The notes under the pieces were generated by a model. That model worked only from the letters and a program-made list of their open reading frames with translations, did no database searches and was not told the origin of the DNA. From assembly GCF_006345805.1 (NCBI RefSeq), contig NC_043002.1, forward strand, positions 58,900,001 to 58,964,000: DNA of 64,000 nucleotides, in the 5' to 3' direction. Numbering within the stretch: the first letter of the stretch is position 1; each line of letters starts with the position of its first letter. The stretch is from Octopus sinensis. Lineage: Eukaryota. The position numbers and the translations under genes are program-made. Shown here piece by piece: positions 1 to 64,000 of the stretch.

Positions 1-1747
1 AGGCCTAGCTAGAAATGTCACGACTCCTCATGTCTCCCTGTGGCACACAATATTTTAGAAATTTTAAAACTTTTCTTTAGTTCTTTTTTGCCAATACAGA
101 CTATTTCTAGATTCCTCAAATGTTGGTGTTTTTTTGCCTCTCTGTAAAATAATTCATGTTTATATTCTTAAGCACAAAAAATGTGAAGTTTATGCTTTTT
201 TTAATTTCTTATAATTCCTTAATTTTAATTTCAAGCTTCTAATCTTTCTTTCAGCTACAAAGAAATGATTGTGCCCCTTGTAATAGCTGCAACAATTATA
301 GGGACCACATGTGTCTATTACTAATGATTTGGGGAAAATGTCACATGGTTCATGTTTGACTAATCATTTCAACTGTGTATTGAAAAAAGGTGTGTTTTTG
401 TACACACACACACACACAGAATCCACTCACAGGACTTTGGTGAGCTTGGAACTATAATAGAAGACACTTGTCCAAAATACCACACTGTGGGACAGAACCT
501 GAAACTACATGGTTGAGAAATAGACTACTTAACCGCACTGCCATGCCAGAACTTATATATATGTATGAGAATAATTGTATTAATACACACAGAAGTATAC
601 ACCTGAATTGCTAAATGTGTGTGCTATTATGTATAAAGTTGTGTATGTGTTGGGTATGTTCATGCATGCATGTGTAAAAGTACAAGCCAGATGTGATGGT
701 GTATATGCGTGAAAATATTTTATGAGAGAGAGAGAAAAGTGAGAGAGAAAAAAGAAAGTGACACAAAGAAAGAGAGAAGGAAAGAAAAAGAGAATGACAA
801 AGAAAGCAACAGAATGTGTGGTGTGTGTGAGAGAGAGATTATGTGAGTGAGATTGCATTAAGATATCAAGTAGTCGAGGCCAGGATATGAAATCACAGAC
901 ATAAGCTCCTTTGAGATAGCATGAGCCAATAAATAAATAAATAAATTCATAAGAGATGGAGAGAAAAAAAAACAAAAGAGAAATCAATAAAAAAAAAAAT
1001 CAGTCCATTATCTTGAGAAGATTTCAAACAGAACATGAATAAGAGAACAAGCCACTCCATGCTTTTATTTGTCTCACACGGTTGTAAGTCAGACCAGATA
1101 CATTATGGTATTTCCTTGAGTGGAGAGCACTGGACTGCAGCAAAAGTGCTTCAGGTCTTCGTGATGGGAATGTGTGTATGGCTGCATGGTTAAGAAACTT
1201 GCTTTACAATCATGTGATTTCAGGTTCAGTCCTGCTGTGAGGCACCTTGGGCAAATGTCTTCTGCTATAACCTTGGACTGACCAATGCCTTGTGAGTGTA
1301 TATGGAAGATGGAAACTGTATAGAAGCTTTGTATGTATATCTTTATATATATATATATATATATATATATTCCTTTATTCTTGTTTCAGTCATTTGACTG
1401 AGGCCATACTGGAGCACCACCTTTAGTCGAACAAATCAACCCCAGGACTTATTCTATGTAAGCCTAGTACTTATTCTATCAGCCTCTTTTGCCAAACCAC
1501 TAAGTTACAGAGACGTAAACACACCAACATTGGTTGTCACATGACGGTGGGGGGGGACAAACACACACACACAAACATATATAAACGACAGGTTTCTTTC
1601 AGCTTCCATCTATCAAATTCACTCACAAGGCTTTGGTCGACCGAAGGCTATAGTAGAAGACACTTCCCCAAGTGCCACGCAGTGGGACTGAACCTGGAAC
1701 CATGTGGTTTGGAAGCAAGCTTCTTATCACACACCAATTCCTGTGTC

Positions 1748-1778
<31 letters not shown>

Positions 1779-4195
1779 TATATATATTACTTGATCACCC
1801 AGCTTATCAGATGTTATACATCGCTGGGCATTATGTACTTACTATCGTTTAAGCTTTTCAAGTGATGCCCCCACAACTGGCTAGGTAAGCAGGCTGACAT
1901 TCCCCCTGATTGGAAGGTTATTCCATTGCAGGGTTACCAATTTACAGGTCAGGGAACTAGAGCAGTGTTTAATGCAGTGTTTTGTACAAGAACACAACAC
2001 ACACCATGTGTGGGAATTGAAACAGCAATCTTACGATTGTGAGTGTAATGCACCTAACTACTAGCCCACACACCTATACATATTTATAACACACACACAC
2101 ACACACAGGTTTAGGTGTAGTTTGTGGTATTTCTATCAATTCAGAGCTTAACAGTAACTTTCAGGGACACTCCTGGCGTTGGGATTAAAAGGTACTCATT
2201 TCGCTTTAATTATAATTTTAAATTGGTCAAACACATTTTCATAAACCAAAATTTGGAACATGGTACAAAATAAAACAGAAATAAAAATTAACTTATGCCA
2301 AAATCTAAATCTGGAACAAAATAAATATGTATGTGTGTGTATTTTTGTGTTTCTCCCCCATCACTTAGCAGTTTGGCAAAGAGTCCAATAAAATAAGTTA
2401 TCAGACTTAAAAATAAGTACAGAGGTTAATTTATTTGCCTGAACCTTTCAGAGCAGTGCTCCAGTATGGCTGAAGTCCAATGACAGAAACAAGTAAAAGA
2501 GATAGAAAAAAGAAATGGAAGGCGTGGCTGAGTGGTAAAGAAGCTTGCTTCCTAAGCACATGGTTTTGGGTTCAGTCTCACCACATGGCAACTTGGGCAA
2601 ATGTCTTCTGCTATAGCCTTGGTATGACCAAAGACTTGTAAATGGGTTTGGTAGACAGAAACTGAAAGAAGCCCGTCGTATATATATATATATATATGGA
2701 GCACTCCATCAGTTACAACAAGGATCTCAACTGATACATTCAACAGGACAGCCTGCTTGTGAAATTAACATGCAAGTGGCTGAGCACACCACAAACACAT
2801 GTATCCTTAATGTAGTTCTCAGGGAGATTGAGTTTGACACAGAGTGTGAAAAGGCTGGCCCTTTGAAATACAGGTACAACTCGTTTTTGCCAGCTGAGTG
2901 GACTGGAGCAACATGAAATAAAGTGTCTTTCTCAAGGACACAACGTGTCACCAGGAATTGAACTCAATACCTTACGATTGTGAGCCGAATGCCCTAACCA
3001 CTAAACCACATGCCTTCACGTGTGTGTGTGTGGGTGTGCCTTTGTGTTTGTCCCTCATCACCACTTAACCAATTTTGGTGTGTTTATGTCCCTGTAATTT
3101 ATAGGTTTGGCAAAAAGGAGCTGATAGAATAAGAACCAGGCTTAGCAAAAAAAAGAATTAAGAACAAGGGTCAATTTGTTCAGCTAAACCCATCAAGTCA
3201 GTGCCCCAGCATGGTTGCAGTCAAATGACTGAAACAAGTAAACGATAAAGATGTAACAAAAATAATTGAAACTTTATTTAAATTAATTCAAATTTGAATT
3301 ATTTTGTATTCAGACTTATTCTTCAATTTAAATTTATCAAAAGAGGTATTTTCTCAATTTTAAAATTTCAACTGTAATATTTGAAAAAAAATATTTTAAT
3401 TTTAAAAAAATATTTTAAAAAAATATTTGAAAAAAAATATTTGAAAAAAATATTTGAAAAAATATTTGACAAAAAAAAAACAAATATCATATATCATCTT
3501 ATCTGAAACTTCTTAGTTCTGTGCAAGACATCTACATGGTTCCTTGACATGCCAGAAATAGTAGCCAAGTGAGGCCAATAGTATTAATATAGGATCTTAA
3601 AAGTGATGCTGAATCAAACTAACAACAAACCTCAAATGAAACCAACACTGATCAAGTTTTTCTTTTTTTTCTTCTTATTTTTTTAATTTTTACTTTTTTT
3701 ACTTTTACTCATTTCAGTCATTAGACTGCGGCCATGCTGGGGCACCACCTCGAAGAATTTTAATTGAACAAATCACCTTCCTGGTACTTACTATATTTTT
3801 ATTTAAGCCAGGTGCTTATTTTATGGTCCCTTTGGCTGAACTGCTAAGTTGTCAAATGGTGGTGGTGGAGCTGGGGGCAAACACAAAGATACATGCACAC
3901 ACACACACACACACGCACAATGGGCTTCTTTCAGTTTCCATCTACCAAATCTACTCACAAGATTTTGGTCAGCCCAAAGAAATAGTAGAAGACACTTGCC
4001 CAAGGTGCCACAAAGTGGGACTGAACTCGGAACCATGTGGTTGGGAAGCAAACTTGTTACCACACAGCCAAAAGAGGGATGGGACATTACAAATAATTTG
4101 TGAAGTTACTCTCAGTTGAGCATAGTGAAATTTAGTCTCATTGCAATTGGTAGATTGAAGAACTGGATAAATATATATATATATATATACACACA

Positions 4196-4736
4196 AGTGC
4201 CAGGTCACTTTCGAGTGCTACTGGTAACATGTAACCCAGTACAACCAGTTGCATGGTCAGGTCGTCAGCAACAGCACCAAGCTTTGCTTGGTGAGGAGGG
4301 TGTTTATTGGACACCCTGCAGGATGAAAAACAAAACCCGTCAAAGGGCGGAGGAACTCTTGAGAGTCAACGGCCATCCAATAAATGTCTTAAGGCTGTAT
4401 CATGCGCGGGGACATAAATAATCAGAATGAATACCCGATCGCGCGGTTAAACCATTGGGAGTGAAGGACACCTAGCCTTTGTTAGGGCATCCTTCTAGGA
4501 GAAGGTAACTCAGGTAACTGGGATAACTCCGACATAAAACCTGCGGCTCAGTGGTTACCGATGATGTTGACTTGTTCTTCTTTTCGGATTATGGCTGCTG
4601 TTGAATAGTGAGTGGGATTGACTCAGTGCACAGCCTTTCCTCACTTAAAAAAAAATCTTCTTGCACAGGCATTGCACGATAACAACATTGATTAAGCTTC
4701 ATTCAATGGCCATACTCGATAACAAGGGGGCAGCCA
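4196..4736 (+). mobile_element. Non-coding RTE-derived short retroposon (RTE-like 5' UTR joined to a 3' end)
   Basis: tctaggagaaggtaactc resembles RTE/BovB 5' UTRs (from memory); CpG-retaining; ends in an (AC)n tail; no ORF. Confidence 0.45.
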
Positions 4737-4763
4737 ATATACACACACACACACATATACATA

Positions 4764-5130
4764 TCTCTTATTATAAAAGGCAGATTTTATCTGCCTCCCT
4801 TTGGGAGTTATACAAATCTACAATATAGGATTTCTTCAATTACAATTTACCTAGCATTTTTAAGAGTACAATGCATCGCGTCATGCCAGGTCCAGTTTTC
4901 AAAATTTAAACTCCAATTAAGCAAAATTTACAGAAAACTCACATTCTGGTGTGTGTGTCAAATGCTTTTCTTAGTCTGGTTTACACCACACGCAAACGCA
5001 CACACACAGTGGGCAATGAATAAAATGAAACTAATTCACTTACTGTAGTGAGTGATTCTTTCACTCTGCCTCCCACTTCCTCTTTCCACACATAGACACG
5101 CAAATATATAAATAAAATTGTAAGCTAACG
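4764..5130 (+). mobile_element. Possible Helitron 5' fragment
   Basis: Starts tctcttattataaaaggcag, similar to the Helitron 5' end at 6329; no 3' CTRR end found. Confidence 0.35.
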
Positions 5131-5275
5131 TGCGTGTGTGTGAGTGTGTGTGTGTGTGTGTGTGTGCGCATGTGTGTGTGTGTGAGGGTGCGTGTGTGTG
5201 TGTGTGCGTGTGCGTGAGTGTGTGACAGGAAAGTTTTTTACGACGAATATAACACCTATATCCAAGTAGCAGAAA

Positions 5276-5541
5276 GATAAGACAGTAAGGTGTGATTTGA
5301 GGGAGATTTGGCTGCTATTTCTACCATGTCTAGCTGCCATGTAGGGGTCTCCCTCATAGGCTCATACATACATATATACATAGATAAGACAGTAAGGTGT
5401 GATTTGGGGGAAATTTGGCTGCTATTTCTACCAGGTCTAGCTACCATCTAGAGGTCCCCCTCATTGGCTCATATATATATACATACATAAGACAGTAAGG
5501 TGTGATTTGAGGGAGATTTGGCTGCTGTTTCTACCAGGTCT
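5276..5541 (+). repeat. Tandem repeat of a ~105-bp unit, ~2.5 copies
   Basis: ataagacagtaaggtgtgatttg...gatttggctgctatttcta recurs at ~5277, ~5384 and ~5487. Confidence 0.9.
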
Positions 5542-5907
5542 GTTAGGCCTTCTCATGTAAACTCAAGCTTTCTCATGCCTTGAACATAAGACCAAAGCAG
5601 AGAATGTATTCTTTTATTCTTCTGCTTTTTCCAGCCATTGGTCTGTGGCCATGCTGGGGCAATGCTTGAAGAATTGTAGTTTAATGAATCAAATCCAGTT
5701 TTATTTTTGTAAGCATTGTACTTATTCTATCTGTTCCCTTTGTCAAACCACTAGGTGACAGGGATGTAAACAAACCAACATTCGTTGTCAAGCAGTGGTG
5801 GAGGACAATCACAAGCACAGACACGCACACACACACACATACATGCATACACATATACACACATACATACATACATACATATATATATATGTGTGTGTGT
5901 ATATATA

Positions 5908-6166
5908 TTGCAGCGTGGAAGGTGTTTGTAAGCCATTTAAGAAACACACAAAAACCGTTACATTCACTTCAACATTTAAATTTAATTTGCCAAAATATTT
6001 TCGTCGCTTTGAGACCGCGACCTGTTCACTGACAAAAATATCGTGCAAACAGGTCGCGGTCTCAAAGCGACGAAAATATTTTGACAAATTAAATTTAAAT
6101 GTTGAAGTGAATCTAACGGTTTTTGTGTGTTTCTTAAATGGCTTATAAACACCTTCAACGCTGCAA
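5908..6166. repeat. Near-perfect palindromic (foldback) element
   Basis: Arms 5908-6026 and 6048-6166, 119 nt each, 4 mismatches, 21-nt loop. Confidence 0.95.
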
Positions 6167-6328
6167 CTGTTTTCGTTCCAGCACACGATCTCAGATCAAG
6201 TCACTTGCTATGCAAGTACATCTCTGTAACTATATATATATTTATATATATATATATATGTATATTGGTAAAAACAGTAAGATAACAAAAGAAAGAAAGA
6301 GACCTCAATATTATGTAAATAGAGGAAA

Positions 6329-6722
6329 TCTTTATATATAAAAGTGAGGTTGTGTGTCTGTCTCCTACGATTTAGATTCCTAACTACTCCCACATTTTGC
6401 GGTGCAGTTTAACCAAAACCGGGTATCTTATAGTCGTGATTCATATCGAGACCGTCTGGGTATTAGCGCGCGTCTATGATGAGTCTACGATTTAAAAAAA
6501 AATTTACCATCAATTTTTCCCATTTTTAATCCATTTTTGATATATATAAGAGAAGTAACTCTCTTAAATTTATTATTAAATCTCAGAACGTAAAAAGCTA
6601 CAGTAACAACCCTCCCCCTTTGTGGTTAGCCATATTGAGATGGCTATTATACTTTACATCTCTAAAAATGCTTATATAATTATTTCCCTTACAAACCCGA
6701 GCAACGCCGGGCGATACTGCTA

Positions 6723-6723
<1 letters not shown>
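6329..6723 (+). mobile_element. Non-autonomous Helitron
   Basis: 5' TC (tctttatatataaaag), 3' CTAG preceded by a GC-rich hairpin (cccgagcaacgccggg), inserted between A and T with no TSD. Confidence 0.8.
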
Positions 6724-6754
<31 letters not shown>

Positions 6755-6888
6755 CCTTTCATCATTTGATACTGATCACCTCCTCGAATGCCCCTTCTGT
6801 TGTGGCAAGACACCTGCTTCTGTATCTATGTCTCTTTGTCACACTCTAACCTTTTATCCTCTGACACAAATGTCCTGGCCCTCTCATA

Positions 6889-8151
6889 CGAGGGGCGTTC
6901 AATAAGTAATGCCTTGACCCACTTGCAGTTGTTTGATCTAGCTTTGCATGTGCACTTATTTATACCTCTATAGATTAAGTGGTGAATTACAGCTCTGAAC
7001 TAATTGTGGTTTCTGATTTACATGTGTTTGAACTGAGTCAAGTGTGAAATGGAGCCTGTTGAGTGTCGAGCAGTGATCCGGTTTTTGTATTTGAAAGGCC
7101 GCACACCACGGGAGACTTTTGATGAAATGAAAGTAACTTATGGTGATGATGCCCCATCATATGACCTTGTAAAACGCTGGCATTGTGAATTCAAACATAG
7201 TCGGAACTCTGTGGAAACAGCTCCCAGATCTGCTCGCCCCCTTCTGCCGTTGATGAGACATCTGTCCGTCAAGTTGAGGCTGCCATTTTGGAAGGTCAAC
7301 GCATAACTATTCGCCAAATAGCCCATAAGGTCAAGATTAGTACCGGGTCTGTGGAAACTATCATTCATGACCATTTGCATATGCAAAAGGTGTCTGCCAG
7401 ATGGATTTCCAGGTTGCTCACACCTTTCCAGAAGCAAGAACGCGTTGAGTGCTCGAGGATGAATTTGGAGATGTGCCAAGAAGATGAGTCAAAATTTTTC
7501 AAAAGACTGATCACACAGGATAAAACCTGGGTCCATCACTATGATCCATAGACCAAAGCCCAGTCAATGCAGTGAAAGCACCGTGACTCACCTCCTCCAA
7601 AGAAGGCAAGGGTGCAGCCCTCCGCTGACAAGGTTATGCTCACAGTCTTCTGGGACCAGGACGGAGTAGTGATGACAGATTTCCTGGCAAAGGGTACCAC
7701 AATTACAGGAGCCTATTATGCTTCACTTTTGAGGAAATTAAGAGAAGCTATCAAAATCAAGAGGCGGGGCAAGATCAGCAAAGGCATCCTCCTCCTGCAG
7801 GACAACGCTCCGGTCCACAACTCGCGTGTCGCCAGATCAGAAGCACAGGCGTGCAGCTATGAACTCCTCCCCTTGCACCCTCTGATTTTCACCTCTTCCC
7901 AGCCATGAAGTTGATTTTGAAAGGAAAGCATTTCCCAGATGATGCAGCCTTGATTTCTGAAGTCACGTCGTGGTTGGAGGACCAAGCTGGGGTCTTCTAC
8001 AAAAACGGTCTCAAGAGCTGTATCAAACGATGGGAGAAATGCATAACTCTGGGTAGTTCCTATGTAGGAAAAGACTAATAACTGTGCCAAGTGTCGTTGT
8101 TCTACTGCTATGGGAAGTGGGTCAGGGGCATTACTTATTGAACGCCCCTCG
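6889..8151 (+). mobile_element. Near full-length mariner (Tc1/mariner, DD34D) DNA transposon, probably irritans-like
   Basis: TA at 6887-6888 and 8152-8153; TIRs CGAGGGGCGTTCAATAAGTAATGCC identical over 25 nt and extending with a small indel to TGACCCACTT; 1263 bp. Confidence 0.95.
7049..8078 (+). pseudogene. Disrupted mariner transposase
   Basis: HTH N-terminus (RAVIRFLYLKG), ITQDKTWVHHYDP, MLTVFWD, LLQDNAPVH, APSDFHLF; frameshift near 7245, in-frame TAG and TGA near 7548-7575, deletion of the HPPYSPD motif near 7872. Confidence 0.93.
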
Positions 8152-8374
8152 TAATTCCTTGCCTTGTGTGTTACTTGGTTATCCTGCGAGTGCTGGTGCC
8201 ATGTTAAAAGTATCCAGTCTACACTGTAACATGGTCGGTGTCTGGAAGGGCATCCAGCCATAAAATCCCTGCCAAAACAGACACAGTAGCCCTTGGGTAG
8301 ATTTTCTACCTGACCAGCTCCTGTCAACCGTCCTACCCATGCATGCATGGAAGATGGATGTTAAACGATGATGA

Positions 8375-8448
<74 letters not shown>

Positions 8449-9783
8449 GTGTCTGACATAGTATGAAAGTAAGTACTGACTTGAGTTATAGGACACACAG
8501 AGCCAATTTTTCAGTTTCCATAGTGAATTAGTAACTGAGATCACAACATAACTGCTGAACAGGATGCCAGAACACCATAGGGTTAGTCATTTACAATGGA
8601 GTCAACTGGAGCAATGTGAAATGAAGTGTCTTGCTGAAGAACCTACTGCACCACCCAGTTCAGGAAACAAAACCACGACCTTGTGATCATGTGTGCAACC
8701 CTCTAATCTCTAAGCCAGGCACCCTCATAGTCCATAGCTTGGATGAAATATTATGCACGCACTGTTTAGTCATTTCAGGAAGAAATGCACTACAATGACA
8801 TGTTGTTATTATGTATATCCTAGTCAGCTTTCATTAAGCAAATTACTGTCTTGAAGTTAATCAACCAAATAACTAGGCATGATCTGCTGCTACCTATTGT
8901 TACAAACAGGTCATGCATCTGTCAAATTGCACACCTGGTCATGCAGTGGTTAATCATATTGTGTGTGACAGATGAGACATATATTCCCACCTTCTCTACT
9001 CTATTTCTGTAAGCCTTTTATATTCAGGTGATAAAAACAGTGAATGCAAGTGAGATGGGCTTAATTAGTGAGTGACAGCTGTCATTTGATGATGTCATTT
9101 AGCCACAGATCACCCATCATTGTGATGATCAATGATCAAAGGTGCTCCGGCTTTAACTGACGTTTTTTTTTTTTTCTCAGAGCTGATTGAAGGAAATTTG
9201 GCTGCTATTTCTAGCATGTCATGTAATTACATAGACATTGCTTTGCATTGTCACTTGTAGCTGTCGTTGATAGCCATGAGCAGATCTACTTGAGTAAACT
9301 TAGAACAACTAAACAACTTTCTCACTAGACTGTGCAACTGGTTGTTTAAAGAGAAGGAAAAACCTACATGTGCGTGCACATACACACACAAACGCACACA
9401 TCAAATGTAGAGTGTGTGACACTAATGGTGAAAATATGTTGAGTAAAGAAACAGTGCAATGGAGAATAAAAGTGTGGAAATTACCGGTGAATCCAGACTT
9501 GTTTCTCATTCAAATTACTTTCTTCTGAACCTAGTTTTGAAGGTCACTCATTGGACGAGACACACTGCAGTAGCCAAGGACAATATCCCACCTTATCTTA
9601 TAAAACATGAACAATAATGTGGCTGTGTGGTAAGAATTTTGCTTCCTGACCACATGGTTTCAGGTTCAGTCCCACTGCATGTCACCTTGGGCAAGTGTCT
9701 TCATCTATAACCTTGGACTGACCAGAGACATGTGAATGGATCTGGTAGATGGAAACTGCAAGAAGCCCATCATATATATTCAC

Positions 9784-9815
<32 letters not shown>

Positions 9816-12800
9816 ATAATTAAGAGAAATAACCTCTATTAAGTAATTCAATTGATAGTGAAATATATTATCTATAATAAATCATATAGAAAAAATTTAA
9901 ATATATTATAATAAATATTATTCTAAAAATCACTAAATTAAATAAACATTGTCACCCCCCACCCCCACTGCTCGACAACAAGTATTGGTGTATTTACCTC
10001 CCTGTAACTTAGGATTTGGCAAAAAAGAACAGTAGAATAAGTACCAGGCTTTAAAAAAAAAGTACTGGGGTTGATTCATTCAACTAACAGTTCTTCGAAG
10101 TGGTGCCCCAGCATGGCCACAGTCTGACGACTGCAACAAGTAAAAAATACATAATAGAAGGTAATAGTTGGTTGTCAGAGAAAAGAGGAAAAATTTGGGA
10201 TAAGTGTCAGGGATATATATTCCAGGGGTGCTAGGTGTGGGCTGCACACCCATCAAAAATGGCAAATTCATTATTAATATTAACCTTACTCGTTAAATTA
10301 AACCACAAATCTTAATGGAAAACTTTTGTTATACCCTTGCTTGAAATTGGTGGCATTGGGTGGGGCAGCATACCCAGTACAACAGCCACCGTATGCCATT
10401 GATAAGTGTCACTACTGGCTAGCCCCTGTGATGTCCAGCATGTTATAAGCCCTGCTGAGGAACTGGTCAGCAAGCCCTCAGCGTCCCACCTTGATGGGAT
10501 CACACATTGGTTGCCACCGATTGCTTTGAAATAGCCCTACCGCTCTGCATATTTCCTTCTAGCTGCAAAAGATTCAGTGAGGAAATACTTGTAATGGGAG
10601 ATTTCTCTCTTTGATTTAATGCCACAGACACTAACGTTAAACAGCAGCAGCACCCCAACTAAATACCACCATGGGCGGTGAAAGAATTCATATGAAGAAG
10701 ACAGCAGCGATTTACATAATAATACAATGAAAGAAAAACAACACAGTTACAAGATTTTACCAAGAATAAATTAGTAAATATATAAATGATAAACAAAACG
10801 AAAAAAAAACAAAAATAAAATCAAAACATGAATGGTTGTACATTGTAGAGATATCTTTTAAAATTACACAAACGGAAATGAAAAGATAGATAAGAGAGAG
10901 ATAAGCTGTTGCTTTTAATCTCTTGAGACTAGTAGAAGGCGATGTTAAATGTAAAAGAAGAACCAATTTAGATTTTTAAAATATATATACATATATGTAT
11001 ATGTATATAATTATGTCTTTCAGTTAAATGTTTTTAGGTGGAGAGTAATCTTGTAGATGACTTTGGATGAAAAGAAATTTCAAATAACTCGAGTTAACTT
11101 CTGTACAATAGTTACATTAACGCTTAATGCATTTAGTGTGAAGAGCATTAGAGACAACTAGAAATAATTGTGTTGAGGAAAAAGAAATAATAATGTTAGT
11201 CAATACATATTTTTTTATCATTATTTTGGTAAAGATAGGGGAAAATTCTGAACAGGTTTTGGTCCTTCAAAACCTGGCACTCTGTTGGTTATGACAAGGG
11301 TTCCAGTTGATCCGATCAACGGAACAGCCTGCTCATGAAATTAATGTGCAAGTGGCTGAGTAATTCACAGACACACATACTCTTAATGTAGTTCCCAGGG
11401 AGATTCAGCATGACACAGAATGTGACATGGCTGGCCCTTTGGATTACAGGTACAACTCATTGTGACCAGCTGAATGGACTGGAGCAACGTGAAATAAAGT
11501 GTCTTGCTCAAGGACACAATGCTCTGCTGGGAATCAAACTCATAACCTTACAATCATGGATCAAATACCCTAACCACTAAGCTATGTGCCTTCATGCCTC
11601 GATCTTATGATCTCATCAGAAAAGTATAGACCTCACTGTACATCTTGAAGTAGTGATGAATCATTAAATAAATGTACAAGTCTGTACACTGGTTGGCAAA
11701 GCCATGTAATCCCTCTACAGAAAGTAACCTCTTCATCATTATTAATCCTTGGACATAACTGTTTTGAGTCCCAGGGCTCATGGGACTGGTTGCCATGCCA
11801 TACAAATGACTGAAATCACAACATCCCCACTGAACAGGATGCCAATATGTTGCAGGGTTACTCATTTCCAGATGAGTGAATTGGAACGATGTGAAATGAA
11901 ATGTTTTGTCCAAGAACACAAAATACCTCCTAGTCTGGGAATTGAAATCCCGATCCTGCAATCATAAGTACGACACCCTAACCACAAGCCCATGTGTTTT
12001 CACTTCATCGATAATGACCTAAGGTTAATTAACAACAACTTGGTCAACTTTAGGAGAAGAGTTACTAATCTTTTGAAGATTTCTATGAACACTTGTAGCT
12101 CATGAATAAAAAATGTGTTTTCTGACTTCTTATCACATGTGTCATATTATTATTATGCTACAAATCAAACCAAGAAGACCATCCTTTAATATCCTACAAA
12201 GGGACCACACCTGCAATTTCTTAGTCAACACTGAATTCATTGTCCTTCAACAGCAATAAGGAACTATGATGATGATGATAATGATGAATCAAGACTAACC
12301 ACACAAAATGTAAACAGGATGTATAATTTTATTTTCTTTCTTTTTGGAGGTAAACAGAATACCACAAACTTTTCTTTGTCTTCCCAACCACAGGGTTCTC
12401 AGTTCAGTCCCACTGTATGGCACCTTGGGCAAGTGTCTTCTAATATAGCCTCGGGCTGACCAGAGCCTTGTGAGTGGATTTGGTAAATGGAAACAGAAAG
12501 AAGCTTGTATATCAAAATATATCTGAAGCTTGTATATCAAAATATATCTGTTAGAGTGTGGCACTTCTTCACACAGCTGTCTTCATCCATTTGCCATACC
12601 CGTGCAGTCGTCTCTCTTGCACACTACATCTGATGCCTCTTATGCCCAACTTTTCTCACAAAATGCTTACACTCTGTCATGCATGCACACTGACATTACA
12701 CATCCAGCGAAGCATACTGGCTTCATTTCTTACAAGCTTACACTTGTCCTTGGCAGTCACAGCCCATGTTTCACTGCCTTTCACTCTGAGAGAGAAGCCC

Positions 12801-13984
12801 TTTGTTACCAGCAGAAGTAGGAGCTCTCTGAACTTTGCCCAGCCAATTCTTATTCTAGCAGCTATACTCTCAGAGCATCCACCCACAGCTACTTACTTGG
12901 TCACCAAGGTAACGGAAGCTATCAACTACTAGTTTTGACTCTTAGCATTTGATGGAGTCTATTTTCTGTACATTTTCATTGTTGATTGTATCTGTGCACC
13001 TTTACTGACAAAATCATTACCACATCAGGCAAAGTGATTGACAGTATTTCTTCTGGCTTTTTATGTTTTAAGTTCAAATTCCACCAAGGCCAACATTGAC
13101 TTTCATTCTTCCAAGGACAATAAAATAAGTACCAGTTGAGCACTGCAGTCGATGTAATTGACTTACCCCTCCCTTCTGAAGTTTTAGGTACTGAGCCAAA
13201 ATTAGAAAGCATTATTATGGGCAAAATCTTTAGCAAAATGGACAATACGGTGTAAGATACATTTTTCTAAATATATGTTCCAAGTTCAAATCCTGCTGAG
13301 GTCAACTTTGCTTTTCATTCGTGTGGGAGTTATGCGGCGGGGAGTCAATAAGATAAAGTACCAGTCATGTACTGCAGTCAGTGGCATCAATTAACCCCCT
13401 CCTCTCAAAATTGTTGGCTTCATGTCTAAATCAATACCCAATGTTATTGTTATTATTATTAGTTTTAATATTTAAAAATGGTGAGCTGGCAGAATTGTTA
13501 GCATGGCAGGTGAACTGTTTAGCAGTATTTCGTCTGCCACTATGTTTTTGAGTTCAAATTCCACCGGGGGTCAACTTCAACTTTCATCCTTTAGAGGGGG
13601 GGGGTCAATAAATCAAGTACCAGTGAAACACTGGGGTCGATGTAATCGACTAGTCACCTCCCGCCCCCCCAAAAAATTTCAGGCCTTGTGCCCATAATAG
13701 AAAGGATTATTAGTTTTAATATCGTTAGAACAGCCTTTTTGGCAGCACTTTTCCCATCTTTACATTTTGAATTCAAATTCCACTAAGGTTGACTTTGCCA
13801 TTCTTCCCCTTTCAGGGATCAATGAAGTAAGTACCACTCATGCACTGGGGTCGATGTAATCAGCCCACAAAATTTCAGGCCTTGTGCATATAGCAGAAAG
13901 GATTATTATTATTTGCAGTATCCATTCTAGCTCTTTACATTCTGAGTTCAAATTCTACTGGGGCCTATAAAATAACATTCAAAG

Positions 13985-14375
13985 GTGCAGGAGTAGCTGT
14001 GTGGTAAGTAGCTTGCTTACCAATCACATGGTTCTGGGTTCAGTCCCACTGCGTGACACCTTGGATAAGTGTCTTCTGCTACAGCTTCAGGCCGACCAAA
14101 GCCTTGTGAGTGGATTTGATAGATGGAAACTGAAAGAAGCCCATCAAATATGTGTGTGTGTGTGTGTGTATGTGTGTGTGTTTGTCTCACCAACATCGCT
14201 TGACAACCAATGCTGGTGTGTTCATGTCCCCGTACCTTAGTGGTTCGGCAAAAGAGACCGATAGAATAAGTACAAGGCTTACAAAGAAGAAATCCTGGGG
14301 TTGATTTGCTCGACTAAAGGCGATGCTCCAGCATGGCCGCAGTCAAATGACTGAAACAAGTAAAGAATAAAAGAA
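13985..14375 (+). mobile_element. Representative copy of the dominant tRNA-derived SINE (dozens of copies in both orientations across the window)
   Basis: A-box-like gtgtggtaag, B-box-like gggttcagtccc, conserved ccttgggcaagtgtctt core, internal (GT)n, tail ...gactgaaacaagtaaa. Confidence 0.85.
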
Positions 14376-14386
14376 TATATATATAT

Positions 14387-14417
<31 letters not shown>

Positions 14418-14486
14418 TTATATACACACATACATACACACACACACACACACACCTATATATATATATATATACACACACACACC

Positions 14487-14541
<55 letters not shown>

Positions 14542-15309
14542 TTCTTACTGCCCAGACCCATTTCACTTGGTACCTATCCTTCAGTCTTGATACTTTCCTT
14601 CCCACCTACTTTTTATATTAATCATAATCAATATCAACTACAAGCCATCTCTCTCTCTCTCTCTCTGGTCCTTCCCTTATCTACTGTGCCATTGTTACTA
14701 TTCTGCTGATCTTCATACCTCCTTTTGTTTGCAGTCAGTCATTTCCTATTCTCACCCACAAACTCATCTCTATGTCCACACCTTATCCCCACCACCTCCT
14801 ACCCACTCCAACCATCCCTCAACCCTTACTCTTCCCTACTTATCAACCTTCAAACCTGTTCTTCATTTATTTTCACCCCTAATCCATTTCCCATCTCTAA
14901 CCATCTATCACTCTCCTATACTCTTACATGTGAGTATATTTCACTTTTTATTTATTTCCTATTTCATTTTCATATGATGGAAAACAAGCAATGGCTATAG
15001 CTTTTGCAGGCCGACACAGACTGTGATTGTCAATGCAATTGTTGTTTGGATTGAAATTGTGCATGATGACATTATTTAGGCCCCGAATCAGACCTGACTG
15101 AGCCTTGATATTTAGGTCCTTTTTCTTACTTTTAAAAGCCTTGCAAAATTGGCAAGTCAATCGTTTTGATTGGTCCTATGGGGATGAAAGGCAAAGTTGA
15201 CCCCAGTAGAATTTGAACTCAGAACATAAAAAATCCAATCAAATATTGCAAAGTGTTTTGCTGACACTCTAACGAATTCTGTCAATCCGCCATCAAATGA
15301 TAATAATAA

Positions 15310-15707
15310 TAATTCGTTCTTTTATTGGCCACAAGGGCTCACATAAAATTACAAAGACATAAAACAACATAAAAGGGGCGATACAAAAGGTTTTACAATG
15401 TGTAAACAATATAAATAACAACTAAAAATTAAACAAATTAAAACTCCCCATAGGGGAGGCATTTTAAGGACTCATGGAAGAACCCACAAAATCCACAGGT
15501 GCCTGAACAACAGGGCAAGAGCCCTTCTCATTTTTTTTCTTACAAGTGCATACTCAGAATTGGTCCATCCACACTGGCCATTCTGCCAATATACACCCAC
15601 CTTTCAACAAACTTGCTACAAGGTAACACTTCCCACTCCACCCTCAACATCCTTTTCAAGTGAAACTTGAAAAAGTTGGTGAGGGCTTGGCCAAAGAGGA
15701 AAGTGTC

Positions 15708-15710
<3 letters not shown>
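15310..15710 (-). mobile_element. Possible Tx1/L1-type LINE 3' end
   Basis: Minus strand reads FLFGQALTNFFKFHLKRMLRVEWEVL...FVERW, followed by a T-rich 3' UTR ending in aataaaagaac. Confidence 0.5.
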
Positions 15711-15743
<33 letters not shown>

Positions 15744-15746
<3 letters not shown>

Positions 15747-16297
15747 GCCCTGATGCAGTACCAGACAGTGGCTCTCATGGTTTCTAATCTTAACTGATTG
15801 GAAGTGTTACCATGTACATGTTTTGTCTTGGTATAAAAGATGGGCTACAGCAAATATTCTGCTCAATACCACAGATTTGCTTGTCAGTTGTTTGACCTTA
15901 ACCAGTTGAGTATGTCCCTTAGTGGCTGATGATATGTGCATCTCTGATCACGAGCAGAAGTAGTGGGGGAGCATCATAGCCATGTGTTGAGAGGAATTCT
16001 TTGGGGTTTGGATAATTCACCTTTGAAAACATAGGTGGTTCATCAAACATCTTTAAACAACTCTTATTTGAGGACCTGTTGAGCAAGATGGGCTACTCAA
16101 CCTGAAGAAAATTCTAACTGGGCCCCACCTGCTAGGTCATGCACAATTTTTCTTGATATGAGATCACCATGTCATGCACATATGGTTGTGATGCATGTGC
16201 CTGTTGTACCCTTATCGGACAAGTAGTCATGATGGTTTTACTGGGCTTCATATATTTCACCCTAGTGTCACTTTGATGGCATGCACTGCTCTCTCAC

Positions 16298-16298
<1 letters not shown>
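15744..16298 (+). repeat. ~550-bp interspersed repeat flanked by (AAT)n; other copies at 42815-43302 (+), 51074-51610 (+), 58898-59340 (-)
   Basis: Four mutually alignable copies sharing e.g. gatttgcttgtcagtt, ctaactgggcccc and gctctctcactcaataat. Confidence 0.85.
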
Positions 16299-16338
<40 letters not shown>

Positions 16339-18028
16339 TCTTTCTACTAGAAGCATAAAATCTCAAATTTGGGGGCAAGGATTAAGTAGATTACATCAAC
16401 CCCAGTGCCTAACTGGCACTTAATTTATCGACCCCGAAAGGATGAAAGGCAAAGTCAACCCCAGTGGCATTTGAACTCAGAACATGAAGACAGACGAAAT
16501 ATTGCTAAGCATTTCGCCCGGAGTGTTAATTATTCTACCAGCTTGCCGCCTAATAATAACAACAACAAAAACAATAATAATAATGGTTTCAAATTTTGGC
16601 ATAAAGCCAACAATTTTGTGGTACAGGGGATAATCAATTGCATTGACTTTAGTGCTCAACTGGTACTGCTGACACGCAAAAGATGAAAGGCAAAGCTGCT
16701 ATCAATGGGATTTGGACTCAGAACTGAAAGAGCCAGAAGAGATGCTGCTTAGCATTTGGTCCAAATAATAACAAATTTTTTTTATTTGTCTCATGGGTAT
16801 CAGATGAGGACAGGGACAGATAATAATTGCTTCTAAGAGAGGCACAATTCTTGAAATTTTTTGAAGGGAAGGAAGGGGCAGTTAGCCAATTATATTGACC
16901 CAGCATTTGACAGGTACTTTTATTTTACTGACCCTAAAAAAAAATTAAAAGAATAAAAACCAACATCATATTGGATTTGTAGTTCAATCAACTACATCCC
17001 ATCCTCCCCTAAAAATAAAAAAAAAAATGAAACGTGACCTTGCGCCAACGTCATTATTAACATTATCAGCTGTATTAGAAGCTAGGTCAGTACGCCATGC
17101 TGACAGCTCAGCGTCAAGATGCAACGAGACGAGCAATTAATGACTTATAAAAGAACACACATAACAATTAGCTCTTATTAACCAAACTAATTCCCTTCAT
17201 TATCGCTGTTTAGACACCCTGCTTAGCTCCTTCTTCCTTGCACCCATCACTATCTCTTACACGACACTATCTTTTTCACTTTTTTTAACCTTGTAGATAG
17301 AAGTTTGTCCTGTCATCCATCTATCTATCTATCTATCTATCTATCACTGTCTATCTATCTGTCTCTGTCTATCTATTTCTGTCTATCTATCTATCTGTCT
17401 CTCTCTCTCTATATATATATATATCTATCTATCTATCTATCTATCTATCTGTCTGCCTATCTCTCTATGTCTACTTATCTCTCTCTCAAGCTATCTGTCT
17501 GTCAGTCTATCTAGTGGTCATTCCTTTTAGCTATCTATCTACCTATGTTGTTTAATATAAACATCATTACGAACCAACTAGGGAACCTCTATATGGTCTC
17601 TCAATCTGCCAGAAATAATAACCAGACCTTCTTCAAAAGTCACACTTTACCTTTAAAAGAAAGGTGGGTAGAGGACACTTCAAATAATTCAAGCCTGGGT
17701 AACCCTAAAAGGATGACAAAATAATCACAACTGGAAAACTCATCAGAGTAATGATGTAAATGGTAGAAAGCAGGTGTTCCACTTTTCGGTTCATGTGTAA
17801 GGCTTTTAGTGTCACCGTTTTCCTAACCTCAGCCCCATGGACCTCAGTGCACTCCTAGAATATAAAAGCCATTTCTTATACTGGATCATATACATCAAGC
17901 TTCCCAATCACATGGTTCCAAGTTCAGTTTGAGCGGCACCTTGGGCAGGTTTCTCCTACGGTGGCCTCAAGCTGAACAAAGCCTTGTGAGTGCATCTGGC
18001 AGACGGAAGCTGAAAGAAGCATTGTGTT

Positions 18029-18066
<38 letters not shown>

Positions 18067-18380
18067 TGGTTTGTCCCCCACCACCACTTGACATTTGATG
18101 TTGGTTTTGTTTAAATCCCTGAAACTTAGTGGTTCAGCTATTTACATCTCAGCAACTTAGTGGTTTGGCAAAACAGACCAACAGAATAAGAACCAGGCTT
18201 CAAAAAAAAAGAAAAGAAAAAAAGGAGGGTTAATTCATTTGACAAAACAATTCTTTAACCAGTGTCCCAGCATGGCCATAGTCTAATGACTGACACAAGT
18301 AAAAGATATTCCCTCAGGAGTCCATACACAGCATACTGAAACAGCAGCACATTGTTTAGAAATGTCTGGGATAGACTGCT

Positions 18381-18433
<53 letters not shown>

Positions 18434-20120
18434 ACGCGCATTCTCTTAAGTCTTCACGGATTTTTCAAAACAGGATATGACCTTTCAAGAATGGAAACAA
18501 AAGCCAATGTATCTTCAGTCATTTGACTGTGGCCATACTGGAGCACCACCTTTAGTCAAGCAAATCGGCCCCAGGACTTATTCTTTGTAAGCCTAGTAAT
18601 TATTCTATCGGTCACTTTTGCTAAACTAAGTTACAGGGGACGTAAACACACCAGCATCGGTTGTCAAGCGATGCTGAGGGGACAAACACACACACACACA
18701 CATATACATATGGGCTTCTTTCAGTTTCCATCTACCAAATCCACTCACAAGGCTTTGGTTGGCCCGAGGCTATAGTAGAAAACACTCGCCCAAGGTGCCA
18801 CGCAGTAGGACTGAACTCGTAACCATGTGGTTGGTTAGCATGCTACTTACCACAGACCCACTCCCGATTCTTGAATTTTGTAACACACACACACACACAA
18901 AGGGGGGCACACTCACAGGGATACAACTTTGTTTATTGATTGTAGTAACAAAGGATTGTGGAAAGCATTCTGTGATACTTTGGCAAATTTTACTATAGTC
19001 TGTCAGTTGTGGCAACTACGAAAACACAAGATACGGATTCTGAGGAAACATGTGTGGTGATTTTGTGTTGATATGAATGGAAAAGCTATGTAGTATATCA
19101 AGTTAATTAATAACCTAATTAACAAAATTGAACCACCAAAAGGAAATACCTCAAAAAGGATCCATTAATGTAGCATGTCTTTTCTCCATGCTATTCCAAC
19201 ATCTATGCAGCTACTGCACCAAACTGAGTGCAGTTGTAACCAATCCATGCATGCGACAAATATTACATTTTACTATTCACTGCCGTAAAGTTTTCATCTT
19301 CTTACGACGTGTGTCTGGCATATCCATGATGAAGCATTTTCTGCTTTATTCTTCAGTTTTCAAATAACTGTAATGCTGTCCTCCTTAAATTCAGCACCAG
19401 CTAGGTAGGAGGACAAGTGAATTGAGATACAACCCGTCCTAACTGGAACCAGTGTACACTGCCATCACTACATCTCTCACATTTCCCTAAGACCTTTCAT
19501 ATCCATGGCCTTTCTCTTGTGTTTCAACCCCACATTGCCTTCTTACAAGATACCATCAACACGGCAATTAAAATCGTTTTTTTTTGGCAAGTCTGACCAT
19601 GTGATAAAGCCAGAGTGTTGCTTCGTTTATTTACAATATGGCTTAGGAACATTATACCAACATTAGAATAAAAGTTATTGATTTCTTTTGATTTGGCACC
19701 TGGCCAATAAATATTTGTATGGGAGGACAATAGCACAATAAACCGACAACAGTTTTAGTTACTTATACTTAATTTATCATAGATACAGAGTGGCCAGAGT
19801 GGTCAACAAATTCACTTCACAATCACAAGGTTCCAGGTTCAAACTCACTATGTAGCATCTTGGGTAAATGCCATTTACTAAAATCTTTGGTGAACCCATA
19901 CCTTGTAGGTAGAATTGTGTAAGTGGAAACTGTAGAGAAGCCCACTGAGTGGATATATTTATCTTTTTTCAGTCATTGGACAGCTGTCATGCTAGAGCAC
20001 TACTTTGAAGAATTTTAGCCAAATGGATTGACTCCAGGACTTATATTTTTATGCTTAGTACTTACTCTATTGGTCTCAGACAAACACAGACACAAAAACA
20101 AATACATATAGACATATATC

Positions 20121-20868
20121 AAATCAAAATAAGCAACATATCAAGAGGTGATGCAGTACGACCGTTTCAAGTGGCTCCATTTAATTGAACAATGCAATCA
20201 TTACATCAATTTAAATGCTGGGCTATCCTCAGCTACATAAATAAATAGAATTTTTAATCAGTTGGACACATTAACATAATTTTACTCAAATTCTCTAATA
20301 GAGCAAAAAGAGGGAAAAGTCCATGTTGCTACTAATGTAACTTAAAATAGACTACACTTCTAAGAACTGAATGAAGTTTGTTAGGGTCTTAGCTTGTAAA
20401 GGATTGTGGTTCATTTTTAATTTATTAGTTTTTTTTCCTAAAATCCTGACAATATTTATGACCATACCCAACTATAAACTCTCAACTCACTCTGTCTATC
20501 CATTCTAAACAGAGACTGTCCTCTAGCCTTAGATTTGGTAGTTGATAAAAAAAAAAAACAATAAATTAAAAGTGAACCACAATCCTTTACAAGCTATGAC
20601 CGAACAAACTTCATACAGTTCTTAGAAGTGTAGTATATTCTGAGTTACATTAGTAGCAACATGGACTATCTCCCTCTTCTTGCTCTATTAGAGAATCTGA
20701 GTAAAATTATATTAATGTGTCCAACTGATTAAAAATTCCATTTATTTATGCAGCTGAGGATAGCCCTGCATTTAAATTGATGTAATGATTGCATTGTTCA
20801 ATTAAATGGAGGTGCTTGAAACGGTCGTACTGCATCACCTCTTAATATCCTGTTGCTTATTTTGATTT
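20121..20868. repeat. Long foldback element/MITE
   Basis: Inverted arms ~20121-20436 and ~20547-20868, roughly 85-90% identical, spacer ~110 nt. Confidence 0.92.
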
Positions 20869-20958
20869 TATTCACCTTACTTTGAGTTGTACAGATAATA
20901 CCGCACTGACCAGTGCTTCAACTTAAGTACCTAATTCAACCGAATCTCAATTATTTCT

Positions 20959-21023
<65 letters not shown>

Positions 21024-21424
21024 ATTTCAGAATGGTCATTTTGCCAGTTTAGCCAATTTCAGTTTCTATCTATCAGATCCACTCAAAGGCTTTGGTCAGC
21101 CCAAGGTTATAGATAGCAGAAGACACTTGCCAAAGACAGGTGCTATGCAGTGGGACTGAACCCAGAACCATGTGGTTGAGAAGCAAACTAACTACACACA
21201 ACTTACTACATCATGTTAAACAATAAACCAATATTTATTTTTTCTTTCCAGTCCATCTCAATATCATAGAAAACCCCCCTTTTTTTTTAAAGAAAAAATA
21301 AAAGACAAATGACAAATTTATATATCAGTGATCAGATAAATTTTGTATACATCCCTGGTCGAACTGTCCAACCCATGCTAGAAAGGAGAACGGGCGTTAA
21401 ACGATGATGATGATGATATATATA

Positions 21425-21474
<50 letters not shown>

Positions 21475-21485
21475 TGGATGGAGAT

Positions 21486-21539
<54 letters not shown>

Positions 21540-21543
21540 CAGG

Positions 21544-21584
<41 letters not shown>

Positions 21585-21839
21585 TGATAGATTGTCAGAC
21601 AGACAGACAGATAGATAGAACAGAGACAAAGTGTAGTAAAAAGGTGAGAACAGAATTTCTGACTGTTTACCGAAATATTATATAACCCACACACACTTTC
21701 TGACAACAAAAACGTTTATATTAAGTAAACAGAATGAAATGGCAACATTTATCAACATATACACACAGGAGGCGATATATACAATGAATAAAAACCCAAA
21801 CATATGCATGTTAACACAGATTCCTCAGTCTCTGCACTT

Positions 21840-21873
<34 letters not shown>

Positions 21874-22368
21874 TTCACACACAAATACATATGCATACAT
21901 TTAAGCACATGTATAGACACACCCAACACCCCCTCATATATATATATATGTATACACACATACAAACACACACATACATACACATACAAAATTAACAAAA
22001 CAGGTGCATATACAATACATACATATATACATACACATGCACACAGACGTGTGTGTGTGTGTGGTGTGTGTGTGTGTGTGTGTGTGCATGTATGTGTGTG
22101 TGATATGGAATCATTTGGCTCCTCTCACATGCAATATCTTTACAATCTGGCAAAAGAAACCAACCAATTTTACTCAACAAGCTTCATTCGATTAGAATCA
22201 AAGAATGGCTTGAATGGAATTAAGCGATTTATTTTTTATTTTCAAGCAGTGTAGCAGACACATATCCAAAGGTCCAGTCTTCAGTGATGTGACAGTGCTA
22301 ATTTTATATATATGCCTTAGAACGAAACACTAAACGTAAGTGCACACACACATAAATACATACACACA

Positions 22369-22399
<31 letters not shown>

Positions 22400-22813
22400 A
22401 TACATACATACATCCGTGTATTTCAGAAACTATATAAACACCTACATATGTATGGCATTAAAATCATATTTTATATATGCAATATATGTGAGAGAGAAAT
22501 TAATAAATTAAAAATTAATAGATGTTAAATTTTATAAACTTTGCACACAAACATATTATAAATATGTGCGTGTGTGTGTGTGTGTGTATATTCACCCCTA
22601 AAGACACACACACCCAAAGCATGTGGCCTGCAAATTTACTGGGTTTTGGAAGATAAAAAAGTAAGCTAAATCCTCTATATACACACATCATAACATGTAT
22701 ACATACATATACACACATACACACACACATATATATATATACTTATGTTAAATGATGATGGTGCTGATGACGACCACACATGGGTGATGTGTGGGTGTGT
22801 ATGTATATGTATA

Positions 22814-22871
<58 letters not shown>

Positions 22872-23094
22872 TGTAGACATTCGGCCACCCGTCATTGCAG
22901 CAATATAATTATAATTATTGTTGCACAACAGAAGCATTAGTGCCCCGGGTAGCGATGCTGTTGGTGTTAGCAGGCTAACATAGGATTGTGGCAAGAACTT
23001 GCTTGGAATGGTTGGGACTCTGGTCGTCGCATTCATTCTCACAACAGATATCAGAAACTAGCCCTGGGTATAACCACACATACACACACACAAA

Positions 23095-23126
<32 letters not shown>

Positions 23127-23154
23127 TCTATTTATTTATCTATCTATCTTTATA

Positions 23155-23169
23155 GACAGACAGACAGAT

Positions 23170-23261
<92 letters not shown>

Positions 23262-23308
23262 GAGATGGACAGACAGATAGATAGATAGATAGAGAGATGG
23301 ACAGACAG

Positions 23309-23347
<39 letters not shown>

Positions 23348-23432
23348 TAGATAGATAGATAGATAAATAGACAGAGAGATGGATAGATAGAGAGAGAGAG
23401 AGAAAGAGAGATGGATAGACAGACAGACAGAC

Positions 23433-23490
<58 letters not shown>
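23155..23490. repeat. Long (AGAT)n/(AGAC)n/(AG)n microsatellite; similar tracts at 17316-17510 and 21430-21620, plus many (AT)n and (AC)n runs
   Basis: Direct inspection; these tracts generate the YLSI/HTHT/IYIY ORFs in the supplied track. Confidence 0.98.
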
Positions 23491-24422
23491 GTGTGTGCAT
23501 GTATATATATATACACACACACAGATGGGTGTAAGTATACACATGTATGGATATCTTTATGTACATGTATGTATACACACACCATAAATAATGTCCATGT
23601 ATGAAGGCGTGTGTTTGTGCGTGGTAGCTGCTGTTTAACCCCAGGTCAGCCCAACATCCAAGAGATACGTGATCATAAACATTCCAGCTGCGACCATCGT
23701 TCCGTTTGTTATTAAAGTATAGAACAACCATTATCTCATGTGTCCTTCCTTTAAGACAACAAACAACCAGGGTGATATGAGAGAGATTTAGCTATTATTT
23801 CGAGCGACCACATGTAGGGGACCTCTAAGGGTGTGGGAGAATATCTTATTACTAGGGCCAGGCCCAACATTTCGAACAGTTCTATTCTTTTGTAGAGAAG
23901 AAGGTGAGTGCTCAAATCACTGTAATCGACACCCAATCAATATAAAATCGATAATTTATTTATCGATCTCAATGAAATGAACGGCAAATCTCCCCTCCCC
24001 CATACACACATTTATATATGTTTATATATGTGAAAAACTACTATCAAACCGTCACGGTTGAACTGACAGCTTGTAAATGAAGCATATTATAAAACATGGG
24101 CAGAATCGTTAGAGCGCCGGCGAATAAAAATGCTTTGCAGTATTTCTTCCGGCTGTAAACGTTCTGAGTTCGAATTCCGCCAAGGACACATTTGACTTTC
24201 ATTCTTCCAGGGGGTCGATAAAATAAAGTACCAGACAAGTAGTAGGGGTCAAGGGTAACGACTAAGCTCCTGTGCGTTAAAATTACAGGGCTCATGTCAA
24301 AATTCGAAACAAATTATTTTATAAACGACCCCACCGTACCGACCTGACCACAATATAAACATCGGGTGGGGGGTGTCTTAGCTTTTACGGTCCTAAATTC
24401 AAACTGATCTTTTTTAATACGG

Positions 24423-24479
<57 letters not shown>

Positions 24480-24604
24480 GCTGTGGGTGTCTTTGAATAT
24501 GTATGTGTGTATGTGTATGCATTTATATAAGTCCATATGTATAGTGTGTATATTTATATACATCCATATAAACACATATACACTATACACACACATCTCT
24601 CTCC

Positions 24605-24698
<94 letters not shown>

Positions 24699-24941
24699 TA
24701 TATAGTCATATTAAAAGGCTGACACCCACAACGGGCACAAATTCACTAACTCTTTGCAAGAGAGAGAGATTGAGAGATATTACAGAAAGATTCCTTAAAT
24801 TTGTATAGTTAGGGTGGAGACCAAATCACATACACACACACACACTTAGACAGACAGACAGATAGATGAAGACATGGAAATGTCCATGCTTCTATACCAC
24901 CACCAACAGAAGAACTAATGTACAAAGAACACAAGACTTAC

Positions 24942-24992
24942 CTGCACCAATTCGCTAATAGTGACGGGTGGTCGCTTGTTCTCTGCTGCCAT
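24942..24992 (-). CDS. Putative first coding exon of an unidentified gene: MAAENKRPPVTISELVQ
   Basis: attATGG context (A at -3, G at +4), 17 open codons, consensus donor CAG|GTAAGT, in unique CpG-retaining sequence. No downstream exon identified, protein not recognised. Confidence 0.55.
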
Positions 24993-25219
24993 AATCCTTC
25001 CTCGGGTGTTTTGTTTGTTTGTAAATATACCACGAATGAATTACTCTTAAATACCGGGCAGTTTATTAGAATATATTATTATCATTTATTATTATTATTA
25101 TCGTCAGTTGGAATATATTATCAAATATCGCTGACCATTTTAAAACTGTACAGTGTGTATCGTTATTTATATTAATATCGTTATAAATCCAATACAGCAA
25201 TCATATAGATACACATCAT

Positions 25220-25254
<35 letters not shown>

Positions 25255-26512
25255 TATATACGCACACGTGTCTTGCTCAAGCTACTACAATGCCATTGAG
25301 TTTAAATATTTGGCAACAACGAGGAACCCGTATCAAAATTTCATGTGTTTGCCATCCCAAATTAATCACTAACATTCTTTATCATCATGCTTGTTATTAT
25401 CATTTAATTAATTCTGTTAACGTTTATAATGACAACGATAACAGTAATGATAATAACGACTGTGGTGATGATAATAAATACATTAACTAATATTGCAGTG
25501 TTGTGTGGCTTGCATTTGCTTTGGTGACCGATTCAGTCTCTCAAACTCTCTCTCACTCTCTCTGTCTGTGTGTGTTTACAAAAGAGAATCCTGCGGAAGA
25601 CAAAATACAGCCGACACTTCCTTCTTTGTTATCTGCTACCTCCTTTGCGCCGCTTTCCAGTTTTCTTGAAATATTAATGTTTTTTTGTAGTCGTCTGGTC
25701 TTGCCAAGTGCCGTGTATAATCCATTTGAAGTGTCGTCTGGTTTACTGATACTTATCGTCTGGTACTTAATAATTAGTCTGGTTATTACTAATAATCATC
25801 TGGTTATTGTTAATTATTGACTGGTTATCGTCTGGTTATTCAATGCACATACATTTATGTTATATAATTTTTCTTACTGTGATTTTAAAATTCGTTGCTT
25901 CGCTCTTATTTTTCTCCTTTGTCACATTTTCCGCCTTCTGCATTTATATAATAATAGTATTAGCGATTAATATTTGTAATATGAACCCTAAAATATTCTT
26001 AGAAGAATTTAGAATATGTTTGTTTTGGAATGGGGCGGGAAATGTCACTTTTTTAATCACTGCACACAAAACTTCAGATTTATAAAAGAATGGTCCTATA
26101 GAGTAGCATCTATTTTTCCAAAACTATGAAATGAAGTAAAAGAATCTTAGAGTAGCGATGATAATATTAATATATGATATATAATAATGTAGCAATAATA
26201 TAAAATAGTTCAGTCTAACCCATTCTGGCATTCCAATCTAAATCCTTCCCACCTAAAACAAAAAAAAAAAGATATAGTAGAATAATCGCTCTTAATTAAA
26301 ATTGATGAAAGCCTTCACTTCCACAGAGAATAACATAAAGAAAATATACTAAAATAATTCTTTCTTAAAGACACAAAGATAGAAAATCAAGCATAGACAC
26401 GGGCGTCCATGTCGGTGTGAAGATTGCTTTCATGCTTCTTTGAGAAGTGAGGAAAGATTTACGATAAGATTAGAGCAGAAACTTTACAACCATTTAATGT
26501 TTGTAGACCCAA

Positions 26513-26549
<37 letters not shown>

Positions 26550-26556
26550 TACATAG

Positions 26557-26588
<32 letters not shown>

Positions 26589-27010
26589 TCTACATAGATA
26601 TATACATATTATATATATATATATATATATATTCTACATAGATATATACATAAATATAATTACTTCGTCTATATATTATATAGTCCTTATTCCAAGTGGT
26701 GCTGTGTGATGTGCAGTTATGGGGGTTTGATTTCTTCCTCTCCCTTTATGGAACTTTTGGCATTAAACTCCGACGCAAGCGAAGGGACAGACGAATAAGT
26801 GAACTACTTTTAGTGCTGTATGTGTGAGAAAGTGTAAAAGTGTAGAATGATAGAGAAATAGAGAAGAGAGGAAACATAGAAGGACTGCAATTACCGGCGG
26901 CTCAGTTTTCACAGAACATAACTGTATTAGCTGAGTAAGCAAGCCAACTTTATCTACGGAAGCAAAAAAGGAACATAATTTTATTTTAGATCGACATTGC
27001 CGCCGTTGTT
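24993..27010 (-). promoter_or_regulatory. Likely promoter/5' UTR region of the gene starting at 24992
   Basis: Mostly unique sequence with many CpGs (e.g. gcgccgc 25647, gggcggg 26032, ccggcggc 26894) against a CpG-poor background; lies directly upstream of the putative ATG exon. Confidence 0.35.
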
Positions 27011-28081
27011 TTGTACTTAAACTTAATTATTATTATTTATTTTTTTTACTTGTTTCCATCATTGAACTGCGGCCATGATGGAGCACTACATTGAGAAGTT
27101 TATTCTAACGAATTGACCCTGTGCTATTTAAAAAAAATTTTAAGGTCTGGTAATTATTTCATCGTTTTTTTGTCGAACTGCTAGTTATGGTGACGTAAAC
27201 AAACCAGCACCGGTTGTCACGCAATATGGTAACAAACACAAAAACATACACACAGACACACATATCTTAGCTTTTACCTTTTACTTGTTTTAGTCACTGG
27301 ACTGTGGCCAGGCTGGGGCATCACCTTGAAGGATTTTAGTCAAATAAATCGACCCCCAGCACTTTTTTTTACTTTAAGCTTGATACTTATTTTTTGCAGA
27401 ACCACTAACAAATGGGGATGTAAACAAACCAACACTGGTTACGAAGTGGTGGTGATGAACAAACACAAAGACACACACACCACACACACAACAGGTTTCC
27501 ACACAGTTTCCATCTATCACATTTCCTCAGATGGCGTTGGTCTGCCTGGAGCTATTGTAGAAGACACTTGCCCAAGGATCCATACAGTGGAACTTATACA
27601 CACACACACACACATACACAGATATATATTTGGTGCACCCTGTGCAGTGGAACAGTAGGAAGGTTAACAAGGAAAATAGTGTTTGTATGTGGAAGATGCC
27701 ATATGGAAGTCATAAAGCCCACATATATGGGAAACGGATTGCCTTAAATACCTTGGTGGCTTTCTGGAAGTTATAGATAATTTTTGCTACCTAGGTGACC
27801 TAATTAGCTGTGGAAGAGATTGTACAAAATGTGAAACTGCTAGAATAAGAATAGAATGGAGAAAATTCAGAGGGCTTTTACCTCTAATGGCAATGTAAGG
27901 TCTCTTTCTCTCTCTCTCTTTGCATGAAGGGAAGATTGTACAATACATGTGTGCAAACTGTGATGCTACATGGTAGTGAGACATGGGCCCTGAATGGGGA
28001 GGACACATGAAGGCTAGAGAGGAACGAAGCTGATATACTCCACTGGATGTGTGCATATGTGACAGAACAATATTTTATTAA

Positions 28082-28304
28082 CCCGTTAAGTCCCAGAGTA
28101 CTTAAATTTTTGAATATTACTTTTAAATTTTCACAGATGATTGAAAATAGGTTGAAATGAAAAATATAATTATTAAAACTCCTTTACTTCAAGTAGAAAT
28201 GGAAATACTAGGTGTCCTATAAATAGGGCACTGAGACAATGTGATATAGCTTATTTAATGTTTTCATTTAGTGTCCTATTTATAGGACAGTGGGACTTAA
28301 TGGG
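28082..28304. mobile_element. piggyBac-type MITE nested in an RTE fragment
   Basis: TTAA on both sides (28078-28081, 28305-28308); TIRs cccgttaagtccc / gggacttaatggg (12/13); internal gtgtcctat palindromes. Confidence 0.85.
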
Positions 28305-31300
28305 TTAAGAGAGAAGTTGGCCATAAGAAGAATTATATGCAATATGCAAAAGAGATGGTGTTTGTTTGGTCATGTGATGCAGATGGTGGAGGACAGTTGC
28401 ATAAAGAAGAACTGATCATTTAGTAGAGGGAAGTTGTGGAAAAGGGAAACCCAGAAAGACATTATAAACATTATGAAGATGACAGAGGACTGAGATATGT
28501 GACACATTGCAGTACTCAAGAAGACATGGCCACCATAGCAGAACTGAGATCCTAAAACCAAGGTTCCACATTAAAAAATTGGTGTGGGTGCTGGTACCAT
28601 GTAAAAAGTACCCAGTACATTCTGTAAAGTGGCTGGCATCAAGAAGGACATCCAGCCATAGAAACCAGGCTATAACAGATTATGGAACATGTGCAGCCCT
28701 GGGCCTTGTCAGTTCCTGTGAAGCTGTCCAACCCATGCCAGCACGGAAAACAGATGACAAATGTTGACAATGATGATGATACACATATATACACACACAC
28801 ATCATCATCACCATCATTTAACGTCCGGTTTCCATGTTAGTATGGGTTGGACGGATTCACTGAGGTCTGGAAAGCCAGCATCTGCACCAGGCTCCAATCT
28901 GATCTGGCAGTATTTCTACAGCTAGATGCTCTTTCTACAGCCAACCACTCCGAAAGTGTAGTGGATGTTTTTTACGTGCCACCGGCGTCAGGAGGCACTG
29001 GCATCGACCATGTTTGGATGGTGTATTTTATGTGTCACTGGAATGGGAGTCAGTCAGGGGGCACTGGTCACAGCTACGATTTTGGTCTTCCTTGAATCAG
29101 CAGGTCTTCTCAAGCATATCATATCACCCAACGCATCAAGGCTACTTTTAAATGGGCCAGACATGCAACACTGGCATCAGCCATGGCTGCAATCTCACTT
29201 TAGTTTCCAGGTCTTTACAATCACAGCATATCTCCAAAGGCCTCGGTCTCCTGTCATTGTCTCTGTAGGCCCAACATTTGAAGTTCATGCTTCATCACCT
29301 CATCCCATGTCTTCCTGGATCTACCACTTCCACAGTTAGGGTGTGGCACTTCCTTACACAGCTGGCCTCATCCATACATAACACATGACCATACCAGAGC
29401 AGTCTCTCTTGCACATCACATCTGATGCTCCTTATGTCCAACTTTTCTCTCATGGCACTCACACTCTGTCATGTATGCACACTGACATTACACATCCAGG
29501 TGTGTATGTATATATATATATATACATACACACATATATATGCATACATATCTATACATTTGTGAAGGAACATGGATTAGTGGTTAGGGTATTTGGTTCA
29601 TGAGTGTAAGGACATGAGTTCAATACCTGGTGGTACATTATGTCCCAGAGCAAGGCACTTTATTTCTCATTGCTCCAGTCCTCTCAGCCAGCCTTGTCAC
29701 ATTCTGTGTCACACTAAATTTCTATGAGAGTTATGTTAAGTGGAGTGCTCAACCACTTGCATGTTGATTTCGTATACAGGCTATTCCACTGATCAGATCA
29801 ATTGGACCCCTCATCATTGTAACTAACAGAGTGCCAGTTATGTAAGTGAGAAGATTTTTCTTGAAAGGAACTCAGCCACCCCGAGGCCCAATACCAAAAG
29901 GAACTCAGTCACTTTGCCTCTGTGAAGCCCAATGCCGAAAGGAACTCAATCACTTTGCCTCCCTGAGGCTCAATGCGAGGCCCAACGCTTGTGCGTCCTA
30001 ACAGATATATATATATATACACAGATATATATATATACACATACACACATACATATGTATGTATTTCTTTTACATGTTTCAGTCATTAGACTATGGCCAT
30101 GCTATGGCATGGCCTTCGAAAATTTTTAGTCGATCCTAATACTTACTTTCTTTAAAAGCCTGGTACTTATTCTATCAGCCCTGTCTGCTGAACTGCTAAG
30201 TTATGAAGACATAAAGAAACCAAAACCGGTGGTGGGAGGCAGACACACATATATATATATATATGTGTGTGTGTGTGTCTTTATATATATATGCAACAGT
30301 CTTCTTTCAGTTTCTGTCTACCAAATCCACTCACAAGGCTCTGGTTGGCCTCAGATCAAAAGTAGTAGTTGTAGTAGTAGTAGTAGTAGTAGTAATTAGT
30401 GGTGGTAGTAGCAAAGAAAAAAAAACATAGTTAAAATACCTTTTTGAAGGGAGACAACTCCGAGTTGTAGAGTTGCAGACTTTCTAATTGTGCATAAGAC
30501 ATAAACTGGGTTTTGCACTAGAGACATCACAACAGTTAAATGCTAGTGTTTCTGAGTAATTAGCTTCCATTTATTAAAAATGTATTAATTTTTAACATAG
30601 ACTTATGTCTAACATTCAATATGTATTTGATTATCCCATCACTACTTCATTTAGTATAGCAAAGTGTTTCACTGAAGAGATCTAATAATATATAAACATG
30701 TACCAAGTTACCTCCCATCTTGAAATTTTATTTGTTATCCAGTTTATGTTATCTTTTCTTCTTTACATTATTATTAATTAGCTTTTTGATGGTCATTACA
30801 TTAAATATTTCAGCATTAACCTAACTTTAGTTAAGAAAGCCAGTAAAGTGACAGCAACACAAAAACAAAAAACCCAAGACTTTGGTTTAAAGAGTATAGC
30901 AGAGTATTCACAAAGTGATTTTGATACCCATTCTAATTTCAATTTCAATCAATTGAGCTGTGTTTTTAAAATCTCTTGGAAAGAAAGATACATCAGAAAG
31001 ATCTATTTTCTATTATTGTGCCAAGATTTAACAAACAAATTAAAACCATTCACTTCAAAACTAAAACATTTTGCAGCAAAATTTTATTGGGCCTTGGTGC
31101 ATTATGTGATGTGTTTCTGAAGGTTCTGCTCATATTCTAATTCTGACAAATAATTATTGGAAATGTGTAAAAGAGAAAAAAAAACTCCTTTTTACAAATA
31201 CAGAATCTACATTAAATCTTAGAATACTGACCATCCTAGACCACTGCTACTTCTATGATACAAATTCGCTGTTTAAAAGTGATTGAAATCAAAATTTCCA

Positions 31301-32272
31301 GTGAAAATTCCATGTAAATTTATTTTCCAAACACCAGTTTAATACTGAGAAAGTTCTTTCAATAAATGTAACTTTAAAAGAAGGTACTGGAGTTGATTCC
31401 TTCAAGTAAAATTCTTCAAGGTAGTGCTCCAGCAAGGCCACAGTCTAATGACTGAAGCAAGTAAAAGATAGTTGCTGGCCAACCAAAACCCTTATGAGTG
31501 TATTTGGTAGATGGAAACTGAAAGAAGCCTGTTGTACATACACATGTGCATGAATATACAAAGATGTGTGTGACCCCCACCACCCCATGTTTCAAAATTA
31601 TTTCTAACAAAATCAGTGTATTTCATTAGACATAAGGTAACGAAAGGGTTTTCCAAGTTGATTTATGTTCTAAACACCAGTTTAATACTGGTATTTGGAA
31701 CATAAATTTCAGTAAATTTTTCATCATTTTCAAAATTAATTGTAACAAAAGCAATGTATTTCAAGAGGGATATATTAACAGAGAGGTTAAGCAGGATTTG
31801 AAACTGCAACTCTGCATTGTTATCTATTGATTAATAATTGTATGACTGAAATCATAAAAACTGCCTGCAGCTACCAGTTTCTTAGATATTACCTGCTGGA
31901 AGCATTTGTTTCCAAAATGGAGCAGTAATTTTCTACGTGACCTAGTTTCAATAAGTGTTTGGAGCCATTTCACTTCGTACAGCCAACTGCTAATGCTCTT
32001 GGGAGCAAAAAATAAACACATCACACAATTTCATTTTCTTTTCTCCATCAATCTGAGACTTTATGTCTATGTAAGAGCAAAACAAACAATTCCTTTAACT
32101 GTTCCAAGACCATGTGAAAAGGAGGAAATGAGTGTATGTTAATCTAGATAAGCGATTCTTAAAAGTTATACAGTATTCAGTGACCTCTGGCACTTAAATG
32201 CTCCTACCTATTATCATCATCATCAACATCATTTACATTTCATGGATATTTGTCCTCATCTTGTTTGCTGTT

Positions 32273-32319
32273 AACACAACATTTCGGCTGATATACCCTC
32301 CAAGCCTTCATCAGGTGTC
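32273..32319 (-). ncRNA. Minimal type I hammerhead ribozyme motif (left arm of copy 1)
   Basis: Minus strand reads GACAC-CUGAUGA-A-GGCU[uggaggguauauc]AGCC-GAAA-UG-UU-GUGUU. Confidence 0.6.
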
Positions 32320-32587
32320 TTGGGGAAATTGCGAACCTGGGTTCTCATTCCTAAGGTATTTTTCAATGTTATTGTTATTATTATTATTCAGGTCACTGCT
32401 TGGAATCGAACTCAGAATCTTGCGCACTTTTAACCACTATGCCCGTAGGCATATAGCATTATGGTTAAGAGCACAGGCTACTAACCCCTAGATTCCAAGT
32501 TCAATTCCAGACAGTGACCTGAAAAACAACAACAACCCCCCCCAAAAAAACTTTAGGAATGACAACCCAGGTTCGAAATTTCCCCAA

Positions 32588-32633
32588 GACACCTGATGAA
32601 AGCTGGAGAGTATATCAGCCGAAATGTTGTGTT
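32588..32633 (+). ncRNA. Minimal type I hammerhead ribozyme motif
   Basis: GACAC-CUGAUGA-A-AGCUG[gagaguauau]CAGCC-GAAA-UG-UU-GUGUU: conserved core boxes, stem II, stem I GACAC/GUGUU, vestigial stem III. Confidence 0.6.
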
Positions 32634-32940
32634 AACAACAAACAAGATGAGGACAAATATCCATCAAATGTAAATAATGTAAATCATGAACATCATTTAG
32701 TGTCCATTTTCCATTTTAGCATGGGTCGGGTAGTTTGACAGGAGCTGGCAAAGCTGGAGAGCTGCATCAGGTTTCATCTGTCTGTTTTGGTTCCCACAGC
32801 TGGATGCCCTTCCTAATGCCAACCACTTCAAGGTGTACTGGAAGCTTTTTATGTGGCAGCAGCATGTCTTGTAAGAATATATAATACATAGATATGGGTG
32901 TGGCACCGATTTATACACACACATACATACATATATTTTT

Positions 32941-33277
32941 GTTTTTTCGATGTTGTTGTTATTATTATTATTCAGGTTACTGTCTGGAATCAAACTCGGA
33001 ATCTTGGGGTTAGAAGCCCACGCTCTTAACCACTACGCCATATGCCCGTAGTGGTTAAGAGCGCTGGCTACTAACCCCAAGATTCCGAGTTCAATTCCAG
33101 ACAGTAACCTGAATAATAATTACAACATCGAAAAAACAAAAATACCTTAGGAATGAGAACCCAGGTGCAAAATTTCCCCAAGACACCTGAAGGTTGGAGG
33201 GTATATCAGCCAAAACGTGATAACAACAAACAAGATGTAAATAATGTACATAATTCCTCATCTCTTAAATATAGAAC
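32941..33277. mobile_element. Palindromic tRNA-headed hammerhead retroposon (copy 2)
   Basis: Same junction ccatatgcccgt (33044-33049); best-preserved tRNA head; ribozyme core degenerate (ctgaagg..., ccaaaacgt). Confidence 0.75.
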
Positions 33278-33339
33278 ACTTTAGATTTTTGTCAATCCCA
33301 TTGGCTGTAATAAGAATAATCTTTCCTAATTTAGTCACA

Positions 33340-35117
33340 AGACCAGCTCTTTAGGTCCTGAGTTCAAATCCTGCTTAGGCTGACTTTGCTTTTTATCCTT
33401 TCAGGATCAATAAAATAAAAGTACCGGTTGGGGAATGGGGCTGATCATATCAAGCAACTCCCTTTCATTAAAATTGCTGGCCTTGGGTCAAAACTTCAAA
33501 AATGTTATCATTAAGGAGGCAAAATTGTTAATGCATTGGACAACAAAATGCTCAGCAGTGTTTCTTCTCACTTGTTACATTCTGAGGTCAAATGTCACCG
33601 AGGTGGGCTTTGCCTTTCATCCATGCAGAGTCAATAAAATAAAATACCAGTCAAGTACTGGCGCACACTGTAATTGACTTTGCCCCATTATGATGATGAT
33701 GATTATTAGGTGTCAAGCTGACAGAATCTTTAGTTGAAATGCTTAATGGTATTTTGCCCACTGCTATGTTCGGAGTTCAAATTCTGCTGAACCCGACATA
33801 CCTGTTGAACACTGGGGTCAACGTAATCAACTCATCCCCTCCCCCAAAACAGCTGCCCTTCAGGCAAAATTTAAACGCCAATCATCCTTTTGGGTTCGAT
33901 AAATTAAGTACCAGTTGATTACTGGCGTTGATGTGATTGACTGTCCCCACCTCCACACACACAAAATCCAGGCCTTGTGCTTTTAGTAGAAAGGTTTGTT
34001 ATTATTATTATTATTATTATTACTACTAAGTGGGTGGTGAGCAGGCAGAATTGTTAGCAAGCTGGGTGAAATGCTTAGCGGTATTTCATCTGCCGCTACG
34101 TTCTGAGTTCAAATTCTGCCGAGGTCGACTTTGCCTTTCATCCTTGAGGAGTCGATTAAATAAGTACCAGTTACACACTGGGGTCGATATAATCGACTTG
34201 ATCTTTTTGTGTGTCCTCTTTGTGTTTAGCCCCTTGTGGGTAGTAAAGAAATAGGTATTTCATCTGCTGCTACATTCTGAATTCAAATTCTGCCGAGGTC
34301 TGCTTTGCCTTTCATCCTTTTGGGGGTTGATGAAATAAGTACCAGCTACACACTGGGGTCAATGTAATCGACTAGCCCCCTTCCCCGAAAAATTTTCAAG
34401 GCCTTGTGCCCAAAGTAGAAATAATAATTATTATAAAGGTGGCAAGCTGACAGAATCATTAACATGCTGGGGCAAAATGTTTAGTGACATGTCATTCATC
34501 CTTACGTTGTGAGTTCAAATTCCACCGAGGTCACTTTTTCCTTTCATCCTTTTGGGATCAATAAAATAAGTACCAGTTGAATACTGGGGTAGACATAATC
34601 AAATTATCTATCCCCCAAAATTCCAGGCCTTGTGCCTTTAGTAGATAGGTTTATTATTATTATTATTATTATTATTAAGGCAGTGAGCTGGCAGAATCAG
34701 AAGCATGCCAGGCAAAATGCTTTGTGGCATTTTGTCCATCTCTATGCCCTGAGTTCAAACTCCGCCAAGGTTGACTTTACACTTCATCCTTTCAGGGTTG
34801 ATAAAATAAGTACGCGTTGAGCACTGGGGGTTAATGTAATCAACTTACACACTACTCCAAAGTTGCTGGCCTTGTGCCAAAATCTGAAGCCATCATCAAC
34901 ATTATTATTACTATTATTAAAGGTAGCAAGCTGGTAGAATCGTTAGCACACTGGATGAAATGCTTAGCGGTAATTCACCCATTGCTACGTTCTGAGTTCA
35001 AATTGTCATGGCTTTCATCCTTTCGGGGTTGATAAAAATAATTACCAGTTGGAAACTGGGGTTGATGTAATGGACTCATCTCCTTCCCCCATTGCTGCTT
35101 GTGTCAAAATTTGAAAC
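33340..35117 (+). repeat. Head-to-tail cluster of about 9 copies or fragments of a second tRNA-derived SINE, often separated by (ATT)n
   Basis: Recurrent gagctggcagaa...ttctgagttcaaattc...ctttcatccttt...aagtaccagtt units starting near 33340, 33515, 33708, 33880, 34029, 34250, 34436, 34678 and 34919. Confidence 0.8.
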
Positions 35118-35404
35118 ATCATCATTTAACGTCTGCTTTCCATGCTGGCATGGGTTGGACAGTTTGACTGAGGACTGGTGAGCCAGATGGCTGCACCAGG
35201 CCCCAATCTGATCTGGTAGTTTCTACAGCTGGATGCCCTTCCTAACGCCAACCACTCTGAGAGTGTTGTGGGTGCTTTTACATGCCACCGGCATGAGGGC
35301 CAGTCAGGTGGTACTGGCAACAATCACGCTCAAATGGTGTTTTTTATGTGCCACCTCGCTTGAATGTTGTTTTTCATGTGTCACCGGCATTTATAAACAG
35401 CTAT

Positions 35405-36030
35405 TTTTCCCTTTTTCAGGGGAGGATGTAGTCAATTTGGCTAGTGTGTCTGCCAGAACGGTAGGTGACTGTCAGGTTTCCTGAAATTAGTATTGCAAAC
35501 CATAAGATCATTTGTATCGCAGAACTCCAGCAGCCTGGTTCCCTCCTCATTACAAGAGCCAAAACTGTAGCCTCCATGTACACCATGGAAGCCCCCTGTA
35601 TGTTGTCCAACATGTCCATTGAAGTCACCATCCACAAAGAGGTCCCTGTCATTTGTCAACGAGGTAGTCTGCAAGAGGGTGTCATAAAATGCACTAATCT
35701 AATCTTAAGTACTCTGTTGCATACTCGGACTACCTCCGCAAGAAGTATACCCATGGCCCCGACCCCGTCAGTGTTCCATGCCCAGAAAATCTTGTACCAG
35801 TGTTCTTTGCCTGTGAGGAACCTAGCAGAACCTCCTCTCTACCTTACTTCTTGGAGGCAGCACAAATTGACACATCTCCATTCAAGCATCTCAACAATCT
35901 CACCAGACCTACTTTTCAGTGTGCCAGATCTGAGAGTGTGGGCCCGTGAGACCCTGGGATGGGGGACAGCAGCGTCATGTACCTGGAAAGAAAGCTCGCA
36001 TTTGGCAGAATTCATAAACAAACAATAGCC
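35405..36030 (-). mobile_element. RTE LINE 5' part, APE endonuclease remnant
   Basis: GTLKSRSGEIVEMLE...CCLQEVR and GDFNGHVG endonuclease motifs, with frameshifts. Confidence 0.85.
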
Positions 36031-37018
36031 TTCAACCTGCATACACTACACCATCATTTTTATGCACTATATGATCAATGAACCCTAGGTAGGAGTGGGG
36101 ATGGCGTTAAGCCTTTAGAAGTGTTCATGGGAGACAACCAAAGGATGACAAGAGGATAGGAACTTTTGGTACAGGTGGAGGGGGTGGGAGGACGGGTGTA
36201 CCGTGAGCTAGCAAATTTAGACAAGAGCATCTTCTGGATTTGTATTCCTTCGAGGGAGTTATTAAAATCGAGTAGGGGAATCCGAGTGCATGTGCTAGTT
36301 TATATAGGGTGGTGGTGGTGGAAAAGGGGGGAAGTGTTGGCGAATTAAGTGGTAAATCGAAAGAGAGAGAGAAACAGACAGTGAGGCAGAGAGAGAGAGA
36401 GCCAGAGTTAGGGTGATCAGGCATAGAACACGAGGGAGAAAAATATTCTTTGGGATTTTGGGTAACATAATTTAATGAAACAGCAAATGCCGATAATAGT
36501 GAAATAGAACTGAAAAATCTAAGAATTTTCAGTCAGCCAATCTGTGACAAATTTAGAGAGATGAGTTATGATGTGATAAACTTGAATAAATAAATATATG
36601 ACAATTAACAGATATACATCAACTTAAAACAATGAGGAAGATGAAACTATTGTAACTATGTTTACATGATAATGAAATAGATAGAATAATGGAAAGAACT
36701 AATAAGGGGTTTATGATCTGCACAGAAATAGAGGAGTAGATGAACGAGGTTTAAAAAACAAAATCTCTGATCTTAGCATCTTCTGAAATTTGTATTCTTT
36801 CGGCAAGGCGGCAAAATGGCAGAATCGTTAGCATGCCAGGCAAAATGCTATGTGGCATTTCGTCTGTCATTATATTCTGAGTTCAAATTCCACCAAATTC
36901 AATTTTGTTTTTCATCCTTTTGGCTTGATAAAACAAAGACCAGTTGAGTACTGGGGTTGATGTAATGAATTTACCCGTCTCCTGAAATTGCTGGCCTTGT
37001 GGCAGAATTTGAAACCAC

Positions 37019-37597
37019 TATTACCTCTGCTTTAACAAAGGTGGAGGTATTGTTTTCAGTTGTGTTTGTTTGTCTGTGGATTAGATATCTCAAGAACTGC
37101 TGGATGGATTTGAATGAAACTTTCAGGGATGTCTGACCTCATAACTGGCACAAACTGATTAGATTTTGAGATTGCCCCGGTACTGGACAAGGATTCTGGA
37201 TTATTTTTCCTAGCTTTTTACTTAATTTTTGAGAGTGGTCAGGTTCATTTTTAGTATTCTCATTTGTGAGAGCAGTCGAGTTTATTTCAGATATTCGCAT
37301 TTAAAAAACCACCTCTGGCAACCAGCTCTCTTTGCTTTCTCCGAACTACAACATTGCTAATCGCTTGCTTCCCAGTTTACTTACTGTTGGCTACTAACTA
37401 CTGTGACTATTCCCACCATTTGCCCGTGCTTCGTCCAATGTGTGTCTTCTTCACAACTAACTCAGAGCAGAGATCATGTTTGTGTGCCGACCGACTGGCA
37501 CACACACTCGTGCTCGATACTGCTGGCGACGATAACAGCCTTTAGAGGACATTGGTGTTGCCATGGCAGAGGTTTGCGCTCTCTAAGAGCTCTTGTT
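37019..37597 (+). mobile_element. Helentron-type non-autonomous element (HINE/DINE-like)
   Basis: Sub-terminal inverted repeats ACCTCTGC (37023) and GCAGAGGT (37566), 3' hairpin gctct-cta-agagc, tgtttgtttgtctgt tract and ggatttgaatgaaactt motif typical of these elements. Confidence 0.65.
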
Positions 37598-38081
37598 AAT
37601 ATTATTATTATTATCAGCCAGCTAAGATTTCAACTTCTTTTAGCATATACTCATTACCACAGTTAATTTGAAGAAAAATCATCAAAAGCAACAAACAAAA
37701 GAGCAAGCAAAAAGAAAGTCATGACACGTTTTAAACAAACATAATTTGTTATTTATATTTTGACATGAATTTAGGAAGGAAAAAAAAACAAAAAAATACA
37801 TATATAAATATATATATATGTGTTTTTGTGTGTATATGTATATGTAACCTAAAACATGGAACAAAAAAAAAAGAACAAAAAGGAAAAATAAAATGGTCTC
37901 TCTTCTCCCCAACGATGAGTCATTGGCAAATGAAAAGAGGAATAAGAATAACAGAGTAAATATCAGATAAGTCTGTCGCTGGTGAAATAGTTCAGAATAA
38001 GAAGTGTGTGAGTGCGTGTGTGTGTATGTATATGTATATGTGTTTGTGTGGAAAAGGGAGGGGGAGATGAGATATTTTTTA

Positions 38082-38195
38082 TTATTCCGCTTCTTCATCT
38101 TCCTCCTCCTCCTCTTCTTCTTCTTCTTCTTCCGAACCGGCAGATCCTGACTCAGAAGCTTCCGGAGAACTGAGGATTTCTTCATCAGATGGTAA
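38082..38195 (-). CDS. SSRP1: SSRP1 last coding exon: LPSDEEILSSPEASESGSAGS(E)11DEEAE*
   Basis: Acceptor ccttttcctctAG; in frame with the previous exon; resembles the SSRP1 acidic tail; tandem TAA TAA. 3' UTR extends leftward; no canonical AATAAA seen in the next ~400 nt. Confidence 0.88.
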   Translation of the reverse strand, partial: LPSDEEILSSPEASESGSAGSEEEEEEEEEEEDEEAE

Positions 38196-38913
38196 CTAGA
38201 GGAAAAGGTGAAAGAAAAATGGAAAAAATTTAAGGATATGGAAATGTGGCCAGAAAGTTGTTAAAGACTCGTGAGAAAAATGCAAAAGGAATACAGGATA
38301 ATGTTTGTATAGGACCAAAGCAATCTCTTGAGAATTCACAGAACCCACACACTAACCTGCTTGAGACTACCCCATAGCTCTATATTTTAGAGTTCTTGCT
38401 TTAAAGAACCTTCCACCAAAATTCCATGTTAATTTATGATCCAAACACCATTTTAATGAAAACAAAGCAACCTTTTTCATCCTTTAATACTACTCTCCCG
38501 CCTCACTTGAAAGGGTGTTGTCTTGCAAGTTACATGGTGACCTCAATGAAGCTGGTGCTACATAAAAGTACCCAGTACACTCTGTACAATGGCTATCATT
38601 AGGAAGGGCACCCAACTGCAGAAAACACACCAAAGCAGACAACAAATGCTTGGTGCAGTTCTGACTTGGATATCGTCCAACCCATACCAGCATGGAAAAC
38701 ATATTATATGATGATGATGATGATGATTATGATTTTAAGAAATTTTTCATTATTTTTAAAGTTTAATTAAAGCAAAGACTGTATTTCAATAGATTTACAA
38801 TTAGAAAGGGTTGTTAAGAGAAATATCTCTTCGGTGGCTAGTTTATCCCTTTTGATACAAACCTTCCCGAGGTCACCTTTAGTTCTATGATACAAAGTTT
38901 ATGCTTAAAAGTG

Positions 38914-39523
38914 GGATCTTCACCTTTTGATCAACAGATTTAAAAAATAATTTTTTGTAACTAAACACTTTCAAACTTCAGACACTGGTAGAATGTGTCA
39001 TATAAAACATCATTTACTCTTAGCGTTTTTGAGAAAAGCTTATATTTAGGAGGTTATTTCATCTTAAAGTTCTCGTATTTCAGTAATATCAATCAATCAA
39101 TGACGTGTATTCAGCTGAATAAAATTACTGCCGTTGTTTGTCAACAAGAACTATAAGCGGTGTATTTTTCGTTTGTCACTGTTATTTATGACATCGTTCG
39201 TGTATTTGTACTGGTTTTAGCTTTAAGGTTTTAGGTTTAGGGTTGTCATAAATAACAGTGACAAACGAAAAATACACCACTGATAGTTGTTGTTGACAAA
39301 CAATGGCAGTAATTTTAATCAGCTGAATACACGTCATTGATTGGTTGAAATTACCAAAATACAAGAACTTTAACGTGAAATAACTTCCTAAATATAAACT
39401 TTTCTCAAAAACGCTAGGAGTAAAAGATGTTTTATATGACACATTCTACCAGTGTCTGAAGTTTGAAAGTGTTTAGTTACAAAAAATTATTTTTTAAATC
39501 TGTCGGTCAAAAAGTGAAGATCC
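38914..39523. repeat. Long foldback element/MITE in the last SSRP1 intron
   Basis: Inverted arms 38914-39193 and 39244-39523 (280 nt each); 50-nt spacer with tttagg/tttaggg-like repeats. Confidence 0.92.
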
Positions 39524-40048
39524 TAAAAGTGATTTAAGCTAAAACCTTCCATTGAAATTTCATGTTAGTTTAAGTTCAAAACACCTGCTCAATGATAAAG
39601 TTACTTTAATAAATTTTACAGCACCTGATCCTGCAGGTGCTGGCCCCACATAAGAACACACCTGCGCTCTTTATCTTGTAACTTTGAGATTTCAATAACA
39701 TATCGCTTTTTTTTTTTTTTTATTGAAGTCATCAGACTGTGTGGCCATGCTGGGGCAACACCTTGAGGAAATTTAGTTGAATGAACTGACCCCAAAAAAC
39801 CAGACAAACACACATAAATATACAACAGGTTTCTTCCGGTTTCCACCTACTAAATTCACTCACAAGCCTTTGGTTGGCCCGAGGATATAGTAGAAGACAC
39901 TTGCCCAAGGTGCCATGCTGTCGGATTGAACCCAAAACTATGTGGTTGGGATGCAAACCTCTTTCCACACAGCCATGCCTATACCTATATAATCATTGAA
40001 AAACTGTAAACCAGTTGACATAAAACATGTCAGTGAAGCATTATTTAC

Positions 40049-40295
40049 CTCGCCCACTTCCTCGTCATCATCATCATCTTTCTCCGCCTTCTCTTCTTTC
40101 TTGTCAGCTTTCTTGGCCTTTGTTGTCTTTTCAGGCGTCTCTTTCTTCATTTTCTTTTTCTTTGGTTTGTCCTCGTTTGAACTGGATTCAGAGCTGGAGA
40201 TGAACTCTTTGCTCTTATAGTCGCCGGTAGCTCGACTAACATTGGCGTCGGATTTTCGAGCAGAGCTCTTTTTAGGTGTCTTTGCTGGAGATGAA
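40049..40295 (-). CDS. SSRP1: SSRP1 coding exon: (N)SSPAKTPKKSSARKSDANVSRATGDYKSKEFISSSESSSNEDKPKKKK...DDDDDEEVGE
   Basis: YKSKEFISSSESSS matches the SSRP1 C-terminal FKSKEFVSSDESSS motif; ctcgtttcttAG / GTaaat; 247 nt, phase 2/0. Confidence 0.92.
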
Positions 40296-42165
40296 CTAAG
40301 AAACGAGAGAAGAATGACGTACTAAATTAGTAAAATGCTAATTGTAAACCATTTTATGCCTAGGGACCCCTTTTATTTCTATTTTACTCTGCTGAGACCC
40401 CACATAGCCATTCAATGAATATATAAAAAAATTTTTTAAATTGTACTGATAATTACATATTATTAGGAATTGTATAAGAAAATTTAAACAAGGTATAACC
40501 AATTTATTGCAGATTTGGTCTCTGCCAGTGCTGCCTGACTGGCTCCCATGCCGGTAGCAAGCAAAATGCACCATTCGATGCCAGTACCCACTGACTGGCC
40601 CTCGTGCCGGCGGCACGTAAAAAGCACCCACTATGCTCTCAGAGTGGTTGGCGTTAGGAAAGGCATCCAGCTGTAGAAACCTATAGATCAGAGTGGAGCC
40701 TGATACAGCCTTCCAGCATGCCGCTTGGAAAGCGGACGTTAAACGACAACGATGATGAAATTTTAATGAACAAAAATTTATACGGACCCTGGTTGAGAAC
40801 CACTGCATTGGACAATCAACCAAATCATAACAACTGTGTGTACATGCACCTTGCTAACCAAACCCCTAAATGCGATGCATGACCCTACCTGAACATGTAC
40901 CCTGTAAATGAAACCCCTAAAATTCAAAGTAATGTACATGTATCTTGGGGGTTCTTTCTCTTAAACTTTAACCCCTTATTTCTTAGCATAAAGCACTTCT
41001 TCTTCTCAGAGTTTGTAGTCTTATAAGCTGTGTGGTGACTTCACTAATGCTTGTGGCACAATAGCATCGTTATTTAACACCTGTTTTCTATGCTGGCATG
41101 GTTTGGACGGTTTGACAGGAACTGGCAAGCCAGTGGGCTACACAAAGTTCCAGTCGTCTGTTTTGGTATGGTTTCCATAGCTGGATGCCCTTCCTAATGC
41201 CAACCACTTTACAGGTGCTTTGTATGCACACAAGCTTTGGAGCCTATCAAATTGGCCAACCCATGCCAGCATGGAACACAGGCATTAAATGATGATATGA
41301 GTGTATATATGTACACTGCCCTCCCTGTGTTTTATCCAAAACTTTGCATTTTCTGCCAGGATAGGATAGTTTATTTGTTCTATACACCTATCTATATCTA
41401 TATACAGAGTGGCCCCAAAGTAGGTTTACAATTATCATGTAGGAGCTTTAAATTTATTTTAAAACATTTTATTATATTTAAATTTCTATCTTAATTAGAA
41501 CAGGGTTTCGTATTTTTTTTCATAATTAAGATCTAAACTGTTAATATATGAATGTGAAAGAGAAAAAGCACCATCCGAACATGGCTGATGCCAGTGTTGC
41601 CTGACTGGCTCCCATGCCAGTGGCACAAAAAAAGCAACCACTACATTCTTGGAGTGGTTGGCATTAGGAAGGGCATCCAGCTGTAGAAACATTGCTAGAT
41701 CAGATTGGAGTCTGGTGTGGCCTCCTGGCTTGCCAGTCTCCAGTCAAACCGTCCAACCTATGCCAGCATGGAAAACGGACGTTAAACAATGATGATGATA
41801 ATGATAGTTGAATAACTGTAAACCTACTTTTGGGTCACCCTGTATATACACACACACAAAAACCTCAACAATAAGCATTCCTTTAACCCTTTAGCATTCA
41901 GATTACTTGTTCAAATGTAATGTTTATTTATTCACATTGTTTTTAATAAATTTCTTCACTTTGAGATCTTGACAATGTGATTCTTCATTTTTAGAATACA
42001 TTTGTAGGCTAGGATGTGTGAGAGGCTGAATCTGGTCAGTTTAAGCACAAAACAAGTAGAATATTTGGGTCTGATATGATTGGTTTAAATGCTAAAATGT
42101 CAACACATGCTAGCATGGAAAAATGGATGCCAAACAAACACAAACAAAACCCATTTAATACTCAC

Positions 42166-42263
42166 TTCTCATCGTTATCAGGTCTTTCAGAAGCTGTCTT
42201 TTTATATTCTTCCATAAGTAGATTATATTTTTCTTTAGATTCTTCTTGAAGTTTTTCCCATTT
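42166..42263 (-). CDS. SSRP1: SSRP1 coding exon, HMG box helix 3: KWEKLQEESKEKYNLLMEEYKKTASERPDNDE(N)
   Basis: W...Y...M..Y HMG helix-3 pattern; tgtgtttctAG / GTgagt; 98 nt, phase 0/2. Confidence 0.92.
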
Positions 42264-43619
42264 CTAGAAACACAAAGGTAGAATACTTTCAAATTCAGAA
42301 ATTTCAAAGAAGAATGGTGGGAACTTTGAGAAGGGAATGATTTTAGCTTCAGTTTCTTCAGTCAAGAGCTTTAATTTACTATCATCTTTAAATATTTATC
42401 TTTTTGGAACATTTCTAATTGAACAGACTTCTGCCTGTTCTTGTTAAATAGCTATTTGTCAGTTCTGTTAGGGATAGATCTTAGGTGAAGAATCTGCTAA
42501 CTGAAGAGAAACCTAGGTTCTGCAACTCCAGAAGAGACAGGATTCAGTCTGTTTGGAGGCACACAGTTATACATTTTCCATGCAATGATAGTTAATAATC
42601 TGGTGCTGAGGACATGGATAATATGATCAACAAACTCAACATGGCCATCAAGATCTAGTTTTGCCAAATCTTATTGTCCAAACACATTGGTATCTATTAT
42701 AAGAGTAGGCATGGTTTTATGGTTGAGCAGTTTGCTTCCTAGTGGAGGGGTGTTCAAGAATCCTGACCTGGAAGAGGCCTAGATCCTTCAGAGAGTTAAG
42801 AGTTAAGAGCTGAAACATTATTTTGTCTTGGTATAAAAGATGGGCTACAGCAAATATTCTGCTCAATGTCACAGACTTGCTTGCCAGTTGCTAGATCTTA
42901 ACCAGCTGAACATGTTCCCTAGTGGCTGATGATATGTGCATCTCTGATCATGAACAGAACTAGTGGGGGAGTATCACAGCAATGTGGTGAGAGGAATTTT
43001 TGGGGGTTTGGATAATTCAACTTTGAAAACATAGGTATTTTGCTCAACATCCTTAAACAATTCAGAGACCTTTTGAGCGCGATTGGCTATTCAACCTGCA
43101 GAAAATTCTAACTGGGCCCCACCTGCAAGGTCACAAACAGTTTATCTTGATATGATATCACTATGTCACGCACATATGGTTGTGATGCATGTATCTGGTG
43201 TACTCTTATCAGACGGATAGTCATGATGGGTATACTGGTATGCTGGGCATTTATATATTTTACCAAAGTGTCACTTTGATGGCATGCACTGCTCTCTCAC
43301 TCAATAATAATAATAATCCTTTCTACTATAGGCACAAGGCCTGAAAATTTGGAAAGGGAGATAGTTGATTGCAATGACCCTAATGCTTAACTACTATTTA
43401 CTTCACTGACCCTGAAAGGATAAAAGGCAAAGTTGACCTCAGTAGAATTAGAACCCTGAATGTAAGGACGAACAAAATACCACTTAGCATTTTGCCCAGC
43501 ATGCTAACGATTCTGCCAGCTCATCACCTTTTGAATATCAGATGTTAAAAGTTACTGAATAGTAATAACAACAATAGCAGTGAAATGGTATGGCACATCA
43601 TTAGTAAATGCCTGAAATT

Positions 43620-44270
43620 GGCACAACACAAATACAAATGACACCATGACAATGTGGTAAGAATGATCCATTGGGAACTCTGAGGAAATCATGGCCTACC
43701 AAGAGCAAAGACATGGTATGAGCAAACTCTAGAATGAGTTACCGAGAATGAGAATTACAAAATCTTGTGGGAATGTAATGATCCACTGCAATCACCTGAC
43801 CAGACATCAGAAACCTGATATTGTTGTGGTGAATAAAAAAGAAAGAACATGCATGATAATCAACATAGCATGCTCTGGTGATAACAGAATCAATGTGAAA
43901 GATGCCCCGGTGACAACAGGATCAATGTGAAAGAAGAAAGAAAAATAAACAACGACGATTTGAAGTGGGAAATACGAGTGTTGTGGTCAATGAAAAGACT
44001 TGTCGTGATACCAATAGTAATTGGTGCACTTAGAAGTATCAGCACTCAACTATCAACATGGCTGAAAAAGATTGGTGCAAGTGTGAAGGTAGAACACCAA
44101 CAAAAATCAGCATTGCTTGGAAGTGCAAGAATTCTTCGCAGGGTTCTTGAAGCTTGACCAGTAAAGCATGTATCACTTTAGTCAGTTGGCTGTGGACAGC
44201 TGACACTTTCCATCATACCCAGCAAAATAAGCTGTGAGTTGCAAAGGCAATAATAATAATAATAATAATA
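43620..44270 (+). mobile_element. 3' end of a non-LTR retrotransposon with a restriction-like endonuclease (R4/Dong-like), degenerate
   Basis: HDNVVRMIHWEL, KPDIVVVNKKERTCMIINIA and VIPIVIGAL...LQKSALLGSARILRRVL-type motifs; short 3' UTR, then an (AAT)n tail. Confidence 0.8.
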
Positions 44271-44415
44271 AAAGATAAAATGGCAGAAACAGGGCATAAA
44301 AACCTGCAGATTTCCAACATCATGTTGGGAAACAAAAACAAAAAATATAAAAATAGCAGAACAAAAAAGAAAAAGAAAAGAGGGAATAATTGTAGTAAAA
44401 TGTCAGCATACTAAC

Positions 44416-44604
44416 AGATTTGTCAGTGATGTTTCTCCAAATGTCAGCAGCCTTCTTGGTAAGATCTGTAATGGAAATGCCAGGGTTATCAGTTTTAATC
44501 TTTTCTCTGTTTTCACTTAACCAGATGAAGTAGGCTGATAATGGACGTTTTGGACGATTAGGGTCAACATTCTTCTTTTTCTTCCGGGATTTGCTGGATT
44601 TGGA
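44416..44604 (-). CDS. SSRP1: SSRP1 coding exon, HMG box 5' part: SKSSKSRKKKKNVDPNRPKRPLSAYFIWLSENREKIKTDNPGISITDLTKKAADIWRNITDKS
   Basis: DPN.PKRP.SAY..W HMG-box signature; ttcttttcAG / GTtagt; 189 nt, phase 0/0. Confidence 0.96.
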
Positions 44605-44941
44605 CTGAAAAGAATAAGAAAGGGAGAAAAATATATATATATATATATAACAACAGCTGAAAGTAAAGTTGGTTGCTTGGCAGATTTCTCCAGTTTATAA
44701 TGCTTTTTACAGCATATAGAGCGAAGAATAGAAAATGAGTTACAAAGACATTCTGTCAGAAATACAATGAACTCCAGATTTATTGGAGATCTATAACATC
44801 ATCATTGTCTACTAATAACAACATAGCATAAATACATACATTTAGCAGAGTGAATTAAGAAACCAGAAAAGGTCAAAATTAAAAAAAATTTTTTGGGTGG
44901 TGGTGGTGGGGGTGATAAAAAAAAAAAAACAAACAACTCAC

Positions 44942-45053
44942 TTCTTTAGGTTTGGAGGCTTTCTTTTCTTTGTGTTTCTTAGGTTTTGGTTTCTTTGGCT
45001 CTCCATCTTCACCACTTTCCGAATCTGATGTGGTCTCAGGGTTGCTATCATAT
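44942..45053 (-). CDS. SSRP1: SSRP1 coding exon: (E)YDSNPETTSDSESGEDGEPKKPKPKKHKEKKASKPKE
   Basis: EYDSN acidic segment followed by a basic segment; ttaacAG / GTgagt; 112 nt, phase 2/0. Confidence 0.92.
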
Positions 45054-45966
45054 CTGTTAAATGAAGAAATGAAGGAGATATATATATGCACCCACTACAC
45101 TCTTGGAGCGGTTGGCGTTAGGAAGGGCATCCAGCAGTAGAAACACTGCCACATCAAGATTGAGGCCTGGTGCAGCCATCTGGTTCACCAGCCCTCAGTC
45201 AATCGTCCAACCCATGCTAGCATGGAAAGCGGACGTTAAACGATGATGATATATATATATATGAGCACCATCCGAGTGTGATCATTGCCAGAGCGGCTAA
45301 CTGCGAAGACCTGCTGAGGCAAGTGAAATAGAAATCAAATCAAATTCGATGACTGGCACCTGTGCCAGTGTCGCGCTAAGAGCACCATCCGAGCATGATC
45401 ACTGCCAGAGCAGTTGACTGGCTTCTGTGCAAGTGGCACGTAAAAAGTACCATTCAAACGTGATAATTTCCAGCATTGCCTTACTGGCACTTGTGCTGGT
45501 AGCATGTGAAAAACATTTGAACAAGGTTGTTGACAGTACCGCTGGTCTGGCTCCTGTGCAGGTGGCACGTAAAAAAAACCACCTGAGCGTGGCCGTTGCC
45601 AGTACCGCGTGACTGGCCCTCGTGCCGGTGGCACGTAAAAGCACCCACTACACTCTCGGAGTGGTTGGCACTAGGAAGGGCATCCAGCAGTAGAAACTCT
45701 GCCAGATCAGATTGGAGCCTGGTGCAGCCATCTGGTTTGCCAGTCCTCAGTCAAACCACCCAACCCATGCCAGCATGGAAAGCGGATGTTAAACGATGAT
45801 GATGATGATGTTTGGAACATAAATTAACACGGAATTTTGATGGAAGACTGATTTGGATCACTCTAAAACAAGGAGTTTGTACTACAGAACCAGTTGGGGT
45901 AGTCTCAGGTAGGTTGGTATCAAATACAAGTGTATAATAGTAATATATAAATTCATAAAAACTCAC

Positions 45967-46012
45967 TCTTCTGCAACTTCACTGCCACTTTCTCCAGGAT
46001 TGAAAGATTCAT
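45967..46012 (-). CDS. SSRP1: SSRP1 small coding exon: (D)ESFNPGESGSEVAE(E)
   Basis: DESFNPG...VAEE acidic-region motif; tttttcAG / GTgagt; 46 nt, phase 1/2. Confidence 0.92.
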
Positions 46013-46289
46013 CTGAAAAAATAAATAAAAATCATTAATTATTGGTGATAAAAGCAGCATTTTATATCAAAAGGTAATCAGTATAGTTGCAGGAGTTGCT
46101 GTGTGGTACGTAGCTTGCTTATCAACCACATGGCTCTGAGTTCATTCCCACTGCGTGGCACCTTGGGAAAGTGTCTTCTACTATAGCCTCAGGCCGACCA
46201 AAGCTTTGTGAGTGGATTTGGTAGACGGAAACTGAAAGAAGCCCATCGTATATATGTATATATATATATATGATGATGATGATATATAT

Positions 46290-46940
46290 ATATATATATA
46301 TGACAAAAGGCCTCTCGCTCAGAGTAAAAGGCAGACTGTATGATGCATGTGTACGTATAGTCATGCTACACGGTAGTGAAACATGGGCTGTGACTGCTGA
46401 GGATTTGCGTAAGCTTGCAAGAAATGAAGCCAGTATGCTTCGATGGATGTGTAACGTCAGTGTTCATAATCGACAGAGTGTAAGTACCTTGAGAGAAAAG
46501 TTGGACCTAAGAAGCATCAGTTGTGGTGTGCAAGAGAGACGTTTGCACTGGTATGGTCATGTGACGAGAATGGCTGAAGATAGTTGTGTGCGAAAGTGCC
46601 ACACCCTAGCAGTTGAGGGAACCTGTGGAAGAGGTAGACCCAGGAAAACATGGGACAAGGTGGTGAAGCACGACCTTCGAACTTTAGGTCTCACCAAGGG
46701 AATGACTAGAGACCGAGACCTATGGAAGTATGCTGTGCGTGAGAAGACCCGGCAAGACCAGTGAGAACATAACCTGTGGCCTACATACCTTTCTTTCTTG
46801 GGAAGCACGACCTTCGAACTTCAGGTCTCACCAAGGAAATGACTAGAGACTGAGACCTATAGAAGTATGCTGTGCGTGAGAAGACCCGGCAAGACTAGTG
46901 AGAACATAACCTGTGGCCTACATACCTTTCCTTCTTGGGA
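46290..46940 (+). mobile_element. RTE LINE 3' fragment with a 137-bp tandem duplication (46666-46802 / 46803-46939)
   Basis: LYDACVRIVMLHGSETW...RRLHWYGHV...GRGRPRKTW, typical of the RTE ORF C-terminus. Related fragments at ~12560-12950 (-), ~27800-28560 (+), ~29340-29500 (-), ~52630-52905 (+), ~62580-62840 (-). Confidence 0.85.
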
Positions 46941-47444
46941 CACAAAACTCCACTTGTGAAGACCCGTTGAGACAAGTGAAAATCAAAATCAAATCAAAAT
47001 CAAACCAAATCAAATCCGATATCAGAAAGCAGAACCAAAATCGAAGTCAATCAACATCAATGGAAATTGCAGCTGTGGTTAAGCGAACCATCCGATCGTG
47101 GCCGTTGCCAGCGCCGCCCCGACTGGCCTCCGTGCCGGCGGCACGTAAAAGCACCATCTGTTCGTGTCCGTTGCCAGCCTCGCCTGGCCCCCGTGCCAGT
47201 GGCACGTAGCACCATCCGTTCGTGGCCGTTGCCAGCCTCGCCTGGCCCCTGTGCTGGTGGCACGTAAAAAGCACCCACTACACTCACAGAGTGGTTGGCG
47301 TCAGGAAGGGCATCCAGCCGTAGAAACACTGCCAGATCAGACTGGGCCTGATGCAGCCTTCTGGCTTCACAGACCCCAGTTGAACCGTCCAACCCATGCT
47401 AGCATGAAAAGCGGACGCTAAATGATGATGATGATGATGATATG

Positions 47445-47479
<35 letters not shown>

Positions 47480-49211
47480 GTGTGTATGTGTTTGTCCCCC
47501 AACATCGCTTGACAACCAATGATGGTGTGTTTACGTCCCCATAACTTAGCGGTTCAGCAAAAGGGGACCAATAGAATAAGTACTAGGCTTCCAAAGAATA
47601 AGTCCTGGGGTCGATTTGCTCAACTAAAGGTGGTGCTCCAGCATGGCTGCAGTTAAATGACTGAAACAAGTAAGAGTTTATCCAACTTAACATAACACCA
47701 AACACTGCATTATTAACCTTGAGAGATCCTATTTTATAGGTGCTTGATGCATAAAAGAACACACACATATATCTTAGCAGATGAGAATTGTCTATAATGA
47801 ACGCCAGAATTGCAACATCTTGTGATTTCATTCAAATGGAAACCATCAGTGGGGTGCCAGTCAAATCTCACTGTTATGATACATAGATCATCAGCATCTT
47901 TTCAGACACTGATGTTGCAAATAGCCAAACAAGCTCATTAAAAATTGATTATTAAGCAACATAAGCAGTATTAACACCAAAAAGGTAATCTTTGAATCCA
48001 ACTTAACCTGGGTGCCTTGTTAGAACACGGAATACTGCACTTTTAGCCTTGAGAGATCCTCTCTTGTAGGCACTTGGTCCATCAAAAGCACGGACCAATA
48101 GATCAGATGCCTGAGTGATTAAGAATTGATTTCAGGTTTAATCCCGTTGTTACACCTGCCTAAGTTATTTTTTTATTGGGAGCTGCTGTTCCTAAGTATC
48201 ATGTGGCTTGCTTTTGAGGCTGGAAGGCTTTACTATCTCCATCCACTTCCCAGAATACTCTGGGAATATTTATTCATGGCACCAACACAAAGAGTAGTCA
48301 GTAACGTAAACCTTTTAGCATTTAAACCAACCCTTATCTGGCCCCAATATTTTACTTGTGTTTTGTGTTCAACTTGGCCAGATCCAGCCTCTCACATCTA
48401 CCTTTTACCATTTACCTGTTTCAGTCATTTGACTGTGGCCATGCTGGGGCACTACCTTGAAGGGCTTTTATTGAATTAATTGACCATATTACTTATACTA
48501 TTGGTTTCTTTTGCTGAACTGCTATGGTACTGGGAGGTAAACAAACCAACACTGGCCAGCAAGTGATGGTAGGGGACAAGCACATACACACAAATATGTG
48601 ACAGGATTCTTTCAGTTTCTGTCAACCAAATCCACTCACAAGGCTTTGGTCAACCCGAAGTTATAGTAGAAGACACTTGCCCAAGGTGCCATGTAGTGGG
48701 ACTGAACCCAGAACCACGTGGTTGGGAAGAAAGCTTCTTACCACACAGCCATGCCTGCACCTGTCCTCATGAGATATCTTCTACAGTTGGAGAGTTTTAA
48801 TAAACCAAAAATTTATGTTGTATAGTATTTAATAAATGCCACTGGCCATTCTGGAGTAATTCCTTGTAACACATTTCTTTTAGTATTCTGTCTATTCACA
48901 ATAGTCTTTTCCTAATCCAGCAGGAAAAGCCCCTTTTTTTAACCCTTTGTAACCATTTCTCCTAGTTATTTGACAGTCTACCAACATGCAACAGACCTAA
49001 TTGAGTTTAAACATGGGTTGGATGGTTTGATAGGACTGGAAGGGCACTAAGAACTGCTTCAAGCTCCAATGTGTGTGCTAGGTGCATATTTTCGTGCCAG
49101 GTGTCCAATGGAGGTTGTCGTGCAGCTTTGCAAAACTACAAGCCTCAAGCGGGGAGCGGGGCACTTCTTTCAGTTAAAAGAGAAAAGTAAATTAAAAAAA
49201 TGGTAAATTAC

Positions 49212-49341
49212 CTGATTCGTCTTCTGATTCATCCTCATCTCTTTCTCTTCCTTCCTGTTTCATTCGTTCCAAGTAGGCATCATGTTGTTCTTCACTCTCA
49301 TCATTGCTATCAACCATGTCGTCACGATATGAACCTTTCTC
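49212..49341 (-). CDS. SSRP1: SSRP1 coding exon: EKGSYRDDMVDSNDESEEQHDAYLERMKQEGRERDEDESEDES(D)
   Basis: HDAYLERMK motif; ttttgtgtgcAG / GTaatt; 130 nt, phase 0/1. Confidence 0.95.
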
Positions 49342-50670
49342 CTGCACACAAAAAAGGAACGAGTGTCAGAGATATCACAAGGAAAAAAACAGTTGCAAAA
49401 GTGGTAAGAATACATCGCAGATACCTCTAAATCCACTGCTGTTAGTAATATCTGCAACATTGCTTACACTTAAATTTTAAAAATAAATTCATCATCATCA
49501 GTGTTTCCCAGGGCTAAATAACAGTAGTATTCTTCCCATTTATGAGACTGTCACATTAAGGCTTCTTTCAGTTGCCATTTATCAAATCTACTCGCAAGGC
49601 TTTGGTCGGCCCAAGGGTATAGTAGAAGCCACTTGCCCAAGGTTCCACGCAGTAGGACTGAACCCAGAACCATGTGGTCGGTAAGCAAACTACTTACCAG
49701 ACAGCCACTCCTGTGCCTATATGGTAATAATAAATATATTACATATACTCATAACTCAAATCCTCTTTGGGCTGATAATATTTTGGCTTCAGCCTTAAAC
49801 CTATTCACAAATTTTACGTTGCTTTATCATGAGTAGTGGAGGCACGTGGCTTCGTGAGTAGGGTGTTTGAATCATGATCATAACATTGTAGTTTCGATTC
49901 ATGGACTGGACGATGCGTTGTGTTCACGAGCAAAACACTTCATTTCATGTTGCTCTACTGTGACAGACTGGTGTCATTGAAACAAGGAACCCAGGCATAT
50001 GAGACTATAGGAGTCTATTATGAATACTGTTGGCAACTTTAGTTCCGGTTTTGTTTAATTATTTGCAATTTAGGTTAGGAACTTTGAAGAGAATTGGTCA
50101 ATACCATAGTACTTGGTTGGTACTTTATTTCATCGACATCAGAGGGATGAAAAGCAAAGCTGACTTCAGCAGGATTTGAAAAGCATAATGCAAAAAACCA
50201 GAATAAATACAGCAAGGCAATTCGGTTTACTGCCAACCACAACATATGGCTTTTGTGTTGAATTGGTTTTCAAAAAAACCTAACAAGCAAATAGGTGCAG
50301 ATGCGACTGTGTGGTATGAAGCTTTCTTCTGAACCAGATGGTTCCTGGTTCAGTCCCACTGCATGGCACATTGGGTAAGTGTCTTCTATTATAGCCTCAA
50401 GCTGACCAAAGCCTTCTAAATGGATTTGATAGATGGAAACTGAAAGAAGCCCATCATATGTGTGCATGTGTCTGTCTCTCACCACTGATTTGCAACTTGT
50501 ACTAGTGTGTTTATGTCCCCATAGCTTAGCAGTTTGTCAAATGAACATGAGAGAATAAGTACCAAGATTTAAAAGCCCTTCAAGGCAGTGCCCCAGCATG
50601 GGCACAGTCTAAGGACTGAAACAAAGGGAAAAAATAAAACAAAACAAATATATAATTTAGAACATCTTAC

Positions 50671-50740
50671 TTTGGAACCAAAATTTTTGACTCTTAGTTT
50701 CTTGCCACGGATAAAATCATACAGTTTTCCATATTCATCT
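50671..50740 (-). CDS. SSRP1: SSRP1 coding exon: (K)DEYGKLYDFIRGKKLRVKNFGSK
   Basis: EYGKLYDF motif; tttttcacAG / GTaaga; 70 nt, phase 2/0. Confidence 0.95.
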
Positions 50741-51073
50741 CTGTGAAAAAGGCAGAAATACTTGTTTTATTAACAAAAATATATAAAATAAAATTGCTGT
50801 CATCATCATTATCACATCCACTTTTCCATACTTGTATGGAGTTTATTGAAGTAGCTCAATAACCCACCTTGTTGCCAACCCTCAACTCTCTCCAAGAATG
50901 GTAGTGATATTTTCTCCATGGCCACCACATACCCAAGACACATAAGCTGCGCACTGTGGAGCAGCGAAAGCATGAGGTAGAAGTAAAACTACTGAACAAT
51001 AGCTGTAGCAGCAGTAATACTGGTGGTGGTGATGATGATGATGATGATGATGATGATAAAAAGTATAATAATA

Positions 51074-51610
51074 ATGCCCTGATGCAGGACTTAACTGATT
51101 GGAAGTGAAGTATTATCCTGTACATTGTTTTCTCTAGGTATAAAAGATGGAATACGGCAAATATTCTGCTTAATACCACAGATTTGCTTGTCAGTTATTT
51201 GACCTTCACCAGTTGAACATGTCCCTTGGTGGCTGACGATATGTGCATCTCTGATGACAAGCAGAAGTAGTTGGGGAGCATCATAACCAGATGTTGAGAG
51301 GAATTCTTTGGAGTTTGGATAATTCACCTCTGGAAACATGGGCGTTTCATTCAACATCCTTAAACAACCCTTATTGAAGAACCATTTGAGCAGGATGGGC
51401 TACTCTACCTGAAGAAAATTCTAACTGGGCCCCACTTGCGAGGTCATGCACTGTTTACTTTGATATGAGATCAGGTAGTGCACATGATTGTGATGCATGT
51501 GCCTGGTGCACTCTTATCAGACAGGTAGTCATGATGCGTATACTGGGCTTCGTATATTTTACCCCAGTGTCACTTTGATGCCATGCATTGCTCTCTCACT
51601 CAACAATAAT
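51074..51610 (+). repeat. (AAT)n-flanked repeat copy ending 25 nt from an SSRP1 donor site
   Basis: Aligns with 15744-16298; ends at ctctcactcaacaataat (51610), donor GT at 51635. Confidence 0.85.
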
Positions 51611-51635
51611 AAAAAATACAAAAAGCCCAACCTAC

Positions 51636-51857
51636 TTTTCAATACCAACAAACGTGTAAGTATTACTAGACTTGGTTTCTACATCAAAATCAAAGGACCT
51701 AGTGCTGCCAGCACTTCGGGCAAAGTTAACAGAAGAGACTTCATCAAATCGAATGTGAATGGGAGGTTTGTGAACAAAGATTAGTCCTCTTTCCAATGGA
51801 TACAATAAACCTGTAGCTGCTTTGTAAGAACAACCAATCGCCTGGTCTCCTTTTTGG
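51636..51857 (-). CDS. SSRP1: SSRP1 coding exon (Rtt106-like PH domain): (S)QKGDQAIGCSYKAATGLLYPLERGLIFVHKPPIHIRFDEVSSVNFARSAGSTRSFDFDVETKSSNTYTFVGIE(K)
   Basis: GLLYPLERG, HKPP and TRSFDF motifs; tgttttacAG / GTaggt; 222 nt, phase 2/2. Confidence 0.97.
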
Positions 51858-53710
51858 CTGTAAAACAACAGAAAATACATTATTTTAATTTCATCTAAAT
51901 CCAGAAATACCAACATGGATGGAATGAATATATATATATATATATACTAACCCTTCAATTAATACCACTAACCCCCATACGTTCCATACACCATTCACAT
52001 TACTGTATTGTATCTGCCCTAATTGCACCAAATCAAGAACTACTTACCTCCCTTACAAATTTTTTTTACTCAGGGACTAATAAACCCGACACCGTTTGGT
52101 AATCAGTGCACATTCAAAGCCAGTGAACAGTAATTTTACGAAACCGGTATACCTTTGAACCTCTTTAACAATTCACAATAATGACTTTTATTACTTTTAT
52201 TCCTACCTCAGTTCATCTAACTGTATATATCAATCGTTTCTTTTCATAAAAAGCCTTTACTTTTTTTGATTTCCAATATGCATTTTCGCTTATTTTTCCT
52301 CTTACTTTCCCCTTACATTACCACATGTAGTTTCTATTTTCTTTTTGTAACATATTTCTATTATATATATACACACACACACACAAATATATATATATAT
52401 AAACATTTAAAAATTCCTCAAATATCTTAATTATAGTCATAAGAGATTAAAAGTAATAAACTATCACAGACACAATACATCATAAATGGATATAAACCAG
52501 AAAGAATAGCATGTCAAGGTAATCTCTACTGCTGTTCTATAGGAATTATAGCCAGCACTGACTCTTGTTATGGCATTTCATATCTGAGACATCAGATATA
52601 AACAAACAATGAGACTGAAGTTCTTAAGCATATAAGGCCGAAAATGTCGCTAGAAGCTAGGATCACCAAGCATAGATTGGCATATTTCGGTCATATTATG
52701 AGAAAATCCCTGGAAGACATCATGCTCGGAATGGTCAGTGGCAAGAGAGGAAGAGGCCAACCAAGAACTCGCTGGCTTGACACCATCAAGAGTGATACTG
52801 GAATGGACATAGCCAATCTGAAAGAAGCGGCCCAGGATAGAACTGACTGGAGGACACTGATCCAACTAGTGACCGAGAGTCAACTTCGACTGAGTGGATA
52901 GAGAGAGAGAGAGAGACTGAAGATGAAAAAAGGGTAATGCGCATATATGATTTTGCTCCTTCATTGGAAACTTTCTGACCCCTTAACCCTTTTGATATCA
53001 ACCCAACTGAAACTGCCTCTAGTTCTGTAATACAAATGTCTTGTTTTTGAAAGTTCTGAATTAAAATCTTCCACCAAACCTTAGTCACAATTTATGTTCT
53101 TAACACTAGCTTAATGATAGCTAAATTATTTTTATAATAAATTATTTTTTAAATTCTGTGTTATATTTAAAATTAATTGAAAGAAACACAGAGCATCTCA
53201 ACAGAAATATGGTAAAAAAAAAAAGGGTTATCATCCAAGAACAATATTGCTTAAATAGCTACTAAATACAGTGGTGTAACATCATTAGATATACCAAAGG
53301 CAGTGAGCTGGCAGAATCATTAACACACTGGGTGAAATGCTTAGTGGTATTTCATCTGTCTTCATGTTTTGAATTCAAATGCCACTAGAGTCGACTTTGT
53401 CTTTCATCCTTTCAGAGTTGATAAATTAAGTACCATTTATGCACTGGGGTCAATGTAATCGACTGGCTCCCTCCCAAAAAATTTCGGGCCTTGTGTTTAG
53501 AGTAGAAAAGATTATTGGATATATCAACTTTACACATTAAACACATTCCTGGAAGTTGGTACATAAATATTAATGACTCATAGGCACACTGTATTTCGTT
53601 AGGCAACCATAATATACTAAAAGGTATATTAAATGTTTTTCATAAGTCAACACCATGTCATTTTTCCACAGATGTGCAAAGAACAAAAAGGAGGGCTGTT
53701 TAGAACTCAC

Positions 53711-53839
53711 CTGACAAAAACACCTGGAACAGTAATTTTACGGTTAACAACAGCTTTGAAAATTTTGCTAATGACTTCATACTCTGTACCAGACATCTCA
53801 CGGGTTAATTTTCCTTCATATTTCTTCTGTATTTCTTCT
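53711..53839 (-). CDS. SSRP1: SSRP1 coding exon: (E)EEIQKKYEGKLTREMSGTEYEVISKIFKAVVNRKITVPGVFV(S)
   Basis: NRKITVPG motif; acceptor ttcttattcaaAG (AAG type), donor GTgagt; 129 nt, phase 2/2. Confidence 0.95.
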
Positions 53840-55291
53840 CTTTGAATAAGAAAGAAAAATAAAACAATAAAAAACAAAATAAATATGAAAATAATTCAAG
53901 TTTTGGATTCATGAATGACAAAAAAAAAAAACTTGGCTCTGCACTGTTTATTGGATTGAAATCCAGGCTGGTTCCATGTAAAGGGCACCGGCGCTGGTGC
54001 TATATAGAAAGTATCCAACACACTCTGTAAAGTGGTTAGTGTTAGGAAGGGCATCCAGCCATTGAAACCTTGCCAAAATCAAGCATTGGGCCTCACAGCA
54101 GCAAAGTGGCTGAGTTGCTTTTGAATATTGGGCCTCATGGAGGCAATGACCAAAACCTTTGGCATTGCATCGTGCCCGAGAAGAAGACCCATCAAGCTGA
54201 ACAGTCACACAAATTGGCGCCCATGTCACTGTGTTTGGTGTTAGGAAGGGCATCCAGTCATAGAAAACCATGCCAAATCAGACTGGAGTCTGGTGCAGCT
54301 TTCTAACTTAACTGGCCAGCCTGCTCAAACCGTCTAACCCATGCCAACATAGACAATGGATGTTAAATGATGATGATGATGGAGCTTGACACAGCTCTCC
54401 AGCTTGCTAGCTCCTATCAAACTGTTCAACCCATGCCTACATGGAAAACTGACGTTAAATGATGATGACGAAAATATCAGTTAGATCATTATATGTAGCA
54501 GATAATTTTAGCCACTTAGAATTAAGAAGCCCCGAACCAATGGTCTTCAACAAGGGCCATATGACCCATGAGGGGTTGTAAGATTTTGTTCATGAAATTC
54601 ATCAGCAATAAATTGGTTACACTTATTCAACAGAAAAAATAATTCTTTTTAACAATATTTTATATAAAATTCTTCTGATATTTAATTATAAAAATACTAT
54701 TGGATTATTTAAACATTGTATGGCTATAAGGGTCCACCTGCGTAAGATAGGATTCAAAAGGATCCTATAGGTAGAAAATGGTCGAGAACCACTATCCTAA
54801 ATGCTCAAAACCACACAAAATTCTGGCTTAATCTCCTCAAATATCTGTCTTAAAAATGGAAGGGTACAACACATTGGATATGACACTCCTGGATTAAATG
54901 AAAAATGTAACTGAGATGGTCACAGATGGAATGACTTTGACCAGAGTTCTGACTGACTACAGAAATGACCTGGTGCCAAGGAATTTTTATGTGCAAAAGG
55001 TAAAACTGTTTCATGTATGGTGCTGAATGGTAGTGAAATGTGGACATTACCAAACCCAGCAGAAACCACCTCAGGCTCTGTAATAAAAATGTCTTGTTTT
55101 CAGAAGTTTTGAATTAAAATCCTTCACCAAACCTTAGTCACAATTTATGCTCCTAACATTAGCTTAATGGTAAAAAAATTATTTTACTAAATTCTTTGTT
55201 ATATTTAAAGTAATTGAAAGAAACACAGAGCATCTTGACAGAAATATGGTAAGAAAAGGGTTAAAATATATAATAGAGAAACAATTCTTAA

Positions 55292-55512
55292 CCCTTTTGA
55301 TATCAACCCGGCTGAAACAGTCTCTGACTCTGTAGTACAAATGTCTTGTTTTGATAAGTTTTGAATTAAAATCTTCCATCAAACCTTGGTCACAATTTAT
55401 GCTCCTAACACTAGCATAATGATAACTAAGTTATTTTACTAAATTCGTTGTTATATTTAAAGTAATTGAAAGAAACACAGAACATCTCAACAGAAATACA
55501 GTAACGAAAGGG
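55292..55512. mobile_element. piggyBac-type MITE of a second family; related copies at 52987-53227 and ~55050-55260
   Basis: TTAA|CCCTTT...AAAGGG|TTAA; internal sequence shared among the copies. Confidence 0.8.
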
Positions 55513-56188
55513 TTAAGCATTGATTTGTAGACTGGAGAGAAATGAGGCAAGCATTATAAATATACATCACACTGTTATGGAACCCCTCTGTACTACTTAT
55601 ACCCCTCTACATTGTTGGTAGGTTCCAATACATCTTCAGCACCATTTATTTCTCTCTCTCTCACCTGTTTCCATCTTTCTCTAACTCTCTCTCCTCTTCC
55701 ACTCCTGGGGTAGCCAAATATCTCCCCTATAGTAAGACAACTATTATATTCTGTCCCTCTATCACACTATCCTCTTGCTTGGCACACAGCAATGTCCCTC
55801 AGTTCCACCCCTACCCTTTCAACTAAGTAGTCTTTGTTTTGCAAGTTATTTGGCAACCCTGCTGATGCTGGTGCCATGTAAAAAGTACCTGTGTCAGTGC
55901 TTTGTCCATGGAGCACAAGAGATAATAAATTAAAATTAAGTGCAGAGTGAAAGAGTTGTGTGATGATGGCAAAAAGTGCCTTGGGGCAGAAGAAATGAAA
56001 AGAAGTTGTGATGTTAATTATCAGAATGTTTGTGCTCTGCCCAGGTATGAAGACACAAGGCCAAGATAAGTAAGAATTCAATATATTGTAAACAAATTCA
56101 ATTCATATCTGCACAAAAAGACGTAAATTAAAATGAGAGAGGGAACGTTTGATTCCAAAACCAAATCTTTAGGAACAAGCATACTTAC

Positions 56189-56292
56189 TCTGATAAGGCT
56201 AGTTCTGTGGTCATCTCGTCGTCTTTGTTAAAAAGTAAAATAAGGAAGTGATAACGCGTCTGACCTTGCTTTATAGGTGGATCCAAGCTGAC
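56189..56292 (-). CDS. SSRP1: SSRP1 coding exon: VSLDPPIKQGQTRYHFLILLFNKDDEMTTELALS(E)
   Basis: SLDPPIKQGQTRYHFL motif; tctttcAG / GTaagt; 104 nt, phase 0/2. Confidence 0.97.
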
Positions 56293-56442
56293 CTGAAAGA
56301 CAAAGATCACAAATAGAAAGACCATGGGTTATATTGTTACTGGTTTACATTTAACAACAGGGTTGGCGTGGTCAAGAGGTTTGCTTCCAGACCACATGGT
56401 TCTGGGTTCAGTGCCCACTATGTAGCACCTCGGCCAAGTATA

Positions 56443-56880
56443 GTTCTACATTTAAGAGATGAGGAATTATGAGCATTATTTACATTGTTTACATTTGACG
56501 GATATTTGTCTTCATCTTGTTTCTTGTTAACACATTTCGGCTGATATACCCTCCAGCCTTCACCAGGTGTCTTGGAGAAATTTCGCACCTGGGTTCTCAT
56601 TCCTAAGGTATTTTTCGATGTTATTATTATTATTATATTATTATTATTATTATTATTCAGGTCACTGCCTGGAAACGAACTCAGAATCTTGGGGTTAGTA
56701 GCCAGCACTCTTAACCGCTACACCATATGCCCGTGACTTGAATAATAATAACATCGAGAAATACCTTAGGAATGAGAACCCAGGTTTGAAATTTCCCCAA
56801 GACAAATGATGAAGGATGGAGGATATATCAGCCGAAATGTGTTAACAACAAACAAGATGAGGACAAATATCCGTCAAATA
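56443..56880. mobile_element. Palindromic tRNA-headed hammerhead retroposon (copy 3), inserted in a SINE within an SSRP1 intron
   Basis: Same junction (56729-56734); right arm lacks the tRNA head; host SINE sequence gcacc/ttgg.caagt is duplicated on both sides; cores mutated (CUGGUGA, AUGAUGA). Confidence 0.75.
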
Positions 56881-57644
56881 ATGCACTTGGGCAAGTGTCT
56901 TCTACTATAGCCTTGGGCCAACCAAAGCCTTGTGAGTGGATTTGGCAGGTGGAAACTGAAAGAAGCCTGTCATGTATATGTATGAAAATGTGTTTGTGTG
57001 TATATGTTACTATCTCTATGACTTCACATCATGTGATACTTGTGAGTGCCACCACTATGCAAGCGATATCCTTCCTTAGCAATCTTCCAGGAAAACATGT
57101 TGGCTATCATTATCACCATCATGATCATCATGTAACATCTGTTTTCCATGCTGGCATGGGTTGGACATTTTTGACTGGAGCTGGAAAGCTGCAGAGTTGC
57201 GTGGCTTGGTTTCAATGGTTGGATGACAACCACTTCACAGCTTGGTGCTTCTTGGTTGGCAAAAGAAAGGGCATCCAGTCGTAGGAAATCTGCCTCATCC
57301 AAGCAAGCATGGAAAAGTGGAAGATAAAACAATGATGATGATGATGATACTACATATAAAGAGCAGCAAGCTGGCAGGATCGTTAGCACACTGGGCAAAA
57401 TGCTTAGCAGTATTTTGTCTGCCATTACATTCTGAGTTCAAATTCTGCTGAGGTTGACTTTGCCTTTCATCCTTTCAGGGTTGATTAAATAAGTACCAGT
57501 TATGCACTAGGGTCGATGTAATCGACTTAAACCCTTTGTTTGTCCCTTCTATGTTTAGCCCCCTGTGGGCAATAAAGAAATAGATATTACATAAAAAGTT
57601 ATCATGAAATTATAAAGATGGACATAAGGGGCCAAACCACTTAC

Positions 57645-57780
57645 CACAAAAAACATCTGTCGTCTGTCATTGTGTGGAAGTAAGAAAAGCCGAAGTACAG
57701 TGGCATAAGGAATTTTGTAATCAAATGTTTTACCATGGAGTTGGAGAAATGTAGGGTAGATCTTGATATCATATCGACCT
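57645..57780 (-). CDS. SSRP1: SSRP1 coding exon: (R)[45 protein letters not shown]
   Basis: Closely matches the SSRP1 middle domain; ctgtttccAG / GTaagt; 136 nt, phase 2/0. Confidence 0.97.
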
Positions 57781-58601
57781 CTGGAAACAGAAAGAAAAAA
57801 AGAAATTAGATGAGAGCAAGCAATTTACAGAAATACATATATACATGCATCCACACTGTAAAGTGGTTGGCATTTGGAAGAGCATCCAGCTAAAACTATG
57901 CCAAAGTAGAACTTGTTAGTGCCATGTAAAAAACACCCAGTTCACTATGTAAAGATGGCATTAGGAAGGGCATCCAGCTGTAAAAAAAAACATGCCAAAA
58001 CAGACCTCACTGGTGCTGGTGCCATGTAAAGACGCATCCTTAATGCTCAGAATAATTCCAAGTGTTTATGAACGTCTTGTAGTGTCCCATGGGTCAATAC
58101 TGACATCTTACTGACCTCTGTTATTGTGGATGGGCAGATAGTACTTAGCAAAGAACATGCAGTGTTTGGATAATCAGAGCAAAATTTAAATGGGCTGGGC
58201 TGCATAAGAGACAGAGAGAGTGTGTGTGTGTGTTGTCTACGGAGTCTGTTGCTGTCTTTCCTGTGTACATGTCCCAACCAAAGTAAATTTCTATCAATGA
58301 GGATTTCCATCATCAGGGGTAGATCAGCATACCGGAAGATCTCTTCGTTCTTGATCTTGCCAAACAGAGTGATAGTAATTTGAAAAAGAAACTGCGGAAG
58401 ACTTAGACTAAGATTGAAAAATACTGCAAAATGGAAAATGAAGTGGAAAGGAATAGATTATGATAAATGGCAAACTCAAGTGAAAAACCAACCAGTGTGG
58501 AGAAAACTAATCAAGTCATGCTAAGCTACAAACAGTCACAGGTGTGACAACTGCAGGTAAGATATGTGATATGAGTTTGAGCTACATAGAAATCAATATA
58601 C

Positions 58602-58881
58602 CTGGGTGTAAGACATTGTACTTGATCGAATGTAACAATAGCATCGCCTGTAGCCTGGATAATGTCTGCTTTGGACATGACATTTTTGTAGAAGTCTTGC
58701 ACGACATCCTTTTCCAGTTCAGATGGGATGTGAAAGCGCAGCTCCATCAACGACACAGCAGCATCATCGTTCTGGTGAAATTCCAAAGTGACTTCATTTT
58801 TGTTTGTTGTTGCATGTGAGACATTGGTCAAAGGAATTTCGAAAGCCATGTTTTTCTCAACTTCAAAATTGAGGGCATTAC
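58602..58881 (-). CDS. SSRP1: SSRP1 coding exon: (G)NALNFEVEKNMAFEIPLTNVSHATTNKNEVTLEFHQNDDAAVSLMELRFHIP...KADIIQATGDAIVTFDQVQCLTP(R)
   Basis: KNEVTLEFHQNDDA and QATGDAI motifs; ctttttacAG / GTatat; 280 nt, phase 1/2. Confidence 0.97.
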
Positions 58882-58897
58882 CTGTAAAAAGGAGAAC

Positions 58898-59340
58898 ATT
58901 ATTATTGAGTGAGAGAGAAGTGCATGCCGTCAAAATGACAGTGGGGTACAAATATATGAAGTCCAATATACCCATCATGACTGACCATCTGATAAGGGTA
59001 GTCATGATGGATACATTCATCACAACTATCTGTATGACATGGTGACCTCATATCAAGATAAACAGCACATGACCATGTAGGGAGGGCCCAGCTAGAACTT
59101 TCTTCAGATCGTAGCACATCCCACACAAAAGGTCTCTGAACAAGGGTTGTTTAAGAATGATGAATAAAACACTCATGTTTCCAGGAGTGAATTATTCAAA
59201 CCCCAAAGAATCCCTCTTAACACATGGCAATGATGCTCCCCCACTACTCCTGCTTGAGATAAATGTAAGGGACATGCTCAATTGGTTAAGGACTAGCAAC
59301 TGACAAGCAAATCTGTAGTATTGAGCAGAATATTCGCTGC
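58898..59340 (-). repeat. (AAT)n-flanked repeat copy, opposite orientation, 16 nt from an SSRP1 acceptor
   Basis: Plus strand reads attattattgagtgagagag..., the reverse complement of the family 3' end; exon starts at 58881. Confidence 0.85.
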
Positions 59341-60944
59341 AACCCTGGCAGGTTTTATGTGGCAACAGCAAAGTTACAGGTAACTTACAAGATAAGAACC
59401 CCGCTGCCAAGTGATGAAGGGTTAGAGTGTGAATAGAGAGACAGAAACAGTTTTTCAGTGAATGCGAAACCTTAGCAGAGAGAGAGAGAGAGAGAAAAGA
59501 GATGATAGAGAATAATGTGATGGGGTGGAATACACTCCAGTTACTGGGAGGTGTATATAAATGGAACCAAGGATTGGAGGGGATGAGTGGGGTGGAAAGC
59601 TCATGAGAGTGTGAAAGAGAATTGTATTTGTCAAGGTGGTGAGCTGGTAGAATTGTTAGCACGTCAGGCAAAATGAATAAAGGCATTGCATCCATCTTTA
59701 CAGTCTGAGTTCAAATTCCACTGAAGTTGACTTTGCCATTCATCCTTTTGGGGATGATGAAATAAGTACCAGCTGAAAACTGGGGGGGGAGTCGATGTTA
59801 TTCACTTATTTCCCTCTTCGCAAATTTGAAGCCTTGTTCCTGTAGTAGAAAGGATTATTTGTCCATTGGTTAACCATTTACCTAATTAATTATCTGATTA
59901 ATTGTTTGGTTAATCAATCAGTCATCAGTCAGCTAGATTAATCAATCCCTTTGCCACCATTTTTCAACCTCATTAATGACATACTCCTGCTACTCCAACG
60001 AGTTCACATCAAGAATCTTGCAAACCGAATACGAAAAATCCAAATTGTTTACTAATATTAAAACTGGAAATTGCATCATCAACCAGACTCTTGGATGTTG
60101 TTATACATCGCTGGTCACAATGCACTTTTGCATTGTTTTAGCTTGATTAAAGCAGGTCAACATTTGCCCTGACTGAAAGCTAGTTTGTCAGGGTTACCCA
60201 TTTATAACTGAGTAGACTAGAGCAGTGGTTCCCAAAGTGGGAAGTACTGACCCTTGGGGGTGGTGGAAAGATCCATGAGGATGATAATGGGGTGATAGAT
60301 GTAAAATCTAAAATATTAATAGGTTAATTAGGTTTAAGTTTTATTTGGAAATACAGTTGCTTTGAATTTGCTGTAGGAAGTGGTCTATATTTATTTCTTT
60401 ATTGCTCACAAGGGGCTAAACAAGGACAGACAAAGGGATTAAGTCAATTATATCTACCCCAGTGCGTAACTGGTACTTATTTAATCGACCCCAAAAAGGA
60501 TGAAAGGCAAAGTCAACCTTGGTGGAAATACCGCTAAGCATTTTGCCCGGCGTGCTAACGATTCTATATTTGTGGTGGGGAAGGAGGGGGTGCTAGGAAT
60601 GTGGCCTGGGTATCGAGGGGATGACAGCCTGAAAAAGTTTGGGAACACCTGACTAAAGCAACATGAAATGTAGTGTTTCACTCAAGAACAGAGGGCATCA
60701 CTTGGTCCAGGAATTGAACTCAAGATCTAGTGATTGCGAATGCAACACCCTAACCACCAAGCCATGGCCTTCACAAAACTGAAAATAATTATTTTAGATT
60801 CTGAAAATTAAAATTAAGATAAATTCTAGAAAAAAAAAAAAAACTGGTAGAAATTGAAAAAATTGAACTGCAAAAATCTGGAAGTTTACAACTCATATTA
60901 GAAATGTAAATAAACATTTGTAAAACAAACAAAAAAAAACTCAC

Positions 60945-61050
60945 CTCTAAAACGGGTCACACCCCAGTTCCAGCCTCTAACAGAACAATCTACTTTCTCC
61001 AAGGTGGTATCATAATGTTTCATAACAAATGATGACAATTTGTCGTATTC
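60945..61050 (-). CDS. SSRP1: SSRP1 coding exon: EYDKLSSFVMKHYDTTLEKVDCSVRGWNWGVTRFR(G)
   Basis: Diagnostic GWNWG motif; ttttgttcAG / GTgagt; 106 nt, phase 0/1. Confidence 0.95.
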
Positions 61051-62033
61051 CTGAACAAAACCAGAAAGCAATGTCAAAGATATATATATATATATATCAC
61101 ATTTATTGGCTTATGTCTTGAATATTTTGCTAACAGATTATCTATGAATATATTTGCTTGAGAAGATTCGTCAAGCCAATGCTGGTGTTATATAACAGGC
61201 ACTTGTGCCAGTGGCACATAAAGAGCACCTTTCAAGCATTGGGCCTCACGAAGGCAAAGTGGCTGAGTTCCTTTCAAGTGCTGGCCCTCACAGAGGCAAT
61301 GACCAAGACCTTTGGCATTATGTTGTGCTTGAAAAGACCCATCAAGCCAAGCAGGCCTGGCATCAATCATGTTCAGATAGTGCTTTTTACGTGCCACCAG
61401 CACAGGGGCCAGTCAGGGGGTACTGGCATTGGCCACGTTCGGATGGTGCGTTTTACATGCCGCCAGAACAGGAGCCACTCAGGCGGGCCTGACATCAACC
61501 ATGTTTGGACAGTGCCTTTTATATGCCACCAGCACAGGTGAAAAAAAAAATGGGAATTTGAAAGAAGTATATTAAAACTAGTTTTTAAATATCAAATAGT
61601 GATGAGGGGGATCCACCAGATTAAAATATATAAAAAAAAAAGGTGGGGGGAATCCACAGATAAGAAATGGTTGAGAACTACTGACCTACACTTTTAGTAT
61701 TATTTTGCTGCTCTTCATCCTTTTCCTGCACTGCAAGTCATCACCTCCTCTCTCCTGAGCCATTTCTATAGACACCTACTTTTTATTCTTATTACCTTCA
61801 ACTATTTCACACATAGAAAATTACTATTTGTAAATCTCACAACAATATCTGTGTATCACGATTTCCGGGTTATTTCCCTTCATCAGCACAGAATAATTGT
61901 TCGGCTAGAGATGGCGCTGCCAAATTCCCATTCAAAATATATAGTTTTCAAAGTGACAACTAGTCACTGATTTATAAATTAGAAAATTACTATTTGTAAA
62001 TCTCACAATATATTCAGCAACAGTACTTTGGCA

Positions 62034-62245
62034 TAAAGATTGTTTGCTAACATAACATGGCAGTCCCGATTTAGGATACTGTTTTGAGCTGAGTGGGGTT
62101 GCTGGATTTTTCACATTATCTCCAGCTGGCTATACGACACAAATCGTGTCGTATAGCCAGCTGGAGATGATGTCTTCTGAGGCTAAATTACAGCAACATT
62201 CGTTCTAAACCGGGACTGCCATGTTATGTTGGCAAATAATCTTTA
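62034..62245. repeat. Nested inverted-repeat element (MITE-like) with a perfect central hairpin
   Basis: Outer arms 62034-62076 / 62203-62245; perfect 23-bp stem with a 5-nt loop at 62118-62168. Confidence 0.85.
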
Positions 62246-62906
62246 CTTCACTCTTGTTCATTCATAACATTTACTTCTATTCCAATCTATCATCTCTCAT
62301 TCCTACATTTAATCTCCCACCGCTTACATTTAATAAAATACATAGCATACATTGAAATCATAATATACAATTTAATAAACTGTAAAACAGCTTAATAACA
62401 CATTACAACTCATAGGTGATAGCAGCGTTGATCCAAGACATTCTTCTACACCTCCAGCACATTGTTTCTCATGGGAGCAAATGTGACTGATAAGACCAAT
62501 ATGAGATACACAGATCCTGTGGCACTGATGGTGAGACTGAACAACAGCCTCAAGGAGTAGATGGTGATATCTCCTCCTCTCTTCATGCAGTCACTAGTGT
62601 CTGGTTTGGAAGCTCTCTACTCCAGCAGCATACAGATTTCCAAGCCTTCTGATTAACAGCCAGGGCCACAAACTGATTGGGGGTGACAGTACAGAAAATG
62701 AGAAACTGCTCAAGATGATCATGGAAATGAAGCTTTGGATGTCCACAAGGCCTACCTCAAGTCTTGATCTCACTGAAGAAAACTGTCTTTGGGAGTTGGT
62801 TGCTCAACATCCGAGCCACATGACCAACCCACACCTGATACAAACTAACATAAACAATAGTTAAATAATAATAATAATTATGATAATAAAAATAACATAA
62901 ACTTAC

Positions 62907-63092
62907 TGATTCTCGTATTCCATCGTAGCGGTGTATTATTCCACTTTGAAGTATAATCTTGAGGCAATTGCCACAGGCACGTTTCAGCCAACAGACAGAT
63001 TCAATATCACTGCTTGAATATTGATCGACTTTACCAGTCTTTAAGTTCTTGAACACCACATTTTCTCTTTGAAGTTTTAATTTGCCAGGATT
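62907..63092 (-). CDS. SSRP1: SSRP1 coding exon (first in window), N-terminal PH domain: NPGKLKLQRENVVFKNLKTGKVDQ...HRYDGIRES
   Basis: FKNLKTGKVD and YDGIRES match SSRP1 FKNSKTGKVD and YDGFRES; acceptor ttgtttAG, donor GTaagt; 186 nt, phase 0/0. No start-codon exon found within the window. Confidence 0.95.
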
Positions 63093-63289
63093 CTAAACAA
63101 CAAAACATGAGATTGCATTAACCCTTTTAGTCCAGAGGTGGGGAAACATTTTAGTGTGGTGGACAAAAATTTCCAATGAAAAGGTCTGTGAGCAGACCAC
63201 AAGTTCTGACTTTTATATCTGTGTAAATCTTGTATATATCTATGTATAATTTGATATTTTCTTCCGACCAGTCCATCAGATGTAGTTAC

Positions 63290-63550
63290 ACATCGCTGGT
63301 CACAATGCGTTCGCATTGTTTTAGCCTTCAGATGACGCCACCCCGCTGGCTAAGCGAGCAGGCCAACAGAGGAAAGAGTGTGAGAAAGAGTGGGTGAAAG
63401 AGTACAGCAGGGATCACCACCCCCTGCCGGAGCCTCGTGGAGCTTTTAGGTGTTTTCACTCAATAAACACACACAATGCCCGGGAATCGAAACCGCGATC
63501 CTACGACCGCGAGTCCGTTGCCTTAACCACTGGGCCATTGCGCCTCCACT
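63290..63550 (-). mobile_element. Young tRNA-derived SINE of a third family (older copies at ~2690-3020 and ~11290-11600)
   Basis: Minus strand head ggcccagtggttaaggcaacggactcgcggtcgtaggatcgcggtttcgattcccg with A and B boxes; CpGs intact. Confidence 0.7.
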
Positions 63551-63917
63551 ATTTGACATACATTAATAAAAGATATGTTTAACACATTAAATTAATGCAT
63601 AACATCTCCATTAACACTGCCACTGAATTTAGGATGTTTATATTACTTATGAGGTATACTATATTTTTCAGCTAGAGTTGGGTCTCAAGGGGGTGGTACA
63701 AACCTAGCAATATGTGTTTTATAGTGAAAACAAAATTTCCATTCAAATGGCAATTACTGGACGATTTCTGTTCGAGTCTAAACATTTTAAGTTGTAGTGG
63801 AAAAGCAACCTATGTCTCAAAAATAGGTATATGAATATTGTATAAATTTTACAATTGAAAGGTTTCTTATATTTTGTACATACGAGTATATCGGCCTGCG
63901 GATGCAACAAAATGTGC

Positions 63918-64000
63918 TTACAGAATCATTTGGGGGACATAACTTTCACAAGCCAGGAAGAGGTCGAAACTGACATTTCAAAGTTCTTTGCTTTGAAACC
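63918..64000 (+). mobile_element. Mariner transposase C-terminal fragment (LQNHLGDITFTSQEEVETDISKFFALKP), cut by the window end
   Basis: Resembles the mariner C-terminal LQN.L.G..F...EEV......FF..KP pattern. Confidence 0.6.

What the first reader, a model, noticed from the sequence alone, without database searches (positions are those of the whole stretch)
51074..59340. Inverted repeat pair abutting the outer splice sites of a five-exon SSRP1 block: circRNA/dsRNA geometry
Seen: one copy of the (AAT)n-flanked repeat ends 16 nt upstream of the acceptor at 58881. An oppositely oriented copy begins 25 nt downstream of the donor at 51636. The two proximal ends are complementary (...ctcactcaataataat vs attattgttgagtgag...), over ~440 nt at roughly 75-80% identity. 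Pairing would bring the 51636 donor next to the 58881 acceptor. The enclosed exons total 280+136+104+129+222 = 871 nt. Established: flanking inverted repeats promote back-splicing, and ADAR editing antagonises it; coleoids edit heavily. Inference: expect an 871-nt SSRP1 circRNA, or skipping of the block, which would shift the frame (phase 1 to phase 2) and probably trigger NMD. The branch point for the 58881 acceptor probably lies inside the repeat (CUCAC-like), so the duplex could also mask it.
Basis: partly seen in the sequence, partly recalled or inferred. Interest (0 to 1): 0.7.

Follow-up and report, generated by a model that had tools for sequence, protein, structure and literature searches.

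The report
Inverted retroposon pair flanking SSRP1 exons
Two old, oppositely oriented copies of a microsatellite-targeting mobile element sit right beside the outer splice sites of five exons of the octopus SSRP1 gene and could pair in the RNA, but they look like neutral passengers and no circular RNA could be shown or ruled out here.

Summary
SSRP1 (Octopus sinensis, minus strand) has five exons of 280+136+104+129+222 = 871 nt. These are bracketed by two inverted copies of one repeat, 16 nt from the acceptor and 25 nt from the donor. The arms are 78% alike over 440 nt.

The repeat is a 565-nt non-coding retroposon that inserts into (TAA)n microsatellites. An O. bimaculoides-specific copy sits inside an (ATT)n tract that is empty in O. 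sinensis. That targeting fixes each copy's orientation.

The pair is the strongest inverted repeat in the gene, but a third copy in a later intron pairs almost as well.

Both arms predate the O. sinensis/O. bimaculoides split. They evolve at the rate of neighbouring intron sequence. Their complementarity equals what independent decay predicts (78.4% observed, 78.6% expected). In O. bimaculoides a nested transposon splits the upstream arm. So there is no sign of selection.

The circRNA and exon-skipping predictions are logically sound: the back-splice junction reads GIEK-stop, and skipping gives a premature stop. They cannot be tested here, and published octopus data report only 296 circRNAs.

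Most likely this is a neutral, probably ADAR-edited, long-range duplex with little or no back-splicing.

The parts
58898..59345 (-). Upstream arm. A 5'-truncated copy (consensus 99-565) of the (TAA)n-targeting retroposon, in sense orientation to SSRP1, lying in the intron before exon A. Its (AAT)3 tail ends 16 nt from the acceptor.
   Evidence: 82.6% to consensus by blast; 87% over aligned columns. The orthologous copy is present in O. bimaculoides.
58882..58897 (-). 16-nt spacer, which is the polypyrimidine tract plus the AG acceptor of exon A (GTTCTCCTTTTTACAG). The nearest good branch-point motif, CUCAC (A at -29), lies inside the repeat.
58602..58881 (-). Exon A, 280 nt. It is the 4th coding exon of isoform X2, assuming one coding exon lies upstream of the window, and is entered in phase 1.
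57645..57780 (-). Exon B, 136 nt.
56189..56292 (-). Exon C, 104 nt.
53711..53839 (-). Exon D, 129 nt.
51636..51857 (-). Exon E, 222 nt, left in phase 2. The donor is AAAA|GTAGGT.
51611..51635 (-). 25-nt spacer between the exon E donor and the tail of the downstream arm.
51077..51612 (+). Downstream arm. A near full-length copy of the same retroposon with a roughly 30-nt internal 5' deletion, antisense to SSRP1, in the intron after exon E. Its tail points at the exon.
   Evidence: 89.4% to consensus. The orthologous copy in O. bimaculoides carries the same internal deletion.
42815..43317 (+). Third copy (consensus 72-565 plus tail), antisense to SSRP1, in the intron after the first HMG-box exon. 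It is an alternative partner for the upstream arm.
   Evidence: duplexfold -528 against -543 kcal/mol; 282 bits.
15745..16308 (+). Fourth copy, full length, with (AAT)12-13 on both sides. It lies about 22 kb beyond the last SSRP1 coding exon.
44249..44269 (.). Empty target site: an (ATT)n/(AAT)n microsatellite 147 nt downstream of the donor of the first HMG-box exon. In O. bimaculoides it holds a younger, lineage-specific copy of the element.

Best explanation
The feature consists of two independent, ancient insertions of one 565-nt non-coding retroposon. The element is SINE-like and its head is of unknown origin. It integrates specifically into (TAA)n/(ATT)n microsatellites, as Dong (R4-clade) LINEs do.

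The element always lands with (AAT)n on its own sense strand, so the polarity of the microsatellite it hits decides its orientation. One hit went into a tract just upstream of exon A and gave a sense copy. The other went into a U-rich (AUU)n tract just downstream of exon E and gave an antisense copy. That produced an inverted pair whose tails abut the outer splice sites of an 871-nt, five-exon block of SSRP1.

Shown: the anatomy, the target specificity, the shared ancestry in two Octopus species, and the neutral pattern of evolution.

Inferred: in the pre-mRNA the arms can form an imperfect duplex of about 440 bp, with uninterrupted helices of up to 27 bp. This is the most stable long-range pairing in the gene. 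It would form only in transcripts where the upstream intron is still unspliced once the partner arm, 7.3 kb downstream, has been transcribed. Its most probable fate is ADAR hyper-editing followed by removal with the introns. Back-splicing to an 871-nt non-coding circle, or skipping of the block followed by NMD, would be at most a rare by-product and not a selected function.
For: Repeat family and its ends.

Microsatellite targeting:
- (AAT)n lies on both sides of nearly all full-length copies.
- The filled site in O. bimaculoides can be compared with the empty (ATT)n site in O. sinensis.
- Dong elements target TAA microsatellites, including in a snail (PMC3812793).
- Dong-R4 LINEs are recently active in O. 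vulgaris (PMC13282606).

Non-coding nature: the longest ORF in the consensus is 59 codons, and there is no tRNA or Rfam match.

Age: both arms are orthologous in O. bimaculoides.

Neutrality:
- Ortholog identity of the arms is 90.3-93.1%, against 90.7-94.4% for the introns that align end to end.
- Arm-to-arm identity is 78.4% against 78.6% expected from independent decay.
- In O. bimaculoides the upstream arm is split by a nested TTAA-flanked element.

Duplex strength and rank.

Low circRNA prior in octopus: PMC9699675.

Repeat stability is a poor predictor of circularisation: Liang & Wilusz 2014, PMC4201285.

Both RefSeq isoforms contain the whole block.
Against: - No RNA evidence of any kind could be examined, so a real circRNA or regulated skipping is not excluded.
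- The geometry is unusually favourable. It is the strongest inverted repeat in the gene, neither arm has a partner within its own intron, and both arms lie within 25 nt of the splice sites. Miniature introns with 30-40-nt repeats suffice for circularisation in human cells.
- A two-species comparison has little power to detect weak constraint. The 3' part of the upstream arm (93.1%) sits near the top of the intronic range.
- The element is locally clustered, with 4 copies in 64 kb here against 0 in 200 kb of random genome. I cannot explain this.
- The Dong-like partner LINE was not identified.
Confidence: 0.7

Rival explanations
1. The inverted pair is a working circRNA or exon-skipping module. 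Pairing loops out coding exons 4-8. This gives an 871-nt circSSRP1 and/or a frameshifted NMD isoform that lowers SSRP1 output, and ADAR editing tunes the balance.
For: The geometry and frames are confirmed. It is the strongest inverted repeat in the gene. Neither arm has a competitor within its own intron. Reverse-complementary matches promote both back-splicing and skipping in C. elegans (PMC8330042). Short repeats close to splice sites suffice in human minigenes (PMC4201285).
Against: - No expression evidence exists.
- Only 296 circRNAs were found across 18 octopus tissues.
- The literature search for circSSRP1 returned nothing.
- Arm evolution is neutral and complementarity is as expected by chance decay.
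- The upstream arm is disrupted in O. bimaculoides.
- The third copy competes for the upstream arm.
- The predicted branch point, and possibly the polypyrimidine tract and donor, would be buried in the helix.
Confidence: 0.15
2. The duplex acts mainly as a splicing brake. By sequestering the branch point of exon A and the donor of exon E, it causes intron retention or delayed splicing of SSRP1 transcripts, without circularisation.
For: The CUCAC branch-point motif lies within a 20-bp near-perfect terminal helix. duplexfold extends pairing through the spacers, with CCUUUUUACA pairing to UGAAAAGUAGG. Strengthened hairpins can inhibit circularisation.
Against: This rests on energy minimisation only. 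The spacer pairing is a U-run against an A-run and may be fortuitous. The upstream intron can be spliced before the partner arm is transcribed. SSRP1 is a housekeeping gene whose annotated isoforms are fully spliced. There is no sign of constraint.
Confidence: 0.08
3. Assembly or annotation artefact. The inverted copies or their positions are mis-assembled repeats.
For: Repeat-rich 2.7-Gb genome. The O. bimaculoides locus contains assembly gaps.
Against: Both arms, with the same junctions, the same internal deletion and the same flanking unique sequence, occur in an independent assembly of another species. The exon model matches RefSeq proteins exactly.
Confidence: 0.01

Closest known systems
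Inverted Alu (IRAlu) pairs flanking circularised exons in human genes, e.g. ZKSCAN1, HIPK3, EPHB4 (Liang & Wilusz 2014, PMC4201285; Zhang et al. 2014 and Ivanov et al. 2015 from my own knowledge)
   Same: Two copies of one retroposon family lie in opposite orientation in the introns on either side of a set of internal exons with canonical splice sites. Cross-exon pairing is stronger than any pairing within either flanking intron.
   Different: No back-splice product is known here. The arms are longer (about 440 nt) and far closer to the splice sites (16 and 25 nt), so the branch point lies inside the helix. The host is a heavily editing coleoid in which circRNAs are reported to be scarce (PMC9699675).
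[quoted passage not shown]
   Same: It has the same predicted dual outcome, a circle or a skipped linear isoform, from intronic complementarity.
   Different: The zip-2 match is 13 nt and conserved across nematodes. Here the match is a decaying transposon pair with no conservation signal beyond shared ancestry.
Dong and other R4-clade non-LTR retrotransposons specific for (TAA)n microsatellites (Xiong & Eickbush 1993; Kojima & Fujiwara 2004, as summarised in PMC3812793)
   Same: The element inserts inside (TAA)n tracts, has microsatellite on both sides and a fixed orientation relative to the repeat strand, and shows 5' truncations typical of target-primed reverse transcription.
   Different: This element is 565 nt and has no ORF, so it must be non-autonomous. 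Its autonomous partner was not identified and no shared 3' end was shown.
Long intronic dsRNA from inverted repeats as ADAR hyper-editing substrates (inverted Alus in primates; intronic hairpins in octopus, PMC9699675)
   Same: It is an imperfect duplex of hundreds of bp with helices of 20-27 bp, located in introns.
   Different: Editing was not observed here. The arms are 7.3 kb apart, whereas a 150-bp local hairpin in the intron between exons B and C (56480-56890) is a kinetically better substrate.

Membership tests
Inverted-repeat-driven circRNA locus | Reverse-complementary repeats in both introns flanking the circularised exons | tested here: met
   Arms 58898-59345 and 51077-51612; 78.4% over 440 nt; duplexfold -543 kcal/mol against -175 +/- 11 for shuffles.
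Inverted-repeat-driven circRNA locus | Canonical acceptor and donor at the block boundaries | tested here: met
   ttttacag|GTAATG and TGAAAA|gtaggt.
Inverted-repeat-driven circRNA locus | Cross-exon pairing not out-competed by pairing within one intron or with other partners | tested here: inconclusive
   There is no partner within either flanking intron, but the copy in the later intron (42815-43311) pairs nearly as well (282 against 315 bits; -528 against -543 kcal/mol).
Inverted-repeat-driven circRNA locus | Observed back-splice junction (RNase R-resistant, divergent RT-PCR or junction reads) | not testable with these tools
   No RNA-seq access. The protein-database look-up found no octopus fragment. 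No circRNA list is held for PMC9699675.
SINE (pol III-transcribed, LINE-dependent retroposon) | Short, non-coding, interspersed, high copy number | tested here: met
   565-nt consensus; longest ORF 59 codons; at least 8242 first-look candidates genome-wide; 5'-truncated copies.
SINE (pol III-transcribed, LINE-dependent retroposon) | Head derived from tRNA, 7SL, 5S or snRNA with an internal pol III promoter | tested here: not met
   ARAGORN found no tRNA. Rfam at E<=10 gave no tRNA, 5S, 7SL or snRNA match. I therefore call it 'SINE-like' only.
SINE (pol III-transcribed, LINE-dependent retroposon) | 3' end shared with an autonomous partner LINE | not tested
Dong-type (TAA)n-specific retrotransposition | Integration inside (TAA)n microsatellites, with repeat on both sides | tested here: met
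   (AAT)n directly abuts both ends in nearly all full-length copies. An O. bimaculoides-specific copy splits an (ATT)n tract that is intact and empty in O. sinensis.
Dong-type (TAA)n-specific retrotransposition | Fixed orientation relative to the microsatellite strand | tested here: met
   In all aligned copies the element's sense strand carries (AAT)n.
Dong-type (TAA)n-specific retrotransposition | Mobilised by an R4-clade RT/endonuclease | not tested
   Context only: Dong-R4 LINEs are recently active in O. vulgaris (PMC13282606).

The most novel reading that the evidence does not exclude
The (TAA)n-targeting retroposon repeatedly lands in AU-rich microsatellites next to exon boundaries. Three of four independent SSRP1 insertions in the two species lie within about 150 nt of an exon with the tail facing it. 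On this reading the element systematically seeds splice-site-abutting inverted pairs in octopus genes. At SSRP1 this would give an ADAR-gated switch between linear mRNA, an 871-nt circRNA and an NMD isoform that sets FACT dosage.
Probability: 0.05. Interest if true: 0.7.

Novelty: new member of a known kind. Interest (0 to 1): 0.25.

Why it matters
If the pair really drove back-splicing or NMD-coupled skipping of an essential chromatin factor, it would be a clean invertebrate test case for the interplay of transposon-derived dsRNA, ADAR and circRNA biogenesis in a heavily editing animal. As it stands, the evidence is that of an ordinary, neutrally decaying inverted repeat pair.

The more concrete gain is incidental. 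The repeat is a microsatellite-specific, non-autonomous retroposon, with a direct comparison of a filled and an empty site between two Octopus species. This explains why its copies are flanked by (AAT)n and why their orientation follows the local microsatellite strand.

Tried and rejected
1. tRNA or other small-RNA origin of the repeat head. ARAGORN and Rfam were negative, so I did not file it as a tRNA-SINE.
2. A direct trace of a back-splice or truncated isoform in the 5.8-billion protein collection. No octopus fragment of 159-506 aa was found. The SSRP1 cluster at 90% identity or more holds no Logan-derived member at all. The null therefore has almost no power, and I ran no further search on the skip isoform.
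3. A circRNA list in the supplements of PMC9699675. Only the count (296) is held.
4. Literature on circSSRP1. None was found.
5. Global MAFFT alignment of whole introns between species. It is unreliable where there are large indels: for example the upstream arm scored 54% because of misalignment. I replaced it with local alignments.
6. A second batch of 20 random genome samples to tighten the copy-number estimate.
7. The idea that local richness in (TAA)n targets explains the clustering of the element. It is not supported: 0.30 per kb here against 0.23 per kb in random sequence.
8. Selection for complementarity. Rejected: 78.4% observed against 78.6% expected.
9. One literature look-up matched 'sinensis' instead of SINE and gave nothing.
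Full report
**Locus and gene**

The window is G000:C6:58900001-58964000 of a 2.72-Gb, 13,516-contig assembly. The gene on the minus strand is SSRP1, the FACT subunit. A 14-exon model that I built from splice sites is 100% identical over its whole length to XP_036359846.1 'FACT complex subunit SSRP1 isoform X1 [Octopus sinensis]'. The first coding exon lies upstream of the window and the last is at 38085-38195.

Their lengths are 280+136+104+129+222 = 871 nt, and all have AG/GT boundaries. Their 289-residue translation aligns without a break to human SSRP1 residues 119-407 (E 1.4e-134). The block is entered in phase 1 and left in phase 2.

- Skipping gives ...TRFREMNMENCMILSVARN-stop within the next exon, which is a classical NMD configuration.
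- The back-splice junction reads GIEK-stop.
- The circle has no endless ORF.

**The inverted repeat**

The repeat finder and a self-blast both recover the pair. The arms share 345/440 aligned positions, which is 78.4%. The upstream arm's (AAT)3 tail ends 16 nt from the exon A acceptor. The downstream arm ends 25 nt from the exon E donor, and both tails face the exons.

**What the repeat is**

The genome search gave at least 8242 first-look candidates, with full-length hits about 80-84% identical to the upstream arm. Alignment of 20 copies, plus 10 copies extended upstream, defines a 565-nt unit running from ATGCCCTGATGCAG... to ...GCTCTCTCACTC(AAT)n.

- It is non-coding: the longest ORF in the consensus is 59 codons.
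- It has no tRNA or Rfam match.
- 5'-truncated copies exist, so I treat it as a retroposon, but only 'SINE-like'.
- Nearly all full-length copies have (AAT)n directly on both sides.

A direct test of the insertion site was possible. O. bimaculoides has an extra, younger copy (94% to consensus) at L031 23446-23926. It sits in the middle of an (ATT)n tract. The orthologous tract in O. sinensis is intact and empty, reading ...TCTTTTATTATTATTATTATTATTATTGCC....

The element therefore targets (TAA)n microsatellites, which is the specificity known for Dong (R4-clade) LINEs, including one from a snail (PMC3812793). Dong-R4 LINEs are among the recently active LINEs of O. vulgaris (PMC13282606). The partner LINE was not identified here. 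Because the sense strand always carries (AAT)n, orientation is set by the polarity of the microsatellite that is hit. This gives a simple origin for an inverted pair.

**Copies in the window and competition**

Four copies lie in the 64-kb window:

| Position | Element strand | Relation to SSRP1 |
|---|---|---|
| 58898-59345 | minus | sense; intron before exon A |
| 51077-51612 | plus | antisense; intron after exon E |
| 42815-43311 | plus | antisense; intron after the first HMG-box exon |
| 15745-16308 | plus | about 22 kb beyond the last SSRP1 coding exon |

In a self-blast of the whole gene, the finding's pair is the top inverted repeat at 315 bits. The second is the same upstream arm with the 42.8-kb copy, at 282 bits. 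All other pairs, from other and far more abundant repeat families, score 223 bits or less.

duplexfold gives -543 kcal/mol for the finding's pair, -528 for the alternative pair and -175 +/- 11 for shuffled controls. About 380 pairs form, with uninterrupted helices of up to 27 bp. A near-equal competitor does exist, though.

**Evolution**

The O. bimaculoides SSRP1 locus (L031) carries both arms at orthologous positions with the same junctions. The downstream arm even has the same internal 5' deletion. Both insertions therefore predate the species split, which is put at 13-33 Myr in PMC13282606. Divergence from the consensus, at 12.7% and 10.5% of aligned positions, is in line with that.

Nothing suggests selection:

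- Ortholog identity of the arms is 93.1% and 90.4% for the two parts of the upstream arm and 90.3% for the downstream arm. The introns that align end to end score 90.7-94.4%.
- Arm-to-arm identity of 78.4% equals the 78.6% expected if both copies decayed independently from the consensus, and they share only 2 non-consensus states.
- In O. bimaculoides the upstream arm is split by a nested element of at least 1.7 kb, with a TTAA duplication and 14-bp inverted ends CCCTTTCGTTACCA (piggyBac-like).
- The spacer to the acceptor differs by an 11-nt indel between the species.

**Mechanistic reading**

The upstream intron is 2063 nt and the downstream one 895 nt. The partner arm is transcribed 7.3 kb after the upstream arm. 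Pairing therefore needs transcripts in which the upstream intron is still unspliced at that point (inference).

The only good yUnAy motif at a normal distance from the exon A acceptor is CUCAC, with its A at -29. It lies in the last 20 nt of the repeat, which form a near-perfect helix with the other arm. Energy minimisation even extends pairing through the spacers, with the polypyrimidine tract pairing to the exon E end and donor.

If the duplex forms, it would occlude signals that back-splicing itself needs. Liang & Wilusz showed that repeats next to splice sites in miniature introns can suffice for circularisation. They also showed that stability does not predict it, and that stronger hairpins can inhibit it (PMC4201285).

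In octopus, total RNA-seq of 18 tissues mapped to this very genome gave only 296 high-confidence circRNAs, which the authors ascribed to ADAR activity. Most editing lies in introns and 3'UTRs (PMC9699675).

The most likely consequence of the pair is therefore intronic hyper-editing with no lasting product. I put the chance that a deep data set shows a reproducible arm-dependent circSSRP1 or skip isoform at roughly 15%.

**What could not be done**

No RNA-seq, Logan nucleotide search or further octopod genome was reachable. The one indirect look-up, for protein fragments, was a low-power null.

**Verdict**

This is a new instance of a known kind of arrangement. An incidental result of modest interest to transposon specialists is that the repeat is a (TAA)n-microsatellite-specific non-autonomous retroposon.

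Noticed in passing
window 56480-56890 (minus strand, intron between exons B and C): A near-perfect intramolecular hairpin of about 150 bp (arms 56493-56631 and 56741-56879, 92% complementary; MFE -236 kcal/mol, z -27). Its loop holds a tRNA-like stretch followed by (AAT)n. ARAGORN and Rfam do not call it. It is a stronger local dsRNA, and so a stronger ADAR substrate, than the long-range pair.
   Followed up: partly
L031 (O. bimaculoides) about 9985-11739: A nested insertion inside the upstream arm with a TTAA target duplication and 14-bp terminal inverted repeats CCCTTTCGTTACCA (piggyBac-like). It is absent from O. sinensis and contains an assembly gap.
   Followed up: partly
window 58882-58897 against L031 12013-12039: An 11-nt indel between the repeat tail and the exon A acceptor. 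O. bimaculoides reads ATTCTCCTTTTACTGACTGTTTTACAG, which has an extra CUGAC motif with its A at -12. O. sinensis reads GTTCTCCTTTTTACAG. Polarity is unknown without an outgroup.
   Followed up: no
window 15745-16308, 42815-43311, 51077-51612, 58898-59345; random loci L032-L051: The element is clustered: 4 copies in this 64-kb window against none in 200 kb of randomly sampled genome. That gives Poisson P(>=4) between 5e-5 and 0.017 for 8,000-41,000 copies. (TAA)n microsatellites are about equally frequent in both samples, at 0.30 and 0.23 per kb.
   Followed up: partly
window 44249-44269, 62864-62878, 51611-51635: (ATT)n tracts in the gene's sense orientation sit shortly downstream of several SSRP1 donors, at 147, 29 and 25 nt. 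Three of four independent insertions of the element in SSRP1 across the two species lie within about 150 nt of an exon, with the tail facing it.
   Followed up: partly
window 53293-53516, 57336-57593, 59625-59859, 60386-60530, 43302-43535; also 39793-40004, 46081-46401, 48402-48764, 49559-49747, 50289-50575: Two other short interspersed families are far more abundant, with 20-29 hits per 200 kb of random genome. They form many weaker inverted pairs across SSRP1 exons. One example is 60387-60519 with 57451-57587 (138 nt, 85.5%), which brackets exons A and B.
   Followed up: partly
upstream of window position 64000: The alternative first coding exons of SSRP1 isoforms X1 and X2 are not in the window, so the gene runs off its high-coordinate end.
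   Followed up: yes
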